Made by a program: the position numbers and the translations under genes
Origin: Sphingomonadaceae bacterium
GTDB lineage: Bacteria; Pseudomonadota; Alphaproteobacteria; Sphingomonadales; Sphingomonadaceae
Assembly: GCA_947473355.1 (NCBI GenBank)
Contig: CANJCQ010000011.1
Coordinates: 404 to 64,403, forward strand
DNA: 64,000 nucleotides
Direction: 5' to 3'
Notes under the pieces: model-generated
Told to the model about the DNA's origin: nothing
What the model saw: only the letters and a program-made list of their open reading frames with translations
Databases searched by the model: none
Part shown: positions 1-64,000 of the stretch, piece after piece
How the letters are laid out: the number at the start of each line of letters is the position of its first letter
How positions within the stretch are numbered: position 1 is the stretch's first letter

Positions 1-245
1 TCAAAGTACGAATAGCCGGCAGGCTCCCTATGTGAAATCCACATTATGTCGCTCGGCCAGTCCGGATGCTTTGCATGGAGTTGCAAGCCATTATGGATAT
101 TGATCGTACCAGGGGCCAGTTTGGCCTGTTGCAACAAGTGGCAGACCTGCGAGAGGGGTGCGAGCAGATCGAGATCGATGTCCATCTCAAGCACATTGGG
201 AGCAAGCAGATCCCGATTGATGAAGTGCTTTGATGCTTTCTCCAT
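1..245 (-). CDS. Hypothetical protein, partial (runs off the window start)
   Basis: Open minus-strand frame from ATG at 245 (MEKASKHFINRDLLAPNVLEMDIDLDLL...WPSDIMWISHREPAGYSYF) with no stop before position 1. No family recognised; not in the ORF track. Confidence 0.35.
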   Translation of the reverse strand, partial: MEKASKHFINRDLLAPNVLEMDIDLDLLAPLSQVCHLLQQAKLAPGTINIHNGLQLHAKHPDWPSDIMWISHREPAGYSYF

Positions 246-368
246 GATCAGTGAGCCTACCGCACTCCCCAGGCCTATGGTAAGTTCCCTGCGGGTTGAC
301 TTTGGGTACGACCACCCTTAACGGCCCGGCTTCAAGTTTTTGCGGCACCATTGCCGCCCGAGGGTATC

Positions 369-494
369 ATGAAGATTCGCAACAGCCTCAAGTCGCTCAA
401 GGGCCGCCATCGCGACAACCGCGTGATTCGCCGCCGTGGCCGCACTTATGTGATCAACAAGACCAATCGCCGCTTCAAGGCGCGCCAGGGTTGA
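369..494 (+). CDS. rpmJ: 50S ribosomal protein L36, type B (Zn-independent)
   Basis: [41 protein letters not shown], 41 aa, the typical alphaproteobacterial L36. Below the ORF-track length cut-off. Confidence 0.97.
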
Positions 495-520
495 TTCGCT
501 GAGTCCCCGGGGAATCGGGG

Positions 521-1156
521 ATGTCTGACATGACTGGTTCAGTTTTTGCCCCGGTCTCGGCGGTCGTTTTCGATGTTGGCCGGGTAATGGTGCAATGGGA
601 TTTGCGCTTCCTGTTCGGCAAGCTGATCGACGACCCCGCGGAGCTCGACTGGTTTCTTGCCAATGTTGTCACCGAACAGTGGCATTTCCAGCATGATGCG
701 GGCCGACCGCTCGCCGAGATGGTTCCCGAGCGAATCGCCGAGTTTCCCGCTTACGCTTCCCAGATCGAGGCCTATGCCTCCCGCTTCAATGAAACCGTGC
801 CGGGGCCAGTGCCGGGCACGATTGAACTGGTGGAGACCCTGCACGGCGCAGGAGTGCCGCTCTATGCGATCACCAATTTCGGAGCCGAATTCTGGGAGTG
901 CTTTCGCCCGGAATGGCCGGTGTTCGATCGTTTTGGCGATATCGTAGTCTCAGGCGTCGAGAAGATCGCCAAGCCCGATCCGGCGATTTACGCCCTGGCG
1001 GCAAAGCGTTTCGGCCATGCGCCGGGCGCGATGCTGTTTATCGATGACAATCTCGCCAATATCACATCTGCGCGGGCCTGTGGCTGGCAGGCGCATCACT
1101 TCCGCGATGCAGCCTGCCTGGCCGAAGACCTGCGTGAACGCGGTCTGATCGGTTAG
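521..1156 (+). CDS. HAD-superfamily phosphatase/hydrolase
   Basis: Motif I FDVGRV, motif II TNF, KPDPAIY and motif IV FIDD. Confidence 0.9.
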   Translation: MSDMTGSVFAPVSAVVFDVGRVMVQWDLRFLFGKLIDDPAELDWFLANVVTEQWHFQHDAGRPLAEMVPERIAEFPAYASQIEAYASRFNETVPGPVPGTIELVETLHGAGVPLYAITNFGAEFWECFRPEWPVFDRFGDIVVSGVEKIAKPDPAIYALAAKRFGHAPGAMLFIDDNLANITSARACGWQAHHFRDAACLAEDLRERGLIG

Positions 1157-1216
1157 ATATTTGTTGCCGCGTCGTTATTCGCGAAAAACCGGTTCCCACT
1201 TTTTCGCACGACGCTA
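1154..1216. repeat. Short palindromic intergenic element (Bru-RS/RIME/CIR-like) spanning stop codon to stop codon
   Basis: Minus strand TAG-CGTCGTGCGAAAAAGTGGGAACCGGTTTTTCGCGAATAACGACGC-GGCAACAAATATCTAA. Nested inverted repeats with an AAGTGG-N2-ACCGGTT core recalled from alphaproteobacterial intergenic repeats. Confidence 0.65.
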
Positions 1217-1561
1217 ACCCGCCCCGTTGCAACGCGTCAGCTGTTCGGCGCTGAGTGCGCCTTGTGGCGTAGCAAAGCTGGCGATGGGCCCGAACTTGCG
1301 CGCGATTTTGATGCATACTGCCTGAGCTCGTGCCCCGTCTGCCGGGGCAGTGCAGCGTTCACCCTCACAGCGCCATATTGCGCCATCGACAATTTCGCGG
1401 CGCGGCGCAGCGAGCGGTGTGACGAGTACGGCAGCATAGGCGCCCGTTGCCGCCGCGCGGGCCGGAGCGGTGGTTACGGAAAAGCTGGCAAAGGTTCCTG
1501 CGAGCGCCAGTGCTGCGGTAATCAGGGCGCGCGGCAGGCTCCGCGCAATTGCGGTTGTCAT
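1214..1561 (-). CDS. Small secreted four-cysteine protein (CC_3452-like family)
   Basis: Signal peptide MTTAIARSLPRALITAALALAG..APARA, then WRCEGERC...AVC..IARKFG...L.RCN pattern. Start chosen at ATG 1561, which follows AAGGAG. Confidence 0.7.
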   Translation of the reverse strand: MTTAIARSLPRALITAALALAGTFASFSVTTAPARAAATGAYAAVLVTPLAAPRREIVDGAIWRCEGERCTAPADGARAQAVCIKIARKFGPIASFATPQGALSAEQLTRCNGAG

Positions 1562-1722
1562 GGGTGTTCTCCTTGAACTTTCACATTGCCCAGCCTGGAC
1601 CTGGGGAGGACAGGCTGAATTGCATTGCGAATCACAACCCATATAACTAGATTGCAACTTGCAACTGGAAATTCAAAATTTTTGGCGACGCACAGCGACA
1701 GGTTGCGCTAGACTGGATCACG

Positions 1723-2181
1723 ATGGAAAAATTATGTGACAATCTCGAGGAATGCGGCCTGCCCAGCGCGCTCGAAATGGTGGGGGATCGCTGGTCCTTC
1801 ATGATCCTGCGGGCGACTTTCAATGGCCTGTGCCATTTTGAGGAATTCCTCAATGTGCTCGGTATTGCGCGCAATATTCTCGCCAACCGGCTCTCGCGGC
1901 TGGTCGAAGACGGCATCATGCAGCGCGAGCAGATGGCGGACGATCGCCGCAAGGTCGAATATCGCCTGACCGAAAAGGGTGTCGACCTGCTGCCGGCGCT
2001 GCTCGCATTGCGTCAATGGGGTGAGAAATATGGCCTCGGTGTGCCGTCGAACCCGGTGCTCGCCGACCGGCGCGATAACCTGGCCATCGCCCCGATCCGC
2101 ATCCACGCCGCCGATGGTCGCGAAATCGGCTGGCACGAGCTGCAATGGCGCGACAAAAGCGAGCTGGGCAAGCAGGGCTAG
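1723..2181 (+). CDS. HxlR-family winged-helix transcriptional regulator
   Basis: ALEMVGDRWSFMILR...FEEF...GIARNILANRL..LVEDGI...VEYRLTEKG. Confidence 0.92.
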   Translation: MEKLCDNLEECGLPSALEMVGDRWSFMILRATFNGLCHFEEFLNVLGIARNILANRLSRLVEDGIMQREQMADDRRKVEYRLTEKGVDLLPALLALRQWGEKYGLGVPSNPVLADRRDNLAIAPIRIHAADGREIGWHELQWRDKSELGKQG

Positions 2182-3164
2182 GGTGCCGTGCAGATCGCGA
2201 CTGTTGAAGGTCCTTCGCCAACCGGAATAGTGGCAAGCGTTGCCAATGTTGCCGTGTCAATAATCGACACTGAATTGCCGTAGGGCCGCATGAACATTGC
2301 CTGCCGCCCGTCAGCGGTCAGAGCGATATAGCCTGGCAATTTGCCTGCATCGGCAATGTTCAGCGCTCGGCCACTGTCAAGATCGATCTGGCTGACATTG
2401 CCGGCATAGACATTGGTGACATAGATGCTGCGGAAGTCCGGAGCGAAGGCCATGCCGTTGGGCCCGGCCTCGGTCTTGATCGAGCGGACCAGGGTGTTGG
2501 TCGCGGTATCGATCACGCCGATATTGTCCGATTTGACGTGGCCAACATAGGCAAGGCGGCCATCTGGCGCCATCAGCACGTTGAACGGATAGGCATCAAG
2601 CGAGATAGTGGCCACGACAGTGCCGCTCTCGACGTCGAACACTGACATCGATTTTGCCAACAGGTTGCCGATATAGGCACGCTTGCCGTCGGGGGTCAGC
2701 GCGAGGCGCTCGGGCTGGGCCTGAAGCGGCACTATGGGCCCCAGCGTTCCCGTAGCCAGCTCGATCACCTGCACTGCGCCCGGCATATGGATGGTCTCGC
2801 CCAGCAAAGTCACCACCAGCCGCTTGCCGTCCGGCGTGAAGGCCATGCCAGAAGGCTTGGGGGCACCGGTCTTGATCGTGGCAACGACGTTGTCGCTGGT
2901 GGGATCGATGGCCGAGATCGTGCCCTCGGTGCTGTTCGCGACATAGAGCCGTGAGCGGTCAGGGCTGAATGTCGGGTTCACCGGATGCTTGTCGACCGCG
3001 ATCGTCTGGATCACGCGCCGGGTGGCAAGATCGATCACCGAAACCGAAGCGGAGCCCGAATTGACGACATAGGCCTTGCCCGCACAGCCCGGGCCCTTGG
3101 CGGCGGGACTGGCGGCAAGGGTGCTGGCGATCAGCATGACTGACAGGGCTAATTGCATCGACAT
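2178..3164 (-). CDS. Secreted YncE/YVTN-repeat beta-propeller protein
   Basis: Signal peptide MSMQLALSVMLIA; repeated AYVVN/LYVAN/TPDGKR/SVIDLAT blades. Confidence 0.88.
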   Translation of the reverse strand: MSMQLALSVMLIASTLAASPAAKGPGCAGKAYVVNSGSASVSVIDLATRRVIQTIAVDKHPVNPTFSPDRSRLYVANSTEGTISAIDPTSDNVVATIKTGAPKPSGMAFTPDGKRLVVTLLGETIHMPGAVQVIELATGTLGPIVPLQAQPERLALTPDGKRAYIGNLLAKSMSVFDVESGTVVATISLDAYPFNVLMAPDGRLAYVGHVKSDNIGVIDTATNTLVRSIKTEAGPNGMAFAPDFRSIYVTNVYAGNVSQIDLDSGRALNIADAGKLPGYIALTADGRQAMFMRPYGNSVSIIDTATLATLATIPVGEGPSTVAICTAP

Positions 3165-3366
3165 GGCAGGGTTCCTCTCGTGCGGCAGGAGCTCCGTCCC
3201 GTCCATCTGCAAGCAAGCTATCAACCGAATCGATGCAGTAAAAGCCCGAAGATTCGGGACCATCTGCCCGCGCCTGTCAATTTGCCCCTTTCATGCAGTC
3301 CAAGCTTGCGGCAGACTATGAGCCATAGAGGCCCGTAAAGTGCTTCAGCCCGGAAGGAATCAAAGC

Positions 3367-4584
3367 ATGCAGACCATCGCCGAACTCGACCTGCCCCATC
3401 TGGAAATGGACAAGCCCGAGTTCGGGCAGGACCCTTTGCCGCGCTTCGCCGAGGCGCGAGCGCAGCATCCTTGGCTCGCCACGTCGTCGCTGGGTCTGGT
3501 GATCACCGAGCACAAGGCCATGCGCGAGCTGTTCGGGCGCGATGAAGAGCTGCGCCCACCCTACAAGGATGTCGTCGCACTGCTGGGACAGGAGGGAACT
3601 ACCTGGGGCCGTTTCACCGAGGAGCAGCTGATCTCGCTGCCGGTCGATCAGCACAAGTTCCTGCGCGATACCTTTGCCGCCAAGTTCACCCCGCGCTTCG
3701 CCAACCAGATGCGCCCCTTGATGCAGGCAACGATTTCCCGCCTGCTCGACGAATGGGCGCCCAAGGGCAGCTTCGATTTCGAGCTCTTCGCCTCGCACTT
3801 CCCGATCTCGGTGATGTTTGCGCTTGTAGGCGCGCCGCAGGAGGGGATTGCGCTGCTGCGTGACGATCTGGAGGTGATCGGCCTTGCACATTCCTATCAG
3901 CTCGACCTGTTCCCGCGCATCCAGGAAGGCATGGTGCGGATCGACCAGTTCGTGCAGCGCATCATCGCCGAACGCCGCGCGGCCCCGCACGATACCGTCG
4001 AGGACATGCTCGACCTGCTGATCGAAACCAGCGACACTGGCAACGTCAATCACCGCCAGCTGGTCGATCTGATCATGTTCTTCTTTATCGCCGGCTATGA
4101 CACATCGAAGAACGTACTGACCTACACGATGTACACCCTGCTCGACCATCCCGAGATCTATGCGCGCTGCGCTGATGATCTCGACTATTGCCGCAAGGTC
4201 ATCGAGGAAGCACTGCGCTGGTTCAATCCTTCCACCGTGGCCCGCTTCGTTGACAAGGAATTCGAATATCGCGGCGTGACTTTCCCCAAGGATCAGATGC
4301 TGTTCTTCCCGCTGAGCATCTCAGGCCGCGATCCGGGCTCATTTCCGGATGCCGACACTTTCAATCCCGACCGGGTAAACGATCCCAACAACCGCCAACT
4401 CGCATTCGCGCTCGGAAAGCACATGTGCCTTGGCCAATATATCGCCCGCACCCAGTTGCAGGAGGCGCTGCACCAGGTCGCCCAGCGGCTCAGGAATCCG
4501 CGCATGACCGGTGAGGTCGGCTGGCGTCCATTTTTCGGCGCCTGGGGTCTGAAAGGCCTGCCGATTGAATTCGACGCCGCCTGA
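3367..4584 (+). CDS. Cytochrome P450
   Basis: I-helix AGYDTS, K-helix EEALR, heme motif FALGKHMCLG. Confidence 0.96.
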   Translation: MQTIAELDLPHLEMDKPEFGQDPLPRFAEARAQHPWLATSSLGLVITEHKAMRELFGRDEELRPPYKDVVALLGQEGTTWGRFTEEQLISLPVDQHKFLRDTFAAKFTPRFANQMRPLMQATISRLLDEWAPKGSFDFELFASHFPISVMFALVGAPQEGIALLRDDLEVIGLAHSYQLDLFPRIQEGMVRIDQFVQRIIAERRAAPHDTVEDMLDLLIETSDTGNVNHRQLVDLIMFFFIAGYDTSKNVLTYTMYTLLDHPEIYARCADDLDYCRKVIEEALRWFNPSTVARFVDKEFEYRGVTFPKDQMLFFPLSISGRDPGSFPDADTFNPDRVNDPNNRQLAFALGKHMCLGQYIARTQLQEALHQVAQRLRNPRMTGEVGWRPFFGAWGLKGLPIEFDAA

Positions 4585-4590
4585 CCCGGT

Positions 4591-4935
4591 TCAGACGATC
4601 CGCCGCACTTCGTCGCCGAATTCTTCGTAGACCAGGAACTGCAGATCGTCGGTGTTGATCGCGTCGGTCATGAATATCTCGCCGCTGTTTGCTCGTTCGC
4701 TGAGCGCACCAAATGGCACGGCCCAATCATCCGCTGAATATTCGTAGATCGCGCAATATGGGTATGCCGGCATCTCTTCGCTGAGTTTGCCGGAAAGCTT
4801 GAAGCGCCGAGCTGACGTAAAACCGGGCGTGGCGATGACTTCGCCGAGATGCCGGTTCTGATACCAGTCGTTATATTCGTCTTCGCGGCCCTCGTGCGGC
4901 TGGGAAAAGACGATCATCTTGAAGTTCTTTGCCAT
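4591..4935 (-). CDS. EthD/DUF4286-like dimeric alpha-beta barrel protein
   Basis: EDEYNDWYQNRHL.EV...PGF.SARRF pattern. Confidence 0.7.
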   Translation of the reverse strand: MAKNFKMIVFSQPHEGREDEYNDWYQNRHLGEVIATPGFTSARRFKLSGKLSEEMPAYPYCAIYEYSADDWAVPFGALSERANSGEIFMTDAINTDDLQFLVYEEFGDEVRRIV

Positions 4936-4937
4936 AT

Positions 4938-5501
4938 TCAGCTCCCCGGATTGAACTCTGCCCGCTTGTTGACCAGCGGACGAATGTAAGAGGCATCGCC
5001 GCCATCGCGCGCCGGCACGCCATTCAGCTCAAGCCCCGGAATCTCGCCCAGCGGGCTGCCCATCGCGGGGACCATGCTGGTCCATTCGACAAAATTGTTG
5101 CGCATGACCATGCCCCATTTCCCGTCGCGGCGCTCGAAGCGGTCGATATAGCGCCCGCCCGCCAGCAGGTTGTTTTCGCCCATGCAGCCCACGAAGAAGT
5201 AATAGGTCTCGGCATGCGCCTCGTCGCCAGAGATGTCGCAGGTCATCTGGTGCAGCTTGTGCAAGGTGGTGGTGTACATGTCCGCCTGGAAAGCGGCGGC
5301 CCAGTCATAGAGATCGGCGGGTTTGCCCACGAAGGGCCCGGCGGTGACCACGGAATCGGCATGGAAGCCGCTCAGGAACAGCTCCTTGTCGCAGCGATCA
5401 GTGCCGCGGCTCTGGCGGACCAGGCATTCGTAGATTTCCTGCTTGTCGAGCAGCGCGTCGAGTTTCGCTTGCCTGTCCATTGTACCTCTCCTGTCCGTCA
5501 A
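4938..5501 (-). CDS. SnoaL/NTF2-like family protein
   Basis: DKQEIYECLVR..RG.DR.D...GGRYIDRFERRDGKW pattern. Confidence 0.85.
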   Translation of the reverse strand: MTDRRGTMDRQAKLDALLDKQEIYECLVRQSRGTDRCDKELFLSGFHADSVVTAGPFVGKPADLYDWAAAFQADMYTTTLHKLHQMTCDISGDEAHAETYYFFVGCMGENNLLAGGRYIDRFERRDGKWGMVMRNNFVEWTSMVPAMGSPLGEIPGLELNGVPARDGGDASYIRPLVNKRAEFNPGS

Positions 5502-6367
5502 ACCGGCTGCCAGATCGGCCCGCCGCGCGCATCGCGCGCCGAAGGGATCACGCGGCCGTCGATGTCGGTAATGCCATAATCCTGCGCGACTTCTGTGGTG
5601 ATGAAAGTCCCGCCCGAACGCTTCATGATTTCGGGATCGGCGGTCAAGGCAGCGATCACCCGGCCGGGGTGCTCAACCGAGCTGCCGGTCATGCTGGTGA
5701 TCGAACTGGTCATCTTCTCTTTCGACTGCGCCAGATTGTAATGCGCCTTCTCGGTCAGCGTCAGACCCTGCCACAGCGAGATCGAAGCGACATTGTGCTC
5801 CTTCAATTCGATCGCCATGTCGCGCGCCATCCGGTCGACGGCGGTCTTGGCGGTCCCAAAGACCACACCGAAGGTGTAGGTGACCCCGACAAAGCCCGAG
5901 ATGGCAACGATCAGGCCCGTCTTGTGGGGCACCATCAAGGGCGCGGCATGCCAGGCCGCGACGAAGCTGGAACGCACCCCGACCTGCCACATCTCGAGGT
6001 TGGACAGCGGCTTCTCCCAGAACTTCTCCGGCTCGATCAGATCGTCGCTGAGGGTGAAGGCATTGTTGACCAAAATGTCGAGCTTGCCCTGCTCACGCCG
6101 CACCTGCTCGAAAAGGGCTGCGACCTGCTCGTCGTTGCCATGATCGCAGGCAACAGCAATACCCCTTCCGCCGCTGTTCTTGCCGCGCTCGGTGCATTCC
6201 GCCGCGGTTTCGCCGACCGTGCCGGGAAGGTAATAGGTGCCTGGCGTCACGGTGCGCCCGGTCACATAGACAGTCGCACCCTGCTCCGCGAGCACCAGTG
6301 CGATGCCGCGACCGATCCCCCGGCTTGCACCGGTTACAACTGCTACCTTGCCTGTAAGCGGGGCCAT
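5498..6367 (-). CDS. Short-chain dehydrogenase/reductase (DHRS1-like)
   Basis: TGASRGIG Rossmann motif, LVNNA. The catalytic position reads FGTAK rather than YxxxK. Confidence 0.9.
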   Translation of the reverse strand: MAPLTGKVAVVTGASRGIGRGIALVLAEQGATVYVTGRTVTPGTYYLPGTVGETAAECTERGKNSGGRGIAVACDHGNDEQVAALFEQVRREQGKLDILVNNAFTLSDDLIEPEKFWEKPLSNLEMWQVGVRSSFVAAWHAAPLMVPHKTGLIVAISGFVGVTYTFGVVFGTAKTAVDRMARDMAIELKEHNVASISLWQGLTLTEKAHYNLAQSKEKMTSSITSMTGSSVEHPGRVIAALTADPEIMKRSGGTFITTEVAQDYGITDIDGRVIPSARDARGGPIWQPV

Positions 6368-6450
6368 GATTTCCTCTCCGTACTAACGAATCCTGTTGCA
6401 GCGGGACTACACTGTGCGAATAGAATGGCAAGCAAGCGCGGGAGAGAACG

Positions 6451-7464
6451 ATGAGCGGCAAACTGACTTTCGGCTACATTTACGACTTTCGCAATCCGCC
6501 CCAATGGCACCGCGACTGGGCCTTGCATTATGCCGAACTGATCGACTTCGCGGCCTGGACCGAAGGTCAGGGCTTCGATGCCGCATGGTTCCCCGAGCAT
6601 CACATCGCCAGCGATGGCTATCTCCCCGCGCCGCTGATCGCCGCCACCGCAGTCGCCGCGCGGACCAGCAGCTTGCGGGTGGGCACGGCAGTGGCTCTGG
6701 CGCCGCTCTATAATCCGGTGCGCTTTGCCACCGAGTGCGCGGTGCTCGATTGCATTGCCGGCGGGCGGCTGGAAGTGACTCTCGCCATCGGTTATCGCCG
6801 CCGCGAGACCCAGGCTTTCGGCGTCGATTTCGCCAAGCGCGGCGCCATGTTCGACGAATTCCTCGAGATCGTCACCCGGCTCTGGGCGGGCGAGACCGTC
6901 AGTTTTGACGGCAAATTCTACCAGATCAAGGTAGCCAGCCTGATGCCGCCGCCGCCGCGCGGGCGCATTCCGCTCTATATCGGCGGCTTCGTGCCGAAAG
7001 CGATGGAGCGGGTGGCCAAGTGGGCGGACGGCTATTTCGGCAATGTGGAGGCCGCCCCGCTCTATCTCGACAAGCTCAAGGCGGCGGGGAAGGATGTTTC
7101 GCGGGCCAGCATGCGCCTGCCCGAACTGTTTACAGTGGTCGCGCAAGACAAGGCACAGACCTGGGAAGAGCTGGCCCCGCATTTCCACCACGTCAACAAC
7201 ACCTATGGCGATATGGCAGCGGAAGATCAGGCGCTGGGCGTATCCGGTGATCGCGGACTGGAGACGATGAGCCTGGAGGCCTTCAAGGCATCGGGGATCA
7301 TGCGGGTACTTTCGCCGGGCGAGGCTATCGATCTGTTCCGGGGAATGCAGGATCGCGCGCCGGTCGATCACGTGATGCTGGGCATTCCGCCGGGCCTGCC
7401 GTCTGCGCGGTTCAAGCCCTATGCCGAGCTGTTTGCGCGGGAGGTTATTCCGGCGTTTGCGTGA
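6451..7464 (+). CDS. LLM-class flavin-dependent oxidoreductase
   Basis: GFDAAWFPEHH, LRVGTAVALAPLYNPVRFA.E.AVLD...GRL motifs. Confidence 0.92.
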   Translation: MSGKLTFGYIYDFRNPPQWHRDWALHYAELIDFAAWTEGQGFDAAWFPEHHIASDGYLPAPLIAATAVAARTSSLRVGTAVALAPLYNPVRFATECAVLDCIAGGRLEVTLAIGYRRRETQAFGVDFAKRGAMFDEFLEIVTRLWAGETVSFDGKFYQIKVASLMPPPPRGRIPLYIGGFVPKAMERVAKWADGYFGNVEAAPLYLDKLKAAGKDVSRASMRLPELFTVVAQDKAQTWEELAPHFHHVNNTYGDMAAEDQALGVSGDRGLETMSLEAFKASGIMRVLSPGEAIDLFRGMQDRAPVDHVMLGIPPGLPSARFKPYAELFAREVIPAFA

Positions 7465-7492
7465 GCGGTGAGGGGAGAAACCTCCCCACTTG

Positions 7493-7603
7493 CCGTCATC
7501 CCCGCGAAGGCGGGGACCCATCACCTGCCATTGCGCCACGCACTAACGCTCTCGTTGTGCGACCATCTTCGGAGTTGGGTCCCCGCTTTCGCGGGGATGA
7601 CGG
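7493..7603. repeat. Palindromic doublet, family A copy 1
   Basis: CCGTCATCCCCGCGAAGGCGGGGACCCA (7493-7520) inverted with TGGGTCCCCGCTTTCGCGGGGATGACGG (7576-7603), one mismatch. Lies between convergent genes. Confidence 0.92.
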
Positions 7604-7621
7604 GGGGCAGATGCGAACGGC

Positions 7622-8602
7622 TCAAGGCTCAACGTAGCGGTTGACCTCGCCGATCTTCTTGCCGTCCTCGAAATAACCCAGCCCATAGTCGCCGCGAATG
7701 GTTGAGCGGATGGTGCGACGCTCGTATCTGGCGTCGCTGCCTTCCACTGCATGGAGCATGCGACTGTTGTCCCAGATCACCATGTCAGTCGGCTTCCATT
7801 GGTGCCAATAGGCGCTGGTACCCTTGCCGAGCTTGTTCAGCGTGTGGCAGATCTCGTCATAGAGCTTGTCGCCCTCGGGGGTCTCGTCGTGCTCGATGCC
7901 GACGGCCATCCATGGTGCGAGGTGTAGCACTTTCTCGCCGGTCTTGCGGGTCCAGACCGCCGGATGCATCGCGCGGGGGAAGATCGCGACTTCCTTGAGC
8001 AGCTGCGGTGTTGACCTATTCTCGCTGACTGCCTTGAAATTCACCCCATACTTCTGCTTCGAAAGCCGCGTGTCGAGCGTGTATACGATGTTCTTGCCTT
8101 CGATCCTGTCGCGCAGTTCCCTGGGGAATTGGCGATAGGTTTCAATCCCGTCCATGAAGCCGGTGCGGCCATGGGTCGGGGCATTGATCGGGCAGCGCAG
8201 AATGCCGGCGTAGTTGAGCTCGTCATTATAGCAGTGGTCGAAATGCCAGGGGGAAAAGCGCGCCAGCAACTGGCCATCGACTTCGACAATACCGTCACCC
8301 GTGTCGGCCTCGCCGTCCTTGGGCTGATAATGCATGTCGATCACTCCGGCCGCATCTTCCTCGGCAGTGCGCGGCGTGGTTGAGGTCGGGTGATCCTTAA
8401 GCGGGCCGAACACCTTGCTGAGCTCGACATGCATCTTGTTCGATTGCTCGATGTTCTCGAACACGATCATGCCGCGATCCTCGAACAGCGAGCGCAGCTT
8501 GGCGCGCACCGCTTTGTCCTGGACATTTTCCAGCGTGACGCCTTCGACGCGGGCGCCGAACGAAAGATCGTCCTGCAGGGCGCTGATTTTGAGTTCGGTC
8601 AT
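7622..8602 (-). CDS. TauD/TfdA-family Fe(II)/2-oxoglutarate dioxygenase
   Basis: WHFD (HxD) and WDNSRMLHA motifs. Confidence 0.92.
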   Translation of the reverse strand: MTELKISALQDDLSFGARVEGVTLENVQDKAVRAKLRSLFEDRGMIVFENIEQSNKMHVELSKVFGPLKDHPTSTTPRTAEEDAAGVIDMHYQPKDGEADTGDGIVEVDGQLLARFSPWHFDHCYNDELNYAGILRCPINAPTHGRTGFMDGIETYRQFPRELRDRIEGKNIVYTLDTRLSKQKYGVNFKAVSENRSTPQLLKEVAIFPRAMHPAVWTRKTGEKVLHLAPWMAVGIEHDETPEGDKLYDEICHTLNKLGKGTSAYWHQWKPTDMVIWDNSRMLHAVEGSDARYERRTIRSTIRGDYGLGYFEDGKKIGEVNRYVEP

Positions 8603-8780
8603 GCCACATTCTCCCATTTGGCTGCCTCTACACCCCGGAATTCCGGCGGCACGGGCGCTGCTATGGCGCTATCTAAGTGCAGCAAAGCTGCCCAAGTCAA
8701 TGGCCGAATTGGGGCGAACCGTGCATTTCGTCACAGATCGCTTGTATTCGCCGCCTGCCTCGGCTGGTATCTGCCTCGCC

Positions 8781-9341
8781 ATGACCCAAGCTCAATATCT
8801 CTCAGGCCGCATGTTGCTGGCCATGCCCGGCATGGGCGACCCGCGCTTCGCCCGCGCGGCGATTGCGCTTTATGTACACGACGAGAACGGGGCCTTCGGG
8901 GTTGGCGTCGGGCATCTGCGCAGCGGGGTGAGCTTGCATGAGTTGATGCGCGAACTCGACATTGATCCGGGTGTTGCCCCCGATTGTCCGATCCACGACG
9001 GCGGACCGGTCGAGCCCGGGCGCGGCTTTGTCCTGCATTCGCCCGATTGGGATAGCGAAGACACGCTGATGGCCCCGCCGCTCGGCGGCCTTTCCGCTTC
9101 GCTCGACATATTGCGTGCGATTGCCGAGGGGCATGGACCCGCCAAGTGGATGGTCGCGCTCGGCTATGCCGGCTGGGTGCCGGGCCAGCTCGACATGGAA
9201 ATGCGCCACCACGGCTGGTATGCGGCTGAAGGTCGAAGCGGCGTGCTGTTCGATCATCCGGCGGAGCGCCGCTGGGAAGCGGCATGGCGCGCCGAAGGGA
9301 TCGATCCGGCGCTGCTGGCGAGTGAAACCGGGAGGGCATGA
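8781..9341 (+). CDS. YqgE/AlgH (DUF179) family protein
   Basis: LLAMPGMGDPRF, GGPVEPGRGFVLH, LGYAGW..GQL..E motifs. Confidence 0.92.
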   Translation: MTQAQYLSGRMLLAMPGMGDPRFARAAIALYVHDENGAFGVGVGHLRSGVSLHELMRELDIDPGVAPDCPIHDGGPVEPGRGFVLHSPDWDSEDTLMAPPLGGLSASLDILRAIAEGHGPAKWMVALGYAGWVPGQLDMEMRHHGWYAAEGRSGVLFDHPAERRWEAAWRAEGIDPALLASETGRA

Positions 9342-9901
9342 TGGAAGATCACGAAGTGCGGGTGCCGCCGCTGGAAGTGGCGGAATTCAGCGAGGAACAG
9401 GCCGCACTGGTGGGGAGATGGTCTCACCTCAATTTCTCGCGTGTGCTGGTGCGCCATCCCGCGCTTTATCGCGCCTTCATGCCCTATATCGCGCAGGTCA
9501 TTCCCGGCTCGACGCTTCCGCCGCGCGATCGCGAAGTGCTGGTGGTCCGCACTCTGGCGCTGGGCGGCGATGTTTATGAGGCGCACCACCATGTCCAGAT
9601 CGCACTCAAGGCCGGGATGAGCGAGGCTGATATTGCGGCAGTTCGCGCGGCCGATGCCGGTCTGTCGGAATGGGATCAGGTGCTGGTGCGCGCGGCGGAC
9701 GAGCTGGTGCAGCGGCAGAAGCTGAGCGACGCCAGCTGGGACTTGCTCGGCCAGCGCTATTCGCGAGAGCAGTGCATGGAAGTGGTCTTCCTTGTCGGCT
9801 GCTATAATGTCATGGCGATGCTGACCAACAGCTTCGGGATAGCGCTTGAAAGCGACCCCGAAGCCGATGCGAAGCTCAAGGCCATGCGGCAATATACCTG
9901 A
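9338..9901 (+). CDS. Carboxymuconolactone decarboxylase (CMD/AhpD-like) family protein
   Basis: LPPRDRE...R......YE..HH...A..AG pattern. Confidence 0.82.
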   Translation: MMEDHEVRVPPLEVAEFSEEQAALVGRWSHLNFSRVLVRHPALYRAFMPYIAQVIPGSTLPPRDREVLVVRTLALGGDVYEAHHHVQIALKAGMSEADIAAVRAADAGLSEWDQVLVRAADELVQRQKLSDASWDLLGQRYSREQCMEVVFLVGCYNVMAMLTNSFGIALESDPEADAKLKAMRQYT

Positions 9902-9915
9902 TTCGGAGAGTGTGA

Positions 9916-10737
9916 ATGAGCCTGACCACCCGTGACCTGTCCCCCGCCATCGGCAGCGAGGTCATCGCCGATGCGGCCAGCCTGCTCAGCGGCAGTCTGG
10001 CCGCCGAAATCAAGGCCAAGCTGACCGAGCGCGGGGTTTTGCTGTTCCGCGACGTCCATTTTGATGATGAAGAGCTCAATGCTTTTGCCGCCAGCGTCTC
10101 GCCGATCGACAACCAGGACGAGAAGGGCAATTTCAAGGTGACCATGGACGCCGAAATCAATCCGATGGCGCTGATCCTCTATGGCACCCGCGCCTGGCAC
10201 ATGGACCGGCTCGACACAGCGTTGCCGCCGCTCGGTACCTTGCTGTCGCCAAGGGTGCTGTCGCTGGAGGGTGGCGAAACTGAATTCGCCAATACCTATG
10301 CGGCTTACGAGGCGCTGTCCGACGAGGACAAGGCATTGATTGAGGACCTGGAAGTCGAGCACACCACGGCCAACCAGCTGCGCAACGTAGAACTTCCCGC
10401 CGGGCTCGAACAGATTGTCGACCAGCTGGGCATGGGCACCTCGCGCATCCATCCGCTGGTCTGGCGGCATCGTTCGGGTCGCAAGTCGCTGGTGCTCGGC
10501 TGGACCGCCACCCGCGTCGTTGGCATGGATCCGGCGGAAGGCGACGCCCTGATCGCGCGGCTGATCGCTCATGCCGAACAGCCACAGTTCACCTATCGCC
10601 ACCACTGGCGGATGGGCGACGTGGTGATGTGGGACAACACCGGGACGATGCACCGGGTCCAGCCCTTCGAGCAGGGCAGCAAGCGCTATCTCCACCGGGT
10701 GACGCTCGCGGGCGAGGAGCCGCTGGTCGCAGCGTAA
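9916..10737 (+). CDS. TauD/TfdA-family dioxygenase
   Basis: WHMD, GGETEFAN, WDNTGTMHR motifs. Confidence 0.93.
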   Translation: MSLTTRDLSPAIGSEVIADAASLLSGSLAAEIKAKLTERGVLLFRDVHFDDEELNAFAASVSPIDNQDEKGNFKVTMDAEINPMALILYGTRAWHMDRLDTALPPLGTLLSPRVLSLEGGETEFANTYAAYEALSDEDKALIEDLEVEHTTANQLRNVELPAGLEQIVDQLGMGTSRIHPLVWRHRSGRKSLVLGWTATRVVGMDPAEGDALIARLIAHAEQPQFTYRHHWRMGDVVMWDNTGTMHRVQPFEQGSKRYLHRVTLAGEEPLVAA

Positions 10738-10774
10738 GTTCTCCTCCCGCACAGGGTCCCTACCCAACCATCAT

Positions 10775-10914
10775 CGTCACCCTGAACTTGTTTCAAGGTC
10801 CATTTTTCCTCGCACGCGGAGCTTGGTAATCAAGAGTAAACCTCGCGGTTGGGGTTTGTCCTGCTGGCTCCGGGCGCGCGGCATGATGGACCATGAAACA
10901 AGTTCAGGGTGACG
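10775..10914. repeat. Palindromic doublet, family B copy 1 (140 bp)
   Basis: CGTCACCCTGAACTTGTTTCAAGGTCCAT (10775-10803) inverted with ATGGACCATGAAACAAGTTCAGGGTGACG (10886-10914); 82-bp spacer. Confidence 0.92.
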
Positions 10915-11025
10915 AAAATGGGGTTGGTGGATCGCAGCCCTGTCGCAGCATCGTTGGGATTGCACTGGCCTGCCATCGACCTATAGTTTCAAGTCAAACA
11001 ACCAAGCAATTTGGAGAGGAAACCC

Positions 11026-12609
11026 ATGCCCCAGCCCGCCGCGCGCTATATTGCCCCGCCCGCCACGCTCGCAGAGGGCTGGACGCTCGCCCGTCTGACC
11101 CCGCCCAGCCGCCTCCACGGCGCCAATGGCCTGCGCACCGGCAAGGACGGGCTGATCTATGTGGCGCAGGTCTGCGGCAGCCAGGTTTCGGCGGTCAATC
11201 CCGACACTGGCGACATTACCACGATCAGTCCGATGGGCGGCGGCATCACCGGGCCGGACGATCTGGCCTTTGACGATGAGGGCAATCTCTATTGCACCGA
11301 GATCACCACCAACAGGCTCTCCGTGCTGCATCCCGATGGCACCACGCGGGTGCTCAACGGCGATGTTCCGGTCGCCAATCCAGTGACGGTCTACCAGAAC
11401 CGGGTGATCGCCGGCGAGCTGCGTATGGGCGGACAAATCCGCGAATTCGACCGCTCCACCGGCGCCGCGCGGGTGATCCTGGCCGATGTGCCGATGCCCA
11501 ATGCCTTCGAGGTCGGCCCCGATGGCAAGCTCTATTTCCCCGCGCAGGGTGCCAACGAAATCTGGCGGGTCAGCCTCGATGGCGGCGCACCGGAAGTGGT
11601 GGCGAAGGACCTTGGTGTTCCCGACTCGGTCAAATTCGATGCGCAGGGCTTCATCATTTCGACCCAGGTCGGCTCGGGGCAAGTGCTGCGCATTGATCCA
11701 CGCAGCGGCGAGAAGACCTTGCTGGCCCAGCTCTCGCCCGGCCTCGACAACTGCACGCTGGTCGGCGACCGGCTGTTCGTCTCGCACATCACCGGCGAGC
11801 TCCATGAAATTCTGGGCGACGGCAAGACCCGCGCAGTGATCGACAACGGCTTCCAGTGGCCGATGGGAATCGGCGTCAATGAGGCTGGCACGGTCTATGT
11901 CGGTGATGGCATGTTTGCCTACATGATCGCGCCGGGCCAGGCGCGGCAGCTGGCGGGAACCTTGTTCGGCGGCATGTTCCCCGGCTTCATGCGCGGCGTG
12001 GCTTCTGCAGGCGGCGACTCCTGGGTGGTGACCACCGCCAACGGCACGGCCGCGCGCTGGACCCCGGGCAGCGAGCCCGAACTGCTCGCGCATGGCCTCG
12101 AACGCGCCATGGGCATCGCTGCCGGGCCGGGCGGGGCAGTGGCCTTTGCCGATCAGGATACCGGCAAGGTGATGCTGTCGTCGGGCGGCGAATTGAGCGA
12201 ACTGGCCTCCGGGCTCGACAAGCCCACCGGCGTGGCCTTTGGCAGCGACGGCACGGTCTATGTCGCTGAAGCGGGGCGGGTGTCGAAGATTTCGGGCGGC
12301 AAGGCTGTGGCAGTCATCGACGGCCTCGGCGATCCGCAAGGCATCGCCGTGTCGGGCGGCAAGCTCTATGTGCTCGATGTCGCGGCCAAGCAGGTGATCG
12401 AATGCGATCTGGCAAGCGGCGCCCACAGCGTGATCGCAGCGGGGCTCCCCGTCGGCGCACCAGCGGGGGTCGTGGCTCCCGCCCTCGGCGGGGTCGGCGA
12501 CATGTGCGGGCCAATGACGTCCTTCGCCGGGCTGGCCGCAGGCGCGGATGGTTCGCTTTACCTTTCGGGTGATGCCGAAGGGAGCGTGCTCAAATTGTCA
12601 GCGGGGTGA
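11026..12609 (+). CDS. SMP-30/gluconolactonase/LRE-family beta-propeller protein (probably two propellers)
   Basis: GANGL, GPDDLAFD, PNAFEVGPDG, PDSVKFD, DNCT blades; ATG 11026 follows GGAGAGG. Confidence 0.82.
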   Translation: MPQPAARYIAPPATLAEGWTLARLTPPSRLHGANGLRTGKDGLIYVAQVCGSQVSAVNPDTGDITTISPMGGGITGPDDLAFDDEGNLYCTEITTNRLSVLHPDGTTRVLNGDVPVANPVTVYQNRVIAGELRMGGQIREFDRSTGAARVILADVPMPNAFEVGPDGKLYFPAQGANEIWRVSLDGGAPEVVAKDLGVPDSVKFDAQGFIISTQVGSGQVLRIDPRSGEKTLLAQLSPGLDNCTLVGDRLFVSHITGELHEILGDGKTRAVIDNGFQWPMGIGVNEAGTVYVGDGMFAYMIAPGQARQLAGTLFGGMFPGFMRGVASAGGDSWVVTTANGTAARWTPGSEPELLAHGLERAMGIAAGPGGAVAFADQDTGKVMLSSGGELSELASGLDKPTGVAFGSDGTVYVAEAGRVSKISGGKAVAVIDGLGDPQGIAVSGGKLYVLDVAAKQVIECDLASGAHSVIAAGLPVGAPAGVVAPALGGVGDMCGPMTSFAGLAAGADGSLYLSGDAEGSVLKLSAG

Positions 12610-12613
12610 GGCA

Positions 12614-13222
12614 GTGGCCCGCATCGAAACCATTGAGCGCCTCACCGAGCTGATCCCCGATCCCAGCGCAATCGCCGGGGCAAAGGTTCTCGACCACCTC
12701 GACGATCAGGCGCTCGCCTTCATCGCGCGCAGCCCTTTTCTGGTCGTGGCGACCGAAAACGAGACCGGGCTCGATCTCAGCCCCAAGGGCGATGATCCCG
12801 GATTCGTCCATGTGCTGGATGGCAGGACGCTGCTGGTGCCCGAGCGTAACGGCAACCAGCTCAAGATGGGCCTGCGCAATATTCTCGCCAATGGCCGCAT
12901 CGGGCTGATGTTCTTCCGCCCGGCCACTGGTGACGTGCTGCGCGTGGTCGGCCGGGCCGAGCTGTTCGATGATGCCGACCTGTGCGAGCGGCTGACCAGC
13001 CATGGCAAACCGGCAATTCTGGCGATCAAGGTCGCCATCGACCGAGCCTTCTTCCACTGCCCCCGCGCCATCCTGCGCGCGCAACTTTGGAAGCCGGAAA
13101 GCTGGGATGCGCCCGAACCGGTCAGGATGGGCAAGATCTACGCGTCAGCGCTGGCCCGTCCCGAAATCGAGGAATATATCGATACGATCGGCGAGGAGCG
13201 CAACGACGAGCTGTGGATTTGA
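12614..13222 (+). CDS. Pyridoxamine-5'-phosphate oxidase-like FMN-binding protein (MSMEG_1061-like)
   Basis: FIARSPFLVVAT, DLSPKGD.PGFV, PERNGN, N.RIGL.F, AFFHCPRA.LRA.LW; GTG start at 12614. Confidence 0.85.
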   Translation: MARIETIERLTELIPDPSAIAGAKVLDHLDDQALAFIARSPFLVVATENETGLDLSPKGDDPGFVHVLDGRTLLVPERNGNQLKMGLRNILANGRIGLMFFRPATGDVLRVVGRAELFDDADLCERLTSHGKPAILAIKVAIDRAFFHCPRAILRAQLWKPESWDAPEPVRMGKIYASALARPEIEEYIDTIGEERNDELWI

Positions 13223-13251
13223 AGATTGAGGACTTGGCATCGGCACCAATA

Positions 13252-13311
13252 TTGCGCAATAAAATGCGTATCAGCTTGACTTGGTCAAGAGTTTGCGCAA
13301 TATGATGCGCA
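13252..13311 (+). promoter_or_regulatory. Putative hicAB promoter with operator repeats
   Basis: Direct repeats TTGCGCAATAAAATGCGTA (13252-13270) and TTGCGCAATATGATGCGCA (13293-13311) flank the palindrome CTTGACttgGTCAAG, which contains a TTGACT -35-like box. Confidence 0.55.
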
Positions 13312-13328
13312 CTATCTGAGGCTTTGAA

Positions 13329-13511
13329 ATGGGCAGCAGCCGCGACCTGATCAAAGATCTCGAAAAGGCGGGGTGGTCGCTCGACCGGGTATCAGGCAGC
13401 CACCACATTTTTGTGAAACATGGCAAGTTGTCGATTTTCGTTCCGCACCCGAGGGCCGATCTAGGCCGGGGCATTGAGCATGCATTGCGCAAGGCAGCGG
13501 GCCTCAAGTAG
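13329..13511 (+). CDS. hicA: HicA-family mRNA interferase toxin
   Basis: 60 aa; GW...R.SGSHHIF.K...VPHP..DL. Confidence 0.92.
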   Translation: MGSSRDLIKDLEKAGWSLDRVSGSHHIFVKHGKLSIFVPHPRADLGRGIEHALRKAAGLK

Positions 13512-13537
13512 CAAAGCCTTGTTGAAGGATCGAGCTT

Positions 13538-13942
13538 ATGACGATTTATTTTGCGGAACTTCATGTTGATGCAGAGGGGATTGGTTTTTCGATTCCCGAT
13601 CTCCCGGGCTTTGCCGCACATTATCAAGGTGAAGATATTGCCACTGCCGTCAGGATGGCGGAAACGGTCTTGCGCGACTGGATTGCTTCCAACGCCGATC
13701 GAGGGATCGAAATTCCACCTGCGCGCGCGATTTTTGAAGTGGGTTCCGAACTTCGCAAGGAAATCGGCAATGAGACTGAATTGGCGCTCATTGGTCTGCG
13801 CGCCCGCTTTCCTGCCCGGCGCGCCTTGCGGGTTAATCTCAGCATCGATGAGCGGACACTGGCTACAATCGACGAGAAAGCGGCTGCCCGGGCTATGACT
13901 CGTTCGGCGTTTTTGGTCGAGGCGGCGATGGCTTTTGATTGA
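13538..13942 (+). CDS. hicB: HicB-family antitoxin with C-terminal ribbon-helix-helix
   Basis: IPDLPG motif and RVNLSIDERTLATIDEKAAARAMTRSAFL; directly after hicA. Confidence 0.92.
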   Translation: MTIYFAELHVDAEGIGFSIPDLPGFAAHYQGEDIATAVRMAETVLRDWIASNADRGIEIPPARAIFEVGSELRKEIGNETELALIGLRARFPARRALRVNLSIDERTLATIDEKAAARAMTRSAFLVEAAMAFD

Positions 13943-13972
13943 GCGCCAAACGCCCTTGCTTTCCTGCCAGCC

Positions 13973-15388
13973 CTATTTCTCCCACTTCCCGTCGAACAGC
14001 CGCGGCACGCTCATCCCCATGTATTCCGCGAGGTTGCGGTGGAGGTTGATGACCTTCTGCTCCTGATGCGGATTGGGCATGGGCCCACGGAAGCCGCTTG
14101 ATTTCATGCCCTTCTGGACGAATTCCATATTGCCGAAATCCTGCGCCAGCACCGAGCCCCAGTTCTCGCCGGTCGGCTCGGCATGGACCCATTCAGTCTC
14201 CGGCTCTCCGCCTTCGGGATAGCGTTCAAGCGCATAGCTTTCGAAAATGCACTTGCCCGGATCATCGCCATAGGGGCGGACCCGGTAGGCGGGGCCGGCA
14301 AAGGTCACGCCGTGCAGGATGTTCTGGTTGGGGAAAATGCCCCAGGCGAGGCCGGATTCGGCGCGGATTTCCGGCGGAATCTCGGGCCAGATCACTCCGC
14401 GTGCGGCATCGTCGCGCTTGGCGGATTCCTGCCAGTGGGCGATCACTTCGGCGGGCGTTGCATCTTCCGGCAATTCGTCCTTGAGGCGGCTCGCTGCATT
14501 GACAAGTACTTCGGTGGAAGCGGTGAAATTGACCGTTTCGTAGTTTTCGCGGATCAGCTCGTAGGTCGAGACGCGGGCATCGTCGCCCTTGCCGGCGCGC
14601 ACAGTGCCCGAGCTTTCTGCCATCTTGAACTGATCTTCGCGGGTGTCATAGAGGCTGACCGAATGCAGGCCATATTGCTTTGAGGCGGCATAATAGTCGC
14701 CATAAGCCAGCAATTGCGTGTGGGTTCCGGCGACGTGATAGGGCTCGAGGAATGCCTCGATCGCCACTTTCCAGTTGCACGGATAGACCGCCCACTGGCG
14801 CCACTTGTAGCACATCTTGTCGATCTCGAAATATTCGAGAATTTCCCCGGCGCGGCCCAGCCATTCCTTCAGCGAAACTGAGGCCGGGTCCATGTTGATA
14901 TAAATGAAGCCGGCCCAGGTATCGACCTTGACCTCCGACAGGCAGGTGTTCTCAGGGGTCAGAATGTCGTGCCAGTCCTGCGGATCGAGGATGTAGGTGT
15001 TCTTGCCGTCGAGATCATAGGTCCAGCCGTGGAAGCCGCAGACGAAGTTCTTGCGCATATTGCCGCGCACCGAGTGGACGCCATCCGGCACCGAGATCAG
15101 CTGGCGGCCGCGATGCGGGCAGACGTTGTGGAAGGCCTTGAGCGTGCCATCGTCCTTGCGCAGGACAATGATCGATTCGTCGGCGACATTGTAAGTCAGC
15201 CAGTCGCCGGGATTGGGCAGGTCGGTCTCACGTTCGACCATCTGCCAGATTTTCGGCCACAGCTGCTTTTTCTCTGCCTCGAGATATTCGCGGCTGAGGA
15301 AGGCCTCGGTGGGATAGGTGACCTGCCGTTCCTTATCCATATCTTCGGCAGTGATGTTCTGCGGGCCAAATTTGGACATCTCGTTCAT
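13973..15388 (-). CDS. Rieske non-heme iron oxygenase, alpha subunit
   Basis: Rieske motifs CPHRG and CGFHGW; NWKVAIEAFLEPYHVAGTH and QD mononuclear Fe ligands. Confidence 0.94.
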   Translation of the reverse strand: MNEMSKFGPQNITAEDMDKERQVTYPTEAFLSREYLEAEKKQLWPKIWQMVERETDLPNPGDWLTYNVADESIIVLRKDDGTLKAFHNVCPHRGRQLISVPDGVHSVRGNMRKNFVCGFHGWTYDLDGKNTYILDPQDWHDILTPENTCLSEVKVDTWAGFIYINMDPASVSLKEWLGRAGEILEYFEIDKMCYKWRQWAVYPCNWKVAIEAFLEPYHVAGTHTQLLAYGDYYAASKQYGLHSVSLYDTREDQFKMAESSGTVRAGKGDDARVSTYELIRENYETVNFTASTEVLVNAASRLKDELPEDATPAEVIAHWQESAKRDDAARGVIWPEIPPEIRAESGLAWGIFPNQNILHGVTFAGPAYRVRPYGDDPGKCIFESYALERYPEGGEPETEWVHAEPTGENWGSVLAQDFGNMEFVQKGMKSSGFRGPMPNPHQEQKVINLHRNLAEYMGMSVPRLFDGKWEK

Positions 15389-15462
15389 GGCGTTCTCCTC
15401 AACCTCTCGCCAAACTCTCGCTTGCGCCGGGCGATTACTACTTAGACCGACCTAACCATCAT

Positions 15463-15602
15463 CGTCACCCTGAACTTGTTTCAGGGTCCATTTCTCCGCA
15501 CCTCCAGAGCTCGGCTTGCATCACCAGGCCTCGAGGTTTGCTTCTGTCGTCATGGCACCTTGCTGGCTGCGTGATGGACCCTGAAACAAGTTCAGGGTGA
15601 CG
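15463..15602. repeat. Palindromic doublet, family B copy 2 (140 bp)
   Basis: Perfect 29-bp inverted repeat CGTCACCCTGAACTTGTTTCAGGGTCCAT (15463-15491) / (15574-15602); 82-bp spacer. Confidence 0.93.
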
Positions 15603-15625
15603 AAAACGAGAAGCTAGTGGAGTGC

Positions 15626-17455
15626 TCAGCTCAATTCCAGACCTTCCAGCTTGCCGTCTGCCCGCCAGTCGCCGAGCATCTTCTGGAACATATCCCAGCC
15701 CAGACCATAGGCGCGGAAGAGCTGCCAGGGGGCACCTTTCTGGCCTTCGTTGCTGAAGTAGCTGGGGGTGCATTCGGCCTGAAAGGCGGTGGTGTCCATC
15801 TCGACTTCGGCGAAGTGCTTTTCGTAAGTCGCCTGAGCCTCGGCGCTGGGTTCGGCGACTATCTTGCCCCGGCGTAGCGTTTCGCCAAGGATATAGGCCG
15901 AATGCTCGCACTGCTTGCCGAACTGCTCGGTGACCGAGCCGTTCAGCGCGCCCTGGATATAGCCGATGACGAACAGGTTGGGGAACCCACGCGCCATGTT
16001 GCCTTGGAAGGTATGGGGACCATCGCGCCAGAAGTCATAGAGCGACTTGCCACCGCGGCCATTGATCGCCTCGAAGCCCCAGCGCTTTTCAAGCTCGCTT
16101 GAAACCTCGAAGCCCGAGGCGAAGATGATGCAATCGACTTCGTAATCCACCCCGTCCTGCCGGAAGCCCGTCTCGGTGATCTGCTCGAGACCCTGTGTCC
16201 CGGAGGTGTCGATCAGGTGCACGTTTGGCTGGTTGAAGCAGGGGTAGAAAGTGTCGCTGGAAAGCGGCCGCTTGCACAGGAAGCGGTAATAGGCCTTGAG
16301 TCTTTCAGCCTTCACTGGGTCCTTGATCGTTGCATCGACCCGGCGGCGGAAGCGTTCCATCACCTGATAATCGACCACTTCGCGGCGCTCCATGAATTCT
16401 TCCATGGTGCCCGAGGTCATCGGTTCGGCGGCATTCCACGCGGCGAGGTTGCGGTTGATCTCGGTCCAGAAATCGCAGACCAGATCCTCCTCGGCGGGCA
16501 TCGGCACTTCCTGGGCATAGCGCTGGAAATTGGCGATGCGCTCTTTCTGCCAGCCGGGCTGGAGGCTCTTCAGCCAGGCCTCGTCGGTCAGCGGATTGGG
16601 CCGGGTATCGACGCAGCTCGGCGTGCGCTGGACGACATAGAGCTCCTTGCAATATTGCGCGAGGTGGGGGACCGCCTGGATCGCGGTCGCGCCGGTGCCA
16701 ACAATGGCAACGCGCTTGTCCTTGAGTTTGCTCAGCTCCGGGTTTTCGCAGCTACCGCCGGTGTAATCATATTCCCAGCGTGAAGTGTGGAACATCTTGC
16801 CCTTGAACTTCGCGATGCCATTGATCCCCGGCAGCTTGGGCATGTTGAGCACGCCCTGGCCCATGATCACGAAGCGCGCGCGGATATCGTCACCGCGATC
16901 AGTCTTGACGTGCCAGCGCTGGATCGCTTCGTCCCAAATCAGCGAGGTGATCAGGGTATGGAACAGCGCCTGATCGGCAAAGCCATGCTTTTCGGCCATC
17001 AGGCGGATGTAGCCCATGATCTCCGGCCCCGGTGCGAAGCGGCGCGAGGGCATGAAGCCGGTCTCTTCGAGCAGCGGCAGGTAGCAGTATGATTCGTTGT
17101 CGCACTGGATGCCGGGATAGCGGTTCCAGTACCATACCCCGCCGAAATCTCCGGCGTGGTCGATATTGCGGAACGAGGTCACGCCCTGCTGCTTGAGGTA
17201 ATATCCGGCCATAACCCCGGAGAAGCCGGCGCCGAGCACGGCGACATCAATCTCCTCGACGATGGGTTCGCGCGGGGCCACGGCCATGTAGGGATCGTGG
17301 TTATAGAGATCGTGCAGATCGCCCGGGCCGTCATTGATATATTGCGCGCCCGCCTTGGGGTTCAGGCGCTTGTCGCGCTCGGCATAATATTTCGCGCGCA
17401 GGGCCGGGATATCGATCTCATCGCGCGGCGGTACGTCGGTGACCTGGCAGTCCAT
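15626..17455 (-). CDS. Baeyer-Villiger (type I) flavin monooxygenase
   Basis: GAGFSG, GGVWYWNRYPG, BVMO fingerprint FKGKMFHTSRW, second Rossmann motif GTGATA. Confidence 0.95.
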   Translation of the reverse strand: MDCQVTDVPPRDEIDIPALRAKYYAERDKRLNPKAGAQYINDGPGDLHDLYNHDPYMAVAPREPIVEEIDVAVLGAGFSGVMAGYYLKQQGVTSFRNIDHAGDFGGVWYWNRYPGIQCDNESYCYLPLLEETGFMPSRRFAPGPEIMGYIRLMAEKHGFADQALFHTLITSLIWDEAIQRWHVKTDRGDDIRARFVIMGQGVLNMPKLPGINGIAKFKGKMFHTSRWEYDYTGGSCENPELSKLKDKRVAIVGTGATAIQAVPHLAQYCKELYVVQRTPSCVDTRPNPLTDEAWLKSLQPGWQKERIANFQRYAQEVPMPAEEDLVCDFWTEINRNLAAWNAAEPMTSGTMEEFMERREVVDYQVMERFRRRVDATIKDPVKAERLKAYYRFLCKRPLSSDTFYPCFNQPNVHLIDTSGTQGLEQITETGFRQDGVDYEVDCIIFASGFEVSSELEKRWGFEAINGRGGKSLYDFWRDGPHTFQGNMARGFPNLFVIGYIQGALNGSVTEQFGKQCEHSAYILGETLRRGKIVAEPSAEAQATYEKHFAEVEMDTTAFQAECTPSYFSNEGQKGAPWQLFRAYGLGWDMFQKMLGDWRADGKLEGLELS

Positions 17456-17595
17456 GTTATTCCTCTCGAATCGTTGACCCGTCTATGCTTTCGTCATGCC
17501 GTGCTGTCCACTTGTATAGCGGGACAGGACAGGCTCTAGGCAATTGCCCGGCGCTGTGCAAAGTGGCGCGAAACAGGCGTGAGAGGATCGAGAGC

Positions 17596-18489
17596 ATGAC
17601 GGCAATCAGGGGCAAGGCGGCTGTGGTCACCGGCGGTGGCAGCGGTATCGGCGCTGGGCTGGCCAAGGAACTGGCGCGGCAGGGCGCGAGCGTGGCTGTG
17701 ACTGACATCTTACTCGCCAATGCACAGAAGGTGGCCGATCAGATCAATGCCAGCGGCGGCAAGGCGGTCGCCATTCAGTGCGATGTTTGCGACCGGGCTT
17801 CGATCAACGAGATGCGCGATAAGGCCGTGGCGGCATTCGGGGCGATCCAGCTGCTCTTCGCCAATGCCGGGGCGACCAGCTTCGATCCGCTGATGGAAAT
17901 GTCTGACGAAGACGTCGACTGGATCCTCACCGTTAATCTGCACGGGGTGATGAACACTACACGCGCCTTCCTGCCGGGCATGATGGAAGCAGGCGAAGGG
18001 CATGTCTGCGCCACGGCTTCGATGGCCGGACTGCTGCCGGGCTGGATTCCGGTGCATGTGCCCTATTCGGCGGCCAAGGCCGGGATCATCGGCATGATGA
18101 TGAACGTGGCGCTGGAACTGAAGCCTTACAACATTCACACGACAAGCTATTGCCCGGGCGGCGTTGCCAGCGGGATGAAGGCCAACAATGCCACCTATCG
18201 CCCCGCCATGTTCGGCGGTCCGGGCGAGGGCGAGGTCCATGTCGGCGAGGTCAATCACGAGCAGACCAGCCTGGCCTTCTTCCACCCGGATTCGGTTGCG
18301 CCGATGGTGCTCGATGCGGTGCTGAACAACCGCGCCTTCGTGTTTGATCATCCCGAGCAGCGCGATCTGTTCCGCGAGACTTATGCCTCGGTGGTCGAGG
18401 AATGTTATGACGCAGCGGAGGCCTGGGAGCGCGATCATGGGCGGCCTGAGGCCAATCCCCATGGGGCGAAGCTGGTGAGCGGGGATTGA
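17596..18489 (+). CDS. Short-chain dehydrogenase/reductase
   Basis: TGGGSGIG, ANAG, YSAAK. Confidence 0.93.
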   Translation: MTAIRGKAAVVTGGGSGIGAGLAKELARQGASVAVTDILLANAQKVADQINASGGKAVAIQCDVCDRASINEMRDKAVAAFGAIQLLFANAGATSFDPLMEMSDEDVDWILTVNLHGVMNTTRAFLPGMMEAGEGHVCATASMAGLLPGWIPVHVPYSAAKAGIIGMMMNVALELKPYNIHTTSYCPGGVASGMKANNATYRPAMFGGPGEGEVHVGEVNHEQTSLAFFHPDSVAPMVLDAVLNNRAFVFDHPEQRDLFRETYASVVEECYDAAEAWERDHGRPEANPHGAKLVSGD

Positions 18490-18520
18490 GCGTCCGCAGC
18501 AAGCGTTCCAAAATGCTATC

Positions 18521-18628
18521 CGTCATCCCCGCGCAAGCGGGGACCTATCACCGGGGTTGGCGGCCTGATCGAAGCATTGTGCAAGACGCGCCGTAACGAG
18601 ATGGGTCCCCGCTTGCGCGGGGATGACG
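18521..18628. repeat. Palindromic doublet, family A copy 2
   Basis: CGTCATCCCCGCGCAAGCGGGGACCTATC (18521-18549) inverted with GATGGGTCCCCGCTTGCGCGGGGATGACG (18600-18628). Lies between convergent genes. Confidence 0.92.
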
Positions 18629-18661
18629 AGGGTTTTATTTCGCGCGTCAGGCCGACTGCCC

Positions 18662-19921
18662 CTACACAGCTCCAAACGCCCCTGCCGCCTCGGCAATCGC
18701 CTCATACACGGCCCCAAGATCCTCTTCTGAAATGCAATAGGGCGGCATGACGTAGACCTTGTTCCCCAGCGGGCGTAGCAGCAGGCCGCGTTCGAGGAAG
18801 AATGCCTTCAGCTTTGGTCCGACATCCGCGAGATAACCCGCATCCCCGCTCGCCAGATCGATCGCGATCATCGTGCCGCACTGGCGCGGGTTCAACAGAC
18901 CGGGAACTTTCGCCAGTCCTGCCAGCCCTTCCGTCTGTCGCGCGGCCAGTGTGGCGATACGCTCCAGCACCGGTTCATCGCGCCACACGTCGAGGTTCGC
19001 CAGGGCCGCCGCGCAATTGATGGGATTGGCGGTGTAGCTGGAGGAGTGGAAGAACTGCTGTGAGCGGTCTTGCGAGAAGTGCGCATCGTAGATCGGCGGG
19101 CTGGCTAGCGTCACTGCCAGAGGGACGGCGCCGCCGGTCAGGCCTTTCGACAGGCACATGATATCCGGCACCACGTCTGCCTGTTCGCAGGCAAACAGCG
19201 TGCCGGTGCGGCCCCAGCCTGTCATCACTTCGTCGGCAATGAACAGCACGCCGTGCTTCGCGCAGATCGCGTGCATCGCCGCGAGGATGTGGGGCGGATA
19301 GATCAGCATGCCGCCGGAGCCGAGGATCAAGGGCTCGACGATGAAGGCGGCAGCATCGCCCTGTTTGCAGGCCGTTTCCAGCGCATCGAGCGTTTCCTGC
19401 TCCGCCCCCGCAGCGGGGTAGGGCACCGAGGTCACATCGAACAGCAGCGGCTGATAGGCCTTGGTGAACACCCCGCGCTCGCCGACCGACATGCCGCCGA
19501 AAGTGTCGCCGTGATAGGAGTGTTGCATCACGATCATGCGGTGGCGCGGCTCGCCCCGGTTAGCCCAAAAACCAAGCGCCATTTTCAGCGCGACTTCGAC
19601 TGCGGTCGAGCCGCTGTCCGAATAGAACACGTGATCGAGCGGGCGAGGGGCGATTTCCACCAGACGGCGTGCAAGCTCTTCGGCGGGTTCGTGGGTCCAG
19701 CCGGCGAAGATGATCTGGTCGAGCTTTTCAGCCTGTGCCCGGATCGCGGCGACGATCTTCGGGTGGCAGTGGCTGTGGGTGGTGACCCACCAGCTGGAAA
19801 TGGCGTCGATAATTCGCTTTCCGTCGGCGGTGTGCAGCGCCGCGCCTTGCGCGCTGGTGACCAACGGGATCGGCTCTTCGAGGCCGTGCTGGGTGAAGGG
19901 GTGCCAGACCGGGGAGGTCAT
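18662..19921 (-). CDS. bioA: Adenosylmethionine-8-amino-7-oxononanoate aminotransferase
   Basis: [51 protein letters not shown]. Start overlaps the bioD stop. Confidence 0.96.
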
Positions 19922-20559
19922 GCGAAGGCCTTCAGGTCGATCTGGGCGGCGAAGGCTGCGCGAAGATTTTCGGCAGTCAGCGGATCGAGATGGGGCAAGC
20001 GGCCGAGATGGCGCACAGCGCCGATGCGGGGGATGGCCTCCTCGGCAACTGGCTCGGCATGGCCCGAAAAGGCCACGCCCAGCACTGCGACACCCCGCGC
20101 GCGCAGGGCTTCGAGCGAAAGCAGGGTGTGGTTGATCGTGCCCAGCGCCGTGCGCGCCACCAGCACGACGGGCAGGCCCCAGCACGCGAAGAGGTCGGCG
20201 GCAAGAAGGCCCCCATTGGCATCGGCGCCAAAGGGCACCAGCACCCCGCCGGCACCTTCGACTACCAGCGGGCCGTCGCCATCGGGCAGGGTCAGCCGCG
20301 CCGGATCGATCGTCACCCCGTCAATCCGGGCGGCCGCATGCGGCGAACACGGCGTGTTGAGGCGATAGGCCTCGGGCAGCACCAATGCCTTGCCGCCGCT
20401 GAGCCGTGCGACCGTCTCGCTGTCCGTCTCGCCGTCCAGACCCGCCTGCACCGGCTTCCAGTAGCGCGCGCCCAGATGCGCGGCGAGACCAGCGGCGAAC
20501 ACAGTCTTGCCGACATCGGTGTCGGTGCCGGTGATGGCAAAGCGGCGGGGTCCGTTCAT
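19918..20559 (-). CDS. bioD: Dethiobiotin synthase
   Basis: [34 protein letters not shown]. Confidence 0.96.
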
Positions 20560-20674
20560 CACGCCGCTATGCCGCTGACTGGCGCGTGCGTCGAGGGCAA
20601 GCTGTCTGATTGTGACGAAGTAGCGTCAAATGGTACGATTGCGTACAACGCAAAGCTAACCGCGTTAATTGCAT

Positions 20675-20713
20675 TTGTGCAATGCGGCGCGTTCCATATG
20701 CTGCACTGCACAA
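20675..20713. promoter_or_regulatory. Putative PhaR-type operator (inverted pair)
   Basis: TTGTGCAATGCGGCG-N9-TGCTGCACTGCACAA. The right half is the exact reverse complement of 40689-40703 and fits the alphaproteobacterial PhaR consensus TGCRNYGCASMA as recalled. Confidence 0.5.
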
Positions 20714-20759
20714 CGAAGGATGTCGAGGCGATCTGAAACCCTCCCCAAAGGAATTCATC

Positions 20760-21056
20760 ATGCGCCGTTCGCTTATTGCACTCACTGCCGCTTTCGCTCT
20801 CACCGTTCCGGGCATCGCCCTCGCCGATGCGCCTGAGCCGATCAGCTTCGTCCACAATGGCGTCGAATACAGCTATACCATCGCCCAGCAAGGCGAGGCC
20901 CGCGTGCTCACCGGCGCTGCCAACCACGGCGCCGTGCCTTTCCGTCTTCGGGTATCGGGAAAGCGCGTTTCGGGCACCTTCAATGGTCAGCCGATCGAAT
21001 TCTCGCTGCGCGATGTGCAGCACCAGCAAGGCATCGTCATCGTCGCTGCACGCTGA
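20760..21056 (+). CDS. Small secreted hypothetical protein
   Basis: Signal peptide MRRSLIALTAAFALTVPGIALA; beta-rich mature part; SD-like AAGGA upstream; followed by a terminator hairpin. Confidence 0.75.
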   Translation: MRRSLIALTAAFALTVPGIALADAPEPISFVHNGVEYSYTIAQQGEARVLTGAANHGAVPFRLRVSGKRVSGTFNGQPIEFSLRDVQHQQGIVIVAAR

Positions 21057-21079
21057 AATCTGACACCGGACACGAATGC

Positions 21080-21103
21080 GGGGGCGCTCTGCGGAGTGCC
21101 CCC
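21080..21103. terminator. Probable bidirectional terminator hairpin
   Basis: GGGGGCGCTC-TGCG-GAGTGCCCCC between convergent genes. Confidence 0.65.
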
Positions 21104-21121
21104 ATTATCTCAGGCGTTTCT

Positions 21122-22162
21122 TCATGCTATCCCCGGCAGCAGCCCGGCCGCAGGATTGCGATCACCCATGAAGCTGCGGTGCATGTCGTAGGGGTAGACC
21201 AGCGGCAGGGCGCTAGCTTGATCGAGCCGGGCCATTTCCGCGTCAGACAGTGACCATGTCGAGGCGCCCAGGTTGTCTTCCAGCTGGGCCATGGTCCGCG
21301 CGCCGACGATGATCGAGGCGACCCCGGCCTTGCGCGCCAGCCAGTTCAGCGAAACCTGACTCAGGCTCTTGCCGCGTTCGCCCGCTATGGCCGCGACCAC
21401 ATCGACTACTCCACGCGTAAATTCATTGTCCATCGCCGGAAGGCTGCCGCGACCGCCGAGCCGGGTGCCGCTTGCGTCCCCGCCGCTGCGGAACTTGCCC
21501 GAGAGGAAGCCCGAGGCCAGCGGGCCCCAGATCAGTGCGCCCAGCCCTTCATTCACCCCCAGCGGCAGCAATTCATTCTCGGCATTGCGGTCGAGCAGTG
21601 AATAGCGGATTTGCTGACTGATATAGCGAGTGAGGCCGAGCTTGTCCGAAGTCGCCAGCGCGCGCATCTTGGTCCAGCCGGCGTGATTGGACGAGCCGAT
21701 ATAGCGCACCTTGCCGCTGCGCACGAGATCGTCGAGCGCGCGCAGCGTCTCCTCCGGCGGCACGATCAGGTCCTGGTTGTGGATCTGGTAAAGGTCGATG
21801 TAATCGGTGCCGAGCCGTTTCAGGCTGGCATCGCAGGCCTCAATGATGTGCTTGCGGCTGGCGCCCAAATCGTTGACCCCGGGCCCCATGCGGGCAAGGC
21901 ACTTGGTGGCGATCAGCACCTGTTGCCGGATCGGCTTCAGCACTTCGCCGAGCAACTCTTCCGACTGGCCACTGGTGTAAACGTCAGCAGTGTCGAACAG
22001 GTTGACGCCCATATCGAGGCAGCGGGCGATCTGGGCGCGCGCGTCCTCGCCCTTGGTGTTGCCCACGGTCTTGTAGATGCCCGAGCCGTCGCCGAAGGTC
22101 ATCGCCCCGAAGCTGAACGCCGATACCTTGAGGCCGCTGCGGCCGAGCAGGCGATATTCCAT
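21122..22162 (-). CDS. Aldo/keto reductase
   Basis: LGRSGLKVS, FDTADVY, IATK, DYIDLYQIH, GKVRYIGSSN. Confidence 0.94.
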   Translation of the reverse strand: MEYRLLGRSGLKVSAFSFGAMTFGDGSGIYKTVGNTKGEDARAQIARCLDMGVNLFDTADVYTSGQSEELLGEVLKPIRQQVLIATKCLARMGPGVNDLGASRKHIIEACDASLKRLGTDYIDLYQIHNQDLIVPPEETLRALDDLVRSGKVRYIGSSNHAGWTKMRALATSDKLGLTRYISQQIRYSLLDRNAENELLPLGVNEGLGALIWGPLASGFLSGKFRSGGDASGTRLGGRGSLPAMDNEFTRGVVDVVAAIAGERGKSLSQVSLNWLARKAGVASIIVGARTMAQLEDNLGASTWSLSDAEMARLDQASALPLVYPYDMHRSFMGDRNPAAGLLPGIA

Positions 22163-22244
22163 GACTATTCAACTCCCCAATTACTGCGCCACTTGAGCCA
22201 CAAAAGCGCAACCTGCGCAATTAGGGGAAGCCCTTGGGGCTCCG

Positions 22245-22685
22245 TTAAGGGCTGGGCATGCTCTCGCCCGGCTGCATGATTTCAAACACATTGCCGTCCG
22301 GATCGCGGCAATAGGCGGCGCGCATGGAGCCGCCGTTGAAGGTCTGCAGCCGGCCATGGATCGGCACGCCTGCGGCCTTGAGCTTGTCAAAGGTCACCTG
22401 GACATCGTCGACAGTCAGCCCGAAGTGCGAAATGCCCCGGTCGCTGACCGGGTAGGCGGGATCCTTGGGCTTGCTATCCGCGAACTCGAACAGCTCGAGC
22501 CACAGATTGCCGCCTGCGATCATGCACATGCGGCCATGCACTTCGGGAATGTCCATGATTTCGGAGAACTGCGGCCCGCTGAACGGAAATGGATCGCCGA
22601 GCGGCTCCATGCCGAACATCTCGCGGTAGAAAGCCATTGAGCGGTCGAGGTCGGTGACCGATATGCCGACGTGATTGAATTTCAT
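22245..22685 (-). CDS. VOC (glyoxalase/bleomycin resistance) family protein
   Basis: NHVGISV.DL.RS..FY, HFGL.V, Y.RDPDGN.FE. Confidence 0.9.
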   Translation of the reverse strand: MKFNHVGISVTDLDRSMAFYREMFGMEPLGDPFPFSGPQFSEIMDIPEVHGRMCMIAGGNLWLELFEFADSKPKDPAYPVSDRGISHFGLTVDDVQVTFDKLKAAGVPIHGRLQTFNGGSMRAAYCRDPDGNVFEIMQPGESMPSP

Positions 22686-22729
22686 GGGTTATCTCCAAGT
22701 GCAACCTACACAATAATCGCCATAACTCG

Positions 22730-22888
22730 CTCCTCTCCCCTTGCGGGAGAGGAAAGTGCAGCTTGCGGACTTGTCCGCTAGCGTAGCTTGGAGAGGGGGC
22801 CGCGAGGAACGTAGCTCGCCCCCTCTCCAACTACGGCTAGGCAACAAGTTGCCAAGCCTTCGTATCCTCTCCCGCGAGGGGAGAGGAG
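22730..22888. repeat. Compound palindromic element, family C copy 1 (159 bp)
   Basis: Terminal arms CTCCTCTCCCCTTGCGGGAGAGGA / TCCTCTCCCGCGAGGGGAGAGGAG with internal hairpins (GCGGACTTGTCCGC, GCAACAAGTTGC, GAGAGGGGGC..GCCCCCTCTC). Collinear with 52623-52806 in reverse orientation. Confidence 0.9.
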
Positions 22889-22913
22889 TGGTTTGTTCTC
22901 GTCGGCTTCCGCA

Positions 22914-23756
22914 TCAAAGCGCCCGAGAAGTTCGGAAGTGTTCAAGGACTTGCGCGCCATTCGGCCCCGCGGTCATCGCCGGGATGGCGCTGCCGCGCGT
23001 GGCGATCAGCACGTCGTCCACCGCGAAGCTCTTGCCGCCTGCCTCGATCGATCCTTCCATCACCAGCGCGCCATAGGCATCGCCGCGCGTGCAGGCCGCG
23101 ATGTTCTCGCCCGGCGCCAGATGGGTGAGGCGGACATGGCCGCGATCGGGATCACCCGGATCGCCGAGCTCCCACGACCAGCCAGGCGCCAGCTTGCTCT
23201 TCCACATGCCGTCCGCCCCTTCGAGCGACAGGCTGGAGTTGCCCTCGTTGCGCTTGTTGACCCCCTCGCGCGGCTTGATCACATGATTGCCCAAGCGCAG
23301 GGTCGGGTGGTCGTGGTATTCGGGGCCATAGCCGCCGGGCGACAGCGCGACATCGGCGAATATCTCCAGCAGGCGGCATCCCGAGGGGCCGATCAGCAAG
23401 GGGCCATATTCGATCGACGGCGCAGCGACGAAGACATCGCCGGGCTGCATATACCAGTCGCCGATCATGCAGCCACCCTCGACTATGACGACGACCGTCC
23501 AGCAATCGTGCCAGTGCATCGGCCACAACTGATTGGGCGGCATGCGGATATCGGGCACCAGCATCTGGAAACTATCGCTGGCTTCACCCAGCATGATGCT
23601 CTCGCTCCAGGTCTGGCCGCCGGGGATTTCATTGGTGACCACGTTGTCCGGCCCCGCCTTGCCGCCGGGATAGAGCCGCCGCAGCGTCACGCCGGGGGCG
23701 ATCTCCTCGACATGAAAGGGTTTCTCCGGGACCATCGATCGGACTGGGGCGTTCAT
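22914..23756 (-). CDS. Cupin-fold (ChrR-like) protein of unknown function
   Basis: P.HWHD.WT....VEGG...G....QPGD....P....YGP cupin pattern; a second degenerate cupin in the C-terminal half. Confidence 0.6.
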   Translation of the reverse strand: MNAPVRSMVPEKPFHVEEIAPGVTLRRLYPGGKAGPDNVVTNEIPGGQTWSESIMLGEASDSFQMLVPDIRMPPNQLWPMHWHDCWTVVVIVEGGCMIGDWYMQPGDVFVAAPSIEYGPLLIGPSGCRLLEIFADVALSPGGYGPEYHDHPTLRLGNHVIKPREGVNKRNEGNSSLSLEGADGMWKSKLAPGWSWELGDPGDPDRGHVRLTHLAPGENIAACTRGDAYGALVMEGSIEAGGKSFAVDDVLIATRGSAIPAMTAGPNGAQVLEHFRTSRAL

Positions 23757-23822
23757 GGTTCACTCTCCTTGGGCGGCTCTTGTGGCCTGATGCCGCATCA
23801 TGGCCTGCTGTTGAGACAAGAA

Positions 23823-23879
23823 TCAATGGGAGATTGAACTTCAAAGGGAGATTGACAGGGCCGCCTGCTCCCGCACTAT
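23823..23879 (+). promoter_or_regulatory. Tandem operator overlapping a sigma70-type promoter of the hydantoinase cluster
   Basis: TCAATGGGAGATTGA (23823-23837) and TCAAAGGGAGATTGA (23841-23855). The second overlaps TTGACA (23852-23857); CACTAT at 23874-23879. Confidence 0.55.
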
Positions 23880-23924
23880 GCGCTCAACAAGGCAGGGCCA
23901 CCAAAGCGCCCGCCGGGGAGAGCA

Positions 23925-26069
23925 ATGGCAGACCGCGATATCCTGATCGGCGTCGATGTCGGCGGCACATTCACCGATGCCGTGGTGATGGTCGGCGGCG
24001 CGAGCTTCCGCGCCAAATCGCCCAGCACCTATCCCGAGATCGGGCGCGGGGTGCTGGCGGCTTGCGAGCTGGCGGCGCGCGCATCGGGGCAGGAACTGGC
24101 CGAGCTGCTGCCGCGCGTTAAGAAATTCGGGCTGGGGACGACGGCCGTGACCAATGTCATCGCCACCCGCACGGGGCTGAAGACCGGGCTCGTGACCACC
24201 AAAGGCTTCGAGGAAACCCTGCGGCTCGCGCGCGGGCGCACCAGTGAGCAGGATGGCTGGCTGATGCCGGTCGATGCACTGGTCGAGGCGCGGGCGATTG
24301 TCGGGATCGACGAGCGGATCGACCGGGACGGCGGAGTGCTCAAAGCACTCGATCCGGCCGATGTGGTCAGGGCCGGACGCTATCTGGCCGATGAGGTCGG
24401 GGTGGAGAGCATCGCCGTCTCCTTCCTGTGGTCGTTCCTCAACGAGGACCATGAGCGAGAGGCGGCGCGGCTGTTGCGGGAGGCTTTGCCGGGAATGCCG
24501 ATCTCCTCCGGGGTCGAACTGCGCCCGGTGATCCGCGAATATGAACGCACCACGCTTGCCGTGCTCAATGCCTATGCCACCGGCGCCTATCGCGGGGTCG
24601 ACGGCTTAGCTGCGCAATTGCGCGAGGCCGGCCTCGCCGCGCCTGTGCTGCTCTGCCATTCGGGCGGCGGTGCGATTTCGGTCGAACAGGCGCGCGAGCA
24701 GCCGGTGTGGCTGGCGGCTTCCGGCCCGGCGGCAGGGGTTGCCGCAGCGGCGCGGATTGCGCGCGATGCGGGCGAGGACAAAGTTTTGACCTGCGATCTG
24801 GGCGGCACATCCTTCGATGTCGCGCATCTGGCGGATGGCGCCCCGGCGCGCACCCAGCGCGGCGACCTGATGGGGTTCTGGACAGCGCTACCGCGTGTCG
24901 ATGTCGAATCAGTGGGCGCGGGCGGCGGGTCGCTGGCCTGGATCGATGAACGCTCAATGCTGCGGGTCGGGCCAAGGTCGGCGGGCTCCTCGCCGGGGCC
25001 AGTTTGTTATGGGCGGGGCGGTACACAGGTGGCGCTGACCGATGCCTTGCTGGTGCTCGGCTATATCGATCCGGCGCGGTTTCTGGGTGGCACCATGGTG
25101 CTCGACCGCGAGGCGGCGTTGGCCGCTTGCGGCAAGCTGGGCGAGGCGCTGGGGCTGGATGCTGTCGATGCCGCCTGGGGCGTGCGCGAGATTGCTGTGG
25201 CCGAGATGGTCAAGGCGGTGCGAGCGCGGCTATCCAATCATGCGCTGGCTGCGGCGGAGCATTGTTTGGTGAGCTATGGCGGCTGTGGCGCGCTGTTTGC
25301 GGCGGAAGTGGCGAAGCTGGCGGGCATCCCCCGCGTGCTGGTTCCGGAGCTGGCCTCGGTGCTTTCCGCCTATGGCGCGGCGACGATGGATATCCGGCGC
25401 GAGCGGTTGACCACCTTGCTGATGAAGCTGCCGGGCGATGCGGATCAGATCGACCGCACTTTCGCCGCCCTGCGCGAAGCCGTGTGGCAGGATCTTGCGG
25501 CGGACGGCGTCGCGGAAGCAGACCGCGAAGTGCGCTTCGAGCTTGATATGCGCTGGTTCTTGCAGCGCTGGGAGCTGACCATTGCCGTGCCGGGCGAGCC
25601 GGTGCTGGGCGATGGCGGGGCCCAGGCCGAGGCCCTGTTCCGCGCCGAGTATCTGCGGCGGTTTGGCGCGGCATCGACGACGACTTCGGGGATTGTCGAG
25701 CTGGTCGGGATCAGGGCTGTGGGGGTTGGGCGGATGGAGGACGAAATCCTCCCCGAGCTTGCTCGGGGAGGGGGACCGCCCGCGCAGCGGGTGGTGGAGG
25801 GGAATCCGCAAAGTACCCCTCCGTCATCGCTGCGCGATGCCACCTCCCCGAGACAAGCTCGGGGAGGATCAAGCGAGCGTCCGGTCAGCCTCAGGCGTTC
25901 GCACCCGTCCGAACCTATCGAAGTTCACGACACTGCCACCCTCGCCCCCGGCGACCACTTCACCGGTCCGGCGCTGGTCGATTCATCGGACACGACAATC
26001 TGGGTGCCCAAGGGTATGACGGCCCGAGTCGATCCGAACCGCACTCTGGTTATCGAGGTCTGCACATGA
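23925..26069 (+). CDS. Hydantoinase/oxoprolinase A subunit (ATP-binding; AcxA/ApcC-like)
   Basis: GVDVGGTFTD, GTTAVTN, TTKGF.E, SGPAAG, DLGGTSFD, GAGGGS, GP.SAGS.PGPVCYG, SAYG. Contains an in-frame palindromic insert. Confidence 0.93.
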   Translation: MADRDILIGVDVGGTFTDAVVMVGGASFRAKSPSTYPEIGRGVLAACELAARASGQELAELLPRVKKFGLGTTAVTNVIATRTGLKTGLVTTKGFEETLRLARGRTSEQDGWLMPVDALVEARAIVGIDERIDRDGGVLKALDPADVVRAGRYLADEVGVESIAVSFLWSFLNEDHEREAARLLREALPGMPISSGVELRPVIREYERTTLAVLNAYATGAYRGVDGLAAQLREAGLAAPVLLCHSGGGAISVEQAREQPVWLAASGPAAGVAAAARIARDAGEDKVLTCDLGGTSFDVAHLADGAPARTQRGDLMGFWTALPRVDVESVGAGGGSLAWIDERSMLRVGPRSAGSSPGPVCYGRGGTQVALTDALLVLGYIDPARFLGGTMVLDREAALAACGKLGEALGLDAVDAAWGVREIAVAEMVKAVRARLSNHALAAAEHCLVSYGGCGALFAAEVAKLAGIPRVLVPELASVLSAYGAATMDIRRERLTTLLMKLPGDADQIDRTFAALREAVWQDLAADGVAEADREVRFELDMRWFLQRWELTIAVPGEPVLGDGGAQAEALFRAEYLRRFGAASTTTSGIVELVGIRAVGVGRMEDEILPELARGGGPPAQRVVEGNPQSTPPSSLRDATSPRQARGGSSERPVSLRRSHPSEPIEVHDTATLAPGDHFTGPALVDSSDTTIWVPKGMTARVDPNRTLVIEVCT
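25746..25869. repeat. Family C palindromic element inserted in frame within the hydantoinase A gene
   Basis: ATCCTCCCCGAGCTTGCTCGGGGAGG ... CCTCCCCGAGACAAGCTCGGGGAGGAT terminal inverted repeats; translated as ILPELARGGGPPAQRVVEGNPQSTPPSSLRDATSPRQARGG. Confidence 0.85.
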
Positions 26070-28216
26070 ATTATCACGCCAGCCGCACCGATGATCCCAT
26101 CGCGCCCGAGTTGCTGCGTTCGCGGCTGGAAGCCATCGGGCAGGAGGCAGGGGCCGCCGTCCAGCAGACGGCGATCTCGCCGATTGTCACCGAGAGCAAG
26201 GACTATTCGGTCACCATCCTCGATGCCGCAGGCTCTGTGATTTCTGCCTATGGCCTGATCGAGATTCATTATGGCGCGGTAATGCATGCGGTGCGCTCGA
26301 CGATAAAGGTGCACGGCGACTCCATTGCCGCTGGCGATGTGTTCCTCGCCAACGATCCGCATTCGGGCGGGGGCCTGCATCCGCAGGACGTGGTGATCCA
26401 GCGGCCGGTGTTTGAAGGTGGCAAGCTGGTCGCATGGGTTGCCCTGGCGGCGCACATGATGGACATGGGCGGCATGGTGCCCGGCTCCTCCGCCGTGGCG
26501 GCGACCGAGTGTTATCAAGAGGCGCTGCGCTTGCCGCCCGTCCGGCTGATCCGGCAGGGGGTGGAGTGCGACGACATCTGGAACATCTTCCGGATCAATG
26601 TGCGCAGCTCCGACCTCATCGAAATGGACATGCGCAGCCTTGTGATTGGCGGCGCGGTGGCCGAGGCCAAGCTTATCGAGCTGATCCGCGACATGGGCTT
26701 TGCGGCCTTCCAGTCGGCCAGCAGTGCGCTGCTCGCCGGGGTCGAGCGGGTGCTGCGCGAGCGTATCTCGCTGCTGGAGGACGGGCACTATTTCTCCACG
26801 GCCTGGATCGAGTGGGGCGGCGACGTGATGCGCATGCCCTGCACCATGGAAGTGCGTGGGCACAGGCTGATCTTCGATCTCACCGAAGCCCCGCCGCAGG
26901 TGCCGAGCTTCATCAATTCCAAGGAATACATCATCCGCGCCCAGATCGGCCCGCGCATGCGCCAATTGCTCGCGCCCGGCCTGCCGTTCAATCAGCCAGT
27001 GCTCGATATTGTCGAGATCATTTCCAAGCCCGGCACTTTGGTCAATTCGGTCAGTCCGGCGCCAATTGCCGCCGCGCATATGGATGCGGCGATGGCAGTG
27101 TTCACTGCGGCCGGCCAATGCATGCAGATGGCGCTGCATGCTTCGAAAAGCGCGATGGAGCGCGATCGGACGACTTCGCCGGCGCTCGCCGCCTATGGCA
27201 CTGGGCGCTGGACCTATCTCGATCATTTCGGCACGCGGCGGGTCTATACGCTGATCGATGGTGCTTTCTCTGGCAGTCCGGCGGGCGGCGAGATGGACGG
27301 GCTCGATATCAAGAGCAGCCAGACACCCGGCGGAAACCAGCTCGAATTCGCCGATGTCGAGATCCTCGAGTCAAGCTATCCGCTGCTGTTCCACGAACGG
27401 CGGGCGACGACCGGCGAGCATGGCTATGGCAAGTATCGCTCGGGCGCGGGCTGTCAGGAGAGCTTCAGCGCGCATAACACCGAGACGCTTGTCGGCAACA
27501 TGACCGGCACACGGGCGTGGTTCCCCACCGGGGGCAGCGCGGGCGGCATGCCGGGCGCCTGCATGCGCTATTTCGTCCACCGTGCGGGGGGAGAGACCGA
27601 AAAGGTCGATATCCATCAGGTCGGCCTCGCGCTCGCCCCAGGCGATGTGTTCGAGATGTTTTGCGCGAGCGGCGGCGGGTACGGTGATCCGCTTGATCGT
27701 GACGCCGAGGCCGTAGCGCGCGATCTCGCCGAGGACCGGGTCGCGCCGGAGATTGCCCGCGAGATTTACGGTGCGGTGCTGGATGCCAAGGGCGGTGTCG
27801 ATTCAGTTGCTACCGAAGCCCGGCGGGCCGAGCTGCGCCAGCAGCGGCTGCGCGATGCCGCGCCGCCGGTGCGACCTGCGCCCGATCTGGCCCCCAATTT
27901 GTCATGGGGCGACGAACCCGCATTTCCGCTCTATCCAGGCGTGATCCAGCGTGGCAATCTGGCGCTGTCGGAATATTCTGGCGCCGTGCTCGCCGTGGCG
28001 CCGGATAGCTGGCTGGATGGGTGCCCGGTGCTCGACATGGCGATTGACGATCGGGCCGGGGGCACTATCGCACGTGCCCATCTGGATCCGGCGAGCGGCC
28101 GGATGCTGTTCGTCGATGTAATCCGCAAGGGCGATGGCCCGAGCATTGAATGCCGCCCCGACAGATGGGCGAAAGCAGGACATAACCTGCCAAGAAACGA
28201 AGGAGAGAAAGCATGA
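26066..28216 (+). CDS. Hydantoinase/oxoprolinase B subunit (metal-binding) with C-terminal extension
   Basis: TAISPIVTESKDYS, GDVFLANDPH.GG.LHPQD, AHMMDMGG..PGS, YQEALRLPP, GGGYGDPL.R; ATGA overlap with subunit A. Confidence 0.93.
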   Translation: MNYHASRTDDPIAPELLRSRLEAIGQEAGAAVQQTAISPIVTESKDYSVTILDAAGSVISAYGLIEIHYGAVMHAVRSTIKVHGDSIAAGDVFLANDPHSGGGLHPQDVVIQRPVFEGGKLVAWVALAAHMMDMGGMVPGSSAVAATECYQEALRLPPVRLIRQGVECDDIWNIFRINVRSSDLIEMDMRSLVIGGAVAEAKLIELIRDMGFAAFQSASSALLAGVERVLRERISLLEDGHYFSTAWIEWGGDVMRMPCTMEVRGHRLIFDLTEAPPQVPSFINSKEYIIRAQIGPRMRQLLAPGLPFNQPVLDIVEIISKPGTLVNSVSPAPIAAAHMDAAMAVFTAAGQCMQMALHASKSAMERDRTTSPALAAYGTGRWTYLDHFGTRRVYTLIDGAFSGSPAGGEMDGLDIKSSQTPGGNQLEFADVEILESSYPLLFHERRATTGEHGYGKYRSGAGCQESFSAHNTETLVGNMTGTRAWFPTGGSAGGMPGACMRYFVHRAGGETEKVDIHQVGLALAPGDVFEMFCASGGGYGDPLDRDAEAVARDLAEDRVAPEIAREIYGAVLDAKGGVDSVATEARRAELRQQRLRDAAPPVRPAPDLAPNLSWGDEPAFPLYPGVIQRGNLALSEYSGAVLAVAPDSWLDGCPVLDMAIDDRAGGTIARAHLDPASGRMLFVDVIRKGDGPSIECRPDRWAKAGHNLPRNEGEKA

Positions 28217-29898
28217 GCGATCTGGATCTGGTCATTCGCGGCGGTACTGTGGTCGATGGCACCGGCACTGAGGGTTACACAGCCGATGTCGGCATTGCCG
28301 GAGGCAAGATCGCCGAAATCGGCAAGATCGCGCCCGGCTCTGCACGCGTCATCGAGGCCGAGGGGCATATCGTCTCGCCCGGCTTCATCGATGGCCACAC
28401 GCACATGGACGCCCAGATGCACTGGGACCACCTCGGCACCAATTCGGTGTGGCATGGTGTCTCGACCGTGGTGATGGGCAATTGCGGCTTTTCCATCGCG
28501 CCGATGCGCAAGGGCAAGCAGGCGCTGGTCGCACGCAGTCTCGAGCGGGCCGAGGACATTTCCGGCGCGGCGATGGCAGCGGGGATCGATTTCTCCTGGG
28601 AGAATTACGACCAGTACCTTGATGTCGTCGATAAGCTGCCCAAGGGGATCAACCACGCGGCATATGTCGGCCACTCGGCGCTGCGCACTTTTGTGATGGG
28701 CGAGCGCGCTTTCGAAGAGGAAGCCAATGCCGACGATCTGGCGGCGATGACCGCTGAGCTGGCGCGCGGGCTCGATGCCGGTGCGATGGGCTTTTCAACC
28801 TCGCGCAGCCTTGCGCACCTGACTTCGGACGACAAGCCGGTCGCCTCGCGGCTGGCGACCCGCGAGGAAGTGGCCTCGCTGGTCGGCTCAATGAAGGGCC
28901 GCAAGGGCGCAGTGTTCGAGCTGGCGCATGAAATCCTGCTGCCGGGCGATCTCGATGGCGATGCCTACTGGAACTGGCTCAGGGACCTCACCATCTCGTC
29001 GGGCGTGGCCACCACCTACGGCGTGCTCGGACGTTTCGCGCCCACCCAAATCGACTATATCGACGGCGTCAGGGCAGCTGGCGGACGGATGTTTGGGCAA
29101 ACCCATAGCCGGGGGGTCAGCTCGCTGTTCTCGTTCCGCACCGCCTTTTTCTTTGATTCGCAGCCCGTGTGGAAAGAGTTGCGCAAGCAGCCGCTCGAAA
29201 TGCAAAAGGCCCAGCTGGCCGATCCTGCGACCCGCGCGGCGCTGATCGCGGCGGTTGACAATGCCCAGTATGGCCAGGCCTCGGGCGCGGAAGGCAAGCC
29301 GCCGGAATGGGATGCCTTCTACTATTTCGACAAGCCAATGCCGCCTTATCGCACCTTGGCGGAATTGGCGGCGGAGCGCGGCGCCAGCCATCCGCTCGAA
29401 GTGCTGTTCGACCTCGCCATCGAGACCGACATGCACGCGCTGTTCATGCAATACCTCACCCAGGCCTCGGACGAGGAAGCGGTGCGGGTGATGCGCCATC
29501 CCAGCTCGATCATGACTTTTTCGGACTCGGGCGCGCATGTCAGCCAGATCGCCGACGGCTCGATCCAGACGCACCTGCTTGCCTATTTCTGCCGCGACAA
29601 GCAGCTGCTTTCGATCCCCGAAGCCGTGCAGATGATGACCAGCCGCGCCGCAAATGCCTGGGGCTTTTCCGATCGCGGCGTGCTGGCGGCAGGCATGGCG
29701 GCGGACGTCAACATTTTCGATCCGGCAACCGTCGGCCCGGAAATGCCGGAGGTGGTGCATGACCTTCCGACCGGCGCGCGGCGCTTCTCGCAGCGGGCCA
29801 AGGGCTTCCGGGCGACTGTGGTCAATGGTCAGGTGCTGACTGAAAACGGGGTGCATACCGGGGCCTTGCCAGGGCAATTGTTGCGGCGGCGGGATTGA
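28213..29898 (+). CDS. N-acyl-D-amino-acid deacylase family amidohydrolase
   Basis: VIRGGTVVDGTG, PGFIDGHTHMD, GNCG, SDSGAH, G.AADVN.FD. Confidence 0.92.
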   Translation: MSDLDLVIRGGTVVDGTGTEGYTADVGIAGGKIAEIGKIAPGSARVIEAEGHIVSPGFIDGHTHMDAQMHWDHLGTNSVWHGVSTVVMGNCGFSIAPMRKGKQALVARSLERAEDISGAAMAAGIDFSWENYDQYLDVVDKLPKGINHAAYVGHSALRTFVMGERAFEEEANADDLAAMTAELARGLDAGAMGFSTSRSLAHLTSDDKPVASRLATREEVASLVGSMKGRKGAVFELAHEILLPGDLDGDAYWNWLRDLTISSGVATTYGVLGRFAPTQIDYIDGVRAAGGRMFGQTHSRGVSSLFSFRTAFFFDSQPVWKELRKQPLEMQKAQLADPATRAALIAAVDNAQYGQASGAEGKPPEWDAFYYFDKPMPPYRTLAELAAERGASHPLEVLFDLAIETDMHALFMQYLTQASDEEAVRVMRHPSSIMTFSDSGAHVSQIADGSIQTHLLAYFCRDKQLLSIPEAVQMMTSRAANAWGFSDRGVLAAGMAADVNIFDPATVGPEMPEVVHDLPTGARRFSQRAKGFRATVVNGQVLTENGVHTGALPGQLLRRRD

Positions 29899-29943
29899 GC
29901 CTGCCCTTTCGCCTGCAGGAGTTGTCGCGTAGCCCACAACCCT

Positions 29944-30039
29944 CGTCATTCCCGCGTAAGTGGGAACCTATCTTCAGCGCTATCGGTTTGCGCGAGCATC
30001 AAGATCAGGAGCTGGGTCCCCGCTTTCGCGGGGATGACG
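29944..30039. repeat. Palindromic doublet, family A copy 3
   Basis: CGTCATTCCCGCGTAAGTGGGAACCTATC (29944-29972, degenerate) inverted with TGGGTCCCCGCTTTCGCGGGGATGACG (30013-30039). Confidence 0.85.
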
Positions 30040-30058
30040 CTGATTTTTGGACAAACAC

Positions 30059-31072
30059 ATGAAACTCAACGCCGTCATCTCCAGCGCCCCCACCCGCGAT
30101 CTCGCCGTGCTCGCCGCGCGGCTGGAGGGCAGCGGCTGCGACGGGCTCTATTTCGCTGAGCTGGGCCACGATCCCTTCGTCGGCGCGGCAGTGGCTTCGA
30201 CCGGCAGCAGCAAGCTCACCCTGGGCACTGGCATTGCCCTTGCCTTCCCGCGCGGGCCGGTGCCGCTGGCCTACACGGCGCATGATCTGAACACCGGTTC
30301 TGGCGGCAATTTCGTGCTCGGCCTCGGACCGCAGGTGCGCGCGCATATCGAGCGGCGCTTTGGCATGGTGTGGAATGAACCAGTAGCGCGAATGCGCGAG
30401 CTGGTGCTGGCTATCCGCGCGGTGTGGGCTTGCTGGGCCAGCAATGGACCGCTGGCTTTCGACGGTGAATTCTACAAGTTGAACCTGATGCCGCCCAACT
30501 TCCGCCCCGAGCCAACTTCTCACGCGCCGCCGCCGATTTGCCTCGCCGCAGTCGGCCCGAGGATGTCGGAGATGGCGGGCGAAGTGGCAGACGGGCTGTT
30601 CATCCATGCCTTTGCCACGTCGGCCTATGTGCAGAACGTTATCCTGCCGGCAGTCGAGCGCGGGCTGGCCAAGTCCGGGCGGACGCGCAAGGACTTCCAG
30701 CTGATCTATTCGGGCTTCATCGCCGATGGCGCCAGTCCGAAAGAGATCGCGGAAGCGCGCAGTTCGGTCGCCTTCTATGCCTCGACCAAGGACTATCGCG
30801 GCGTGCTCGATCAGCACGGCATCGGCGACTTGCAGCCGAAGCTCCAGCAGATGACCCGCGAGGGCAAATGGAAGGACATGGCAGCGCTGATATCCGACGA
30901 GGTGCTGGATCTGTTCTGCGTCACTGGCGCGCCCGATGAAATTGGCGCGGGGCTTGGCGCGCGCTGGACCGGGCTGGCGGATCAGATTTCACTGAATGTC
31001 GACTATTGGAACACCCACCAGGACAACCCGCTCTGGACAGCGGCGGCGGAAAAGTTGAGGCTGATCGCCTGA
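30059..31072 (+). CDS. LLM-class oxidoreductase resembling the MSMEG_2256/TIGR03617 (predicted F420-dependent) subfamily
   Basis: AELGHDPF, IALAFPRGP..LAY.A.DL, F.LGLG.QVRAHIERRFG..W..PV.RMRE, AFYAST..YR.VL..HG. Confidence 0.75.
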   Translation: MKLNAVISSAPTRDLAVLAARLEGSGCDGLYFAELGHDPFVGAAVASTGSSKLTLGTGIALAFPRGPVPLAYTAHDLNTGSGGNFVLGLGPQVRAHIERRFGMVWNEPVARMRELVLAIRAVWACWASNGPLAFDGEFYKLNLMPPNFRPEPTSHAPPPICLAAVGPRMSEMAGEVADGLFIHAFATSAYVQNVILPAVERGLAKSGRTRKDFQLIYSGFIADGASPKEIAEARSSVAFYASTKDYRGVLDQHGIGDLQPKLQQMTREGKWKDMAALISDEVLDLFCVTGAPDEIGAGLGARWTGLADQISLNVDYWNTHQDNPLWTAAAEKLRLIA

Positions 31073-31097
31073 GTCAAAAGCAGATTGGGAAGAGACA

Positions 31098-32027
31098 ATG
31101 CCAGGTATGCCGGTTGCCCACATCAGCTGGGCCATCGCCGACAATGCGGATCGCAAGCCCTGCGACCAGTGGCTGATCGACACTTTCGGCGCCGAAGTGG
31201 TCTATGAAATGCTGATGACCCCGGAGGCCGAGAAGATGGGCCTCGACCGGGAAGAGACGCTGATGATGGTCGGCGATACCATGATCATCCCGATCGCGCC
31301 TGCCCCGTCCGGCCCGGCTGGCGATGCCCCTACCGGTCAGATGCTGCGCCGCAATGCGGGCAAAATGCGCTGGCTGGGTCTGGCGCTCAAGGTGGCGGAC
31401 CTCAAGGCCGCCGCCGCGTGGTTTCAGGCCAAGGGCTTCAAGCTGCATTTCGATCCCGGCATGGAGGAGATCTATTTCCTCGTCGGGCGCAAGCAGGCGC
31501 TGGGCGTGCGGCTCGAGATCCTCGCAACCGACCTTCCCAACGATCCGCGCCAGAAGGCGGGATGGAACCCGATGCGCTGGCGCGATTATCATCCACTGGG
31601 GATCGAAGGGCTGCAATCGATCGGCGTCTCCGCCACCACACTTGCTGCGGCGCGCGAATGCTTTGGCGAGCGGCTGGAGCTGGCTGAACTGGGCCAGCGC
31701 GATCTGCCGGGCGAGGGCGCGGACTGTGTCGCCTTCGATCTCGGCGACACAGTGATTGAGGCCATGGTGGCAGTGGGCGACGATTCGCCGCTGAGCTGGC
31801 ATGCGAACGAGGTGCAGGGAATATATTGCCTGACCTTCAAGGTGAAGAGGGCTGCGTCAGCGGCGGACTATCTCAAGGGCAAGGGATACGAACTGGTCGG
31901 CGACACTGCCACCCGCTTCGCCATTGTTCCCAGGCAGGCGCAGGAGCGGCTGATCTTTTTCACTGAAATCGAAGTGCCGGATTACCCGTCGCTAGGATCG
32001 AAACTGTTGCAGCCCGCCCAGTTTTAG
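31098..32027 (+). CDS. Two-domain VOC-family protein
   Basis: HISWA...LALKVADL and GLQSIGV...LTFKV VOC-like halves. Confidence 0.65.
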   Translation: MPGMPVAHISWAIADNADRKPCDQWLIDTFGAEVVYEMLMTPEAEKMGLDREETLMMVGDTMIIPIAPAPSGPAGDAPTGQMLRRNAGKMRWLGLALKVADLKAAAAWFQAKGFKLHFDPGMEEIYFLVGRKQALGVRLEILATDLPNDPRQKAGWNPMRWRDYHPLGIEGLQSIGVSATTLAAARECFGERLELAELGQRDLPGEGADCVAFDLGDTVIEAMVAVGDDSPLSWHANEVQGIYCLTFKVKRAASAADYLKGKGYELVGDTATRFAIVPRQAQERLIFFTEIEVPDYPSLGSKLLQPAQF

Positions 32028-32054
32028 GCCCGATCCGAACGGGAGGGAGTGAAG

Positions 32055-33293
32055 ATGAAACAGCAGCGCCTCACCATTATCTCCTCCGATTGCCATGCCG
32101 GTCCCCAGCGGATGGCCGATTTCCGGCCCTATATCGAAGCGGCGCACCTTCCAGCCTTCGACGACTATTGCGCCCGGATCGAGGCTTTCGAGCGCGACGT
32201 GGGCAGCGGGCTCACCGGCGGCGGGGCGACCTCGACCGGCGAGGAGGGACTGTGGGACGCGGCAGTGCGCACGCGCTGCCTCGATGGCGACGGAGTCGCC
32301 GCCGAAGTGATCTTTGCCCAGGGCTCAGTGCCCTTTGCCGCCTATCCGGCAGTAGGCGGCGGGCGCAAGGTCGAATTCCGGGCCAGCCCCGCGCAAATCG
32401 CGGCCGGATGCCGCGCCTATAACCGCTGGCTGGCCGACCTGTGCTCAAGCGATCCGAGGCGCCATCTCGGCATCGCCCGGGTGCCGCTGCCCGATGTCGC
32501 TGCGGCGGTCGAGGAAGTGGAGCTTGCGGCAAAGCTGGGCCTGCGCGGCGGAGTGCATCTACCGCCGGTCACTTCCGCCGAGGCCATGCCCTATTTCAAC
32601 GATCCGATGTATGAGCCGTTCTGGGCGGCCTGCGCGGCCAATCACATGGTTCTAAACATGCATGGCGGGGCCAATCTGGTCTATGGCACCGGCCCGGAAA
32701 GCTATGCCATGACGCTGGCCGAAGTCGACTGGCTGAGCCACCGCGGGCTCTCGTATCTGATCTTCTCGGGCGTGTTTGAACGCTACCCCGATCTGCACCT
32801 CGCCATGACCGAGCAGCGCTGCCACTGGGTCCACCAGCTGCTCGACGATTTCGATTCGGTCTATGCCCACATCGATGTCTTCGGCTCGAACCGGCATCTG
32901 CCGCGCAAGCCCAGCGAATATTTCCGCGAGCATTGCTTCATCGGCGCCAGCTTCCTGTCGCGGCCCGAATGCGATGCGCGCGCAGAAGTAGGCAATGCGT
33001 GCTTCATGTGGGGCTCGGACTATCCGCATATGGAGGGCACCTGGCCCTATACCAATGCGGCGCTGCGCTATGCCTTCGGCGGCGGGGTTTCGTCGCTGGA
33101 GCTTGGCGCGATGCTCGCGGGCAATGCCGCGCGTTGCTACCGGATCGACCTCGCCGAGCTGCAGCCGATCGCGGACCGGATCGGCCCGACGGAGGCAGAC
33201 TTGCGCGAGCCGATTGACATCTTGCCCGGCGAGGGGCCCAATGAGAAGCCAGTGCGATCATGGGCGTTCCGACGCCACGGCGCCTGGCACTGA
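32055..33293 (+). CDS. Amidohydrolase_2-family metallo-hydrolase/decarboxylase
   Basis: IISSDCH, YNRWLAD.C, MHGG, GVFERYP.L, MWGSDYPH.EGTWP. Confidence 0.9.
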   Translation: MKQQRLTIISSDCHAGPQRMADFRPYIEAAHLPAFDDYCARIEAFERDVGSGLTGGGATSTGEEGLWDAAVRTRCLDGDGVAAEVIFAQGSVPFAAYPAVGGGRKVEFRASPAQIAAGCRAYNRWLADLCSSDPRRHLGIARVPLPDVAAAVEEVELAAKLGLRGGVHLPPVTSAEAMPYFNDPMYEPFWAACAANHMVLNMHGGANLVYGTGPESYAMTLAEVDWLSHRGLSYLIFSGVFERYPDLHLAMTEQRCHWVHQLLDDFDSVYAHIDVFGSNRHLPRKPSEYFREHCFIGASFLSRPECDARAEVGNACFMWGSDYPHMEGTWPYTNAALRYAFGGGVSSLELGAMLAGNAARCYRIDLAELQPIADRIGPTEADLREPIDILPGEGPNEKPVRSWAFRRHGAWH

Positions 33294-33310
33294 TAAAGGG
33301 AGAGAGACCG

Positions 33311-34129
33311 ATGCAATTCCGCCCACTGCATCCCGAATTCGGCGCCGAGGTGATCGGCTTCGACATTGAAGCGGGCCGCGATCCGGCTGATATTGCCGCA
33401 TTGCAGGCCGCCTATGATCGCCATTCGATCCTGCTGTTTCGCGGGAGCGAGCACCTTTCGCACGAGCGCCATATCGAGGTCGCATCGTGGTTCGGCCCGC
33501 CCTCGCCAGTCGATAACAGCGGCAAGGGCGATTATGTCTCGGTGCTGCATAACCGCGATCCGGCGGGCTCGATGCAGCTGCCGTTCCACTGCGACCTGAC
33601 CTATACCCAGTATCCGATCAAGGCGATCTGCCTGCAGGCGATCGAGCTGCCTGGCAGCCCTACCGCGACCACCTTTGTCAGCAATGAGGCCAACTGGAAG
33701 ACGCTGCCGGACGAAATGAAGCAGCGGCTCGAAGGGCTCAGCCTGCGCCATGTCCATATCTCGAACGTCAAGGAATACGACTGGCCGCCGTTCATCGCCG
33801 ACCATCCGCTTAAATTCCCCAATCCGCGCACCGGCGAACCGATGCTGCTGATCACCGAACACCACGCCACCCGGATTAACGAACTGGATGAAGCGGAAAG
33901 CCAGGCACTGATCGAGCAGCTGTTCGCGCACAGCTATGCGCCCGGGCGGCTCTATGACCACGTCTGGCAGCTGAACGACGTGCTGATGTGGAACAACCTC
34001 GCAGTGCAGCACGCCCGGCGCGAACACAGCGACTATGCAGGCGGCCCGCGCGCGCTGCAGCGGGTGGCGCTGTGCGAGGAAACGCTGCAGGACTCGATTG
34101 ATCGTGCAAGGGCGCAGCAAGCGGCTTAA
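33311..34129 (+). CDS. TauD/TfdA-family dioxygenase
   Basis: FHCD (HxD), WNNLAVQHAR. Confidence 0.92.
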   Translation: MQFRPLHPEFGAEVIGFDIEAGRDPADIAALQAAYDRHSILLFRGSEHLSHERHIEVASWFGPPSPVDNSGKGDYVSVLHNRDPAGSMQLPFHCDLTYTQYPIKAICLQAIELPGSPTATTFVSNEANWKTLPDEMKQRLEGLSLRHVHISNVKEYDWPPFIADHPLKFPNPRTGEPMLLITEHHATRINELDEAESQALIEQLFAHSYAPGRLYDHVWQLNDVLMWNNLAVQHARREHSDYAGGPRALQRVALCEETLQDSIDRARAQQAA

Positions 34130-34171
34130 GCCTTACTTCCCCTCTTCCCCGAAACCGCAAGGAACATCACC

Positions 34172-34411
34172 ATGCCCACTCCCGATATGCCCCAGAAGGC
34201 TCCCTATCCCGTCGCCGTCGAGGCGGGGAAAAGCTATTACTGGTGCGCCTGCGGCAAGAGCGCCAGCCAGCCGTTCTGCGATGGTTCGCATAAAGGCAGC
34301 GAATTCGCGCCGACCAAGTTCACTGCCGAGGAAAGCAAGACAGTCTATTTCTGCGGCTGCAAACAGAGCGGCAACGGCGCCCTGTGCGACGGATCTCACC
34401 AGAAGCTCTAG
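34172..34411 (+). CDS. CDGSH iron-sulfur domain protein (two motifs)
   Basis: WCACGKS..QPFCDGSH and FCGCKQS.N..LCDGSH. Confidence 0.95.
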   Translation: MPTPDMPQKAPYPVAVEAGKSYYWCACGKSASQPFCDGSHKGSEFAPTKFTAEESKTVYFCGCKQSGNGALCDGSHQKL

Positions 34412-34492
34412 GCCTCTTGCCTCTCCCGCGCATTTAGTTCAGCTTACGAACAAATGACTCGCCGCAGGGCGGGTGCAAGCGAGGAGAGAGCC

Positions 34493-36124
34493 ATGCAGAT
34501 TTCACGTCGCGGTTTCGCCCTTGGCACTCTGGCTGCAGCAGCGACTGCGCCAGATGCCATGGCCCGGCCCAGGCCCTTGCGCCGACGCGAACCAGTGGCC
34601 GAGACCCGCCACGGCAGGGTTCGCGGCATGGTGCAGGGCGGCATCTATGAATTCCACGGCATTCCCTATGGCGCGCCGACCGGCGGGGCTGCCCGCTTCC
34701 TGCCGCCGAGGCAGCCCGAAGCCTGGGCCGGCGTCAAGGACTGCATGGCCTGGGGGCCGCTCGCCCCGCAAGGCGCCTCGACTGCCAATCCGGCAGGCGG
34801 GCTGGGCGCCGACATGGCCAAATATTTTGGCTCGGCAGATGGCATCTCTCCCACGATCAGCGAGGATTGCCTGACGCTCAGCGTCTATACGCCCGCCTTG
34901 CGCGATGGCGCCAAGCGGCCGGTGATGGTGTGGATTCACGGCGGCGGTTTCTCTATCGGCGGCTCGGCGGGCCCGCGCACCACCGGCACGAATATCGCGG
35001 CGCGGCAGGGCGTGGTCACCGTGTCGATGAACCACCGGCTCGGCGCGATGGGCTATGCCTATCTCGGGGCCTTGCACGATGATTTCGCGCATAGCGGCAA
35101 TCAGGGCCAGCTTGACCTGATCCTCGCCCTGCAATGGGTGCATGACAATATCGAGGCCTTCGGCGGCGATCCGGCGCGGGTGATGATCCACGGCGAGAGC
35201 GGCGGTGGCGGCAAGATCGGCACCTTGCTCGGCATGTCCGGCGCCTCGGGGCTGTTTCACCGCGCAACCCTGCAGAGCGGCTCGGCCAACCGTGTGCCGT
35301 CAAAGGAGTTGGCGGCGCAAACTGCTGAGGAGCTGCTCAGAGAACTGGGCATTGCGCCGGGCGACTTCCGCAAGTTGCAGGAGCTGCCGTGGAAGCAGAT
35401 CGTCGATGCGCAATCGAAGATGGAATTCCGCGCCATGACCCAGCCCGGCGCGCGGCGCGGCTTTGTGCCGACTTCAGGCACGGCGGAATTGCCGCTCAAT
35501 CCGATCGATGCAGTGGCGAGTGGCTCAGCGCCGGTTCCGGTCATGATCGGCTGCACCAGGCACGAAGCAGCATTGTTCCTGGCGGCGGGCGGGCTCAGGT
35601 CGGATAAAGTGACTGCTGATATCTTGCGCCAGCGCATGGCTGTTCTGTTCCCTGGCAGGGCCGAAGAAGCCCTTGCCGGATACAAGGCGATCGATCCCAA
35701 GGCCACGCCCGGCGACTTGCTGATCCGCGCCATGTCGGACACCACGCGCTATGCGGGTATCGAGCTTGCCGAAGCCCATATCAAGGGCGGCAAGGGCGGA
35801 ACCTGGCAATATCTGTTCTCCTGGGAAAGCCCGGTCCTGCCCTATATGCACTCCGGTCATGGCATCGACGGCTCGTTCTATTTCGACAATACCGAAGCCA
35901 TCCCCATCGCCACTGGCAATGCCGGCGCGCGGCTGATTGCGGCGCGGGCCAGCGCCGCCTTCGCCAGCTTCGCGCGGACCGGCAATCCTTCGACCCGCGC
36001 GCTAGCATGGCCGCAATATTCGCTGGCGCGGCGCGAGACGATGGTCTGGAATATGCCGCCCAGGGTCGAAAGCGATCCTCTGGGCGCAGAGCGGCAGCTG
36101 CGGACGCGGCTGGCGGCGGCTTGA
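34493..36124 (+). CDS. Tat-exported type-B carboxylesterase
   Basis: SRRGFALG twin-arginine signal, SEDCL, WIHGGGF, GESGGG nucleophile elbow. Confidence 0.93.
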   Translation: MQISRRGFALGTLAAAATAPDAMARPRPLRRREPVAETRHGRVRGMVQGGIYEFHGIPYGAPTGGAARFLPPRQPEAWAGVKDCMAWGPLAPQGASTANPAGGLGADMAKYFGSADGISPTISEDCLTLSVYTPALRDGAKRPVMVWIHGGGFSIGGSAGPRTTGTNIAARQGVVTVSMNHRLGAMGYAYLGALHDDFAHSGNQGQLDLILALQWVHDNIEAFGGDPARVMIHGESGGGGKIGTLLGMSGASGLFHRATLQSGSANRVPSKELAAQTAEELLRELGIAPGDFRKLQELPWKQIVDAQSKMEFRAMTQPGARRGFVPTSGTAELPLNPIDAVASGSAPVPVMIGCTRHEAALFLAAGGLRSDKVTADILRQRMAVLFPGRAEEALAGYKAIDPKATPGDLLIRAMSDTTRYAGIELAEAHIKGGKGGTWQYLFSWESPVLPYMHSGHGIDGSFYFDNTEAIPIATGNAGARLIAARASAAFASFARTGNPSTRALAWPQYSLARRETMVWNMPPRVESDPLGAERQLRTRLAAA

Positions 36125-36149
36125 TGTTCAAAAACAAAGGCAGGGTAGA

Positions 36150-37646
36150 ATGACTATGAAAACAGGGCGCAAGATAATGGCGGCGCTCGCTCTGGCGAGC
36201 CTGTGGCTGCCTGCCCTGGCCAGCGCCGAAACGGCAGTGCCTGTCGCCGTCCCCGGCAAGCCAACCTTGATGCTGGGCGCTTTCGATCTGGCGACCTTGG
36301 GCTATCAGACCGAAGAGTATTTCCTCTCGGGCACGGCGACGAGCTACAAGTTGCCATCCGCGCCGACTGCGGACGGCCGGTGGAATGCAGTGGCAGATGC
36401 CTCCGCGCCCTATACGACCCGCTTCGTGGTGATCCGTCCCTCCGATCCGGCGAAGTTCAACGGTACCTTGCTGGTCGAATGGCTCAATGTCACTGCCGGG
36501 CAGGATACGCCCGCCGACTGGATGGTGGCACACCGCGTGATGCTGCGCCGGGGCTATGCCTATGTTGCGGTCTCGGCGCAGAAGGTGGGCGTGGAGGGCG
36601 GCAACACGGCGATGGGCCAGCCCGCCGTGCCGCTCAAGAAGAGCAATCCGGAGCGATATGGCAGCCTGTCGCATCCAGGCGACGCCTTCAGCTTCGATAT
36701 CTATTCGCAGGTTGGCGCGGCCTTGAAGGCGGCGGGCGGAAAAGGCGCGCTCGGCCCGCTCGCGCCGCGCAAGGTGCTGGCTATCGGCGAATCGCAATCC
36801 GCAGCTTACCTGACCACCTATGTCAACGCGGCCGACCCCTTGGCAAAGGTCTACGATGGCTTCCTGATCCATTCGCGCTTTGGCAGTGCAGCCTCGATCG
36901 AGGGCACGCCGATGCGCGGCTCTGCGGCGGGCTATCCCGATTTCGTCCGCTTCCGCCCCGATCTGCGCGTTCCCGTCATGACCTTCATTTCCGAGACTGA
37001 CCTGCTGGGCAGCCGCCTCTCGGGCTATCACGGCGCGCGCCGGGCGGATGATCGCCACTTGCGGGTCTGGGAAGTCGCCGGGACGGCCCATGCCGATAAC
37101 TACCTGTTCATGGGCGCCTTCCAGGATTCCGGCTCAATGCCGATTGCCGATCTGGCCAAGGTGTTCCGCCCGGCGACGATGTCGATGGCAGGCAAGGTTG
37201 AAAAGCCGTTCAACGAGGGCATGCCGCATCACTATGTCATGCAGGCTGCGCTGGCGGCGATGGACGGCTGGCTGAAGACCGGGCGCCCGCCCACCAGCAC
37301 CGCGCCGCTGATGCTCGATCCGGCTACCAAGCCCGGCGATCCGCCCGCGCTGTTGCATGACGCCAATGGCCTCGCGCGCGGCGGGGTGCGCTCGCCCTGG
37401 GTCGATGTGCCGACCTTGCGGCTGACCGGCAAGGGTGATCCCAATTCGTTCATCGGCATGCTGGCAGGCAGCGGCGACCCGTTCGACAAGGCCACGCTCG
37501 CCCGGCTCTATCCCGGCGGCAAGGCGGATTATCTGCGCCGCTTCACTCGCTCGCTCGATACAGCGATCCGCGCCGGGCATTTGCTGCGCGAAGACCGGCA
37601 GGAAATTCTGGACATCGCTGCCATCAACTTCGATGCTGCCTCTTGA
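36150..37646 (+). CDS. Secreted alpha/beta-hydrolase-domain protein
   Basis: Signal peptide; TRFVVIRP.DP.KFNGT.LVEW.NVTAG; GESQSA; WEVAGTAHAD. Confidence 0.82.
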   Translation: MTMKTGRKIMAALALASLWLPALASAETAVPVAVPGKPTLMLGAFDLATLGYQTEEYFLSGTATSYKLPSAPTADGRWNAVADASAPYTTRFVVIRPSDPAKFNGTLLVEWLNVTAGQDTPADWMVAHRVMLRRGYAYVAVSAQKVGVEGGNTAMGQPAVPLKKSNPERYGSLSHPGDAFSFDIYSQVGAALKAAGGKGALGPLAPRKVLAIGESQSAAYLTTYVNAADPLAKVYDGFLIHSRFGSAASIEGTPMRGSAAGYPDFVRFRPDLRVPVMTFISETDLLGSRLSGYHGARRADDRHLRVWEVAGTAHADNYLFMGAFQDSGSMPIADLAKVFRPATMSMAGKVEKPFNEGMPHHYVMQAALAAMDGWLKTGRPPTSTAPLMLDPATKPGDPPALLHDANGLARGGVRSPWVDVPTLRLTGKGDPNSFIGMLAGSGDPFDKATLARLYPGGKADYLRRFTRSLDTAIRAGHLLREDRQEILDIAAINFDAAS

Positions 37647-37670
37647 TCATAGGCAGGGGGATTACGGCGA

Positions 37671-38435
37671 ATGATGGCTCCATCGGATATGACCGGCAAA
37701 GTCGCGCTGGTCACGGGCGCGGCGGCTGGCCTCGGGCAAGCGACGGCGATCCGCCTGGCCGAAGTCGGCGCTAGCGTTGCAATCGTCGATATTGCGGATG
37801 CGGGCCTCGCCGAGACGGCCAAGGCGATCGAAGCGCTGGGCTGCGCGGTGCTGGTCCTGCCGCTCGACCTGTCAAACCGTGCCAATTGCCGCGCGGTGGT
37901 CGAGCAGACGGTGGCCAAGTTCGGCCGGCTCGATGCGCTGTGCAGTGTCGCGGGCGTGATGCTGGTTGGCGAGACTGCGGACTATAGCGATCACGACTGG
38001 GACCTTACCCTTGCAGTGAACCTCACCGCGCCCTTCGTCCTCGCCCGTGCAGCGATCCCGCATTTGCTTGAGGCCAAAGGGGCGATCGTCAACGTCACCA
38101 GCTGCGCCGCCTTCCAGGGCCAGGCCTACTTCGCCGCCTATTGCGCAACCAAGTCCGGTCTCACCAACATGACCAAGGCGCTTGCCATGGAATTCCAGCA
38201 CCAGCCGATCCGGGTCAACGCAGTTGCGCCAGGAGGCATGATGACCGGGCTCGCTGCCGGCATGGCGAAAATCATGCATCTCGACCAGTCGCTCATCGGC
38301 AAGATTCCCTCGGCCCGGCCGGAGCTGTGCGAGATCGAGGATGTGGCCGAATGCGTCGCCTTCCTCGCCACCGATGCGGCGCGAGGCTATCATGGCTCGT
38401 GCGTGCAGATCGATGCCGGAGTGACGGCGGGGTAG
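37671..38435 (+). CDS. Short-chain dehydrogenase/reductase
   Basis: TGAAAGLG, YCATK, IRVNAVAPG. Confidence 0.93.
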   Translation: MMAPSDMTGKVALVTGAAAGLGQATAIRLAEVGASVAIVDIADAGLAETAKAIEALGCAVLVLPLDLSNRANCRAVVEQTVAKFGRLDALCSVAGVMLVGETADYSDHDWDLTLAVNLTAPFVLARAAIPHLLEAKGAIVNVTSCAAFQGQAYFAAYCATKSGLTNMTKALAMEFQHQPIRVNAVAPGGMMTGLAAGMAKIMHLDQSLIGKIPSARPELCEIEDVAECVAFLATDAARGYHGSCVQIDAGVTAG

Positions 38436-38443
38436 CGGAGCTT

Positions 38444-39751
38444 TCAGCCCCGCCCGATGCCGACATAGTCAAAACCAGCCGCGCGCATGTCTTCCGGCTC
38501 ATAGACATTGCGCAGATCGACCAGCAGCGGCGCGCGGGCGAGCTGCTTGATCCGGGCGAAATCGAGCGCTCGGAAGGCATCCCATTCAGTGACGATGACC
38601 ACCGCGTCCGCATGTTCGATCGCGGCATAGGCGTCTTTCATCATGGCGACGCCCGGCATCATCGGCCCGGCCAGCTCCATGCCTTCGGGATCATAGGCAG
38701 TGACTTCGACCCCGGCATCGATCAGCGTCTGGGCGATGGCCAGCGAGGGGGAGTCGCGCATGTCGTCGGTGTTTGGTTTGAAGGTGAGGCCCAGCAGCGC
38801 GACTCTTTTGCCGCGCACGTCGGATGCACCCAGCGCCTCGATGACCTTGCGGCCCATCGCGCGCTTGCGGCTGTCGTTGACCTTGACCACCGCCTCGACG
38901 ATCCGCAGCGGGCTACCAAAGTCTTCAGCGGTCTTGAGCAGGGCCAGCGTATCCTTGGGAAAGCAGCTGCCGCCATAGCCCGGCCCGGCATGGAGGAATT
39001 TCGAACCGATGCGGCCATCAAGGCCGACCCCGCGCGCCACGTCCTGCACATCGGCGCCCGATTTTTCGCAAAGATCGGCTATCTCGTTGATGAAAGTGAT
39101 CTTGGTCGCAAGGAATGCGTTGGCGGCATATTTGATCAGCTCGGCGCTGCGCCGTGAGGTGAACTGGATCGGTGCCTTGTTGAGGAACAGCGGGCGATAG
39201 ACTTCGCTCATCACGCCGCGCGCCCATTCGTCATCACTGCCGATGACGATACGGTCGGGCCGCTTGAAATCGGCAATCGCCGCGCCTTCGCGCAGAAATT
39301 CCGGGTTCGAAGCGACGGCATAGCGCACTTTCGTGCCCGAATCGGCAATGATCCGCTCAACTGCATCGCCGGTGCCCACCGGCACGGTCGATTTGGTGAC
39401 CACTACAGCCGGGTGATCCAGATGCTGGCCGACTTCCTCGGCCACGGCATGGACAAAGGACAGATCGGCATGGCCGTCGCCACGCCGCGAAGGGGTGCCC
39501 ACGGCAATGAAGATCGCGCCCGCTCCGGAGATGCCTGCTGGCAGGTCAGTGGTGAAGGTGAGGCGGCCCGACATGGCATTGCGGCGCACCAGTTCTTCCA
39601 GACCCGGCTCGTAAATCGGCATTTCGCCTGCCTGAAGCCGGGCGATCTTGCCGGGATCCTTGTCGATGCAGACGACATCGTGGCCGAAATCGGCAAAGCA
39701 CGCGCCTGATACCAGCCCGACATAGCCCGAGCCGACCATCGCAATCTTCAT
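38444..39751 (-). CDS. ugd: UDP-glucose 6-dehydrogenase
   Basis: GSGYVGLV, IAVGTP, KSTVPVGT, NPEFLREG, GYGGSCFPKD, FKPNTDDMR. Confidence 0.96.
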   Translation of the reverse strand: MKIAMVGSGYVGLVSGACFADFGHDVVCIDKDPGKIARLQAGEMPIYEPGLEELVRRNAMSGRLTFTTDLPAGISGAGAIFIAVGTPSRRGDGHADLSFVHAVAEEVGQHLDHPAVVVTKSTVPVGTGDAVERIIADSGTKVRYAVASNPEFLREGAAIADFKRPDRIVIGSDDEWARGVMSEVYRPLFLNKAPIQFTSRRSAELIKYAANAFLATKITFINEIADLCEKSGADVQDVARGVGLDGRIGSKFLHAGPGYGGSCFPKDTLALLKTAEDFGSPLRIVEAVVKVNDSRKRAMGRKVIEALGASDVRGKRVALLGLTFKPNTDDMRDSPSLAIAQTLIDAGVEVTAYDPEGMELAGPMMPGVAMMKDAYAAIEHADAVVIVTEWDAFRALDFARIKQLARAPLLVDLRNVYEPEDMRAAGFDYVGIGRG

Positions 39752-39764
39752 CTAAAATCCCCTT

Positions 39765-40562
39765 TCATGCCGCAGCGATTTCGCATGCGACCCTGCCATC
39801 AATCATATCCGTGGAAATCAGCCAGCGCGCAGAGCCTTCCAGCACCAGCGCGGTCAGCCGGTTGCTGGAATAGGCGCCGGTATCGATACCGATGCGGTTG
39901 CTGCGAATCACCGGCATTGGCGAAATGCTATGGCCATGAACGATTACAAATCCGTGATCGCCGCCATGGCCGAGGAATGGCTCGCGGATCCAGTGCAGGT
40001 CGGTCGGGCTCTGATCCTCGATGCTCACACCGGGGGCAATTCCGGCGTGGACGAAGCAATAGTCGCCGATCACCACGCTGTCCTCGAAGCTGCGGATGAA
40101 GTCGAGGTCGGCAGCGGGAACCGCCTCGCGCATCATCGCCTGGCCCTGTGCCAGATCTGCCGCGTTCCAGCACGCCTCATCGAGCGGATAGGACAGGATC
40201 GTTTCGCGACCACCATAGCGCAGGAAGTGGCGAAACAGCTCGAGATCCTCGCCGCAGCGCAGGAACATTTCCTCGTGGTTGCCGCAAAGTATGCGAACCC
40301 TGCGCCGCGCTTTCAGCTCTCGGGCGGCGGCGATGACACCGGCGCTGTCCGGCCCGCGATCAATCAGATCACCGAGCAGCACGATCGTGGTTCGCGCGGG
40401 GGAGCGGCTCTTGTCGTCCGCTTCGATGGCCATGATCAGGGCATCGAACAGGTCGCGCCGACCGTGGATATCGCCCACGGCATAGATTCGCGTTTCCGCC
40501 GGAACCGATGGAAGCGGCGTCGCGGGATGCGGCCGGAAGAGTTTGCTGAGCTTTTCAAACAT
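39765..40562 (-). CDS. Metallophosphoesterase (PPP-type Ser/Thr phosphatase-like)
   Basis: GDIHG, LGDLIDRG, GNHE, FVHAG, VHGH, IGIDTG. Confidence 0.93.
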   Translation of the reverse strand: MFEKLSKLFRPHPATPLPSVPAETRIYAVGDIHGRRDLFDALIMAIEADDKSRSPARTTIVLLGDLIDRGPDSAGVIAAARELKARRRVRILCGNHEEMFLRCGEDLELFRHFLRYGGRETILSYPLDEACWNAADLAQGQAMMREAVPAADLDFIRSFEDSVVIGDYCFVHAGIAPGVSIEDQSPTDLHWIREPFLGHGGDHGFVIVHGHSISPMPVIRSNRIGIDTGAYSSNRLTALVLEGSARWLISTDMIDGRVACEIAAA

Positions 40563-40688
40563 AAAGGATCGCCGCGCCGGGCTATAAGCGTGCCCCGGCG
40601 CGGTCACAAGGTGCGGAGCGACTGGAGGCGGAGTGTTGCATAAAGCACACACCTGAATGACGCATTGCGACCTGCGCGGTTTTTCCTC

Positions 40689-40716
40689 TTGTGCAGTGCA
40701 GCAAAACGATGCAGCA
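40689..40716. promoter_or_regulatory. Putative PhaR-type operator upstream of the TorF-like porin
   Basis: TTGTGCAGTGCAGCA followed by a partial copy TGCAGCA; the 15-mer is identical to 20699-20713 in reverse. Confidence 0.5.
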
Positions 40717-40807
40717 AGGGGGTGCATTCGTGAGATGTCACCCGAAAATGAGGTGCACAGCGAATTCGCAGGTGGGACGATGCAGTATTAACCGTGAGGG
40801 AATAACT

Positions 40808-41611
40808 ATGCTTACATCCATGCGCGGCCTTTTGGCCGCAACACTTCTCGCCGGCAGCAGCTTTGCCGCCATGCCCGCTCTGGCTGACGAATCCGATCCG
40901 CCGAGCGATGTGACGATCACCGGCAGCGCCGCGATCGTTTCGCAATATCGTTTCCGCGGGCTTGCCCAGTCGGACAACAAGCCTGCCGTCCAGGCCGCGA
41001 TGACTGTCGCGCACAAGTCGGGTTTCTACCTTTCGGCATGGGGCTCGAGCGCCAGCGCCGGTGCCGGTCCGATCAACATCGGTGGCACTGAAATCGATAT
41101 CTACGGCGGCTGGACCAAGGGTCTCGGCGATAGCGGCTTCACTGTCGACATCGGCGGCTATGGTTACATCTATCCCGGCGCGCCGCTCGGCAACTATTAC
41201 GAGATCTATGGCTCGGTCGCCAAGACCTTCGGCCCGGCCACTGCCAAGATCGGCGTCTATGTCGCCCCCGACCAGGAAGTGTTCAACTACAACTGGACCT
41301 CGACCAAGCGCAGCAATCTCTATCTCTATGGCGACCTCGGCGCCGGCATTCCGGGCACTCCGCTGACTGTCCACACCCACCTTGGCTACACTGACGGCGG
41401 CTTCGCCTGGGCCAAGAACTATCTCGACTACAACGTTGGCGTCAGCGCCAAGTGGAAGGCCCTGACCTTCGACGTCTCGGTGGTGGGCACCAATGTCGGC
41501 AAGTCAGACATCAACAAAGGCTTTGCCTGCGCCAACAACGCGGCCTGCATCGAATATAACCGTCGCATGTCGAAGACGACGGTTGTCGGTTCCATCACCG
41601 CAAGCTTCTGA
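40808..41611 (+). CDS. TorF-family putative outer-membrane porin
   Basis: Signal peptide; VSQYRFRGL.QSD..PAVQ, GFY..AWGS, EID.YGG, C-terminal ITASF. Confidence 0.88.
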   Translation: MLTSMRGLLAATLLAGSSFAAMPALADESDPPSDVTITGSAAIVSQYRFRGLAQSDNKPAVQAAMTVAHKSGFYLSAWGSSASAGAGPINIGGTEIDIYGGWTKGLGDSGFTVDIGGYGYIYPGAPLGNYYEIYGSVAKTFGPATAKIGVYVAPDQEVFNYNWTSTKRSNLYLYGDLGAGIPGTPLTVHTHLGYTDGGFAWAKNYLDYNVGVSAKWKALTFDVSVVGTNVGKSDINKGFACANNAACIEYNRRMSKTTVVGSITASF

Positions 41612-41631
41612 TTTTTAGATTCAGGGGGAAC

Positions 41632-41672
41632 AGGCCCCGCTCTCCGAAAGGGGGGGGCGGGGCCTTTCTTTT
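41632..41672 (+). terminator. Rho-independent terminator
   Basis: AGGCCCCGCTCTCC-GAAA-GGGGGGGGCGGGGCCT followed by a T-rich tract. Confidence 0.8.
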
Positions 41673-41678
41673 GGCTGT

Positions 41679-42437
41679 TTACCGCAGGTAAAAATCAATC
41701 GTCGTCACCACCCGCACCCGCTTGAATGGAGAATCGGGTGCGCCGCCGCCGCCGCCTTCGCTGTCGCCATCGCGCGGGGCAATCGAGAAATAGCCCTGGC
41801 TGGCGCTCTTGATTGAGCCCACCGAAGTGCCGCTGTCCTTGGCAAACTGTTCCGCGGAAGCGCGCGCGTCCTTGGTTGCCTGAGCGATCATCGCGGGCTT
41901 GAGCGCGCCCAGCCCGGTGAACTTGTAGCTCATGCCCGAGCCATCCTCCAGCACCACGCCTCTGCGAACCAGATCGAACTGGCGCCGCGCCGCTTCCTGC
42001 GCGCGTTTGATGTCGTTCGAGCGCAGGGTCATGTTCTGCCGCACGGTGACTTCCTGCACGCCGTTGTTGGAATATTGCGACACATTTACCCCGGCAGGCT
42101 GCAGGGCCTCGGCGGGAAAGCCGAGCTCGCGGAAATAGGCGCGGATCGCTTCGCTGTCCTGTTCGGCATCAGCCTGGGCCGTGGCAAGATCGCCGGCCTT
42201 GGCTGAATAGGACAGCGACCAGGTGGCAAGATCGGCCGTGACATCCCGCTCGGCCAGCCCGCGCACGGTGACCGAGCGATCCGCCTCGCGGGCGCGGACC
42301 AGACCATTGCCCAGCAGATAGCCGCCGACGACAAGCCCGAGGGTCAGCACCCCGGCGCTGGCCAGCCAGCGGCGGGTGGTTGCATCGGCGAAGAAGGCTC
42401 TGGCGGAAGAGGCTGTATAGGGGTTAGTGTCGGTCAT
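41679..42437 (-). CDS. SIMPL (DUF541) domain protein
   Basis: R.VTVRGLAER.V.ADLA.W, A..DAR..A.QFA.DSG..VG.I..A.QG, K.VRVVTT. Confidence 0.9.
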   Translation of the reverse strand: MTDTNPYTASSARAFFADATTRRWLASAGVLTLGLVVGGYLLGNGLVRAREADRSVTVRGLAERDVTADLATWSLSYSAKAGDLATAQADAEQDSEAIRAYFRELGFPAEALQPAGVNVSQYSNNGVQEVTVRQNMTLRSNDIKRAQEAARRQFDLVRRGVVLEDGSGMSYKFTGLGALKPAMIAQATKDARASAEQFAKDSGTSVGSIKSASQGYFSIAPRDGDSEGGGGGAPDSPFKRVRVVTTIDFYLR

Positions 42438-42534
42438 GACGGGGCGTCCCTGGTTGCAAGAACAAGGCATGCGCCGGACAAGCTTTCTGCACGATGAACC
42501 GTGCACTATGCGCGATGAATGGAGCCACAAGAAC

Positions 42535-42957
42535 GTGACCAAATACCTCCACACCATGATCCGGGTCAGCGATCCCGAGGCCACGATCCGCTTTTTCGAC
42601 CTCATCGGCGTCAAGGAATTCCGTCGCTATGAGAATGCACCGGGGCGCCACACGCTGATCTTCCTTGCCGTGCCGGGCGAAGAAAAGACGGCTAATGTCG
42701 AGCTGACCCATAACTGGGACCCGGAAGACTACCAGGGCGGCCGCAACTTCGGCCACCTCGCCTATGGGGTGGAGAATATCTATGACACCTGCCAGAAGCT
42801 GGCCGATGCCGGCGTAACCATAAACCGCCCCCCGCGCGATGGGCGCATGGCCTTCATCCGGACGCCGGATGCGATTTCAATCGAGCTGTTGCAGATCGGG
42901 GAAAGCCTGCCGTCGCAGGAGCCATGGGCGTCTTTGGCGAATGTGGGGGAATGGTAG
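42535..42957 (+). CDS. gloA: Lactoylglutathione lyase (glyoxalase I)
   Basis: YLHTMIRV, ELTHNWD, GRNFGHLAY, RPPRDG.MAF.R.PD.ISIELL; GTG start. Confidence 0.9.
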   Translation: MTKYLHTMIRVSDPEATIRFFDLIGVKEFRRYENAPGRHTLIFLAVPGEEKTANVELTHNWDPEDYQGGRNFGHLAYGVENIYDTCQKLADAGVTINRPPRDGRMAFIRTPDAISIELLQIGESLPSQEPWASLANVGEW

Positions 42958-42959
42958 GG

Positions 42960-44150
42960 TCAATCGCCCCCCCGCCCTGCCAGCCTTAACACCCCGAACC
43001 CCGCCACAGCCGAAACCAGCGACCCTGCCAACACGCCCAGTTTAGCCTGCTCGACCAGTTCCGGATTTGCCGGGAAGGCCAGCGCGGCGATGAACAGGCT
43101 CATGGTGAAGCCCACGCCGCAGAGCAGCGCCATACCCCATAGCTGCGCCCAGCTTGCCCCGTCCGGGCGCTGGGCGAGCCGCAGGTGGCAGGCGGCCCAG
43201 ATGGCGCCGAAAATGCCGAGCTGCTTGCCCAGCACCAGACCGGCGGCGACGGCGAGCGGGAGGGGCGAGGTGAGGCTGTGGCCGCCATTCCCGCCCAGTT
43301 CCGTCCCGGCGTTGGCGAGGGCGAACAGGGGCAGGATCAGGTAGGTGACCCAGGGCGCCAGTGCGTGTTCCATATGGAGCAGCAGGCTGTGGCCCTGCTT
43401 GTCGAGCCGCATCGGGATGGCGAGGGCTGCCGCGACTCCGGCGACAGTGGCGTGGACGCCTGAGTGCAGGGAGCACAGCCAGGTCAGTATCGCGAGCGCG
43501 GCATAGCTCCAGCCGTTGCCGATACGCAGGCGGCCCGAGGCCAGCATCAGGGCGAGGCAGGCTGCGGCACCAGCCAACCACAGCAGGTCAATGCCCTTGG
43601 TATAGACCAGCGCAATGATCGCCACTGCGCCGATGTCATCAACGATTGCGATGGTCAGCAGCAGCAGGCGAAGCGCGGGCGGGGCGCGGCGGCCAAGCAG
43701 CGCAAGCACGCCAACGGCAAAGGCGATGTCGGTCGCCGCCGGGATCGCCCAGCCTGGGCGCAGGGCCGGATCGCCGCCGCTCACCGCCAGGTAGACAAGC
43801 GCCGGAACTGCCATGCCCGCGATTGCCGCGATGACCGGCAGCCGCCGCCGCGCCGGGCTGGCCAGCTCGCCGTCCAGCATCTCGCGCTTGATCTCAAGCC
43901 CGACGGCGAAGAAGAACAGTGCCATGGCCGCGTCGTTGATCCAGGCATGGACATCGCCCAGATGGGCGATCGGTGTCCACTCCAGCGCCCCATGCAGCAC
44001 AGCGTGATAGGCATGCGCGGCGGGCGAATTGGCGAGCAGCAGCGCCAGTATGGCCGCCGCAATCAGCAGCAGTCCCGCCCCGGCCTCGCCATGCGCCGCG
44101 CGGCGCAGCGCGGCGGCGATATGGTTGGCGAAATGGCGGTGTTGCGGCAT
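42960..44150 (-). CDS. nhaA: Na+/H+ antiporter NhaA
   Basis: WINDA.MA.FFF.VGLEIKRE, GWAIP.ATDIAFA, AIVDD, LHSGVHAT, FALANAG, CGVGFTMS.FI. Confidence 0.96.
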   Translation of the reverse strand: MPQHRHFANHIAAALRRAAHGEAGAGLLLIAAAILALLLANSPAAHAYHAVLHGALEWTPIAHLGDVHAWINDAAMALFFFAVGLEIKREMLDGELASPARRRLPVIAAIAGMAVPALVYLAVSGGDPALRPGWAIPAATDIAFAVGVLALLGRRAPPALRLLLLTIAIVDDIGAVAIIALVYTKGIDLLWLAGAAACLALMLASGRLRIGNGWSYAALAILTWLCSLHSGVHATVAGVAAALAIPMRLDKQGHSLLLHMEHALAPWVTYLILPLFALANAGTELGGNGGHSLTSPLPLAVAAGLVLGKQLGIFGAIWAACHLRLAQRPDGASWAQLWGMALLCGVGFTMSLFIAALAFPANPELVEQAKLGVLAGSLVSAVAGFGVLRLAGRGGD

Positions 44151-44179
44151 GGCGGAGCGCTCCTGACGGCGGCCATGCA

Positions 44180-44194
44180 TTAACCATAGCTGAA
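44180..44194 (+). promoter_or_regulatory. Possible CtrA site upstream of the NfrB-like gene
   Basis: TTAACCAT (CtrA half-site variant) extended as TTAA-N7-TGAA. Confidence 0.4.
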
Positions 44195-44259
44195 ACGTTT
44201 GCAAATCGCTGCAAAAGCAATAGGTTCGATTCGTGGGTGAGACCGGGTGGCTTTGCTGA

Positions 44260-45687
44260 ATGCTGGCCGATTTGACGCTGAGAGGAATGGCGCAGGTGCT
44301 GCGCTGGCTGCTCGTGGCAGAACACGAGCTGTTGCTTTTTGCCACATTCTGGTTTATTCTCAGTGCGATAGATGAAGCTGCGATCGATTTCTCGTGGATC
44401 TGGCTGCGGCTGGGTGGTCGCGGGCATGCTGCCCTTGTGCCTCTGGCACTGGCAGAATCGCCCCTGCTCGGCCGTGCAGCGATTCTCGTGCCGGCCTGGC
44501 ATGAGGACGAAGTGATCGGTCATATGATCACGCATACGCTGAAGGCCTGGACCCAGCGCGATTTCGTGCTCTATGTCGGCGTCTATCGCAACGATCCGGC
44601 AACACTGGCTGCGGCGAGCGTGGCGGCAGGCGGCGATCCGCGCATTCGCCTGGTGGTCAATGCTGCCCATGGCCCGACCACCAAGGCCGATTGTCTCAAC
44701 CGGCTCTACGCAGCGCTGCGCGCCGATGAAGCCCGCAGCGGCCTGATGTATCGCAACATCATCATGCACGATGCCGAGGACATGGTGCATCCCGCCGCGC
44801 TGGCGGTGATGGACCGGGCGCTGGCCGAGGTCGATTTTGTGCAGCTGCCGGTCCGGCCCGAACCGCAACCGGCATCGCTGTGGATTGCCGGGCACTATTC
44901 GGACGAATTTACCGAGGCCCATGCCAAGTCGCTGGTGGTGCGTGATGCGCTGGGCGCGGCGATCCCGGCGGCTGGCGTCGGCTGCGGCTTTTCGCGCGAA
45001 GCGCTCGCCAGTCTGGCGCGGCTGCGCATGGCAACGGGCGAATCGGGACCTTTCGCTTCGGAATGCCTGACCGAGGACTATGAGCTGGGCTTGCTGGTAG
45101 CCCGCGATGGTGGCCGCAGCCGGTTCCTGCGGATGCGCGATGCAGACGGAAATCTTGTCGCCACGCGCAGTTATTTCCCCTCGACCCTGGAAACCGCCGT
45201 GCGGCAGAAGGCGCGCTGGATACACGGGATTGCCCTGCAGGGCTGGGAGCGGCTGGGCTGGAGCGGGCGTCCGGTCGAAATCTGGATGGCACTGCGCGAT
45301 CGCCGCGGTCCTTTGACTGCGGTAGTGCTGGCTGCTGCCTATCTGCTGCTGGTGATCGAGGCGATTCTTGGCGCGGCGCGGCTGGCGGGCTGGCAGGACT
45401 GGCTGGCACCCAATCCGGCGCTGCGTTTCATGATCGCGATGAGCTTCGTCAGCTTCATGTGGCGCGCCGCCATGCGGTTTGCTTTCACCACGCGCGAATA
45501 TGGCGTGATGGAGGGACTGCTGGCAGTGCTGCGCATTCCGGTTGCCAATGTCATTTCGATCATGGCGGGGCGTCGCGCGCTGATCGCCTATATCCGCACT
45601 TTGAGTGGCGGCGAGGTGAGCTGGGACAAGACCAGGCACGGCAGTAACCACCCGTCGTTGATCGATGCCGAGGCGAGGGCAGCATGA
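44260..45687 (+). CDS. NfrB-like (phage N4 adsorption protein B family) membrane GT2 glycosyltransferase, lacking the C-terminal c-di-GMP domain
   Basis: VPAW.E..VI, GPTTKADCLN, HDAED, QLPV, DEF.EAH.K, P.AGVG, LTEDY.LG, RQK.RW..GI..QGW; 475 aa. Confidence 0.82.
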   Translation: MLADLTLRGMAQVLRWLLVAEHELLLFATFWFILSAIDEAAIDFSWIWLRLGGRGHAALVPLALAESPLLGRAAILVPAWHEDEVIGHMITHTLKAWTQRDFVLYVGVYRNDPATLAAASVAAGGDPRIRLVVNAAHGPTTKADCLNRLYAALRADEARSGLMYRNIIMHDAEDMVHPAALAVMDRALAEVDFVQLPVRPEPQPASLWIAGHYSDEFTEAHAKSLVVRDALGAAIPAAGVGCGFSREALASLARLRMATGESGPFASECLTEDYELGLLVARDGGRSRFLRMRDADGNLVATRSYFPSTLETAVRQKARWIHGIALQGWERLGWSGRPVEIWMALRDRRGPLTAVVLAAAYLLLVIEAILGAARLAGWQDWLAPNPALRFMIAMSFVSFMWRAAMRFAFTTREYGVMEGLLAVLRIPVANVISIMAGRRALIAYIRTLSGGEVSWDKTRHGSNHPSLIDAEARAA

Positions 45688-46925
45688 TGGGCCGCTTTTC
45701 CCGGCGCGGACAGCCGCTGGTGGCGCTGGTCATGGTGCTCGGCGGCTGGGTTTCGGCGCGGGCGATGATGTGGGACCCGGCGGCCGTTCCGTCTGTCGCG
45801 CTGCCGGTGCGTAGCGCCGTTGCGGCGCTGGCCATTCCCGCAGAGGGGCTGCGGCCTGCGTCGGCAAGGCCCGATGCTGCTTCGCCGGCAGGTATGTCGG
45901 TGCCGGGCGACCTTGGCATGGACGAAGCTGGCATGCTGGCTGACCCGCCGGACCAGACGATCGCGGCCTCTTCCAGCATTGCGAGCCAGCCCGAGCCCGG
46001 GCCGCTGACTTCATCGGTGCCCGCGACTGCTTCCGCCTCGCTCATCGAACCGCCGCGAATGTCGCGGCAATTCGTGGCACAGCCGCCGAGGCCGGTCGTC
46101 ATGCCGGTGCCCCAGGCCGTCGCTGCCGGGCACCACCTGCTGTGGATGGCGGCTCTGTCGCAAATTCCGATGCCCGCCACGCTGCTGGCTATGCCTGACC
46201 CGGCGCCTGCACCAGTTCCGTTCTACCCCGCCGGATCGCAGCCACTTGGCGCTGGCAAGCCTGGTGCCAACCGCTGGTCGGTCGATTCGTGGGTGTTGTG
46301 GCGCAGCGGCAGCAATGCGGCGCTGTCAGGCGGGCTGCTGATCCCCAGCTATGGCGCGAGCCAGGCAGGCGCGGTGTTGCGCTACCGGCTTGCGCCGGGA
46401 AGCAAGCTTCGCCCCAATGCCTATCTTCGCACCACCGCTGCTCTCAATGGTTCGAGTGAGCGCGAGGTGGCGGTGGGACTCGCACTGCGGCCGATTTCAC
46501 GGTTGCCGGTCTCGCTGCAAGGCGAAGCGCGCTACACCAGCACGCCCACCGGCCACACCTTGCGCCCGGCCGTGCTGGCGGTGACCGAATTGCCGCCCTT
46601 TGCGCTGCCGCTCGGCCTGCGCGGCGAGGTCTATGGCCAGGCGGGCTATGTCGGCGGCAAATTTGCGACTGGCTTTGCCGATGGCCAACTGCGGGTCGAC
46701 CGCCGACTGGCGCAGCTGGGCAAGGCCGATCTGCGGCTGGGCGGCGGGGCCTGGGGCGGGATCCAGAAAGGCGCCTCGCGGTTTGATGCCGGCCCTTCGC
46801 TCACCATAGGCCAGCCGCTCGGCGGCCCGGCCTCGATCAGGCTCGGCGCGGACTGGCGGTTCCGGGTCGCAGGCAAGGCGGCGCCGGGCTCCGGCCCTGC
46901 CGTGACGCTTTCCGCAGGATTCTAG
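45684..46925 (+). CDS. Probable outer-membrane beta-barrel protein (NfrA C-terminus-like) with Pro/Ala-rich N-terminal region
   Basis: ATGA-coupled to the GT; hydrophobic N-terminus; amphipathic strands (SQAGAVLRYRL, YGQAGYVG, GGGAWGG.Q, ADWRFRVAG); C-terminal LSAGF. Confidence 0.6.
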   Translation: MMGRFSRRGQPLVALVMVLGGWVSARAMMWDPAAVPSVALPVRSAVAALAIPAEGLRPASARPDAASPAGMSVPGDLGMDEAGMLADPPDQTIAASSSIASQPEPGPLTSSVPATASASLIEPPRMSRQFVAQPPRPVVMPVPQAVAAGHHLLWMAALSQIPMPATLLAMPDPAPAPVPFYPAGSQPLGAGKPGANRWSVDSWVLWRSGSNAALSGGLLIPSYGASQAGAVLRYRLAPGSKLRPNAYLRTTAALNGSSEREVAVGLALRPISRLPVSLQGEARYTSTPTGHTLRPAVLAVTELPPFALPLGLRGEVYGQAGYVGGKFATGFADGQLRVDRRLAQLGKADLRLGGGAWGGIQKGASRFDAGPSLTIGQPLGGPASIRLGADWRFRVAGKAAPGSGPAVTLSAGF

Positions 46926-46974
46926 CGCGTCTTTGCTTCCTTCCTCTGCGCCTGTCGGCTAGACGGGTCGCAGG

Positions 46975-47889
46975 ATGGATGTTTACCTCCCGATCGCCAA
47001 TCTTTCGGTCAACGGCCTGTTCATCGTCCTTTTGGGCGCGCTGACCGGGCTGCTGTCCGGCATGTTCGGCGTCGGCGGCGGTTTCCTGACCACACCGCTG
47101 CTGATTTTCTATGGCGTTCCCCCCACTGTGGCAGCGGCATCGGCCGCCAGCCAGGTGACCGGTGCGAGCATTTCAGGGGTTTTTGCGCATCACCGGCGCG
47201 GCGGGGTCGATACCAAGATCGGCCTGGTGATGGTGGCGGGCGGGGTGATCGGCACTGGCATTGGCACCCTGCTGTTCCGCCTTCTCCAGCAACTCGGCCA
47301 AATCGATACAGTGATCAATGTGCTCTATGTGCTGCTGCTGGGTTCGATCGGGATCATCATGGCGCGCGAGAGCCTTGAGACGCTGCGGGCGCAGCGATCA
47401 GGCACGCCGATCAAGGCCCGCAAGCGCCGGCATCATCCGCTGGTTGCCAGCCTGCCGATGCGCTGGCGGTTCTATCGCTCCGGGCTCTACATCTCGCCGC
47501 TGGCGCCGCTGCTGCTGGGCATGGCGACAGGCGTGCTGACCATGCTGATGGGCATTGGCGGCGGCTTCGTGCTGGTTCCGGCCATGCTCTATATTCTGGG
47601 CATGAGTGCCAGTGTGGTGGTCGGCACTTCGCTGTTTCAGATTCTGTTCGTCACCATGGCCACAACCATGATGCATGCCCTGACCACCAAGGCAGTCGAT
47701 ATCGTGCTGGCGGTGCTGCTGCTGATCGGGTCAGTAACCGGCGCGCAGGTCGGTGCGCATTTTGCGCAGAAGGCGCGGCCCGAATATCTGCGGCTGGCCC
47801 TGGCGGCGATTGTCCTGCTGGTCGCGCTGCGGCTGGCACTTGGTCTGGGCTATCGCCCGGACGAGATTTTTACGGTGATCGTTCAGTGA
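46975..47889 (+). CDS. TauE/SafE-family membrane protein
   Basis: G.LSG.FGVGGGFL.TP and G.GGGF..VP repeats; multiple TM segments. Confidence 0.92.
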   Translation: MDVYLPIANLSVNGLFIVLLGALTGLLSGMFGVGGGFLTTPLLIFYGVPPTVAAASAASQVTGASISGVFAHHRRGGVDTKIGLVMVAGGVIGTGIGTLLFRLLQQLGQIDTVINVLYVLLLGSIGIIMARESLETLRAQRSGTPIKARKRRHHPLVASLPMRWRFYRSGLYISPLAPLLLGMATGVLTMLMGIGGGFVLVPAMLYILGMSASVVVGTSLFQILFVTMATTMMHALTTKAVDIVLAVLLLIGSVTGAQVGAHFAQKARPEYLRLALAAIVLLVALRLALGLGYRPDEIFTVIVQ

Positions 47890-48638
47890 GGGTGTTGCTC
47901 GCGCTGCTGGCCTTGCTGCTGCTGGGAGGCGCGCGCGATCCCATTCTGGTGCCCGAGATATCGCAACACGAAGTGCAGGTTCGCCAGGGCTTTACCGGAG
48001 CGGAGCTGTTACTGTTCGGCGCCATTCTCAGCCCGGATGGCACCCGCGCCGGGCAGGATTATGACATTGTGGTCGTGCTCAAGGGGCCCAGTAATCCCGT
48101 CGCGCTGCGCGAGAAGCGCAAGATGGCGGGCATCTGGCTCAATGCCGCAAGCATGGAGCTTCACTCGGTCCCGTCCTATTTCGCCGTGGCATCGACCCGC
48201 CCGATCAGCAAGATCGTCGATAACAAGACTGCCGCGATCTATGAGCTTGGCCTGCCCTGGCTGCAATTGTCGCCGACCGGCGCGATCGATCCCAAGGCGC
48301 AGAGCCACTTTGCGGCGGGACTGGTTGATCTGATGAGCCGCAAGGGGCTCTATCAGCAGAGCCAGGCCGGGGTCACTGTCAAGGAACAGGTGCTTTATCA
48401 GGCACGCATGGTCCTGCCCTCCAGCGTTGTGACCGGGCGATATACCGCCGAGACATTTGCGATCACCCATGGCCGGGTGGTCGCTTCGGCGGTGAGCACA
48501 GTCGAAGTGCGAAAATTGGGCTTCGAAGGCGCTATTGCGCAGTTCGCCCAGTCCTATTCGTTCCTCTACGGCTTGCTGGCGATCGGCATTGCAGTGGTGA
48601 TGGGCTGGCTGGCAGGACGGGTGTTCGCGCTGGTGTGA
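47886..48638 (+). CDS. TIGR02186-family conserved protein
   Basis: GFTGAELLLFGAI, DIVVV.KGP, R.K.K.AGIWLN, C-terminal TM; coupled to TauE as is usual in alphaproteobacteria. Confidence 0.85.
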   Translation: MRVLLALLALLLLGGARDPILVPEISQHEVQVRQGFTGAELLLFGAILSPDGTRAGQDYDIVVVLKGPSNPVALREKRKMAGIWLNAASMELHSVPSYFAVASTRPISKIVDNKTAAIYELGLPWLQLSPTGAIDPKAQSHFAAGLVDLMSRKGLYQQSQAGVTVKEQVLYQARMVLPSSVVTGRYTAETFAITHGRVVASAVSTVEVRKLGFEGAIAQFAQSYSFLYGLLAIGIAVVMGWLAGRVFALV

Positions 48639-48686
48639 CATTGGCTTGGCTGGCTGCATCGACACTGGTTGCAAAGACAGCGGGGT

Positions 48687-48702
48687 TTAGGCTGAAATTA
48701 AC
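48687..48702 (+). promoter_or_regulatory. Possible CtrA box upstream of the HerA-like ATPase
   Basis: TTAG-N7-TTAAC, one mismatch from TTAA-N7-TTAAC. Confidence 0.4.
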
Positions 48703-48755
48703 ATCTCTGGCGTAGCACTGCGGCTCAGATCCTCGGATAAGAGCAGCCTCGGCAC

Positions 48756-50447
48756 ATGTCAGATATGAGCACGCAGAATTTCAATTCGCTGAGGATGGCA
48801 TCCGCCCGAGACCTTGGCGGAAACGAAAATGCGCCTGCCATTGACAGGTCGATGGAGCCGATCGGCATCGTGCTTGAGATTGCCGGTGGGGGCAGCCAGA
48901 TTGCTATCGATCTTCACCGGCTGACCGAATGCGCCAGCAGCACTGACCCTTCGATTGCGCAGGCCGGGCAGGTCGGCAGCCAGGTCAAGATCAAGGTGGG
49001 ACGTGGCTGGCTGCTGGCCACTGTGCGCAACCAGAAGCAGGATGCAGCAACGCCAGGCGGCATTCTGGCCGCCGCAGATTTCCTTGGCGAAGGCGATGAA
49101 GAGCGCCTGACCGGGCGGCTGCACGGATTTCACCGCGGCGTTACCCGTTATCCGATCCCCGGCGCGCTGGTCTATCCGGCGACGACCAGCGACCTGCGCC
49201 AGATCTATGCCAGCGACGGGCGCAACCTTATCCAGATCGGCACGGTCCACCCGACCAACGACATTCGCGCCGGGCTCTATATCGATGCCATGCTCGGCAA
49301 GCACTTCGCCTTGCTCGGCTCGACCGGCACTGGCAAATCGACCAGTGCCGCGCTGATCCTGCATCGTATCTGCGAGACTGCTCCCGAAGGCCATATCATC
49401 ATGGTCGATCCGCACGGCGAATATGCAGCAGCCTTCCGCAATACCGGCCTGATCTTCGACGTTTCCAATCTGCAGATGCCCTATTGGCTGATGAATTTTG
49501 AAGAGCATTGCGAAATCATGCTCACTTCCTCGGGCAACAGCCGCATGGAAGATGAGGATATTCTCGCCAGGTGTCTGTTGATGGCGCGTCAGAAGGGTCG
49601 TCATGTCGAAGGACTCGGCAAGATAACCGTCGATTCGCCGGTGCCCTATCTGCTGTCCGACCTCTCGACGGTCCTCAACAATGAAATGGGCAAGCTCGAC
49701 AAGGCGACGACCACGGCTCCCTTCATGCGGATCAAGTCCAAGCTCGATGAGCTAAAGGGCGATCCGCGCTATCAGTTCATGTTCTCAGGCATGCTGGTCG
49801 GCGATACCCTGGCCGAGTTCATCTCCAAGATTTTCCGCATGCCCGCGCGCGGCAAGCCGATTTCGATCATCGACGTTTCTGGCGTGCCGAGTGAAGTCAC
49901 CTCGACCGTGGTTGCCGTGCTCAGCCGGCTGGTCTTCGATTTCGCTGTCTGGGCGCGTGAGGAGAAGACCCGGCCGATCCTGCTGGTCTGCGAAGAGGCG
50001 CATCGCTATGTGCCCAACGAGAAGAACGCCGATGGCTCGTCGGTCGGCAAGATCCTGTCGCGGATCGCCAAGGAAGGCCGCAAATACGGCGTTTCGCTGG
50101 GCCTGATCACCCAGCGCCCGTCTGATCTGGCCGAAGGTGTGCTGTCGCAATGCGGCACGATCATCGCCATGCGGCTCAACAACGAGCGCGATCAGGCCTT
50201 CGTCAAGGCAGCCATGCCTGAAGGCGCGCGTGGCTTCCTCGATTCGATCCCGGCCTTGCGCAATCGCGAATGCATCATCTGCGGCGAAGGCGTTTCGGTG
50301 CCGATCCGCGCGGTGTTCGATGATCTTGAGGAATTCAAGCGGCCGGCCTCCGAAGACCCGTCTTTCGTCGATCTGTGGAACAGCACCGGCGGCGAAGAAG
50401 AAATGGTCGATCGCACCGTCCAGCGCTGGCGCGCGCACGGCAGGTAA
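48756..50447 (+). CDS. HerA/FtsK-superfamily ATPase (DUF87-type)
   Basis: N-terminal HAS-barrel-like region, Walker A GSTGTGKS, DPHGEY, EEAHRY, AKEGRKYG, TQRPS, LSQC.T. Confidence 0.92.
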   Translation: MSDMSTQNFNSLRMASARDLGGNENAPAIDRSMEPIGIVLEIAGGGSQIAIDLHRLTECASSTDPSIAQAGQVGSQVKIKVGRGWLLATVRNQKQDAATPGGILAAADFLGEGDEERLTGRLHGFHRGVTRYPIPGALVYPATTSDLRQIYASDGRNLIQIGTVHPTNDIRAGLYIDAMLGKHFALLGSTGTGKSTSAALILHRICETAPEGHIIMVDPHGEYAAAFRNTGLIFDVSNLQMPYWLMNFEEHCEIMLTSSGNSRMEDEDILARCLLMARQKGRHVEGLGKITVDSPVPYLLSDLSTVLNNEMGKLDKATTTAPFMRIKSKLDELKGDPRYQFMFSGMLVGDTLAEFISKIFRMPARGKPISIIDVSGVPSEVTSTVVAVLSRLVFDFAVWAREEKTRPILLVCEEAHRYVPNEKNADGSSVGKILSRIAKEGRKYGVSLGLITQRPSDLAEGVLSQCGTIIAMRLNNERDQAFVKAAMPEGARGFLDSIPALRNRECIICGEGVSVPIRAVFDDLEEFKRPASEDPSFVDLWNSTGGEEEMVDRTVQRWRAHGR

Positions 50448-50450
50448 CGC

Positions 50451-51878
50451 TTACTCGGCGAACGCAGGCGCTGCTGACATGCTCTGCCCCTTGCGCCAGC
50501 TGCCGTGCAGGTAATAGGCGATACCCATCAGGGCTGAGGTGCTGCCGCTGGCCATGAACGACCACCAGATCGCATCCGAGCCATAGTGCGGATAGAGCCC
50601 GAAGCCGACGCTCATCCGCACCAGGATGATCGAGAATACCATGATCAAAAACGGTGCCACCACGGCCCCGTTGGCACGCACGATCGAGGTTATCACCATC
50701 GAAATGCCCATCGGCACGAAGGTCCAGCCGATTAGCAGGTTGATATGTTCGCCAATCGGTATGGCCATGCTGCCCAGCGGCAGGAACAGGCCGAGCAGCA
50801 GATGGTCCGCCAGCAGCACCACCAGCACCAGCACCCCGGTCATCACGACATTGGTGATCACCCCTGTGCGCGCAATCATGCCGATCCGGTCCCAGCGGCC
50901 CGCGCCGATATTCTGCGCCGCCATGGCGCTGACCGCGCTGCCCACCGCGAATGCGGGCATCTGGATATAGCCATACATCTGGTTGACCGCATTATAGGCG
51001 GCGGCGGTATCCACCCCTTCACGGTTGATCAGCCCCATCATCACCACGCCCGATAGCGACATCACCACCATCGACAGCCCCATCGGCACGCCGATCACCA
51101 GCACTGGCTTCAGATGCGCCCAATCGGGGATCAGCAGTGCCCATTCCTTGCCGCGCAGCCGGATCGGCAGATCGAGCGCATAGATCCGCCAGAGGATGAA
51201 GACGAGGCAGATCAGATTGGTCACCACACCGGCCCAGGCCGCGCCGGGCAGGCCGAGCTTGGGTATGGGGCCAAGCCCGAGGATGAAGATCGGATTGAGC
51301 AGCACCGAGAAGACCAGATTGAGCACCGTGGTCCAGAACGGCGTTGCCGCATCGCCGATCCCGCGCAAGGCCGATTGCAGCAGCACGGTCATGAACACCA
51401 GCGGCACACCGATGAAGACCACATGCAGAAATGATGCGGCGAAGTGCATCGCTGCAGGAGGCGTCGCCATGGCCCGCAGGATCGGCGGGGCAAGAGAGCC
51501 GCCAAACAAGGCGATCACCAGCCCGATGATCATGAAAGCGCCCGTGGTCGCGCCGATAGTATGGCGCACTTCTGACAGATCGCCGCGCCCCTTGGCCTGG
51601 CCGATCAGGATGGTGGAGGCCATGCTGAGACCGAACACGCTGGAAAAGATCGCGAACATCACGAAAGTGGCAATGCCCGCCGCAGCGAAGGCTTCTTCGC
51701 CGAGAAACTTGCCGACATAGATCGCGCTGATCGAGCCGTTTAGTGATTGCAGCACATTGCCGCCCAGCGTTGGCAAAGTGAACAACAGCAGCGTACGCGC
51801 GACCGGACCTTGCGTCAGGTCACCGCGTGCAGGCCGCGCCGCCATGTCGGCTTCGTCAAAGGGAATGGCTTCGCTCAC
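50451..51878 (-). CDS. MATE-family efflux transporter
   Basis: DLTQGPV.R.L..F.LP, RG.GD..TP, GAAWA, GQA.G and AQN.GAG repeats; about 12 TM. Confidence 0.92.
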   Translation of the reverse strand: MSEAIPFDEADMAARPARGDLTQGPVARTLLLFTLPTLGGNVLQSLNGSISAIYVGKFLGEEAFAAAGIATFVMFAIFSSVFGLSMASTILIGQAKGRGDLSEVRHTIGATTGAFMIIGLVIALFGGSLAPPILRAMATPPAAMHFAASFLHVVFIGVPLVFMTVLLQSALRGIGDAATPFWTTVLNLVFSVLLNPIFILGLGPIPKLGLPGAAWAGVVTNLICLVFILWRIYALDLPIRLRGKEWALLIPDWAHLKPVLVIGVPMGLSMVVMSLSGVVMMGLINREGVDTAAAYNAVNQMYGYIQMPAFAVGSAVSAMAAQNIGAGRWDRIGMIARTGVITNVVMTGVLVLVVLLADHLLLGLFLPLGSMAIPIGEHINLLIGWTFVPMGISMVITSIVRANGAVVAPFLIMVFSIILVRMSVGFGLYPHYGSDAIWWSFMASGSTSALMGIAYYLHGSWRKGQSMSAAPAFAE

Positions 51879-52618
51879 GTGCCCCTCGTGTCGCCATAGA
51901 GGTGGATATGCAAGCGGTCGGAGAGGTTAAATTCATGTTCCGAACAAATTTGTGCCAGCCAGCGGGAGCGCGATTGCAGGGTTTCGCTGTCGCGGCCTTC
52001 GGGCATCAGCCAGATGCGCTGCGATGGAATGGCATGGGCCTGCTGGAGGGATAACACTTCGGTGAGGTCATCAGGGGTGGCGATCACGAATTTGAACATG
52101 GCGCGCGGGTCGGCTGACCAGGCGGCGAGGCGCTCGGGGATCAGGGCCAGCTCTGCGGGGTTGCCGCTGTGCGCCAGCTTGGGGCTGACGTTGTACTGGT
52201 GGATCAGCATATCGAGCGCGCGCGGCGGGGCGACGGTGCCGTTGGTTTCGACCTCGATGTGCCATGACGACTCTGGGGGGGGCAGCAGAGCGATCATGCG
52301 GGCGAGAGCAGGGGCCTGAAGCAGCGGCTCGCCGCCGGTCACGACGAGGCGGCGGGGCCTGAGCGCGGCTATGCGGGCAGCGGCGTCCTCTTCGCTGAGC
52401 GTGACCTGGTTGGCCTTGCGTTCGAAGGTCAAGGCATCGCGGTGGGGGTGGTTGTTGCCTTCGAAACGCCAGGTGTAGGCGGTGTCGCACCAGACACAGG
52501 CGAGGTTGCAGCGCGACAGGCGGATGAAGGTGCTGGGCCGCCCGGCGGAGGGGCCTTCGCCCTGCAGCGAGGCGAACACTTCGGGTTCGCCGGGGGTCTG
52601 GGTGGCGAGGGTCAGCAT
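51875..52618 (-). CDS. queE: 7-carboxy-7-deazaguanine synthase (radical SAM)
   Basis: SLQGEG...G....F.RL..CNLACVWCDT, VTGGEPLLQ, ETNGT, VSPK, RLH..L.G...G. Confidence 0.93.
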   Translation of the reverse strand: MLTLATQTPGEPEVFASLQGEGPSAGRPSTFIRLSRCNLACVWCDTAYTWRFEGNNHPHRDALTFERKANQVTLSEEDAAARIAALRPRRLVVTGGEPLLQAPALARMIALLPPPESSWHIEVETNGTVAPPRALDMLIHQYNVSPKLAHSGNPAELALIPERLAAWSADPRAMFKFVIATPDDLTEVLSLQQAHAIPSQRIWLMPEGRDSETLQSRSRWLAQICSEHEFNLSDRLHIHLYGDTRGT

Positions 52619-52622
52619 CCTG

Positions 52623-52806
52623 CCTCCCTTCCCCCTTGATGGGGGAAGGATACGAAGCCTTGGTGCCGCAGGCGCCTAGGCGCAGTTGGATCGGGGTGAG
52701 CGTGCCGGAAGCGCAGCGTTTTGACGAGAGCACACCCCCACCCAACCTGCGCTAGGCGACAAGTCGCCAAGCTCCGGTATCCCTCTCCCATCGAGGGGGA
52801 GGAAGG
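52623..52806. repeat. Compound palindromic element, family C copy 2 (~184 bp), filling the valS-queE spacer
   Basis: CCTTCCCCCTTGATGGGGGAAGGATACGAAG..CTAGGCGCAGTTGGA..CCAACCTGCGCTAGGCGACAAGTCGCCAAGCT..TATCCCTCTCCCATCGAGGGGGAGG; collinear with the reverse complement of 22730-22888. Confidence 0.9.
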
Positions 52807-52817
52807 AAACGGCCCCA

Positions 52818-55800
52818 TCACCCCAACCGCGCCAAGGCGGCACCCAGCCGCTCGGCCTCCGCTGCATGCATGGCATGATCGGCGCGGGCCTTTTCGACTG
52901 CCTCGGGTTTGGCCTTTTCGACAAACGAAGGATTGTTCAGGCGGCCTTCGAGTGACTTGGCCTCCTTGGTGGAAACCTCCAGCGCCTTGGCGAGGCGGGC
53001 CTTTTCGGCGGCGATATCGACCACGCCTTCCAGCGGCACGATCAGGTTGGCGTCCCCTGCGCCGATTTGCATCGCCGCACCTTGCGGGGCCGAATCGAAA
53101 CGGATCGCCGAGAGCCGGGCCAGCCGGTCGATGGCGCCGGGATTGGCCTCGATGGTGGCGCGCGTCGCAGGGCTGGGATCGGACAGGTAGGCTTCGAGCT
53201 TGGCGCCCGGCGCGATGCCGAGCTCGTTCTTGGCAGTGCGCAGGTTGCCGACCAGCGCGATCAGCCATTCGACCTCGCGCTTGGCTGCGGGATCGACTGC
53301 AGCGCCCGGCTCGGGCCACTTGGCCGTAATCAGCGGATAGTCTGCCCGCTCGCCCAAGGCCCCCCACAGCTCCTCGGTGACGAAGGGCATGAACGGGTGC
53401 AGCATGACCAGGATCTGGTCGAGCACCCAGCCGGCGACTGCCTTGGTCTCTTCATCGAACGAACCCTTGATCAGTTCGATATACCAGTCGCAGAACTGGT
53501 CCCACACGAAGTGATAGATCGTATTGGCCGCTGCATCGAAACGCAGGTCGGCCATGGCCTTGTCGAGCGCCTCGAGCGTTTCGACGACTTCGCCGATGAT
53601 CCACTTGTTGACCGCCAGCGTGGCCGGGGGCGCGGCCAGCGATGAGCTCGCCCCGATCCCGTTCGACTGGCAGAACCTTGCGGCGTTCCACAGCTTGGTG
53701 GCAAAGTTGCGATAGCCTTCGACGCGGGCCTTATCCATCTTCACGTCGCGGCCCTGGCTTTCCATCGAGGCCATGAAGAAGCGCAGCGCGTCGGCGCCGT
53801 ATTCGTCGATTAGCACCAGCGGATCGTCGACATTGCCCTTGCTCTTGGACATCTTCTGACCATCGGCAGCGCGGACCAGGCCGTGCAGGTAGAGCCGTTT
53901 CCAGGGCACCTGGCCCTGATTGAAGTGCATCCCCTGCATCGCCATGCGGGCGCACCAGAAGAACAGGATGTCGAAGCCTGAGATCAGCAGGTCGTTGGGG
54001 TAGTGGCGGCCGAGCAAACCACTTTCAGTGCCCCCCAAACCCGCTCGTGCTGAGCTTGTCGAAGCACCGCTTTGTTCTTTGGGGCTGGGCGTGTGGGGCG
54101 AAGAAAAGGACGGACCTTCGACAAGCTCAGGGCGAGCGGGGTTTTGTTCCTTGGTTTCGTCCGGCCAGCCGAGCGTGGCGAAGGGCCACAGCGCGGAGGA
54201 GAACCAGGTGTCGAGGACGTCCTCGTCTCGCCAAAGGGGGATTTGCTTGTTCTTGAGTAACTTAAGAAATTCGCTCGATGCACTCGGATCATCTTCGAAC
54301 TTAGCGCCGTTCGCATTTCGTCCCTCAATCTCGACAATCCGTTCTGCGGCTGTCTTGTAGTGAACTCGAGCAAGTTCGGTTGCCTGTTCGAATGTTTCGG
54401 CAACAAAGACTGGGTTCTTACCCAAATCGGTCTTCCAACCAGCCAGCCCAAAAACTTCTGGCTGCCGTTCATCCCAAGTGGGCCCATACCAAGCCGGTAT
54501 CCTATGCCCCCACCACAATTGCCTACTCACACACCACGGCTGGATATTCTCCATCCAGTTGAAATATGTCTTCTCCCAGCTCTTGGGGACAATCTCGATC
54601 CGCCCGTCGCGCACGGCTTCGATCGGCGGCTTGGCCAAGGTCGCCGCATCGACATACCACTGGTCGGTCAGCCACGGCTCAATCACCACGCCGCCGCGGT
54701 CGCCATAAGGCGTCTGGATGACGCGGTCCTCAGCGTCCTTTTCGGTGACTTCGCCGTCCTTGGCCGTCACGCTGAAAGTCACCAGCTGGCCCAGCGCCTT
54801 CATCCGCTCGACCACCAGCTCGCGCGCGCCGTCTGTGCCGTCGCGGCGGAAGCGGTGCAGGCCCACGAATTCCGCCGGGATCATGCTGTCCGAGGTCTGG
54901 ACCACATTGGCCTCGGCATCGAACATATTGAGCATTTCGGCGGGTTTGAACCCGGCGCGCTTGCCAACCTCGAAGTCATTGAAATCATGCCCCGGCGTGA
55001 TCTTGACCGCGCCCGAGCCCAGTTCGGGATCGGCGTGTTCGTCGGCGACAATCGGAATACGTCGCCCGGTGATCGGCTGCTCGATAAATTTGCCGATGAC
55101 CGACTGGTAACGCGGGTCTTCCGCGTTCACCGCCACGGCCATATCGGCCAGCATCGTCTCGGGCCGGGTCGTCGCAACCACGATGTGATCCGCGCCGTTC
55201 GCCAGCTTCACGCCGTCCGCCAGCGCATAGCGGAAGTGCCAGAAGTGGCCTTTCACTTCCTGCGTTTCCACCTCAAGATCGCTGATCGCGGTCTTGAGCT
55301 TGGGGTCCCAGTTGACCAGCCGCTTGTCGCGATAGATCAGCCCTTGGTTGTAGAGATCGACGAAAACCTTGACCACTGCCTTGGTGAAATGCGGGTCCAT
55401 GGTGAACTGCTCTCTCGACCAGTCCATCGAGCAACCCAGCCGCCGCAGTTGCTGCGTGATCGTGCCGCCGCTTTCTTTCTTCCATTCCCACACCTTCTCG
55501 ATGAAGGCCTCGCGGGAATAGTTGGTGCGCTTGTCCTGCGCCGCTTCAAGCTGGCGTTCGACCACCATTTGCGTGGCGATGCCGGCGTGATCCGTGCCGA
55601 CCACCCACAGCGCATCCTTGCCGCGCAGGCGCTCATATCGCACGACCACGTCCTGCAAGGTGTTGTCCAGCGCATGGCCGATATGCAGGCTGCCTGTTAC
55701 ATTGGGCGGCGGGTTGACGATAGTGAAGGGCACAGCGTCAGGGCGATCCGGGCGGAACAGCCCGTTCGTTTCCCAGTGCGCATACCACTTCGCCTCGATC

Positions 55801-55841
55801 TGGGCGGGGTCGAATGTCTTGTCTAAAGGCGTTGAACTCAT
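52818..55841 (-). CDS. valS: Valine--tRNA ligase, with two atypical internal segments
   Basis: [59 protein letters not shown]-terminal coiled coil. Confidence 0.98.
54037..54143. repeat. PELVEG-type palindromic doublet inserted in frame within valS
   Basis: AAACCCGCTCGTGCTGAGCTTGTCGAAG (54037-54064) inverted with CTTCGACAAGCTCAGGGCGAGCGGGTTT (54116-54143), 2 mismatches in 28. Confidence 0.88.
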
Positions 55842-55959
55842 GGGGCGGCGCTTTGCCAGTGGTGCGGCGGACGCGCAACCCATCCCGGTCCCCCACCTGT
55901 CTGCAGCTTAGGAGTTACCCTTGCCGAGGCGCTCATTTTCCCGCATCACTCCCCCCGCA

Positions 55960-57072
55960 ATGCGCGAATGGGCAGACTTCACTTTCGAGAACGGGGACAA
56001 GGGGGCAACGGTGGTTGCCCTGACAGGCCCCTTGCGCATCTCGACGATCGGCGATCTCGATCGCCGGCTTGAGGCTCTCGAAGACAAGGTCGACCGGCTC
56101 GATCTCAGCCAGGCCACCGATATCGACACTGCAGGGGCCTGGATCGCCTGGCGGTTTTCCCGCGACTGGCAGGCCGAGCTGACCGGTGCCAGCGACAAGG
56201 CGCAGCGGTTGATCGCTGCGGTCAGCCAGGCGCGCGGCGACGACGAGGCGGAGGCTGAGCACGAGGGACCGCTGGTGATAACCAGCGGTTGGCTGGGCAA
56301 GAACATCCTGGGCGCCTGGCATGGGGCATACAAGATAATCGGCTTCCTGGGCGAAGTGATGATCGCGCTCGGCAGCTTGCTGGTTCATCCCGGCCGGTTT
56401 CGCGCCAAGGCGATGGTCCACCAGATGGAGCTGGTCGGGGTGAACTCGCTCGGGATCATCGGATTGATGAGCTTTCTGGTTGGCATTGTCATCGCCCAGC
56501 AGGGCGCGGTGCAGCTGCGCGAATTCGGCGCGGAGATGCTGACCATCAATCTCACTGGCCGGATTTCGCTGCGTGAGCTGGGGATCCTGATGACTGCGAT
56601 CATGGTCGCGGGCCGCTCGGGTTCGGCCTTCGCGGCGCAGATCGGCACGATGAAACTGACCGAAGAAATCGACGCCATGCGCACCATCGGGGTCTCCCCG
56701 ATGGAAGCGCTGGTGGTTCCCCGCGTGCTGGCGGCAATGCTGATGATGCCGCTGTTGGGGTTTTTCGCATCACTCTGCGCGATCATCGGCGGCGCGGTGA
56801 TCTCGGCCTTCCAGATCGGCATTCCCTTCTTTATTTTCCTCACCCGCATCCAGGAAGTGGTGCCGCTGCACGATTTCTGGGTCGGCATCATCAAGGCGCC
56901 GGTGTTCGGTCTGATCATCGCAGTCTCCGGCTGCTATAATGGCATGCAGGTCAAATCGAATTCCGAGGAAGTGGGCCTGCGCACGACCATGGCCGTGGTG
57001 GCGGGAATATTCATGGTCATAGTGCTCGACGCCTTCTTTGCAGTGTTCTTCAGCGAAGTGGGGCTGGGATGA
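55960..57072 (+). CDS. mlaE: MlaE-family ABC permease with N-terminal STAS-like domain
   Basis: LRELG...TAI..AGRSGSAFAA.IGTMK..EEIDA....G..P. Confidence 0.92.
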   Translation: MREWADFTFENGDKGATVVALTGPLRISTIGDLDRRLEALEDKVDRLDLSQATDIDTAGAWIAWRFSRDWQAELTGASDKAQRLIAAVSQARGDDEAEAEHEGPLVITSGWLGKNILGAWHGAYKIIGFLGEVMIALGSLLVHPGRFRAKAMVHQMELVGVNSLGIIGLMSFLVGIVIAQQGAVQLREFGAEMLTINLTGRISLRELGILMTAIMVAGRSGSAFAAQIGTMKLTEEIDAMRTIGVSPMEALVVPRVLAAMLMMPLLGFFASLCAIIGGAVISAFQIGIPFFIFLTRIQEVVPLHDFWVGIIKAPVFGLIIAVSGCYNGMQVKSNSEEVGLRTTMAVVAGIFMVIVLDAFFAVFFSEVGLG

Positions 57073-57968
57073 GCACGGACGAGACTGGGGACTATCCGAT
57101 CATCATCGAAGGTCTGTGCAACGGCTTTGGTGACCAGCTGATTCACGAGAATCTATCGCTCAAGGTCCGGCGCGGTGAGATTCTGGGCGTGGTTGGCGGG
57201 TCCGGCACCGGCAAATCAGTGCTGATGCGCTCGATCATCGGCCTGCAACAGCCGCGCGGCGGTTCGATCAAAGTGTTCGGCAATGAAGTTGCTGACGGTA
57301 TCGACGCGCAGGAGAGCAAGGACATCCGCCCGCGCTGGGGCGTGCTGTTTCAGGGCGGGGCGCTGTTTTCGACTTTGACGGTCGAAGAGAATATCGAAGT
57401 GCCGCTGCGCCAGTTCTATCCCGAAATCAGCGATAATCTGCGCGGCGAAATCGCGCGCTTCAAGGTCAAGATCTCGGGCTTGCCCGAAGATGCGGCGTTC
57501 AAATATCCCAACGAGCTATCGGGCGGCATGAAGAAACGCGCGGGCCTGGCGCGGGCGCTGGCGCTCGATCCCGAGCTGCTGTTCCTCGACGAGCCGACCG
57601 CCGGCCTCGATCCGATCGGCGCTGCCACTTTTGACCAGCTGACCAGCGAATTGCAGGAAACTCTGGGGCTTACCGTGTTTCTGATCACCCATGATCTCGA
57701 TACGCTCTATGCGATCTGCGACCGTGTGGCGGTGTTGGCGGACAAGCAGGTGATCGCGGTAGGCACCATACCGGAATTGCTGGCGCTGGATCATCCGTGG
57801 ATCCAGGAATATTTCAATGGCCCGCGCGGTAGAGCCGCGCAAAGCAGTCAGGACCGTGGGCGAAAGGCAAAGGCACAACCCGATGTCGCCAAGGCTTTGC
57901 CGGATGTCGCCAAGGCTTTGCCTGGTGTCGCCAAGGCGATGGACAATTCACGAGAGTCAGGGGCATAA
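57069..57968 (+). CDS. mlaF: MlaF-family ABC ATP-binding protein
   Basis: GGSGTGKS, FQ.GALF, ELSGGM.KR, LDEPTAGLDP, ITHD. Confidence 0.93.
   Translation: MSTDETGDYPIIIEGLCNGFGDQLIHENLSLKVRRGEILGVVGGSGTGKSVLMRSIIGLQQPRGGSIKVFGNEVADGIDAQESKDIRPRWGVLFQGGALFSTLTVEENIEVPLRQFYPEISDNLRGEIARFKVKISGLPEDAAFKYPNELSGGMKKRAGLARALALDPELLFLDEPTAGLDPIGAATFDQLTSELQETLGLTVFLITHDLDTLYAICDRVAVLADKQVIAVGTIPELLALDHPWIQEYFNGPRGRAAQSSQDRGRKAKAQPDVAKALPDVAKALPGVAKAMDNSRESGA
57879..57941 (+). repeat. 21-bp in-frame tandem repeat (x3) in the mlaF 3' end
   Basis: CCCGATGTCGCCAAGGCTTTG / CCGGATGTCGCCAAGGCTTTG / CCTGGTGTCGCCAAGGCGATG = PDVAKAL PDVAKAL PGVAKAM. Confidence 0.9.
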
Positions 57969-57977
57969 GCCGGGACA

Positions 57978-58937
57978 ATGGAAACGCGCGCAAACAATGT
58001 TTTCGTCGGAGCAGTCACGCTGGCCCTGCTGGCGGGTCTGGCCGCATTTTTCGTCTGGATCGCCCGGCTGAACGAGGGCGATCAGAAGAAGTATGACATC
58101 TTCTTCAAGCAATCGGTCAATGGCCTGGTCAAGGGATCGCAGGTGACCTTCTCCGGCGTGCCGATCGGCAAGATCGAGACAATCGAATTGTGGCCCCGCG
58201 ATCCGAGCTTCGTCAAAGTGCGGATCAGCGTCGAAAAGGCGGTGCCGGTGCTGATCGGCACCACGGCGACGATGCAGAGCAGTTTCACCGGGAACGGCGA
58301 AATTCTGCTGGAAGGGGCGGTCAAGGGGGCCATGGCGATTGCCTGCCCGGACGAAAACCCCGAAACGCAGTGCCCCGAAGGCAAGCCGGTGATCCCCACA
58401 AAGCGCGGCGGGCTCGGCGCGATCCTCAACTCTGCGCCTTTGCTGCTCGATCGGCTGGCGACTCTGTCGGACCGGCTCAACACGCTGCTCTCGGACGACA
58501 ACCAGCTGGCCTTCAAGGGCATCCTCGCCAACACCAACCGGCTCACCGGCAGCCTTGCTGATGCTTCGCCCGAGGTAAAGACCACGCTGGCCGACTTGCA
58601 GGCAACGCTGAAGCAGGCGACCGTGACTCTGGCCAGTTTTGACAAGGTTGCCGGCTCGGCCAATACTTTGCTGGGCGATCAGGATGGATCGCTGGGGCGG
58701 GAATTGCGGACCACACTGCGCTCGGCGCAAGGTGCGGCCGACGAGCTCAAGGCGACCTTGAACGATGCCCGGCCTGCCACCCGGCAGCTTTCAGAGTCGA
58801 CCCTGCCCAGCGCCGATGCGGCGCTGCGCGAGTTGCGCGCGGCGACCCGGTCGCTTCGCGCCATCACCGAGAAGATCGACGAACAGGGAGCCGGGGCACT
58901 CACCGGCGGTTCGAAACTGCCGGATTTCAAGCCATGA
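57978..58937 (+). CDS. mlaD: MlaD/MCE-family protein
   Basis: METRAN...VG.V, N-terminal TM, V.GL.KGS.V.FSGV.IG.I MCE domain, long helical C-terminus. Confidence 0.92.
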   Translation: METRANNVFVGAVTLALLAGLAAFFVWIARLNEGDQKKYDIFFKQSVNGLVKGSQVTFSGVPIGKIETIELWPRDPSFVKVRISVEKAVPVLIGTTATMQSSFTGNGEILLEGAVKGAMAIACPDENPETQCPEGKPVIPTKRGGLGAILNSAPLLLDRLATLSDRLNTLLSDDNQLAFKGILANTNRLTGSLADASPEVKTTLADLQATLKQATVTLASFDKVAGSANTLLGDQDGSLGRELRTTLRSAQGAADELKATLNDARPATRQLSESTLPSADAALRELRAATRSLRAITEKIDEQGAGALTGGSKLPDFKP

Positions 58938-59548
58938 TGTTCAGGAAGACTATTGGAAGCGCCATGCCTGGCATGCGCAATATCGCTGCTTTGGTCGCAC
59001 TCGCATTGCTTGCCGGCTGTATCAGTCTTGGCGGCAAGGCCCCCAAGCTGCTGATCGGATTGACCTCTGACAAGTCTCCAGCGGCTGGCGCCATGGCTGG
59101 CGGAAAGATCGGCGAGGCGCTGGTCGTGCTCGATCCGCAGGTTGATCGCAAGCTCGATGTGCTGCGGATTGCAGTGCAGGTCAATGCGACCGAGATCGCC
59201 TATCTCAAGGATGCGACCTGGGTCGAGCGCCCGGCCCGCCTGATGCGCCACCTCCTCGCCGAGACGATCCGTGCCAAGGGGCAGCATCTGGTGCTGGAGG
59301 CCAGCGATGATGTTAACGGCAGCAGGCAGACCCTGGTAGGCCGGCTGATCGACATGGGCTATGACGCGCGCAGCCAATCGGTGGTGGTGCGCTATGATGC
59401 CCTGCGCAGCAATGCCAAAGGCGAAATCGAGGCGCGCCGGTTCGAGGCTGTGGTGCCAGGCATTTCGGCGACGAGCGAGGCCGTGGCCCCGGCGCTGAAC
59501 CGGGCGGCGAACGATGTAGCGGGGCAGGTGGCGGACTGGGTCGGCTAA
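58934..59548 (+). CDS. ABC-type transport auxiliary lipoprotein (PqiC-like)
   Basis: Lipobox LAGC; Y...A.W.E.P..L; last gene of the mla operon. Confidence 0.85.
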   Translation: MMFRKTIGSAMPGMRNIAALVALALLAGCISLGGKAPKLLIGLTSDKSPAAGAMAGGKIGEALVVLDPQVDRKLDVLRIAVQVNATEIAYLKDATWVERPARLMRHLLAETIRAKGQHLVLEASDDVNGSRQTLVGRLIDMGYDARSQSVVVRYDALRSNAKGEIEARRFEAVVPGISATSEAVAPALNRAANDVAGQVADWVG

Positions 59549-59554
59549 GCCCCT

Positions 59555-60358
59555 TCAACCGCTCGGGATTGCCGCCAGGGCTGCCATGATCTGCTGTCGT
59601 CGCTGCGGGGCGCGGGTCACTTCCAGCATCGCACTCAGGCTGCTGCGGGCAGCAATAAAATCCTGATGTTGCAACTGCATGCGGGCAAGCTGCCACCAGA
59701 CCTCGCCATGGCCGGGCGCTATCAGAGCCATGCGCTCATAGAGCGTCATTGCCCTGGCCGCATCGCCCGCCGCTTCGGCCCGGCTCGCCTGGTTCTGTAG
59801 CAGGCGAACCAGGACCGTGCGATTGGAAGCAGGCTCCAGATATTCGGGACGCAGGGCCGCGCCTGGCCCGGTGAACTGCCGGATAAGCGTCTCGAGCTGC
59901 TGCTCATCGAGCTGGCTTCCCCCGTGGAAGGGATCGATCACAACGAAAGGTTCGCCCCCGATGCGGACCAGCACATGCCCCGGCGTGTTGAGCACAGAGG
60001 CTGCCCAGCCCAGCCGCCGGGCCGCAGCAACATAGAGCACCGAAAGACTGACCGGCAGGCCCTGCTTGCGATCGAGCACCCTGATGAGATCGGCATTGAG
60101 CGGCGCGTCATAGCTCGCTGCATCGCCAGTGAAGCCATATTCAGAAGCGAACACCCGCGCCAGAGCCTGTGCCTGTGTGCCCGGAGTCTGTGCATCGGCG
60201 CCGACAGATTCGAGGCGGGCCCCGATTTCCTGCAACAGATCGAGATAGGGATCCAGATCGACGCCGTCATGATCAAGCTCACTCAGCGCAAGGGCTGCCA
60301 GATCGAGTTCGATTTCCTCGTCGTCGAGCAGGCCGAGTTCAGTGATGTCGTCGATCAT
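59555..60358 (-). CDS. SirB1/YchA-like transglutaminase-fold protein with TPR
   Basis: F.G....Y....N..L..VL.R.QGLP.SL...Y...ARRLG, PGH.LVR, IDPFH.G. Confidence 0.87.
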   Translation of the reverse strand: MIDDITELGLLDDEEIELDLAALALSELDHDGVDLDPYLDLLQEIGARLESVGADAQTPGTQAQALARVFASEYGFTGDAASYDAPLNADLIRVLDRKQGLPVSLSVLYVAAARRLGWAASVLNTPGHVLVRIGGEPFVVIDPFHGGSQLDEQQLETLIRQFTGPGAALRPEYLEPASNRTVLVRLLQNQASRAEAAGDAARAMTLYERMALIAPGHGEVWWQLARMQLQHQDFIAARSSLSAMLEVTRAPQRRQQIMAALAAIPSG

Positions 60359-61074
60359 TGGGGCTCTGCCTGCCGCGCCAACGCCGCGAAGTGCATCGCG
60401 CCCGCAAATTCCGCCAGCCGCCGCGCGCGCAAAGCTTCGGCTTCGGCATCCTTGCCCCACAGTTCGGCCTGCCAGTCTTCCTCCAGATTGGCGGCGCTCC
60501 ACAGCATGTCGGCATCGGCAGCGCCAATGCCATTGGGCTCGATTGCCGCCAGCGCGACGACCAGCGAAGCGGCGAGGCTGGCGAGGGTGTGGAGCGCGGC
60601 GAGATTGTAACTGTCCTGAGCCTCCAGCGCTCTGGCCATCCGGGCCAGCGTGGCATCGGGTTGCGGGTGGTGGATCACCCCGCTGATCCGCTCGAAATGT
60701 ACATCCCAGCGCTGTTCCGCTGCGTTCAGCAATGGTTCCCAGACTTCGAGCTGGCGTGGATAGAGCGCCGCATCGGGTTCGGCGCGATAGCACAGCGTGT
60801 CGGTCTCGGCGAAGCGGAGTACAGCGGCGATCACTGTCGCTCGATCTGGCCCGGCGATGTCGATGGCATAGTCGGCGAGGTCGCGGAAGCGGAACCTGGC
60901 GGCATCGATTTCCTCGCCCTGGCCCGCCCATTCCGCCGCCATGGCCTCGGCCAGCGCGCGGGTGGGCACCACCTGCGGCTGGCCCATGGCGGTCTTGATG
61001 CCTCGGAGGTCGAGCAGCACCCGCCAACCAGAATCGTCCGGCGCGACCGTAACGTCCTTGTAAAAGCGTTTCAT
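60355..61074 (-). CDS. ATP12-family chaperone
   Basis: MKRFYK.V, LD.R..KT, A.A.A.EW..Q, D.LCYRA, EEDWQ...WG.D.EA. Confidence 0.93.
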   Translation of the reverse strand: MKRFYKDVTVAPDDSGWRVLLDLRGIKTAMGQPQVVPTRALAEAMAAEWAGQGEEIDAARFRFRDLADYAIDIAGPDRATVIAAVLRFAETDTLCYRAEPDAALYPRQLEVWEPLLNAAEQRWDVHFERISGVIHHPQPDATLARMARALEAQDSYNLAALHTLASLAASLVVALAAIEPNGIGAADADMLWSAANLEEDWQAELWGKDAEAEALRARRLAEFAGAMHFAALARQAEPQ

Positions 61075-61322
61075 CGAGGCGGCGATTTCCAGCGGCGGGC
61101 GAGGATTACCGGCATGATGAATGCGTCGAAAATGCCGACCACGGCCAGCACATATCCAGCAACCCCGGGCAGCGGGACTATGCCCTGGATGATCAGGATC
61201 CCGAACACGAACAGGGCCACGCCAAACAATCGCATGACCTGCAGGACCATGAAGCGCTGTTTTGCCAGACTATCGGGCGCGGGGGCGGGTGCAGGCTCGC
61301 CGCTGAGCGGATCGTAGGTCAT
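61071..61322 (-). CDS. Small two-TM membrane protein
   Basis: AKQRF.....MRL.G, two hydrophobic helices, LARRWKSP; overlaps both neighbours by 4 bp. Confidence 0.75.
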   Translation of the reverse strand: MTYDPLSGEPAPAPAPDSLAKQRFMVLQVMRLFGVALFVFGILIIQGIVPLPGVAGYVLAVVGIFDAFIMPVILARRWKSPPR

Positions 61323-61969
61323 AGTCCCAGTATCTCCCCAAGTTCTGACGGGTTTGCCGCAACGCTTGCGGCCCCCGCAACAATCAGTTTGCGCGGGGCG
61401 TGATAGCCCCATTCGACGCCAATGCCGCGCACCGCGGCGGCTTCGGCCATGTGCATGTCGAACACAGTGTCGCCGATCATCACTGCCTCATGCGGCTCTG
61501 CCCCGGCTTCCAGCAGTGCGGCTTCCAGCATGGCGGGGTGCGGTTTGGAGGGGTGGTCGTCGGCGGTTTGCAGCGTGACGAAATGGCCCGACAGGCTGTG
61601 CGTGGCCAGGCAATGCTCCAGTCCGCGCCGCGACATGCCGGTGGCGACGCCCATCAGCCAGCCAGCCCCGCGCAGCCCATCAAGCAGTTCCGCCATCCCG
61701 GCAAACAGCGGCTGTTGCAACTCGCCCGATTGCCGCGCGGCGCGGAACGCCCGTTTGTAGGCTTCGGTCAACGCGGCATTCTGCTCCGCTTCCGCCTCGG
61801 GCAGCAAGGTGCGGATCGCCTGCGGCAGGCTGAGCCCGACCGCGCGGCGAATGCCGTTGCGCGGCGGCAAGGGCAGGCCGAACTCGCTGAACGCCTGCTC
61901 CATCGCGGCGCAGATGGAGGCCTGGCCGTCGATCAAAGTGCCGTCGCAATCGAACACCGCCAATTTCAC
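61319..61969 (-). CDS. HAD-IA family hydrolase (phosphoglycolate phosphatase-like)
   Basis: FDCDGTLID, VATG, SKPHP.M, MIGDT.FD. Confidence 0.92.
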   Translation of the reverse strand: MKLAVFDCDGTLIDGQASICAAMEQAFSEFGLPLPPRNGIRRAVGLSLPQAIRTLLPEAEAEQNAALTEAYKRAFRAARQSGELQQPLFAGMAELLDGLRGAGWLMGVATGMSRRGLEHCLATHSLSGHFVTLQTADDHPSKPHPAMLEAALLEAGAEPHEAVMIGDTVFDMHMAEAAAVRGIGVEWGYHAPRKLIVAGAASVAANPSELGEILGL

Positions 61970-62580
61970 GGGGCACCCTTATGCTGGGCAAAAGCCCGCA
62001 TCAGCTCGGCTATGGCGGTCGATCCCTCCGCTTCCAGTCCGTCGGCGGCGCGCTGGCCTTCGCCAAGCGGTTTGTTCTGGCTGAGCTTGAAAGTCGGCCG
62101 CCAGGCCTGCACTTCCAGTTCAAAGCCGGTGATTGCGCCGAGCAACGACTGCAGTTTCTCTTCGGGCATCTTGTCCATGGTCCAGGGCTTGCCTGCCTCG
62201 ATGCGTGCCTCCTGCCGGGCGGTGAGCGCTTCGAGCTGGGCCCTCAGCGCGTCCGCTTCGATCCGCCGTACCGGGCCTTCGAGTTCCAGCGCCAGATAGT
62301 TCCAGGTCGGCACTTGCGCGGGGTCTTCGTAGTAGCGCGGGCTGACATAGCTGTCCGGGCCGTTGAGCACGAACAGCCCGGTCCTTCCGTCGATGTGCTT
62401 CGTCAGGGCGTTACCGCGCGCGAGATGGAACTGCAGAGTGTCCCCGCTCCGCAGCACAGGCACATGCGCGACGCGCGGGCCATCGGGAGTTGCCGCGAAC
62501 ACCATGCCGAAGCCGATCTCGTCGATCAACGATTCGAGCAGTGCGCGGTCTTCATGGCGGAAAGCGGCGTTGGGATGCAT
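61966..62580 (-). CDS. PaiB-family FMN-binding protein
   Basis: AHVP, HLARGN, GP..YVSPR.Y, VPTWNY, KLSQNK. Confidence 0.92.
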   Translation of the reverse strand: MHPNAAFRHEDRALLESLIDEIGFGMVFAATPDGPRVAHVPVLRSGDTLQFHLARGNALTKHIDGRTGLFVLNGPDSYVSPRYYEDPAQVPTWNYLALELEGPVRRIEADALRAQLEALTARQEARIEAGKPWTMDKMPEEKLQSLLGAITGFELEVQAWRPTFKLSQNKPLGEGQRAADGLEAEGSTAIAELMRAFAQHKGAP

Positions 62581-63800
62581 CAGCGTTTGCCCCTCGGAGC
62601 CGCCGGATTTCGTGCCGCCGGTTTGCGCGCCGGGGTGGCTTTGGAGGATCTGGCCGGAGCGGCCTTGGCCTTGGGCGCCTTGTCAGGCACTTTTCCCGCG
62701 GGGCCCCTCTCGCCGCTCTTGCGCCCGCGCCGTTCGCCGCGCCGTTCCTTGCGGTATTGCTTGGCGTGGGCCTTGGCGGCCGCTTTCATTGCCTCGCGCG
62801 GCGGGGCTTTGGGGGCTTCCGGAATGTTCGCACCGTCCGCCTCGTCGAAGCCAAGCTGCACCATGCTGGCGGCGAAATGATCGGGCAGCGGGGCAACGAC
62901 ATCTAGCGGCGTTCCGTCCGGGTGGTCGATGATCAGGCGGCGCGCGTGGAGGTGCATCTTGCGGCTGATCGAGCCGGTCAGGAAGCTCTCGGGCCCGCCA
63001 TATTTGCCGTCGCCGACAATCGGATGGCCGATCGCCGCCATGTGGACGCGCAACTGGTGGGTGCGGCCGGTCAGCGGCTGCAATTCGACCCAGGCGGCGC
63101 GGTTGCCGGCCTGATCGATGACCCGGTAGCGGGTGCGCGCAGTCAGGCCTTCTCCGCTCTCATCGACCATCATCTTCTCGCCGCCGCTGCCAGGCTGCTT
63201 GGCTAGCGGCAGCTCGATCAGCCCGTCCGCGATATCGGGCACACCAGCGACCAGCGCCCAATAGATCTTGCGCGCCGAGCGAGCGGAGAAGCGCTTTGAG
63301 AAGTAGGCGGCGCTGCCGGGGGTGCGGGCGATGAGGAGGACGCCCGAGGTGTCCTTGTCGAGCCGGTGGACGAGGCGTGGGCGGGGGCCATCGAGCGCGA
63401 AAGCATCGAGCAGCCCATCGACATGCTCCTTGGTGCCGGTGCCGCCTTGCGTGGCGAGGCCCGGCGGCTTGTTGAGCACGATGGCGGCGCGGTCCTGGCA
63501 GAGGACCATGGCCTCGGCCTGGGCGATCTGGTCTTCGCTCAGTTCCTTGCGCGGGGCAGGGCCCTTGCGCTCGGGTGTCGCGCCGCCGGGGGGAACGCGC
63601 AGCACTTGCCCGGTGGCCAGCCGGTCCTCAGGCGCGGCGCGCTTGCCATCCAGCCGGATCTGCCCGGTGCGCGCCCAGCGGCTGACCGTGGCAAAGCCGA
63701 TCTGCGGCAGGTGACGCTTGAACCAACGGTCCAGCCGCACGCCGTCATCGTCGGCCTCGACGGTGAACTGGCGGACCTTCTCGTCGTCGCTCTGGGTCAT
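62580..63800 (-). CDS. rluC: RluA-family 23S rRNA pseudouridine synthase with S4 domain
   Basis: G.RLDRW, NKP.GL..QGG, HRLDKDTSG, TGRTHQLR.H, HPIVGD.KYG; basic C-terminal tail. Confidence 0.9.
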   Translation of the reverse strand: MTQSDDEKVRQFTVEADDDGVRLDRWFKRHLPQIGFATVSRWARTGQIRLDGKRAAPEDRLATGQVLRVPPGGATPERKGPAPRKELSEDQIAQAEAMVLCQDRAAIVLNKPPGLATQGGTGTKEHVDGLLDAFALDGPRPRLVHRLDKDTSGVLLIARTPGSAAYFSKRFSARSARKIYWALVAGVPDIADGLIELPLAKQPGSGGEKMMVDESGEGLTARTRYRVIDQAGNRAAWVELQPLTGRTHQLRVHMAAIGHPIVGDGKYGGPESFLTGSISRKMHLHARRLIIDHPDGTPLDVVAPLPDHFAASMVQLGFDEADGANIPEAPKAPPREAMKAAAKAHAKQYRKERRGERRGRKSGERGPAGKVPDKAPKAKAAPARSSKATPARKPAARNPAAPRGKR

Positions 63801-64000
63801 GCGCTGCCCCGAATCAGCGCCATGCCGGCAATCAGGCCGATGATGCCGCCTGCCAGCGAGGCCGCTACATAGAGCGCCGCTGCCGCCATTGCCCCGCGCT
63901 GCGCCAGGGTGACGACCTCCAGGCTGAAGGCGGAAAAGGTGGTGAAGCCGCCCAGCACCCCGACGCCGAGCAGCAGGCGCACGGATTCGTTGCCGCCTTG
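63797..64000 (-). CDS. crcB: Fluoride efflux channel FluC/CrcB, 3' part (5' end outside window)
   Basis: GVLGGFTTFSAFSLE signature; ATGA overlap with rluC. Confidence 0.92.
   Translation of the reverse strand, partial: QGGNESVRLLLGVGVLGGFTTFSAFSLEVVTLAQRGAMAAAALYVAASLAGGIIGLIAGMALIRGSA

Follow-up and report, generated by a model that had tools for sequence, protein, structure and literature searches.

Housekeeping synthetases are usually regarded as vertically inherited, slow-evolving markers, and genes of the valS type serve phylogeny and measures of average identity. What is then the origin of a short internal stretch of low GC and rare codons in the valS gene of a Novosphingobium with a genome of 62% GC? 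The gene is located in the window (the whole stretch of DNA analysed, 64,000 nt in length), which belongs to an assembly of 4.05 Mb in 141 contigs, 99% complete. It has mlaE and queE-like genes as neighbours. The valS frame remains open upstream to position 55883, and the start codon placement adopted here (Table 1) agrees with that of the relatives P0154 and P0155. The encoded product is a valyl-tRNA synthetase (ValRS) of class Ia, with both the HIGH-type signature and KMSKS in the translation, homology with the T. thermophilus ValRS 1GAX (E = 1.7e-184) and, on an identical protein, the precomputed Pfam domains PF00133 (tRNA-synt_1), PF08264 (Anticodon_1) and PF10458 (Val_tRNA-synt_C). The AlphaFold model of this protein is of moderate quality (mean pLDDT 75.6), and only secondary structure is taken from it below.

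Table 1. Features of the valS locus and of its variable region (positions in the window)
Feature	Position	Strand	Basis
valS, valyl-tRNA synthetase, 1007 aa from MSSTPLDK	52818..55841	minus	ORF list and translation
Native stretch inside the previously claimed interval, 15 residues	54531..54575	minus	Identity to L113
Minimal imported tract, low-GC3 rare-codon allele	54231..54528	minus	DNA alignment with L111/L113; GC3 and codon profiles
Recoded motif part, V438-Y452 (WCVSRQ...GHRIPAWY)	54486..54528	minus	Upstream junction and anchor
Cassette interior, G453-W537, 85 aa	54231..54485	minus	Unmatched in protein clusters, Pfam and rest of genome
Downstream anchor, 23 residues, DNA near-invariant genus-wide	54162..54230	minus	Codon alignment of 30 genes; L111/L113 alignment
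Palindromic repeat, MITE/REP-like, in frame	54037..54143	.	43-nt arms, 79% complementary

The GC values counted by hand in a previous sequence-only reading of this DNA, 0.510 (153/300) at 54241-54540 against 0.683 (82/120) at 54601-54720, were reproduced exactly. Along valS, GC3 is mostly 0.80-0.93 in 30-codon windows and 0.43-0.53 over the ORF codons ~451-540, a stretch of ~90 codons corresponding to positions ~54232-54530, with steps from 0.83 to 0.47 and then to 0.87. When 90-codon windows were sampled in 2,173 high-GC3 ORFs, the genome-wide mean GC3 was 0.775 (sd 0.056) and just 0.07% of the windows were at 0.50 or below; the valS minimum of 0.48 is the fifth lowest of the 2,173 gene minima, an extreme outlier with respect to the normal range of this genome. 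Rare codons account for 19.2% of the patch versus 5.0% of the rest of valS, and a CAI-like index drops from about 0.8 to 0.39-0.55. As the same reading had claimed, the conserved motif preceding the loop is itself written in rare codons (TGT GTG AGT AGG CAA TTG TGG TGG GGG CAT AGG ATA CCG GCT TGG TAT), whose genome-wide shares within their synonymous families are 4% for AGG, present twice, 5% for ATA, 6% for AGT, 9% for both TTG and GCT, 12% for TGT and 18% for CAA, and the return of host-like codons at the downstream motif was upheld by the codon alignment of 30 genes and by that with L111/L113. The interval proposed for the anomaly, 54232-54575, held only in part: the sequence is foreign from 54528 down, whereas the terminal 45 nt are native, being identical base for base to the relative L113, and their low GC (20/45) is due to the amino acids encoded.

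Comparison with the nearest relatives, P0154 and P0155 (L111/L113), which have the same gene neighbours and flanks 95.7-95.9% identical, located the junctions. Both relatives bear an ordinary short loop of 25 residues (ADDGQVYVAETEAEALALAGGRAIT) in host-like codons and no MITE, while the 85-residue loop of the window is unrelated to it; with flanks 95.9% identical and an unrelated loop, patch and flanks do not share one phylogeny and have discordant histories. Upstream of the recoded motif, 82 nt are identical to L113, and the first foreign base, 54528, closes the codon for Val in WCV. From this point the protein is the same but written in rare synonymous codons (GTG AGT AGG CAA TTG ... AGG ATA ... 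GCT), with differences at 12/44 nt from L113 and at 8/44 nt from L111, the recoding starting here because the upstream crossover falls inside the motif. Host-like codons restart in the downstream anchor and the second junction is somewhere inside it, resolved only to 54230-54195 with nearest relatives about 11% diverged in DNA; the imported tract may thus reach downstream to about 54195. The boundaries of the patch are sharp, with the discontinuity in composition and divergence that defines a mosaic gene.

To identify the source of the cassette, its 85-aa interior was compared with 5.8e9 clustered proteins, among which only the protein of the window itself was retrieved. A HMMER scan of 1.8e9 representatives gave no close match but many ValRS fragments with long loops, the best match being a 268-aa metagenomic fragment with 53% identity, motifs included. 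Phage and plasmid collections returned nothing similar, but just noise and valS genes due either to bacterial contamination or to chromids, so that no donor lineage for the window's allele was identified in any of these collections; Pfam gave no match on ten cassettes, and no earlier account of such a cassette in ValRS came up in the literature searched. In the lack of a donor match, the transfer in the window is therefore inferred from discordance and composition.

The loop site turned out to be bimodal in Novosphingobium and other Sphingomonadales, being either short, conserved and of host GC3, or long (65-95 residues), in dozens of versions that do not align with one another. The short loop was present in 8/8 genomes from other families of the order; long loops were found in 6/21 reference genomes of the same genus, every one different. 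A set of 118 Novosphingobium-like ValRS clusters comprised 64 long, 5 intermediate and 49 short forms, with more than 60 cassette types. In a tree of the N-terminal flank, five of seven long alleles adjoin a short-loop sister, and the long alleles are polyphyletic. A common core, GP...vFVAEteeEA...aYYg...i.L.RD, is retained in long and short forms: the short one is a 25-residue strand-helix hairpin in host codons, and the long ones are elaborations of the same strand-helix core. In the window's cassette, a strand (478-480) and two helices (484-506 and 524-530) are predicted, with block-mean pLDDT of 46-83.

The composition survey, performed on 93 genes (43 long, 50 short), showed that GC3 is 0.54 in long loops versus 0.82 in the rest of the gene, with 40/43 lower by more than 0.1, and 0.80 versus 0.83 for short loops. 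A slight deficit is also visible in the preceding motif, with a GC3 of 0.70 in the 43 long alleles versus 0.77 in the 50 short ones (p = 0.02). Within cassette types, dN/dS is 0.05-0.14 and purifying selection acts. In four pairs with full-length flanks, dS of the cassette ranges from 1.7 to saturated, 2-6x that of the flanks (0.45-1.35), an elevation that could partly mean freer synonymous sites, and not deeper coalescence alone.

Direct evidence of exchange came from pairs of close relatives. L116 and L117 differ at 15/2,094 nt outside a ~900-bp tract, the sole divergent one in 6 kb, inside which the cassettes are unrelated and the alignable flank has 35 differences in 360 nt (Fisher p = 4e-19). 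L118 and L119 are about 99% identical over 5.8 kb, yet one has a long and the other a short allele, in a tract beginning in the WCVSRQ codons; both pairs are conspecific, and the cassette is thus polymorphic within species. The reverse situation, transfer between diverged backgrounds, is found in L120 and L121, where the flanks differ at 127/1,302 and 138/1,080 nt (about 10-13%) and the cassette at 2 positions in about 300-330 nt, the near-identical tract ending in motif 1 and just after LGWP. Further pairs have flanks 97-99% identical and unrelated cassettes; the sister pairs L003/L007 and L006/L017 among the reference genomes, with third-position identity of 0.62-0.69, were too diverged for tract mapping. 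The suggestions that recombination is anchored in the conserved motifs, now seen in the L118/L119 and L120/L121 junctions inside motif DNA, and that the region is a hypervariable and exchangeable module are thus both borne out.

Taken with the discordance in the window, these events indicate that the patch is very probably one allele of a hypervariable surface-loop cassette of ValRS exchanged by recombination. The site is bounded by the best conserved pair of motifs in the catalytic core, and the near-invariant DNA of both across the genus probably provides portable homology arms, the whole loop being replaced as a ~0.3-0.9 kb block by homologous recombination between strains or species. In the window lineage, a short allele like that of the nearest relatives would have been replaced by a long allele of an unsampled donor, probably another sphingomonad; parsimony favours this short-to-long direction over loss in the relatives.

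The origin proposed by the sequence-only reading, a lower-GC donor, fared less well. The segment might have come straight from valS in some distant organism of lower GC, whose genome would have dictated the codon usage. This agrees with the GC3 of 0.47, with the codons rare in this genome and with the failure to find a sphingomonad donor, and also with the fact that only synonymous usage is off, as in a foreign gene piece, GC1 (0.64 versus 0.65) and GC2 (0.41 versus 0.445) of the long cassettes being normal with respect to the rest of the protein, as is their amino-acid composition. Nevertheless, the imported motif part encodes exactly WCVSRQ...GHRIPAWY, the variant predominant in Sphingomonadales, and every cassette loosely related to that of the window (FVAE[ST]FE[EQ]A group) belongs to a sphingomonad ValRS. 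The flank co-transferred in the two analogous events (L116/L117 and L118/L119) is rich in GC and differs from the recipient by roughly 7-10%, and the proximate donor there therefore appears to have been a congener. Moreover, low GC3 characterises long cassettes as a class, whatever the host, without correlation with host GC3 (rho 0.07), and is thus no mark of a low-GC donor organism; dozens of independent imports from similar low-GC donors would otherwise be needed for the 40/43 cassettes. Given also the phage and plasmid collections, empty of anything similar, a distant donor appears unlikely.

Origin in situ, with the loop first expanded and then rapidly diverging under relaxed constraint in the absence of any transfer, was briefly favoured because no pair among the first 46 long alleles had a cassette closer than the flanks, and it was overturned by the larger protein set, in which alone the decisive exchange pairs were found, and by the DNA of close pairs. 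Insertions are clearly tolerated at this site and cassettes diverge much faster than flanks (55% versus 93% identity in one pair), which both speak for this explanation. However, it would produce neither unrelated cassettes on flanks 98-99% identical nor a near-identical cassette in diverged strains; recoding involves the conserved strand-helix core and 15 codons of the invariant motif, beyond the added residues, the low dN/dS within types denotes constraint rather than drift, and relaxed evolution alone, in a genome of 62% GC, would not depress GC3 only. We consider this origin very unlikely.

A small mobile element inserted in frame, either MITE/RPE-like, a degenerate intein or a tract driven by a homing endonuclease, was suggested by the surroundings of the cassette. 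A palindromic repeat sits in frame 90 nt from it, with related copies on at least 12 further contigs, and is thus both palindromic and dispersed, as MITE/RPE elements are; the only Rfam matches, all sub-threshold, fall on it, and residues 562-606, encoded in this region, are predicted to be disordered (pLDDT <50). This repeat is missing from L111/L113 and is an event separate from the cassette, at a second permissive site (LGWP...HYPND). In relatives, the same site 2 hosts an in-frame DUF559/Vsr-type endonuclease domain, and breaks at this position could stimulate conversion of the cassette. The cassette itself, however, lacks both terminal inverted repeats and direct repeats at its flanks, the search at 54150-54620 giving only a chance-level 16-nt pair, 75% complementary; no second copy of its DNA or protein was found by blastn and tblastn in the 4.05-Mb assembly, and its core shows homology with the native loop. 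An in-frame MITE/RPE repeat was accordingly rejected, as was an intein, since the 85-aa cassette starts with GP, ends with PLW-R and has neither a Hint/Pfam domain nor Cys/Ser...His-Asn splice ends; mini-inteins are usually longer than 85 aa. With the cassette exchanged between L118 and L119 where site 2 carries no element, a mobile origin is hardly credible. A diversity-generating retroelement target and antigenic variation from silent cassettes were also rejected, as neither a template repeat nor a silent donor copy was found in the assembly, 99% complete in 141 contigs.

An assembly chimera, with reads of two organisms joined at conserved motifs, classic places for mis-joins in a 141-contig assembly that is probably metagenome-derived (the same protein occurs on metagenome contigs), has a negligible probability, since the same 3,066-nt ORF was recovered with 0 mismatches and identical flanks from two independently assembled metagenome samples, the gene with its cassette is on 6 contigs of 50-200 kb, the frame is intact and the same architecture occurs in isolates, among them N. 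indicum and Novosphingobium sp. PS1R-30 (in the latter on a contig of 1.8 Mb).

Why exchanged cassettes should be so diverse and so poor in GC3 can be addressed by two hypotheses that we favour. According to the first, the synonymous sites of the cassette would escape a GC-favouring force acting on the recombining flanks; for example, heteroduplex with GC-biased repair would be impossible across unalignable alleles. According to the second, balancing selection by something docking on the loop surface would drive the diversity. Combining them, ValRS might carry an arms-race locus in sphingomonads and in part of the other Alphaproteobacteria, a tentative and at present rather doubtful proposal, in which dozens of ancient, mutually unalignable types of a surface mini-domain would be shuffled between strains via the invariant motif DNA and kept by negative frequency-dependent selection. 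The selective agent would be an intracellular antagonist docking on the loop, such as a phage modifier of ValRS similar to T4 Vs or a delivered toxin; the sequence-only reading had likewise speculated on pressure by phage proteins or inhibitors. Phage T4 Vs binds and modifies the host ValRS specifically and matters for phage fitness, according to PMC13716836 (citing Olson and Marchin 1984), and is therefore a precedent for an antagonist able to drive surface diversification; it pertains, though, to the E. coli/T4 system, and no homologue or binding site is tied to the valS loop. Were the proposal true, the GC3 of cassettes would stay at its level ~0.28 below that of the flanks through escape from GC-biased gene conversion, and the valS locus, with similar patches in ileS (variable at residues 256-345 and 886-1035), would be a natural experiment on the upkeep of GC-rich bacterial genomes.

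That strains exchange a hypervariable loop of a housekeeping enzyme is unusual, and it points to an interaction surface of ValRS that would matter to something in the cell or among its parasites. It also offers a clean test between foreign origin and escape from recombination-linked GC drive as the reason for the higher AT content of hypervariable and accessory DNA compared with the core. On the practical side, these cassettes should be masked whenever valS, and apparently also ileS, of Alphaproteobacteria is aligned, used for trees or scanned for recombination.

Aminoacyl-tRNA synthetases are listed among the segmentally variable genes (Zheng, Roberts and Kasif 2004, PMC387263), and valS fits this description in being conserved except for one highly variable stretch inside it. 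The comparison made there was between distant species, with ProRS as the synthetase example, and biased codon usage was remarked on in variable regions; valS adds polymorphism of the cassette within species, junctions in motif DNA and a GC3 deficit of about 0.28. The T. thermophilus ValRS has a zinc-binding insertion at the same site (residues 418-445 in the 1GAX comparison), between the invariant motif and RDEDVxDTWFSS, but of 28 residues with CxxC pairs, whereas the window's module has 85 residues, no cysteines and a predicted strand-helix-helix fold. Rickettsia palindromic elements and in-frame MITE/REP sequences similarly show that extra loop residues are tolerated, a likeness that holds for the palindromic repeat at site 2 and not for the cassette, which is not palindromic, is single-copy in the genome and is homologous to the native loop. 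Mosaic pbp2x and penA are essential genes shaped by interspecies recombination, and share with valS the imported internal blocks, the sharp divergence boundaries and donors from related species; the PBP blocks are alignable and selected by antibiotics, while the valS block is unalignable, occurs as dozens of types and alters the protein length by 40-70 residues. A resemblance in behaviour exists with the target-recognition domains of HsdS in type I restriction systems and with the central domain of flagellin, where unalignable alleles between conserved flanks, typically lower in GC than the genome and conserved within type, are swapped by homologous recombination. The valS cassette has the same many unalignable, low-GC and type-conserved alleles, and is likewise exchanged; HsdS and flagellin, though, face DNA targets, phages or immunity, with a known selective agent, whereas the cassette belongs to an essential cytoplasmic enzyme of translation. 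With polymorphism within species, transfer between species and a codon usage of its own, this ~300-bp module of valS is comparable in behaviour with the specificity regions of flagellin or HsdS.

The valyl-tRNA synthetase (ValRS) encoded by valS is typical of class Ia (E = 1.7e-184 against 1GAX). The genome is placed in Novosphingobium by the names of the closest proteins and by one same-genus reference locus that is identical to that of Novosphingobium sp. FKTRR1. In 30-codon windows GC3 runs at 0.80-0.93 along the gene, compared with 0.43-0.53 over about 90 codons. The minimum over 90 codons, 0.48, is an outlier for this genome, being the fifth lowest among the gene minima of 2,173 high-GC3 ORFs; less than 0.07% of the 22,161 90-codon windows sampled from them (mean 0.775, sd 0.056) are as low. 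The share of rare codons is 19.2% in the patch and 5.0% in the remainder of valS. The GC counts made by hand in the sequence-only reading (153/300 and 82/120) were reproduced exactly, and its remark that an invariant motif (WCVSRQ...GHRIPAWY, motif 1) is spelled in rare codons was borne out: AGT represents 6% of Ser codons, AGG, used twice, 4% of its family, ATA 5%, TTG 9% and GCT 9%. Two separately assembled metagenome samples contain exactly the same open frame of 3,066 nt, flanks included, and six long contigs in all carry it; the segment is not an assembly chimera.

Features in valS and in other genes of the same genome
Feature	Location	Strand	Description
valS	window 52818-55841	minus	1007 aa from MSSTPLDK
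In-frame palindromic repeat	window 54037-54143		43-nt arms, 79% complementary; second permissive valS site, between LGWP and HYPND
ileS	contig C53:15856-19059, outside the window		low-GC3 patches at residues ~256-345 (0.50-0.70) and ~886-1035 (0.40-0.60)
UvrD/PcrA-like helicase ORF	contig C8:60187-63619, outside the window		1144 aa; putative intein interruption
purL-like	contig C59:5461-7699		low GC3 at codons 601-691
recJ-like	contig C15:3859-5731		low GC3 at codons 139-229
dnaE2-like	contig C69:14800-18340		low GC3 at codons 161-251

The limits of the patch were placed against the closest ValRS proteins in our collection, P0154 and P0155 (903 aa each; loci L111 and L113), whose flanks are 95.7-95.9% identical to those of the window and whose neighbourhood is the same, with mlaD, an ABC ATPase gene and mlaE upstream (intact in L111) and a radical-SAM gene followed by matE downstream. 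Their loop has 25 residues (ADDGQVYVAETEAEALALAGGRAIT), and neither has the palindromic element. Aligned as DNA, the window matches L113 at every base over 82 nt ending TGG TGT GT; from the first base change, at 54528, 12 of 44 nt differ, all synonymously and mostly toward rare codons. Since identity holds up to 54528, the stretch 54531-54575, which had been included in the anomalous segment, is native, its low GC being due to its amino acids. On the other side, the return to host-like codons already noticed downstream was located at 54230 (CGA GAC GAG GAC GTC CTC...); a few additional differences mean that the junction may lie anywhere from 54230 to ~54195. From the two junctions, a block of ~300 nt has therefore replaced ~120 nt.

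Among the 21 same-genus reference genomes with a readable loop, six carry a long form (100-110 residues motif to motif), all different from each other and from that of the window, with a GC3 of 0.48-0.62 vs 0.73-0.85 in the remaining gene; in the remaining 15 the loop is a conserved form of 54-55 residues, host-like in GC3. Long alleles are scattered on the tree of the N-terminal 430 residues, five of seven adjoining a short-loop sister. Extending the survey by 80 loci from named genomes revealed the long, low-GC pattern in Qipengyuania, Sphingopyxis, Sphingomonas, Allosphingosinicella, Porphyrobacter, Altererythrobacter and Caenibius, and in assemblies labelled Pseudolabrys, Rhizobiaceae and Caulobacter. 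Novosphingobium-like ValRS clusters (n = 118) comprise 64 long, 5 intermediate and 49 short loops, almost every long one being distinct. None of ten cassettes searched matched a Pfam family. The long loops have a common architecture (GP, a variable stretch, vFVAEteeEA...aYYg...i.L.RD) whose strand-helix core corresponds to the short loop.

Direct evidence of exchange came from pairs of clusters having flanks 97-99% identical but unrelated loops (P0208/P0228, P0189/P0254, P0246/P0262, P0233/P0258 and P0159/P0162); three pairs were inspected at the DNA level. L116 and L117 carry two mutually unalignable long cassettes and differ at 15/2,094 nt outside a ~900 bp tract, the sole divergent one in 6 kb, inside which 35/360 nt of alignable flank differ (p = 4e-19); this co-transferred flank is GC-rich and ~10% diverged, and the donor was thus another Novosphingobium. 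L118 (isolate Novosphingobium sp. PS1R-30) and L119 (a MAG) are ~99% identical over 5.8 kb, one with a long and one with a short allele, and divergence rises from the WCVSRQ codons on. L120/L121 show the converse, with flanks differing at 127/1,302 and 138/1,080 nt and a cassette that lies in a ~330 nt interval and has only 2 differences; the near-identical block extends from the last codons of motif 1 to just after LGWP. Together, the three pairs display the discordant histories and motif-anchored junctions previously proposed. A second short divergent tract (25/180 nt, alignment columns 3720-3900) was also seen between L118 and L119 in C-terminal valS, suggesting that valS has several places at which it takes in segments by recombination.

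Alignable cassette pairs within a type gave a dN/dS of 0.05-0.14; each type is therefore conserved at the protein level and, judging from these substitutions, the cassettes are not junk. Cassette dS ranged from 1.7 to saturation, 2-6x the flank dS (0.45-1.35) in the four pairs whose flanks were full-length, as would be expected either from a deeper coalescence of cassette synonymous sites or from evolution free of the constraint holding flank GC3 at 0.8. AlphaFold, run with 118 homologues, predicted a strand (478-480), a long helix (484-506) and a short helix (524-530), with block-mean pLDDT of 46-83. The module sits where T. thermophilus ValRS has a zinc-binding insertion of 28 residues (418-445).

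In 93 genes with GC3 above 0.70, the 43 long loops averaged 0.54 vs 0.82 in the rest of the gene, 40 of them lying more than 0.1 below their own gene, and the 50 short loops 0.80 vs 0.83. The deficit of long loops spills slightly into motif 1 (0.70 in long vs 0.77 in short alleles, p = 0.02) and motif 2, the downstream anchor (0.825 vs 0.89, p = 0.0025), and none was found past these motifs. Cassette GC1 and GC2 are near the values of the remaining protein, and no correlation links the GC3 of cassettes to that of their hosts (rho 0.07). Length alone is not the cause, because Xanthobacter and relatives have 78-81-residue loops with host-like GC3 (0.90-0.94), which hardly differ between the two sampled species of Xanthobacter, and in Cereibacter azotoformans a loop of 130 residues, motif to motif, has 0.89 vs 0.91; low GC3 therefore accompanies hypervariability and exchange. 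The latter valS lies, with gatB, on pORIO5 (104 kb), annotated as a plasmid and probably a chromid.

Our preferred explanation is that cassette synonymous sites would escape a recombination-linked force favouring GC, because no heteroduplex could form across unalignable alleles, which would also fit their higher dS. Alternatively, the cassettes might be supplied by an unsampled reservoir of lower GC. The obvious idea of a low-GC organism as proximate source, the "lower-GC donor" of the sequence-only reading, is disfavoured by the congeneric flanks visibly co-transferred in L116/L117 and L118/L119, by a deficit common to 40/43 long alleles whatever the host, and by pairs sharing a cassette type that remain low in GC3 even at saturated dS; segment replacement by recombination, proposed with it, stands.

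In this genome, at least 12 further contigs carry copies related to the palindromic repeat, and its encoded peptide is predicted by AlphaFold to be disordered. Among the 118 clusters, insertions at its site are somewhat commoner with long cassettes (36/64) than with short ones (18/49). In the relatives' ValRS proteins P0202 (1129 aa, long cassette) and P0235 (1053 aa, short cassette) the site holds a complete in-frame DUF559/Vsr-type endonuclease domain (PF04480 and PF18741) flanked by repeat-like peptides (SPSPDGEGD... and ...PLHxPAxGPPPRQAGED). P0161 (1021 aa), also from a relative, contains one repeat-encoded peptide (PLPLAGGxGGGSVDAG...PTPNPSRKREGD) twice: it is translated at the LGWP site and, within the anticodon-binding region, after ELIKP.

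Besides its two low-GC3 patches, ileS has repeat-like in-frame stretches. The alignment of IleRS with almost every same-genus relative breaks at 262-350 and ends near 901; ileS therefore seems to bear variable modules of the valS kind. An intein seems to interrupt the helicase ORF (CLAAGTMITMADGS ... GIVTHN/S), and its central part has a GC3 of ~0.49. The purL-, recJ- and dnaE2-like genes, conserved as well, contain internal 90-codon windows with GC3 0.44-0.52, against the genome average of 0.775; these windows may likewise be mosaic or carry repeats.

As to the nature of the valS cassette, an in-frame MITE (neither inverted repeats nor further copies in the genome), an intein or known domain (no Pfam match), a DGR or silent-cassette system (no second cassette copy in the genome) and a known RNA (only sub-threshold Rfam matches, on the neighbouring palindrome) were rejected. 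The concepts of the mosaic gene and of "segmentally variable genes" (PMC387263) are well established; our literature search found no description of a within-species, motif-anchored, low-GC ValRS cassette. Its diversity might be neutral, reflecting a tolerant loop between unusually good homology arms. Phage T4 encodes a protein, Vs, that binds the ValRS of its host and is conditionally important for the phage (PMC13716836). The pattern observed, with many old types, purifying selection within type, coexistence in ~99% identical strains and repeated imports at the same place, is the same signature as that of HsdS and flagellin specificity regions.
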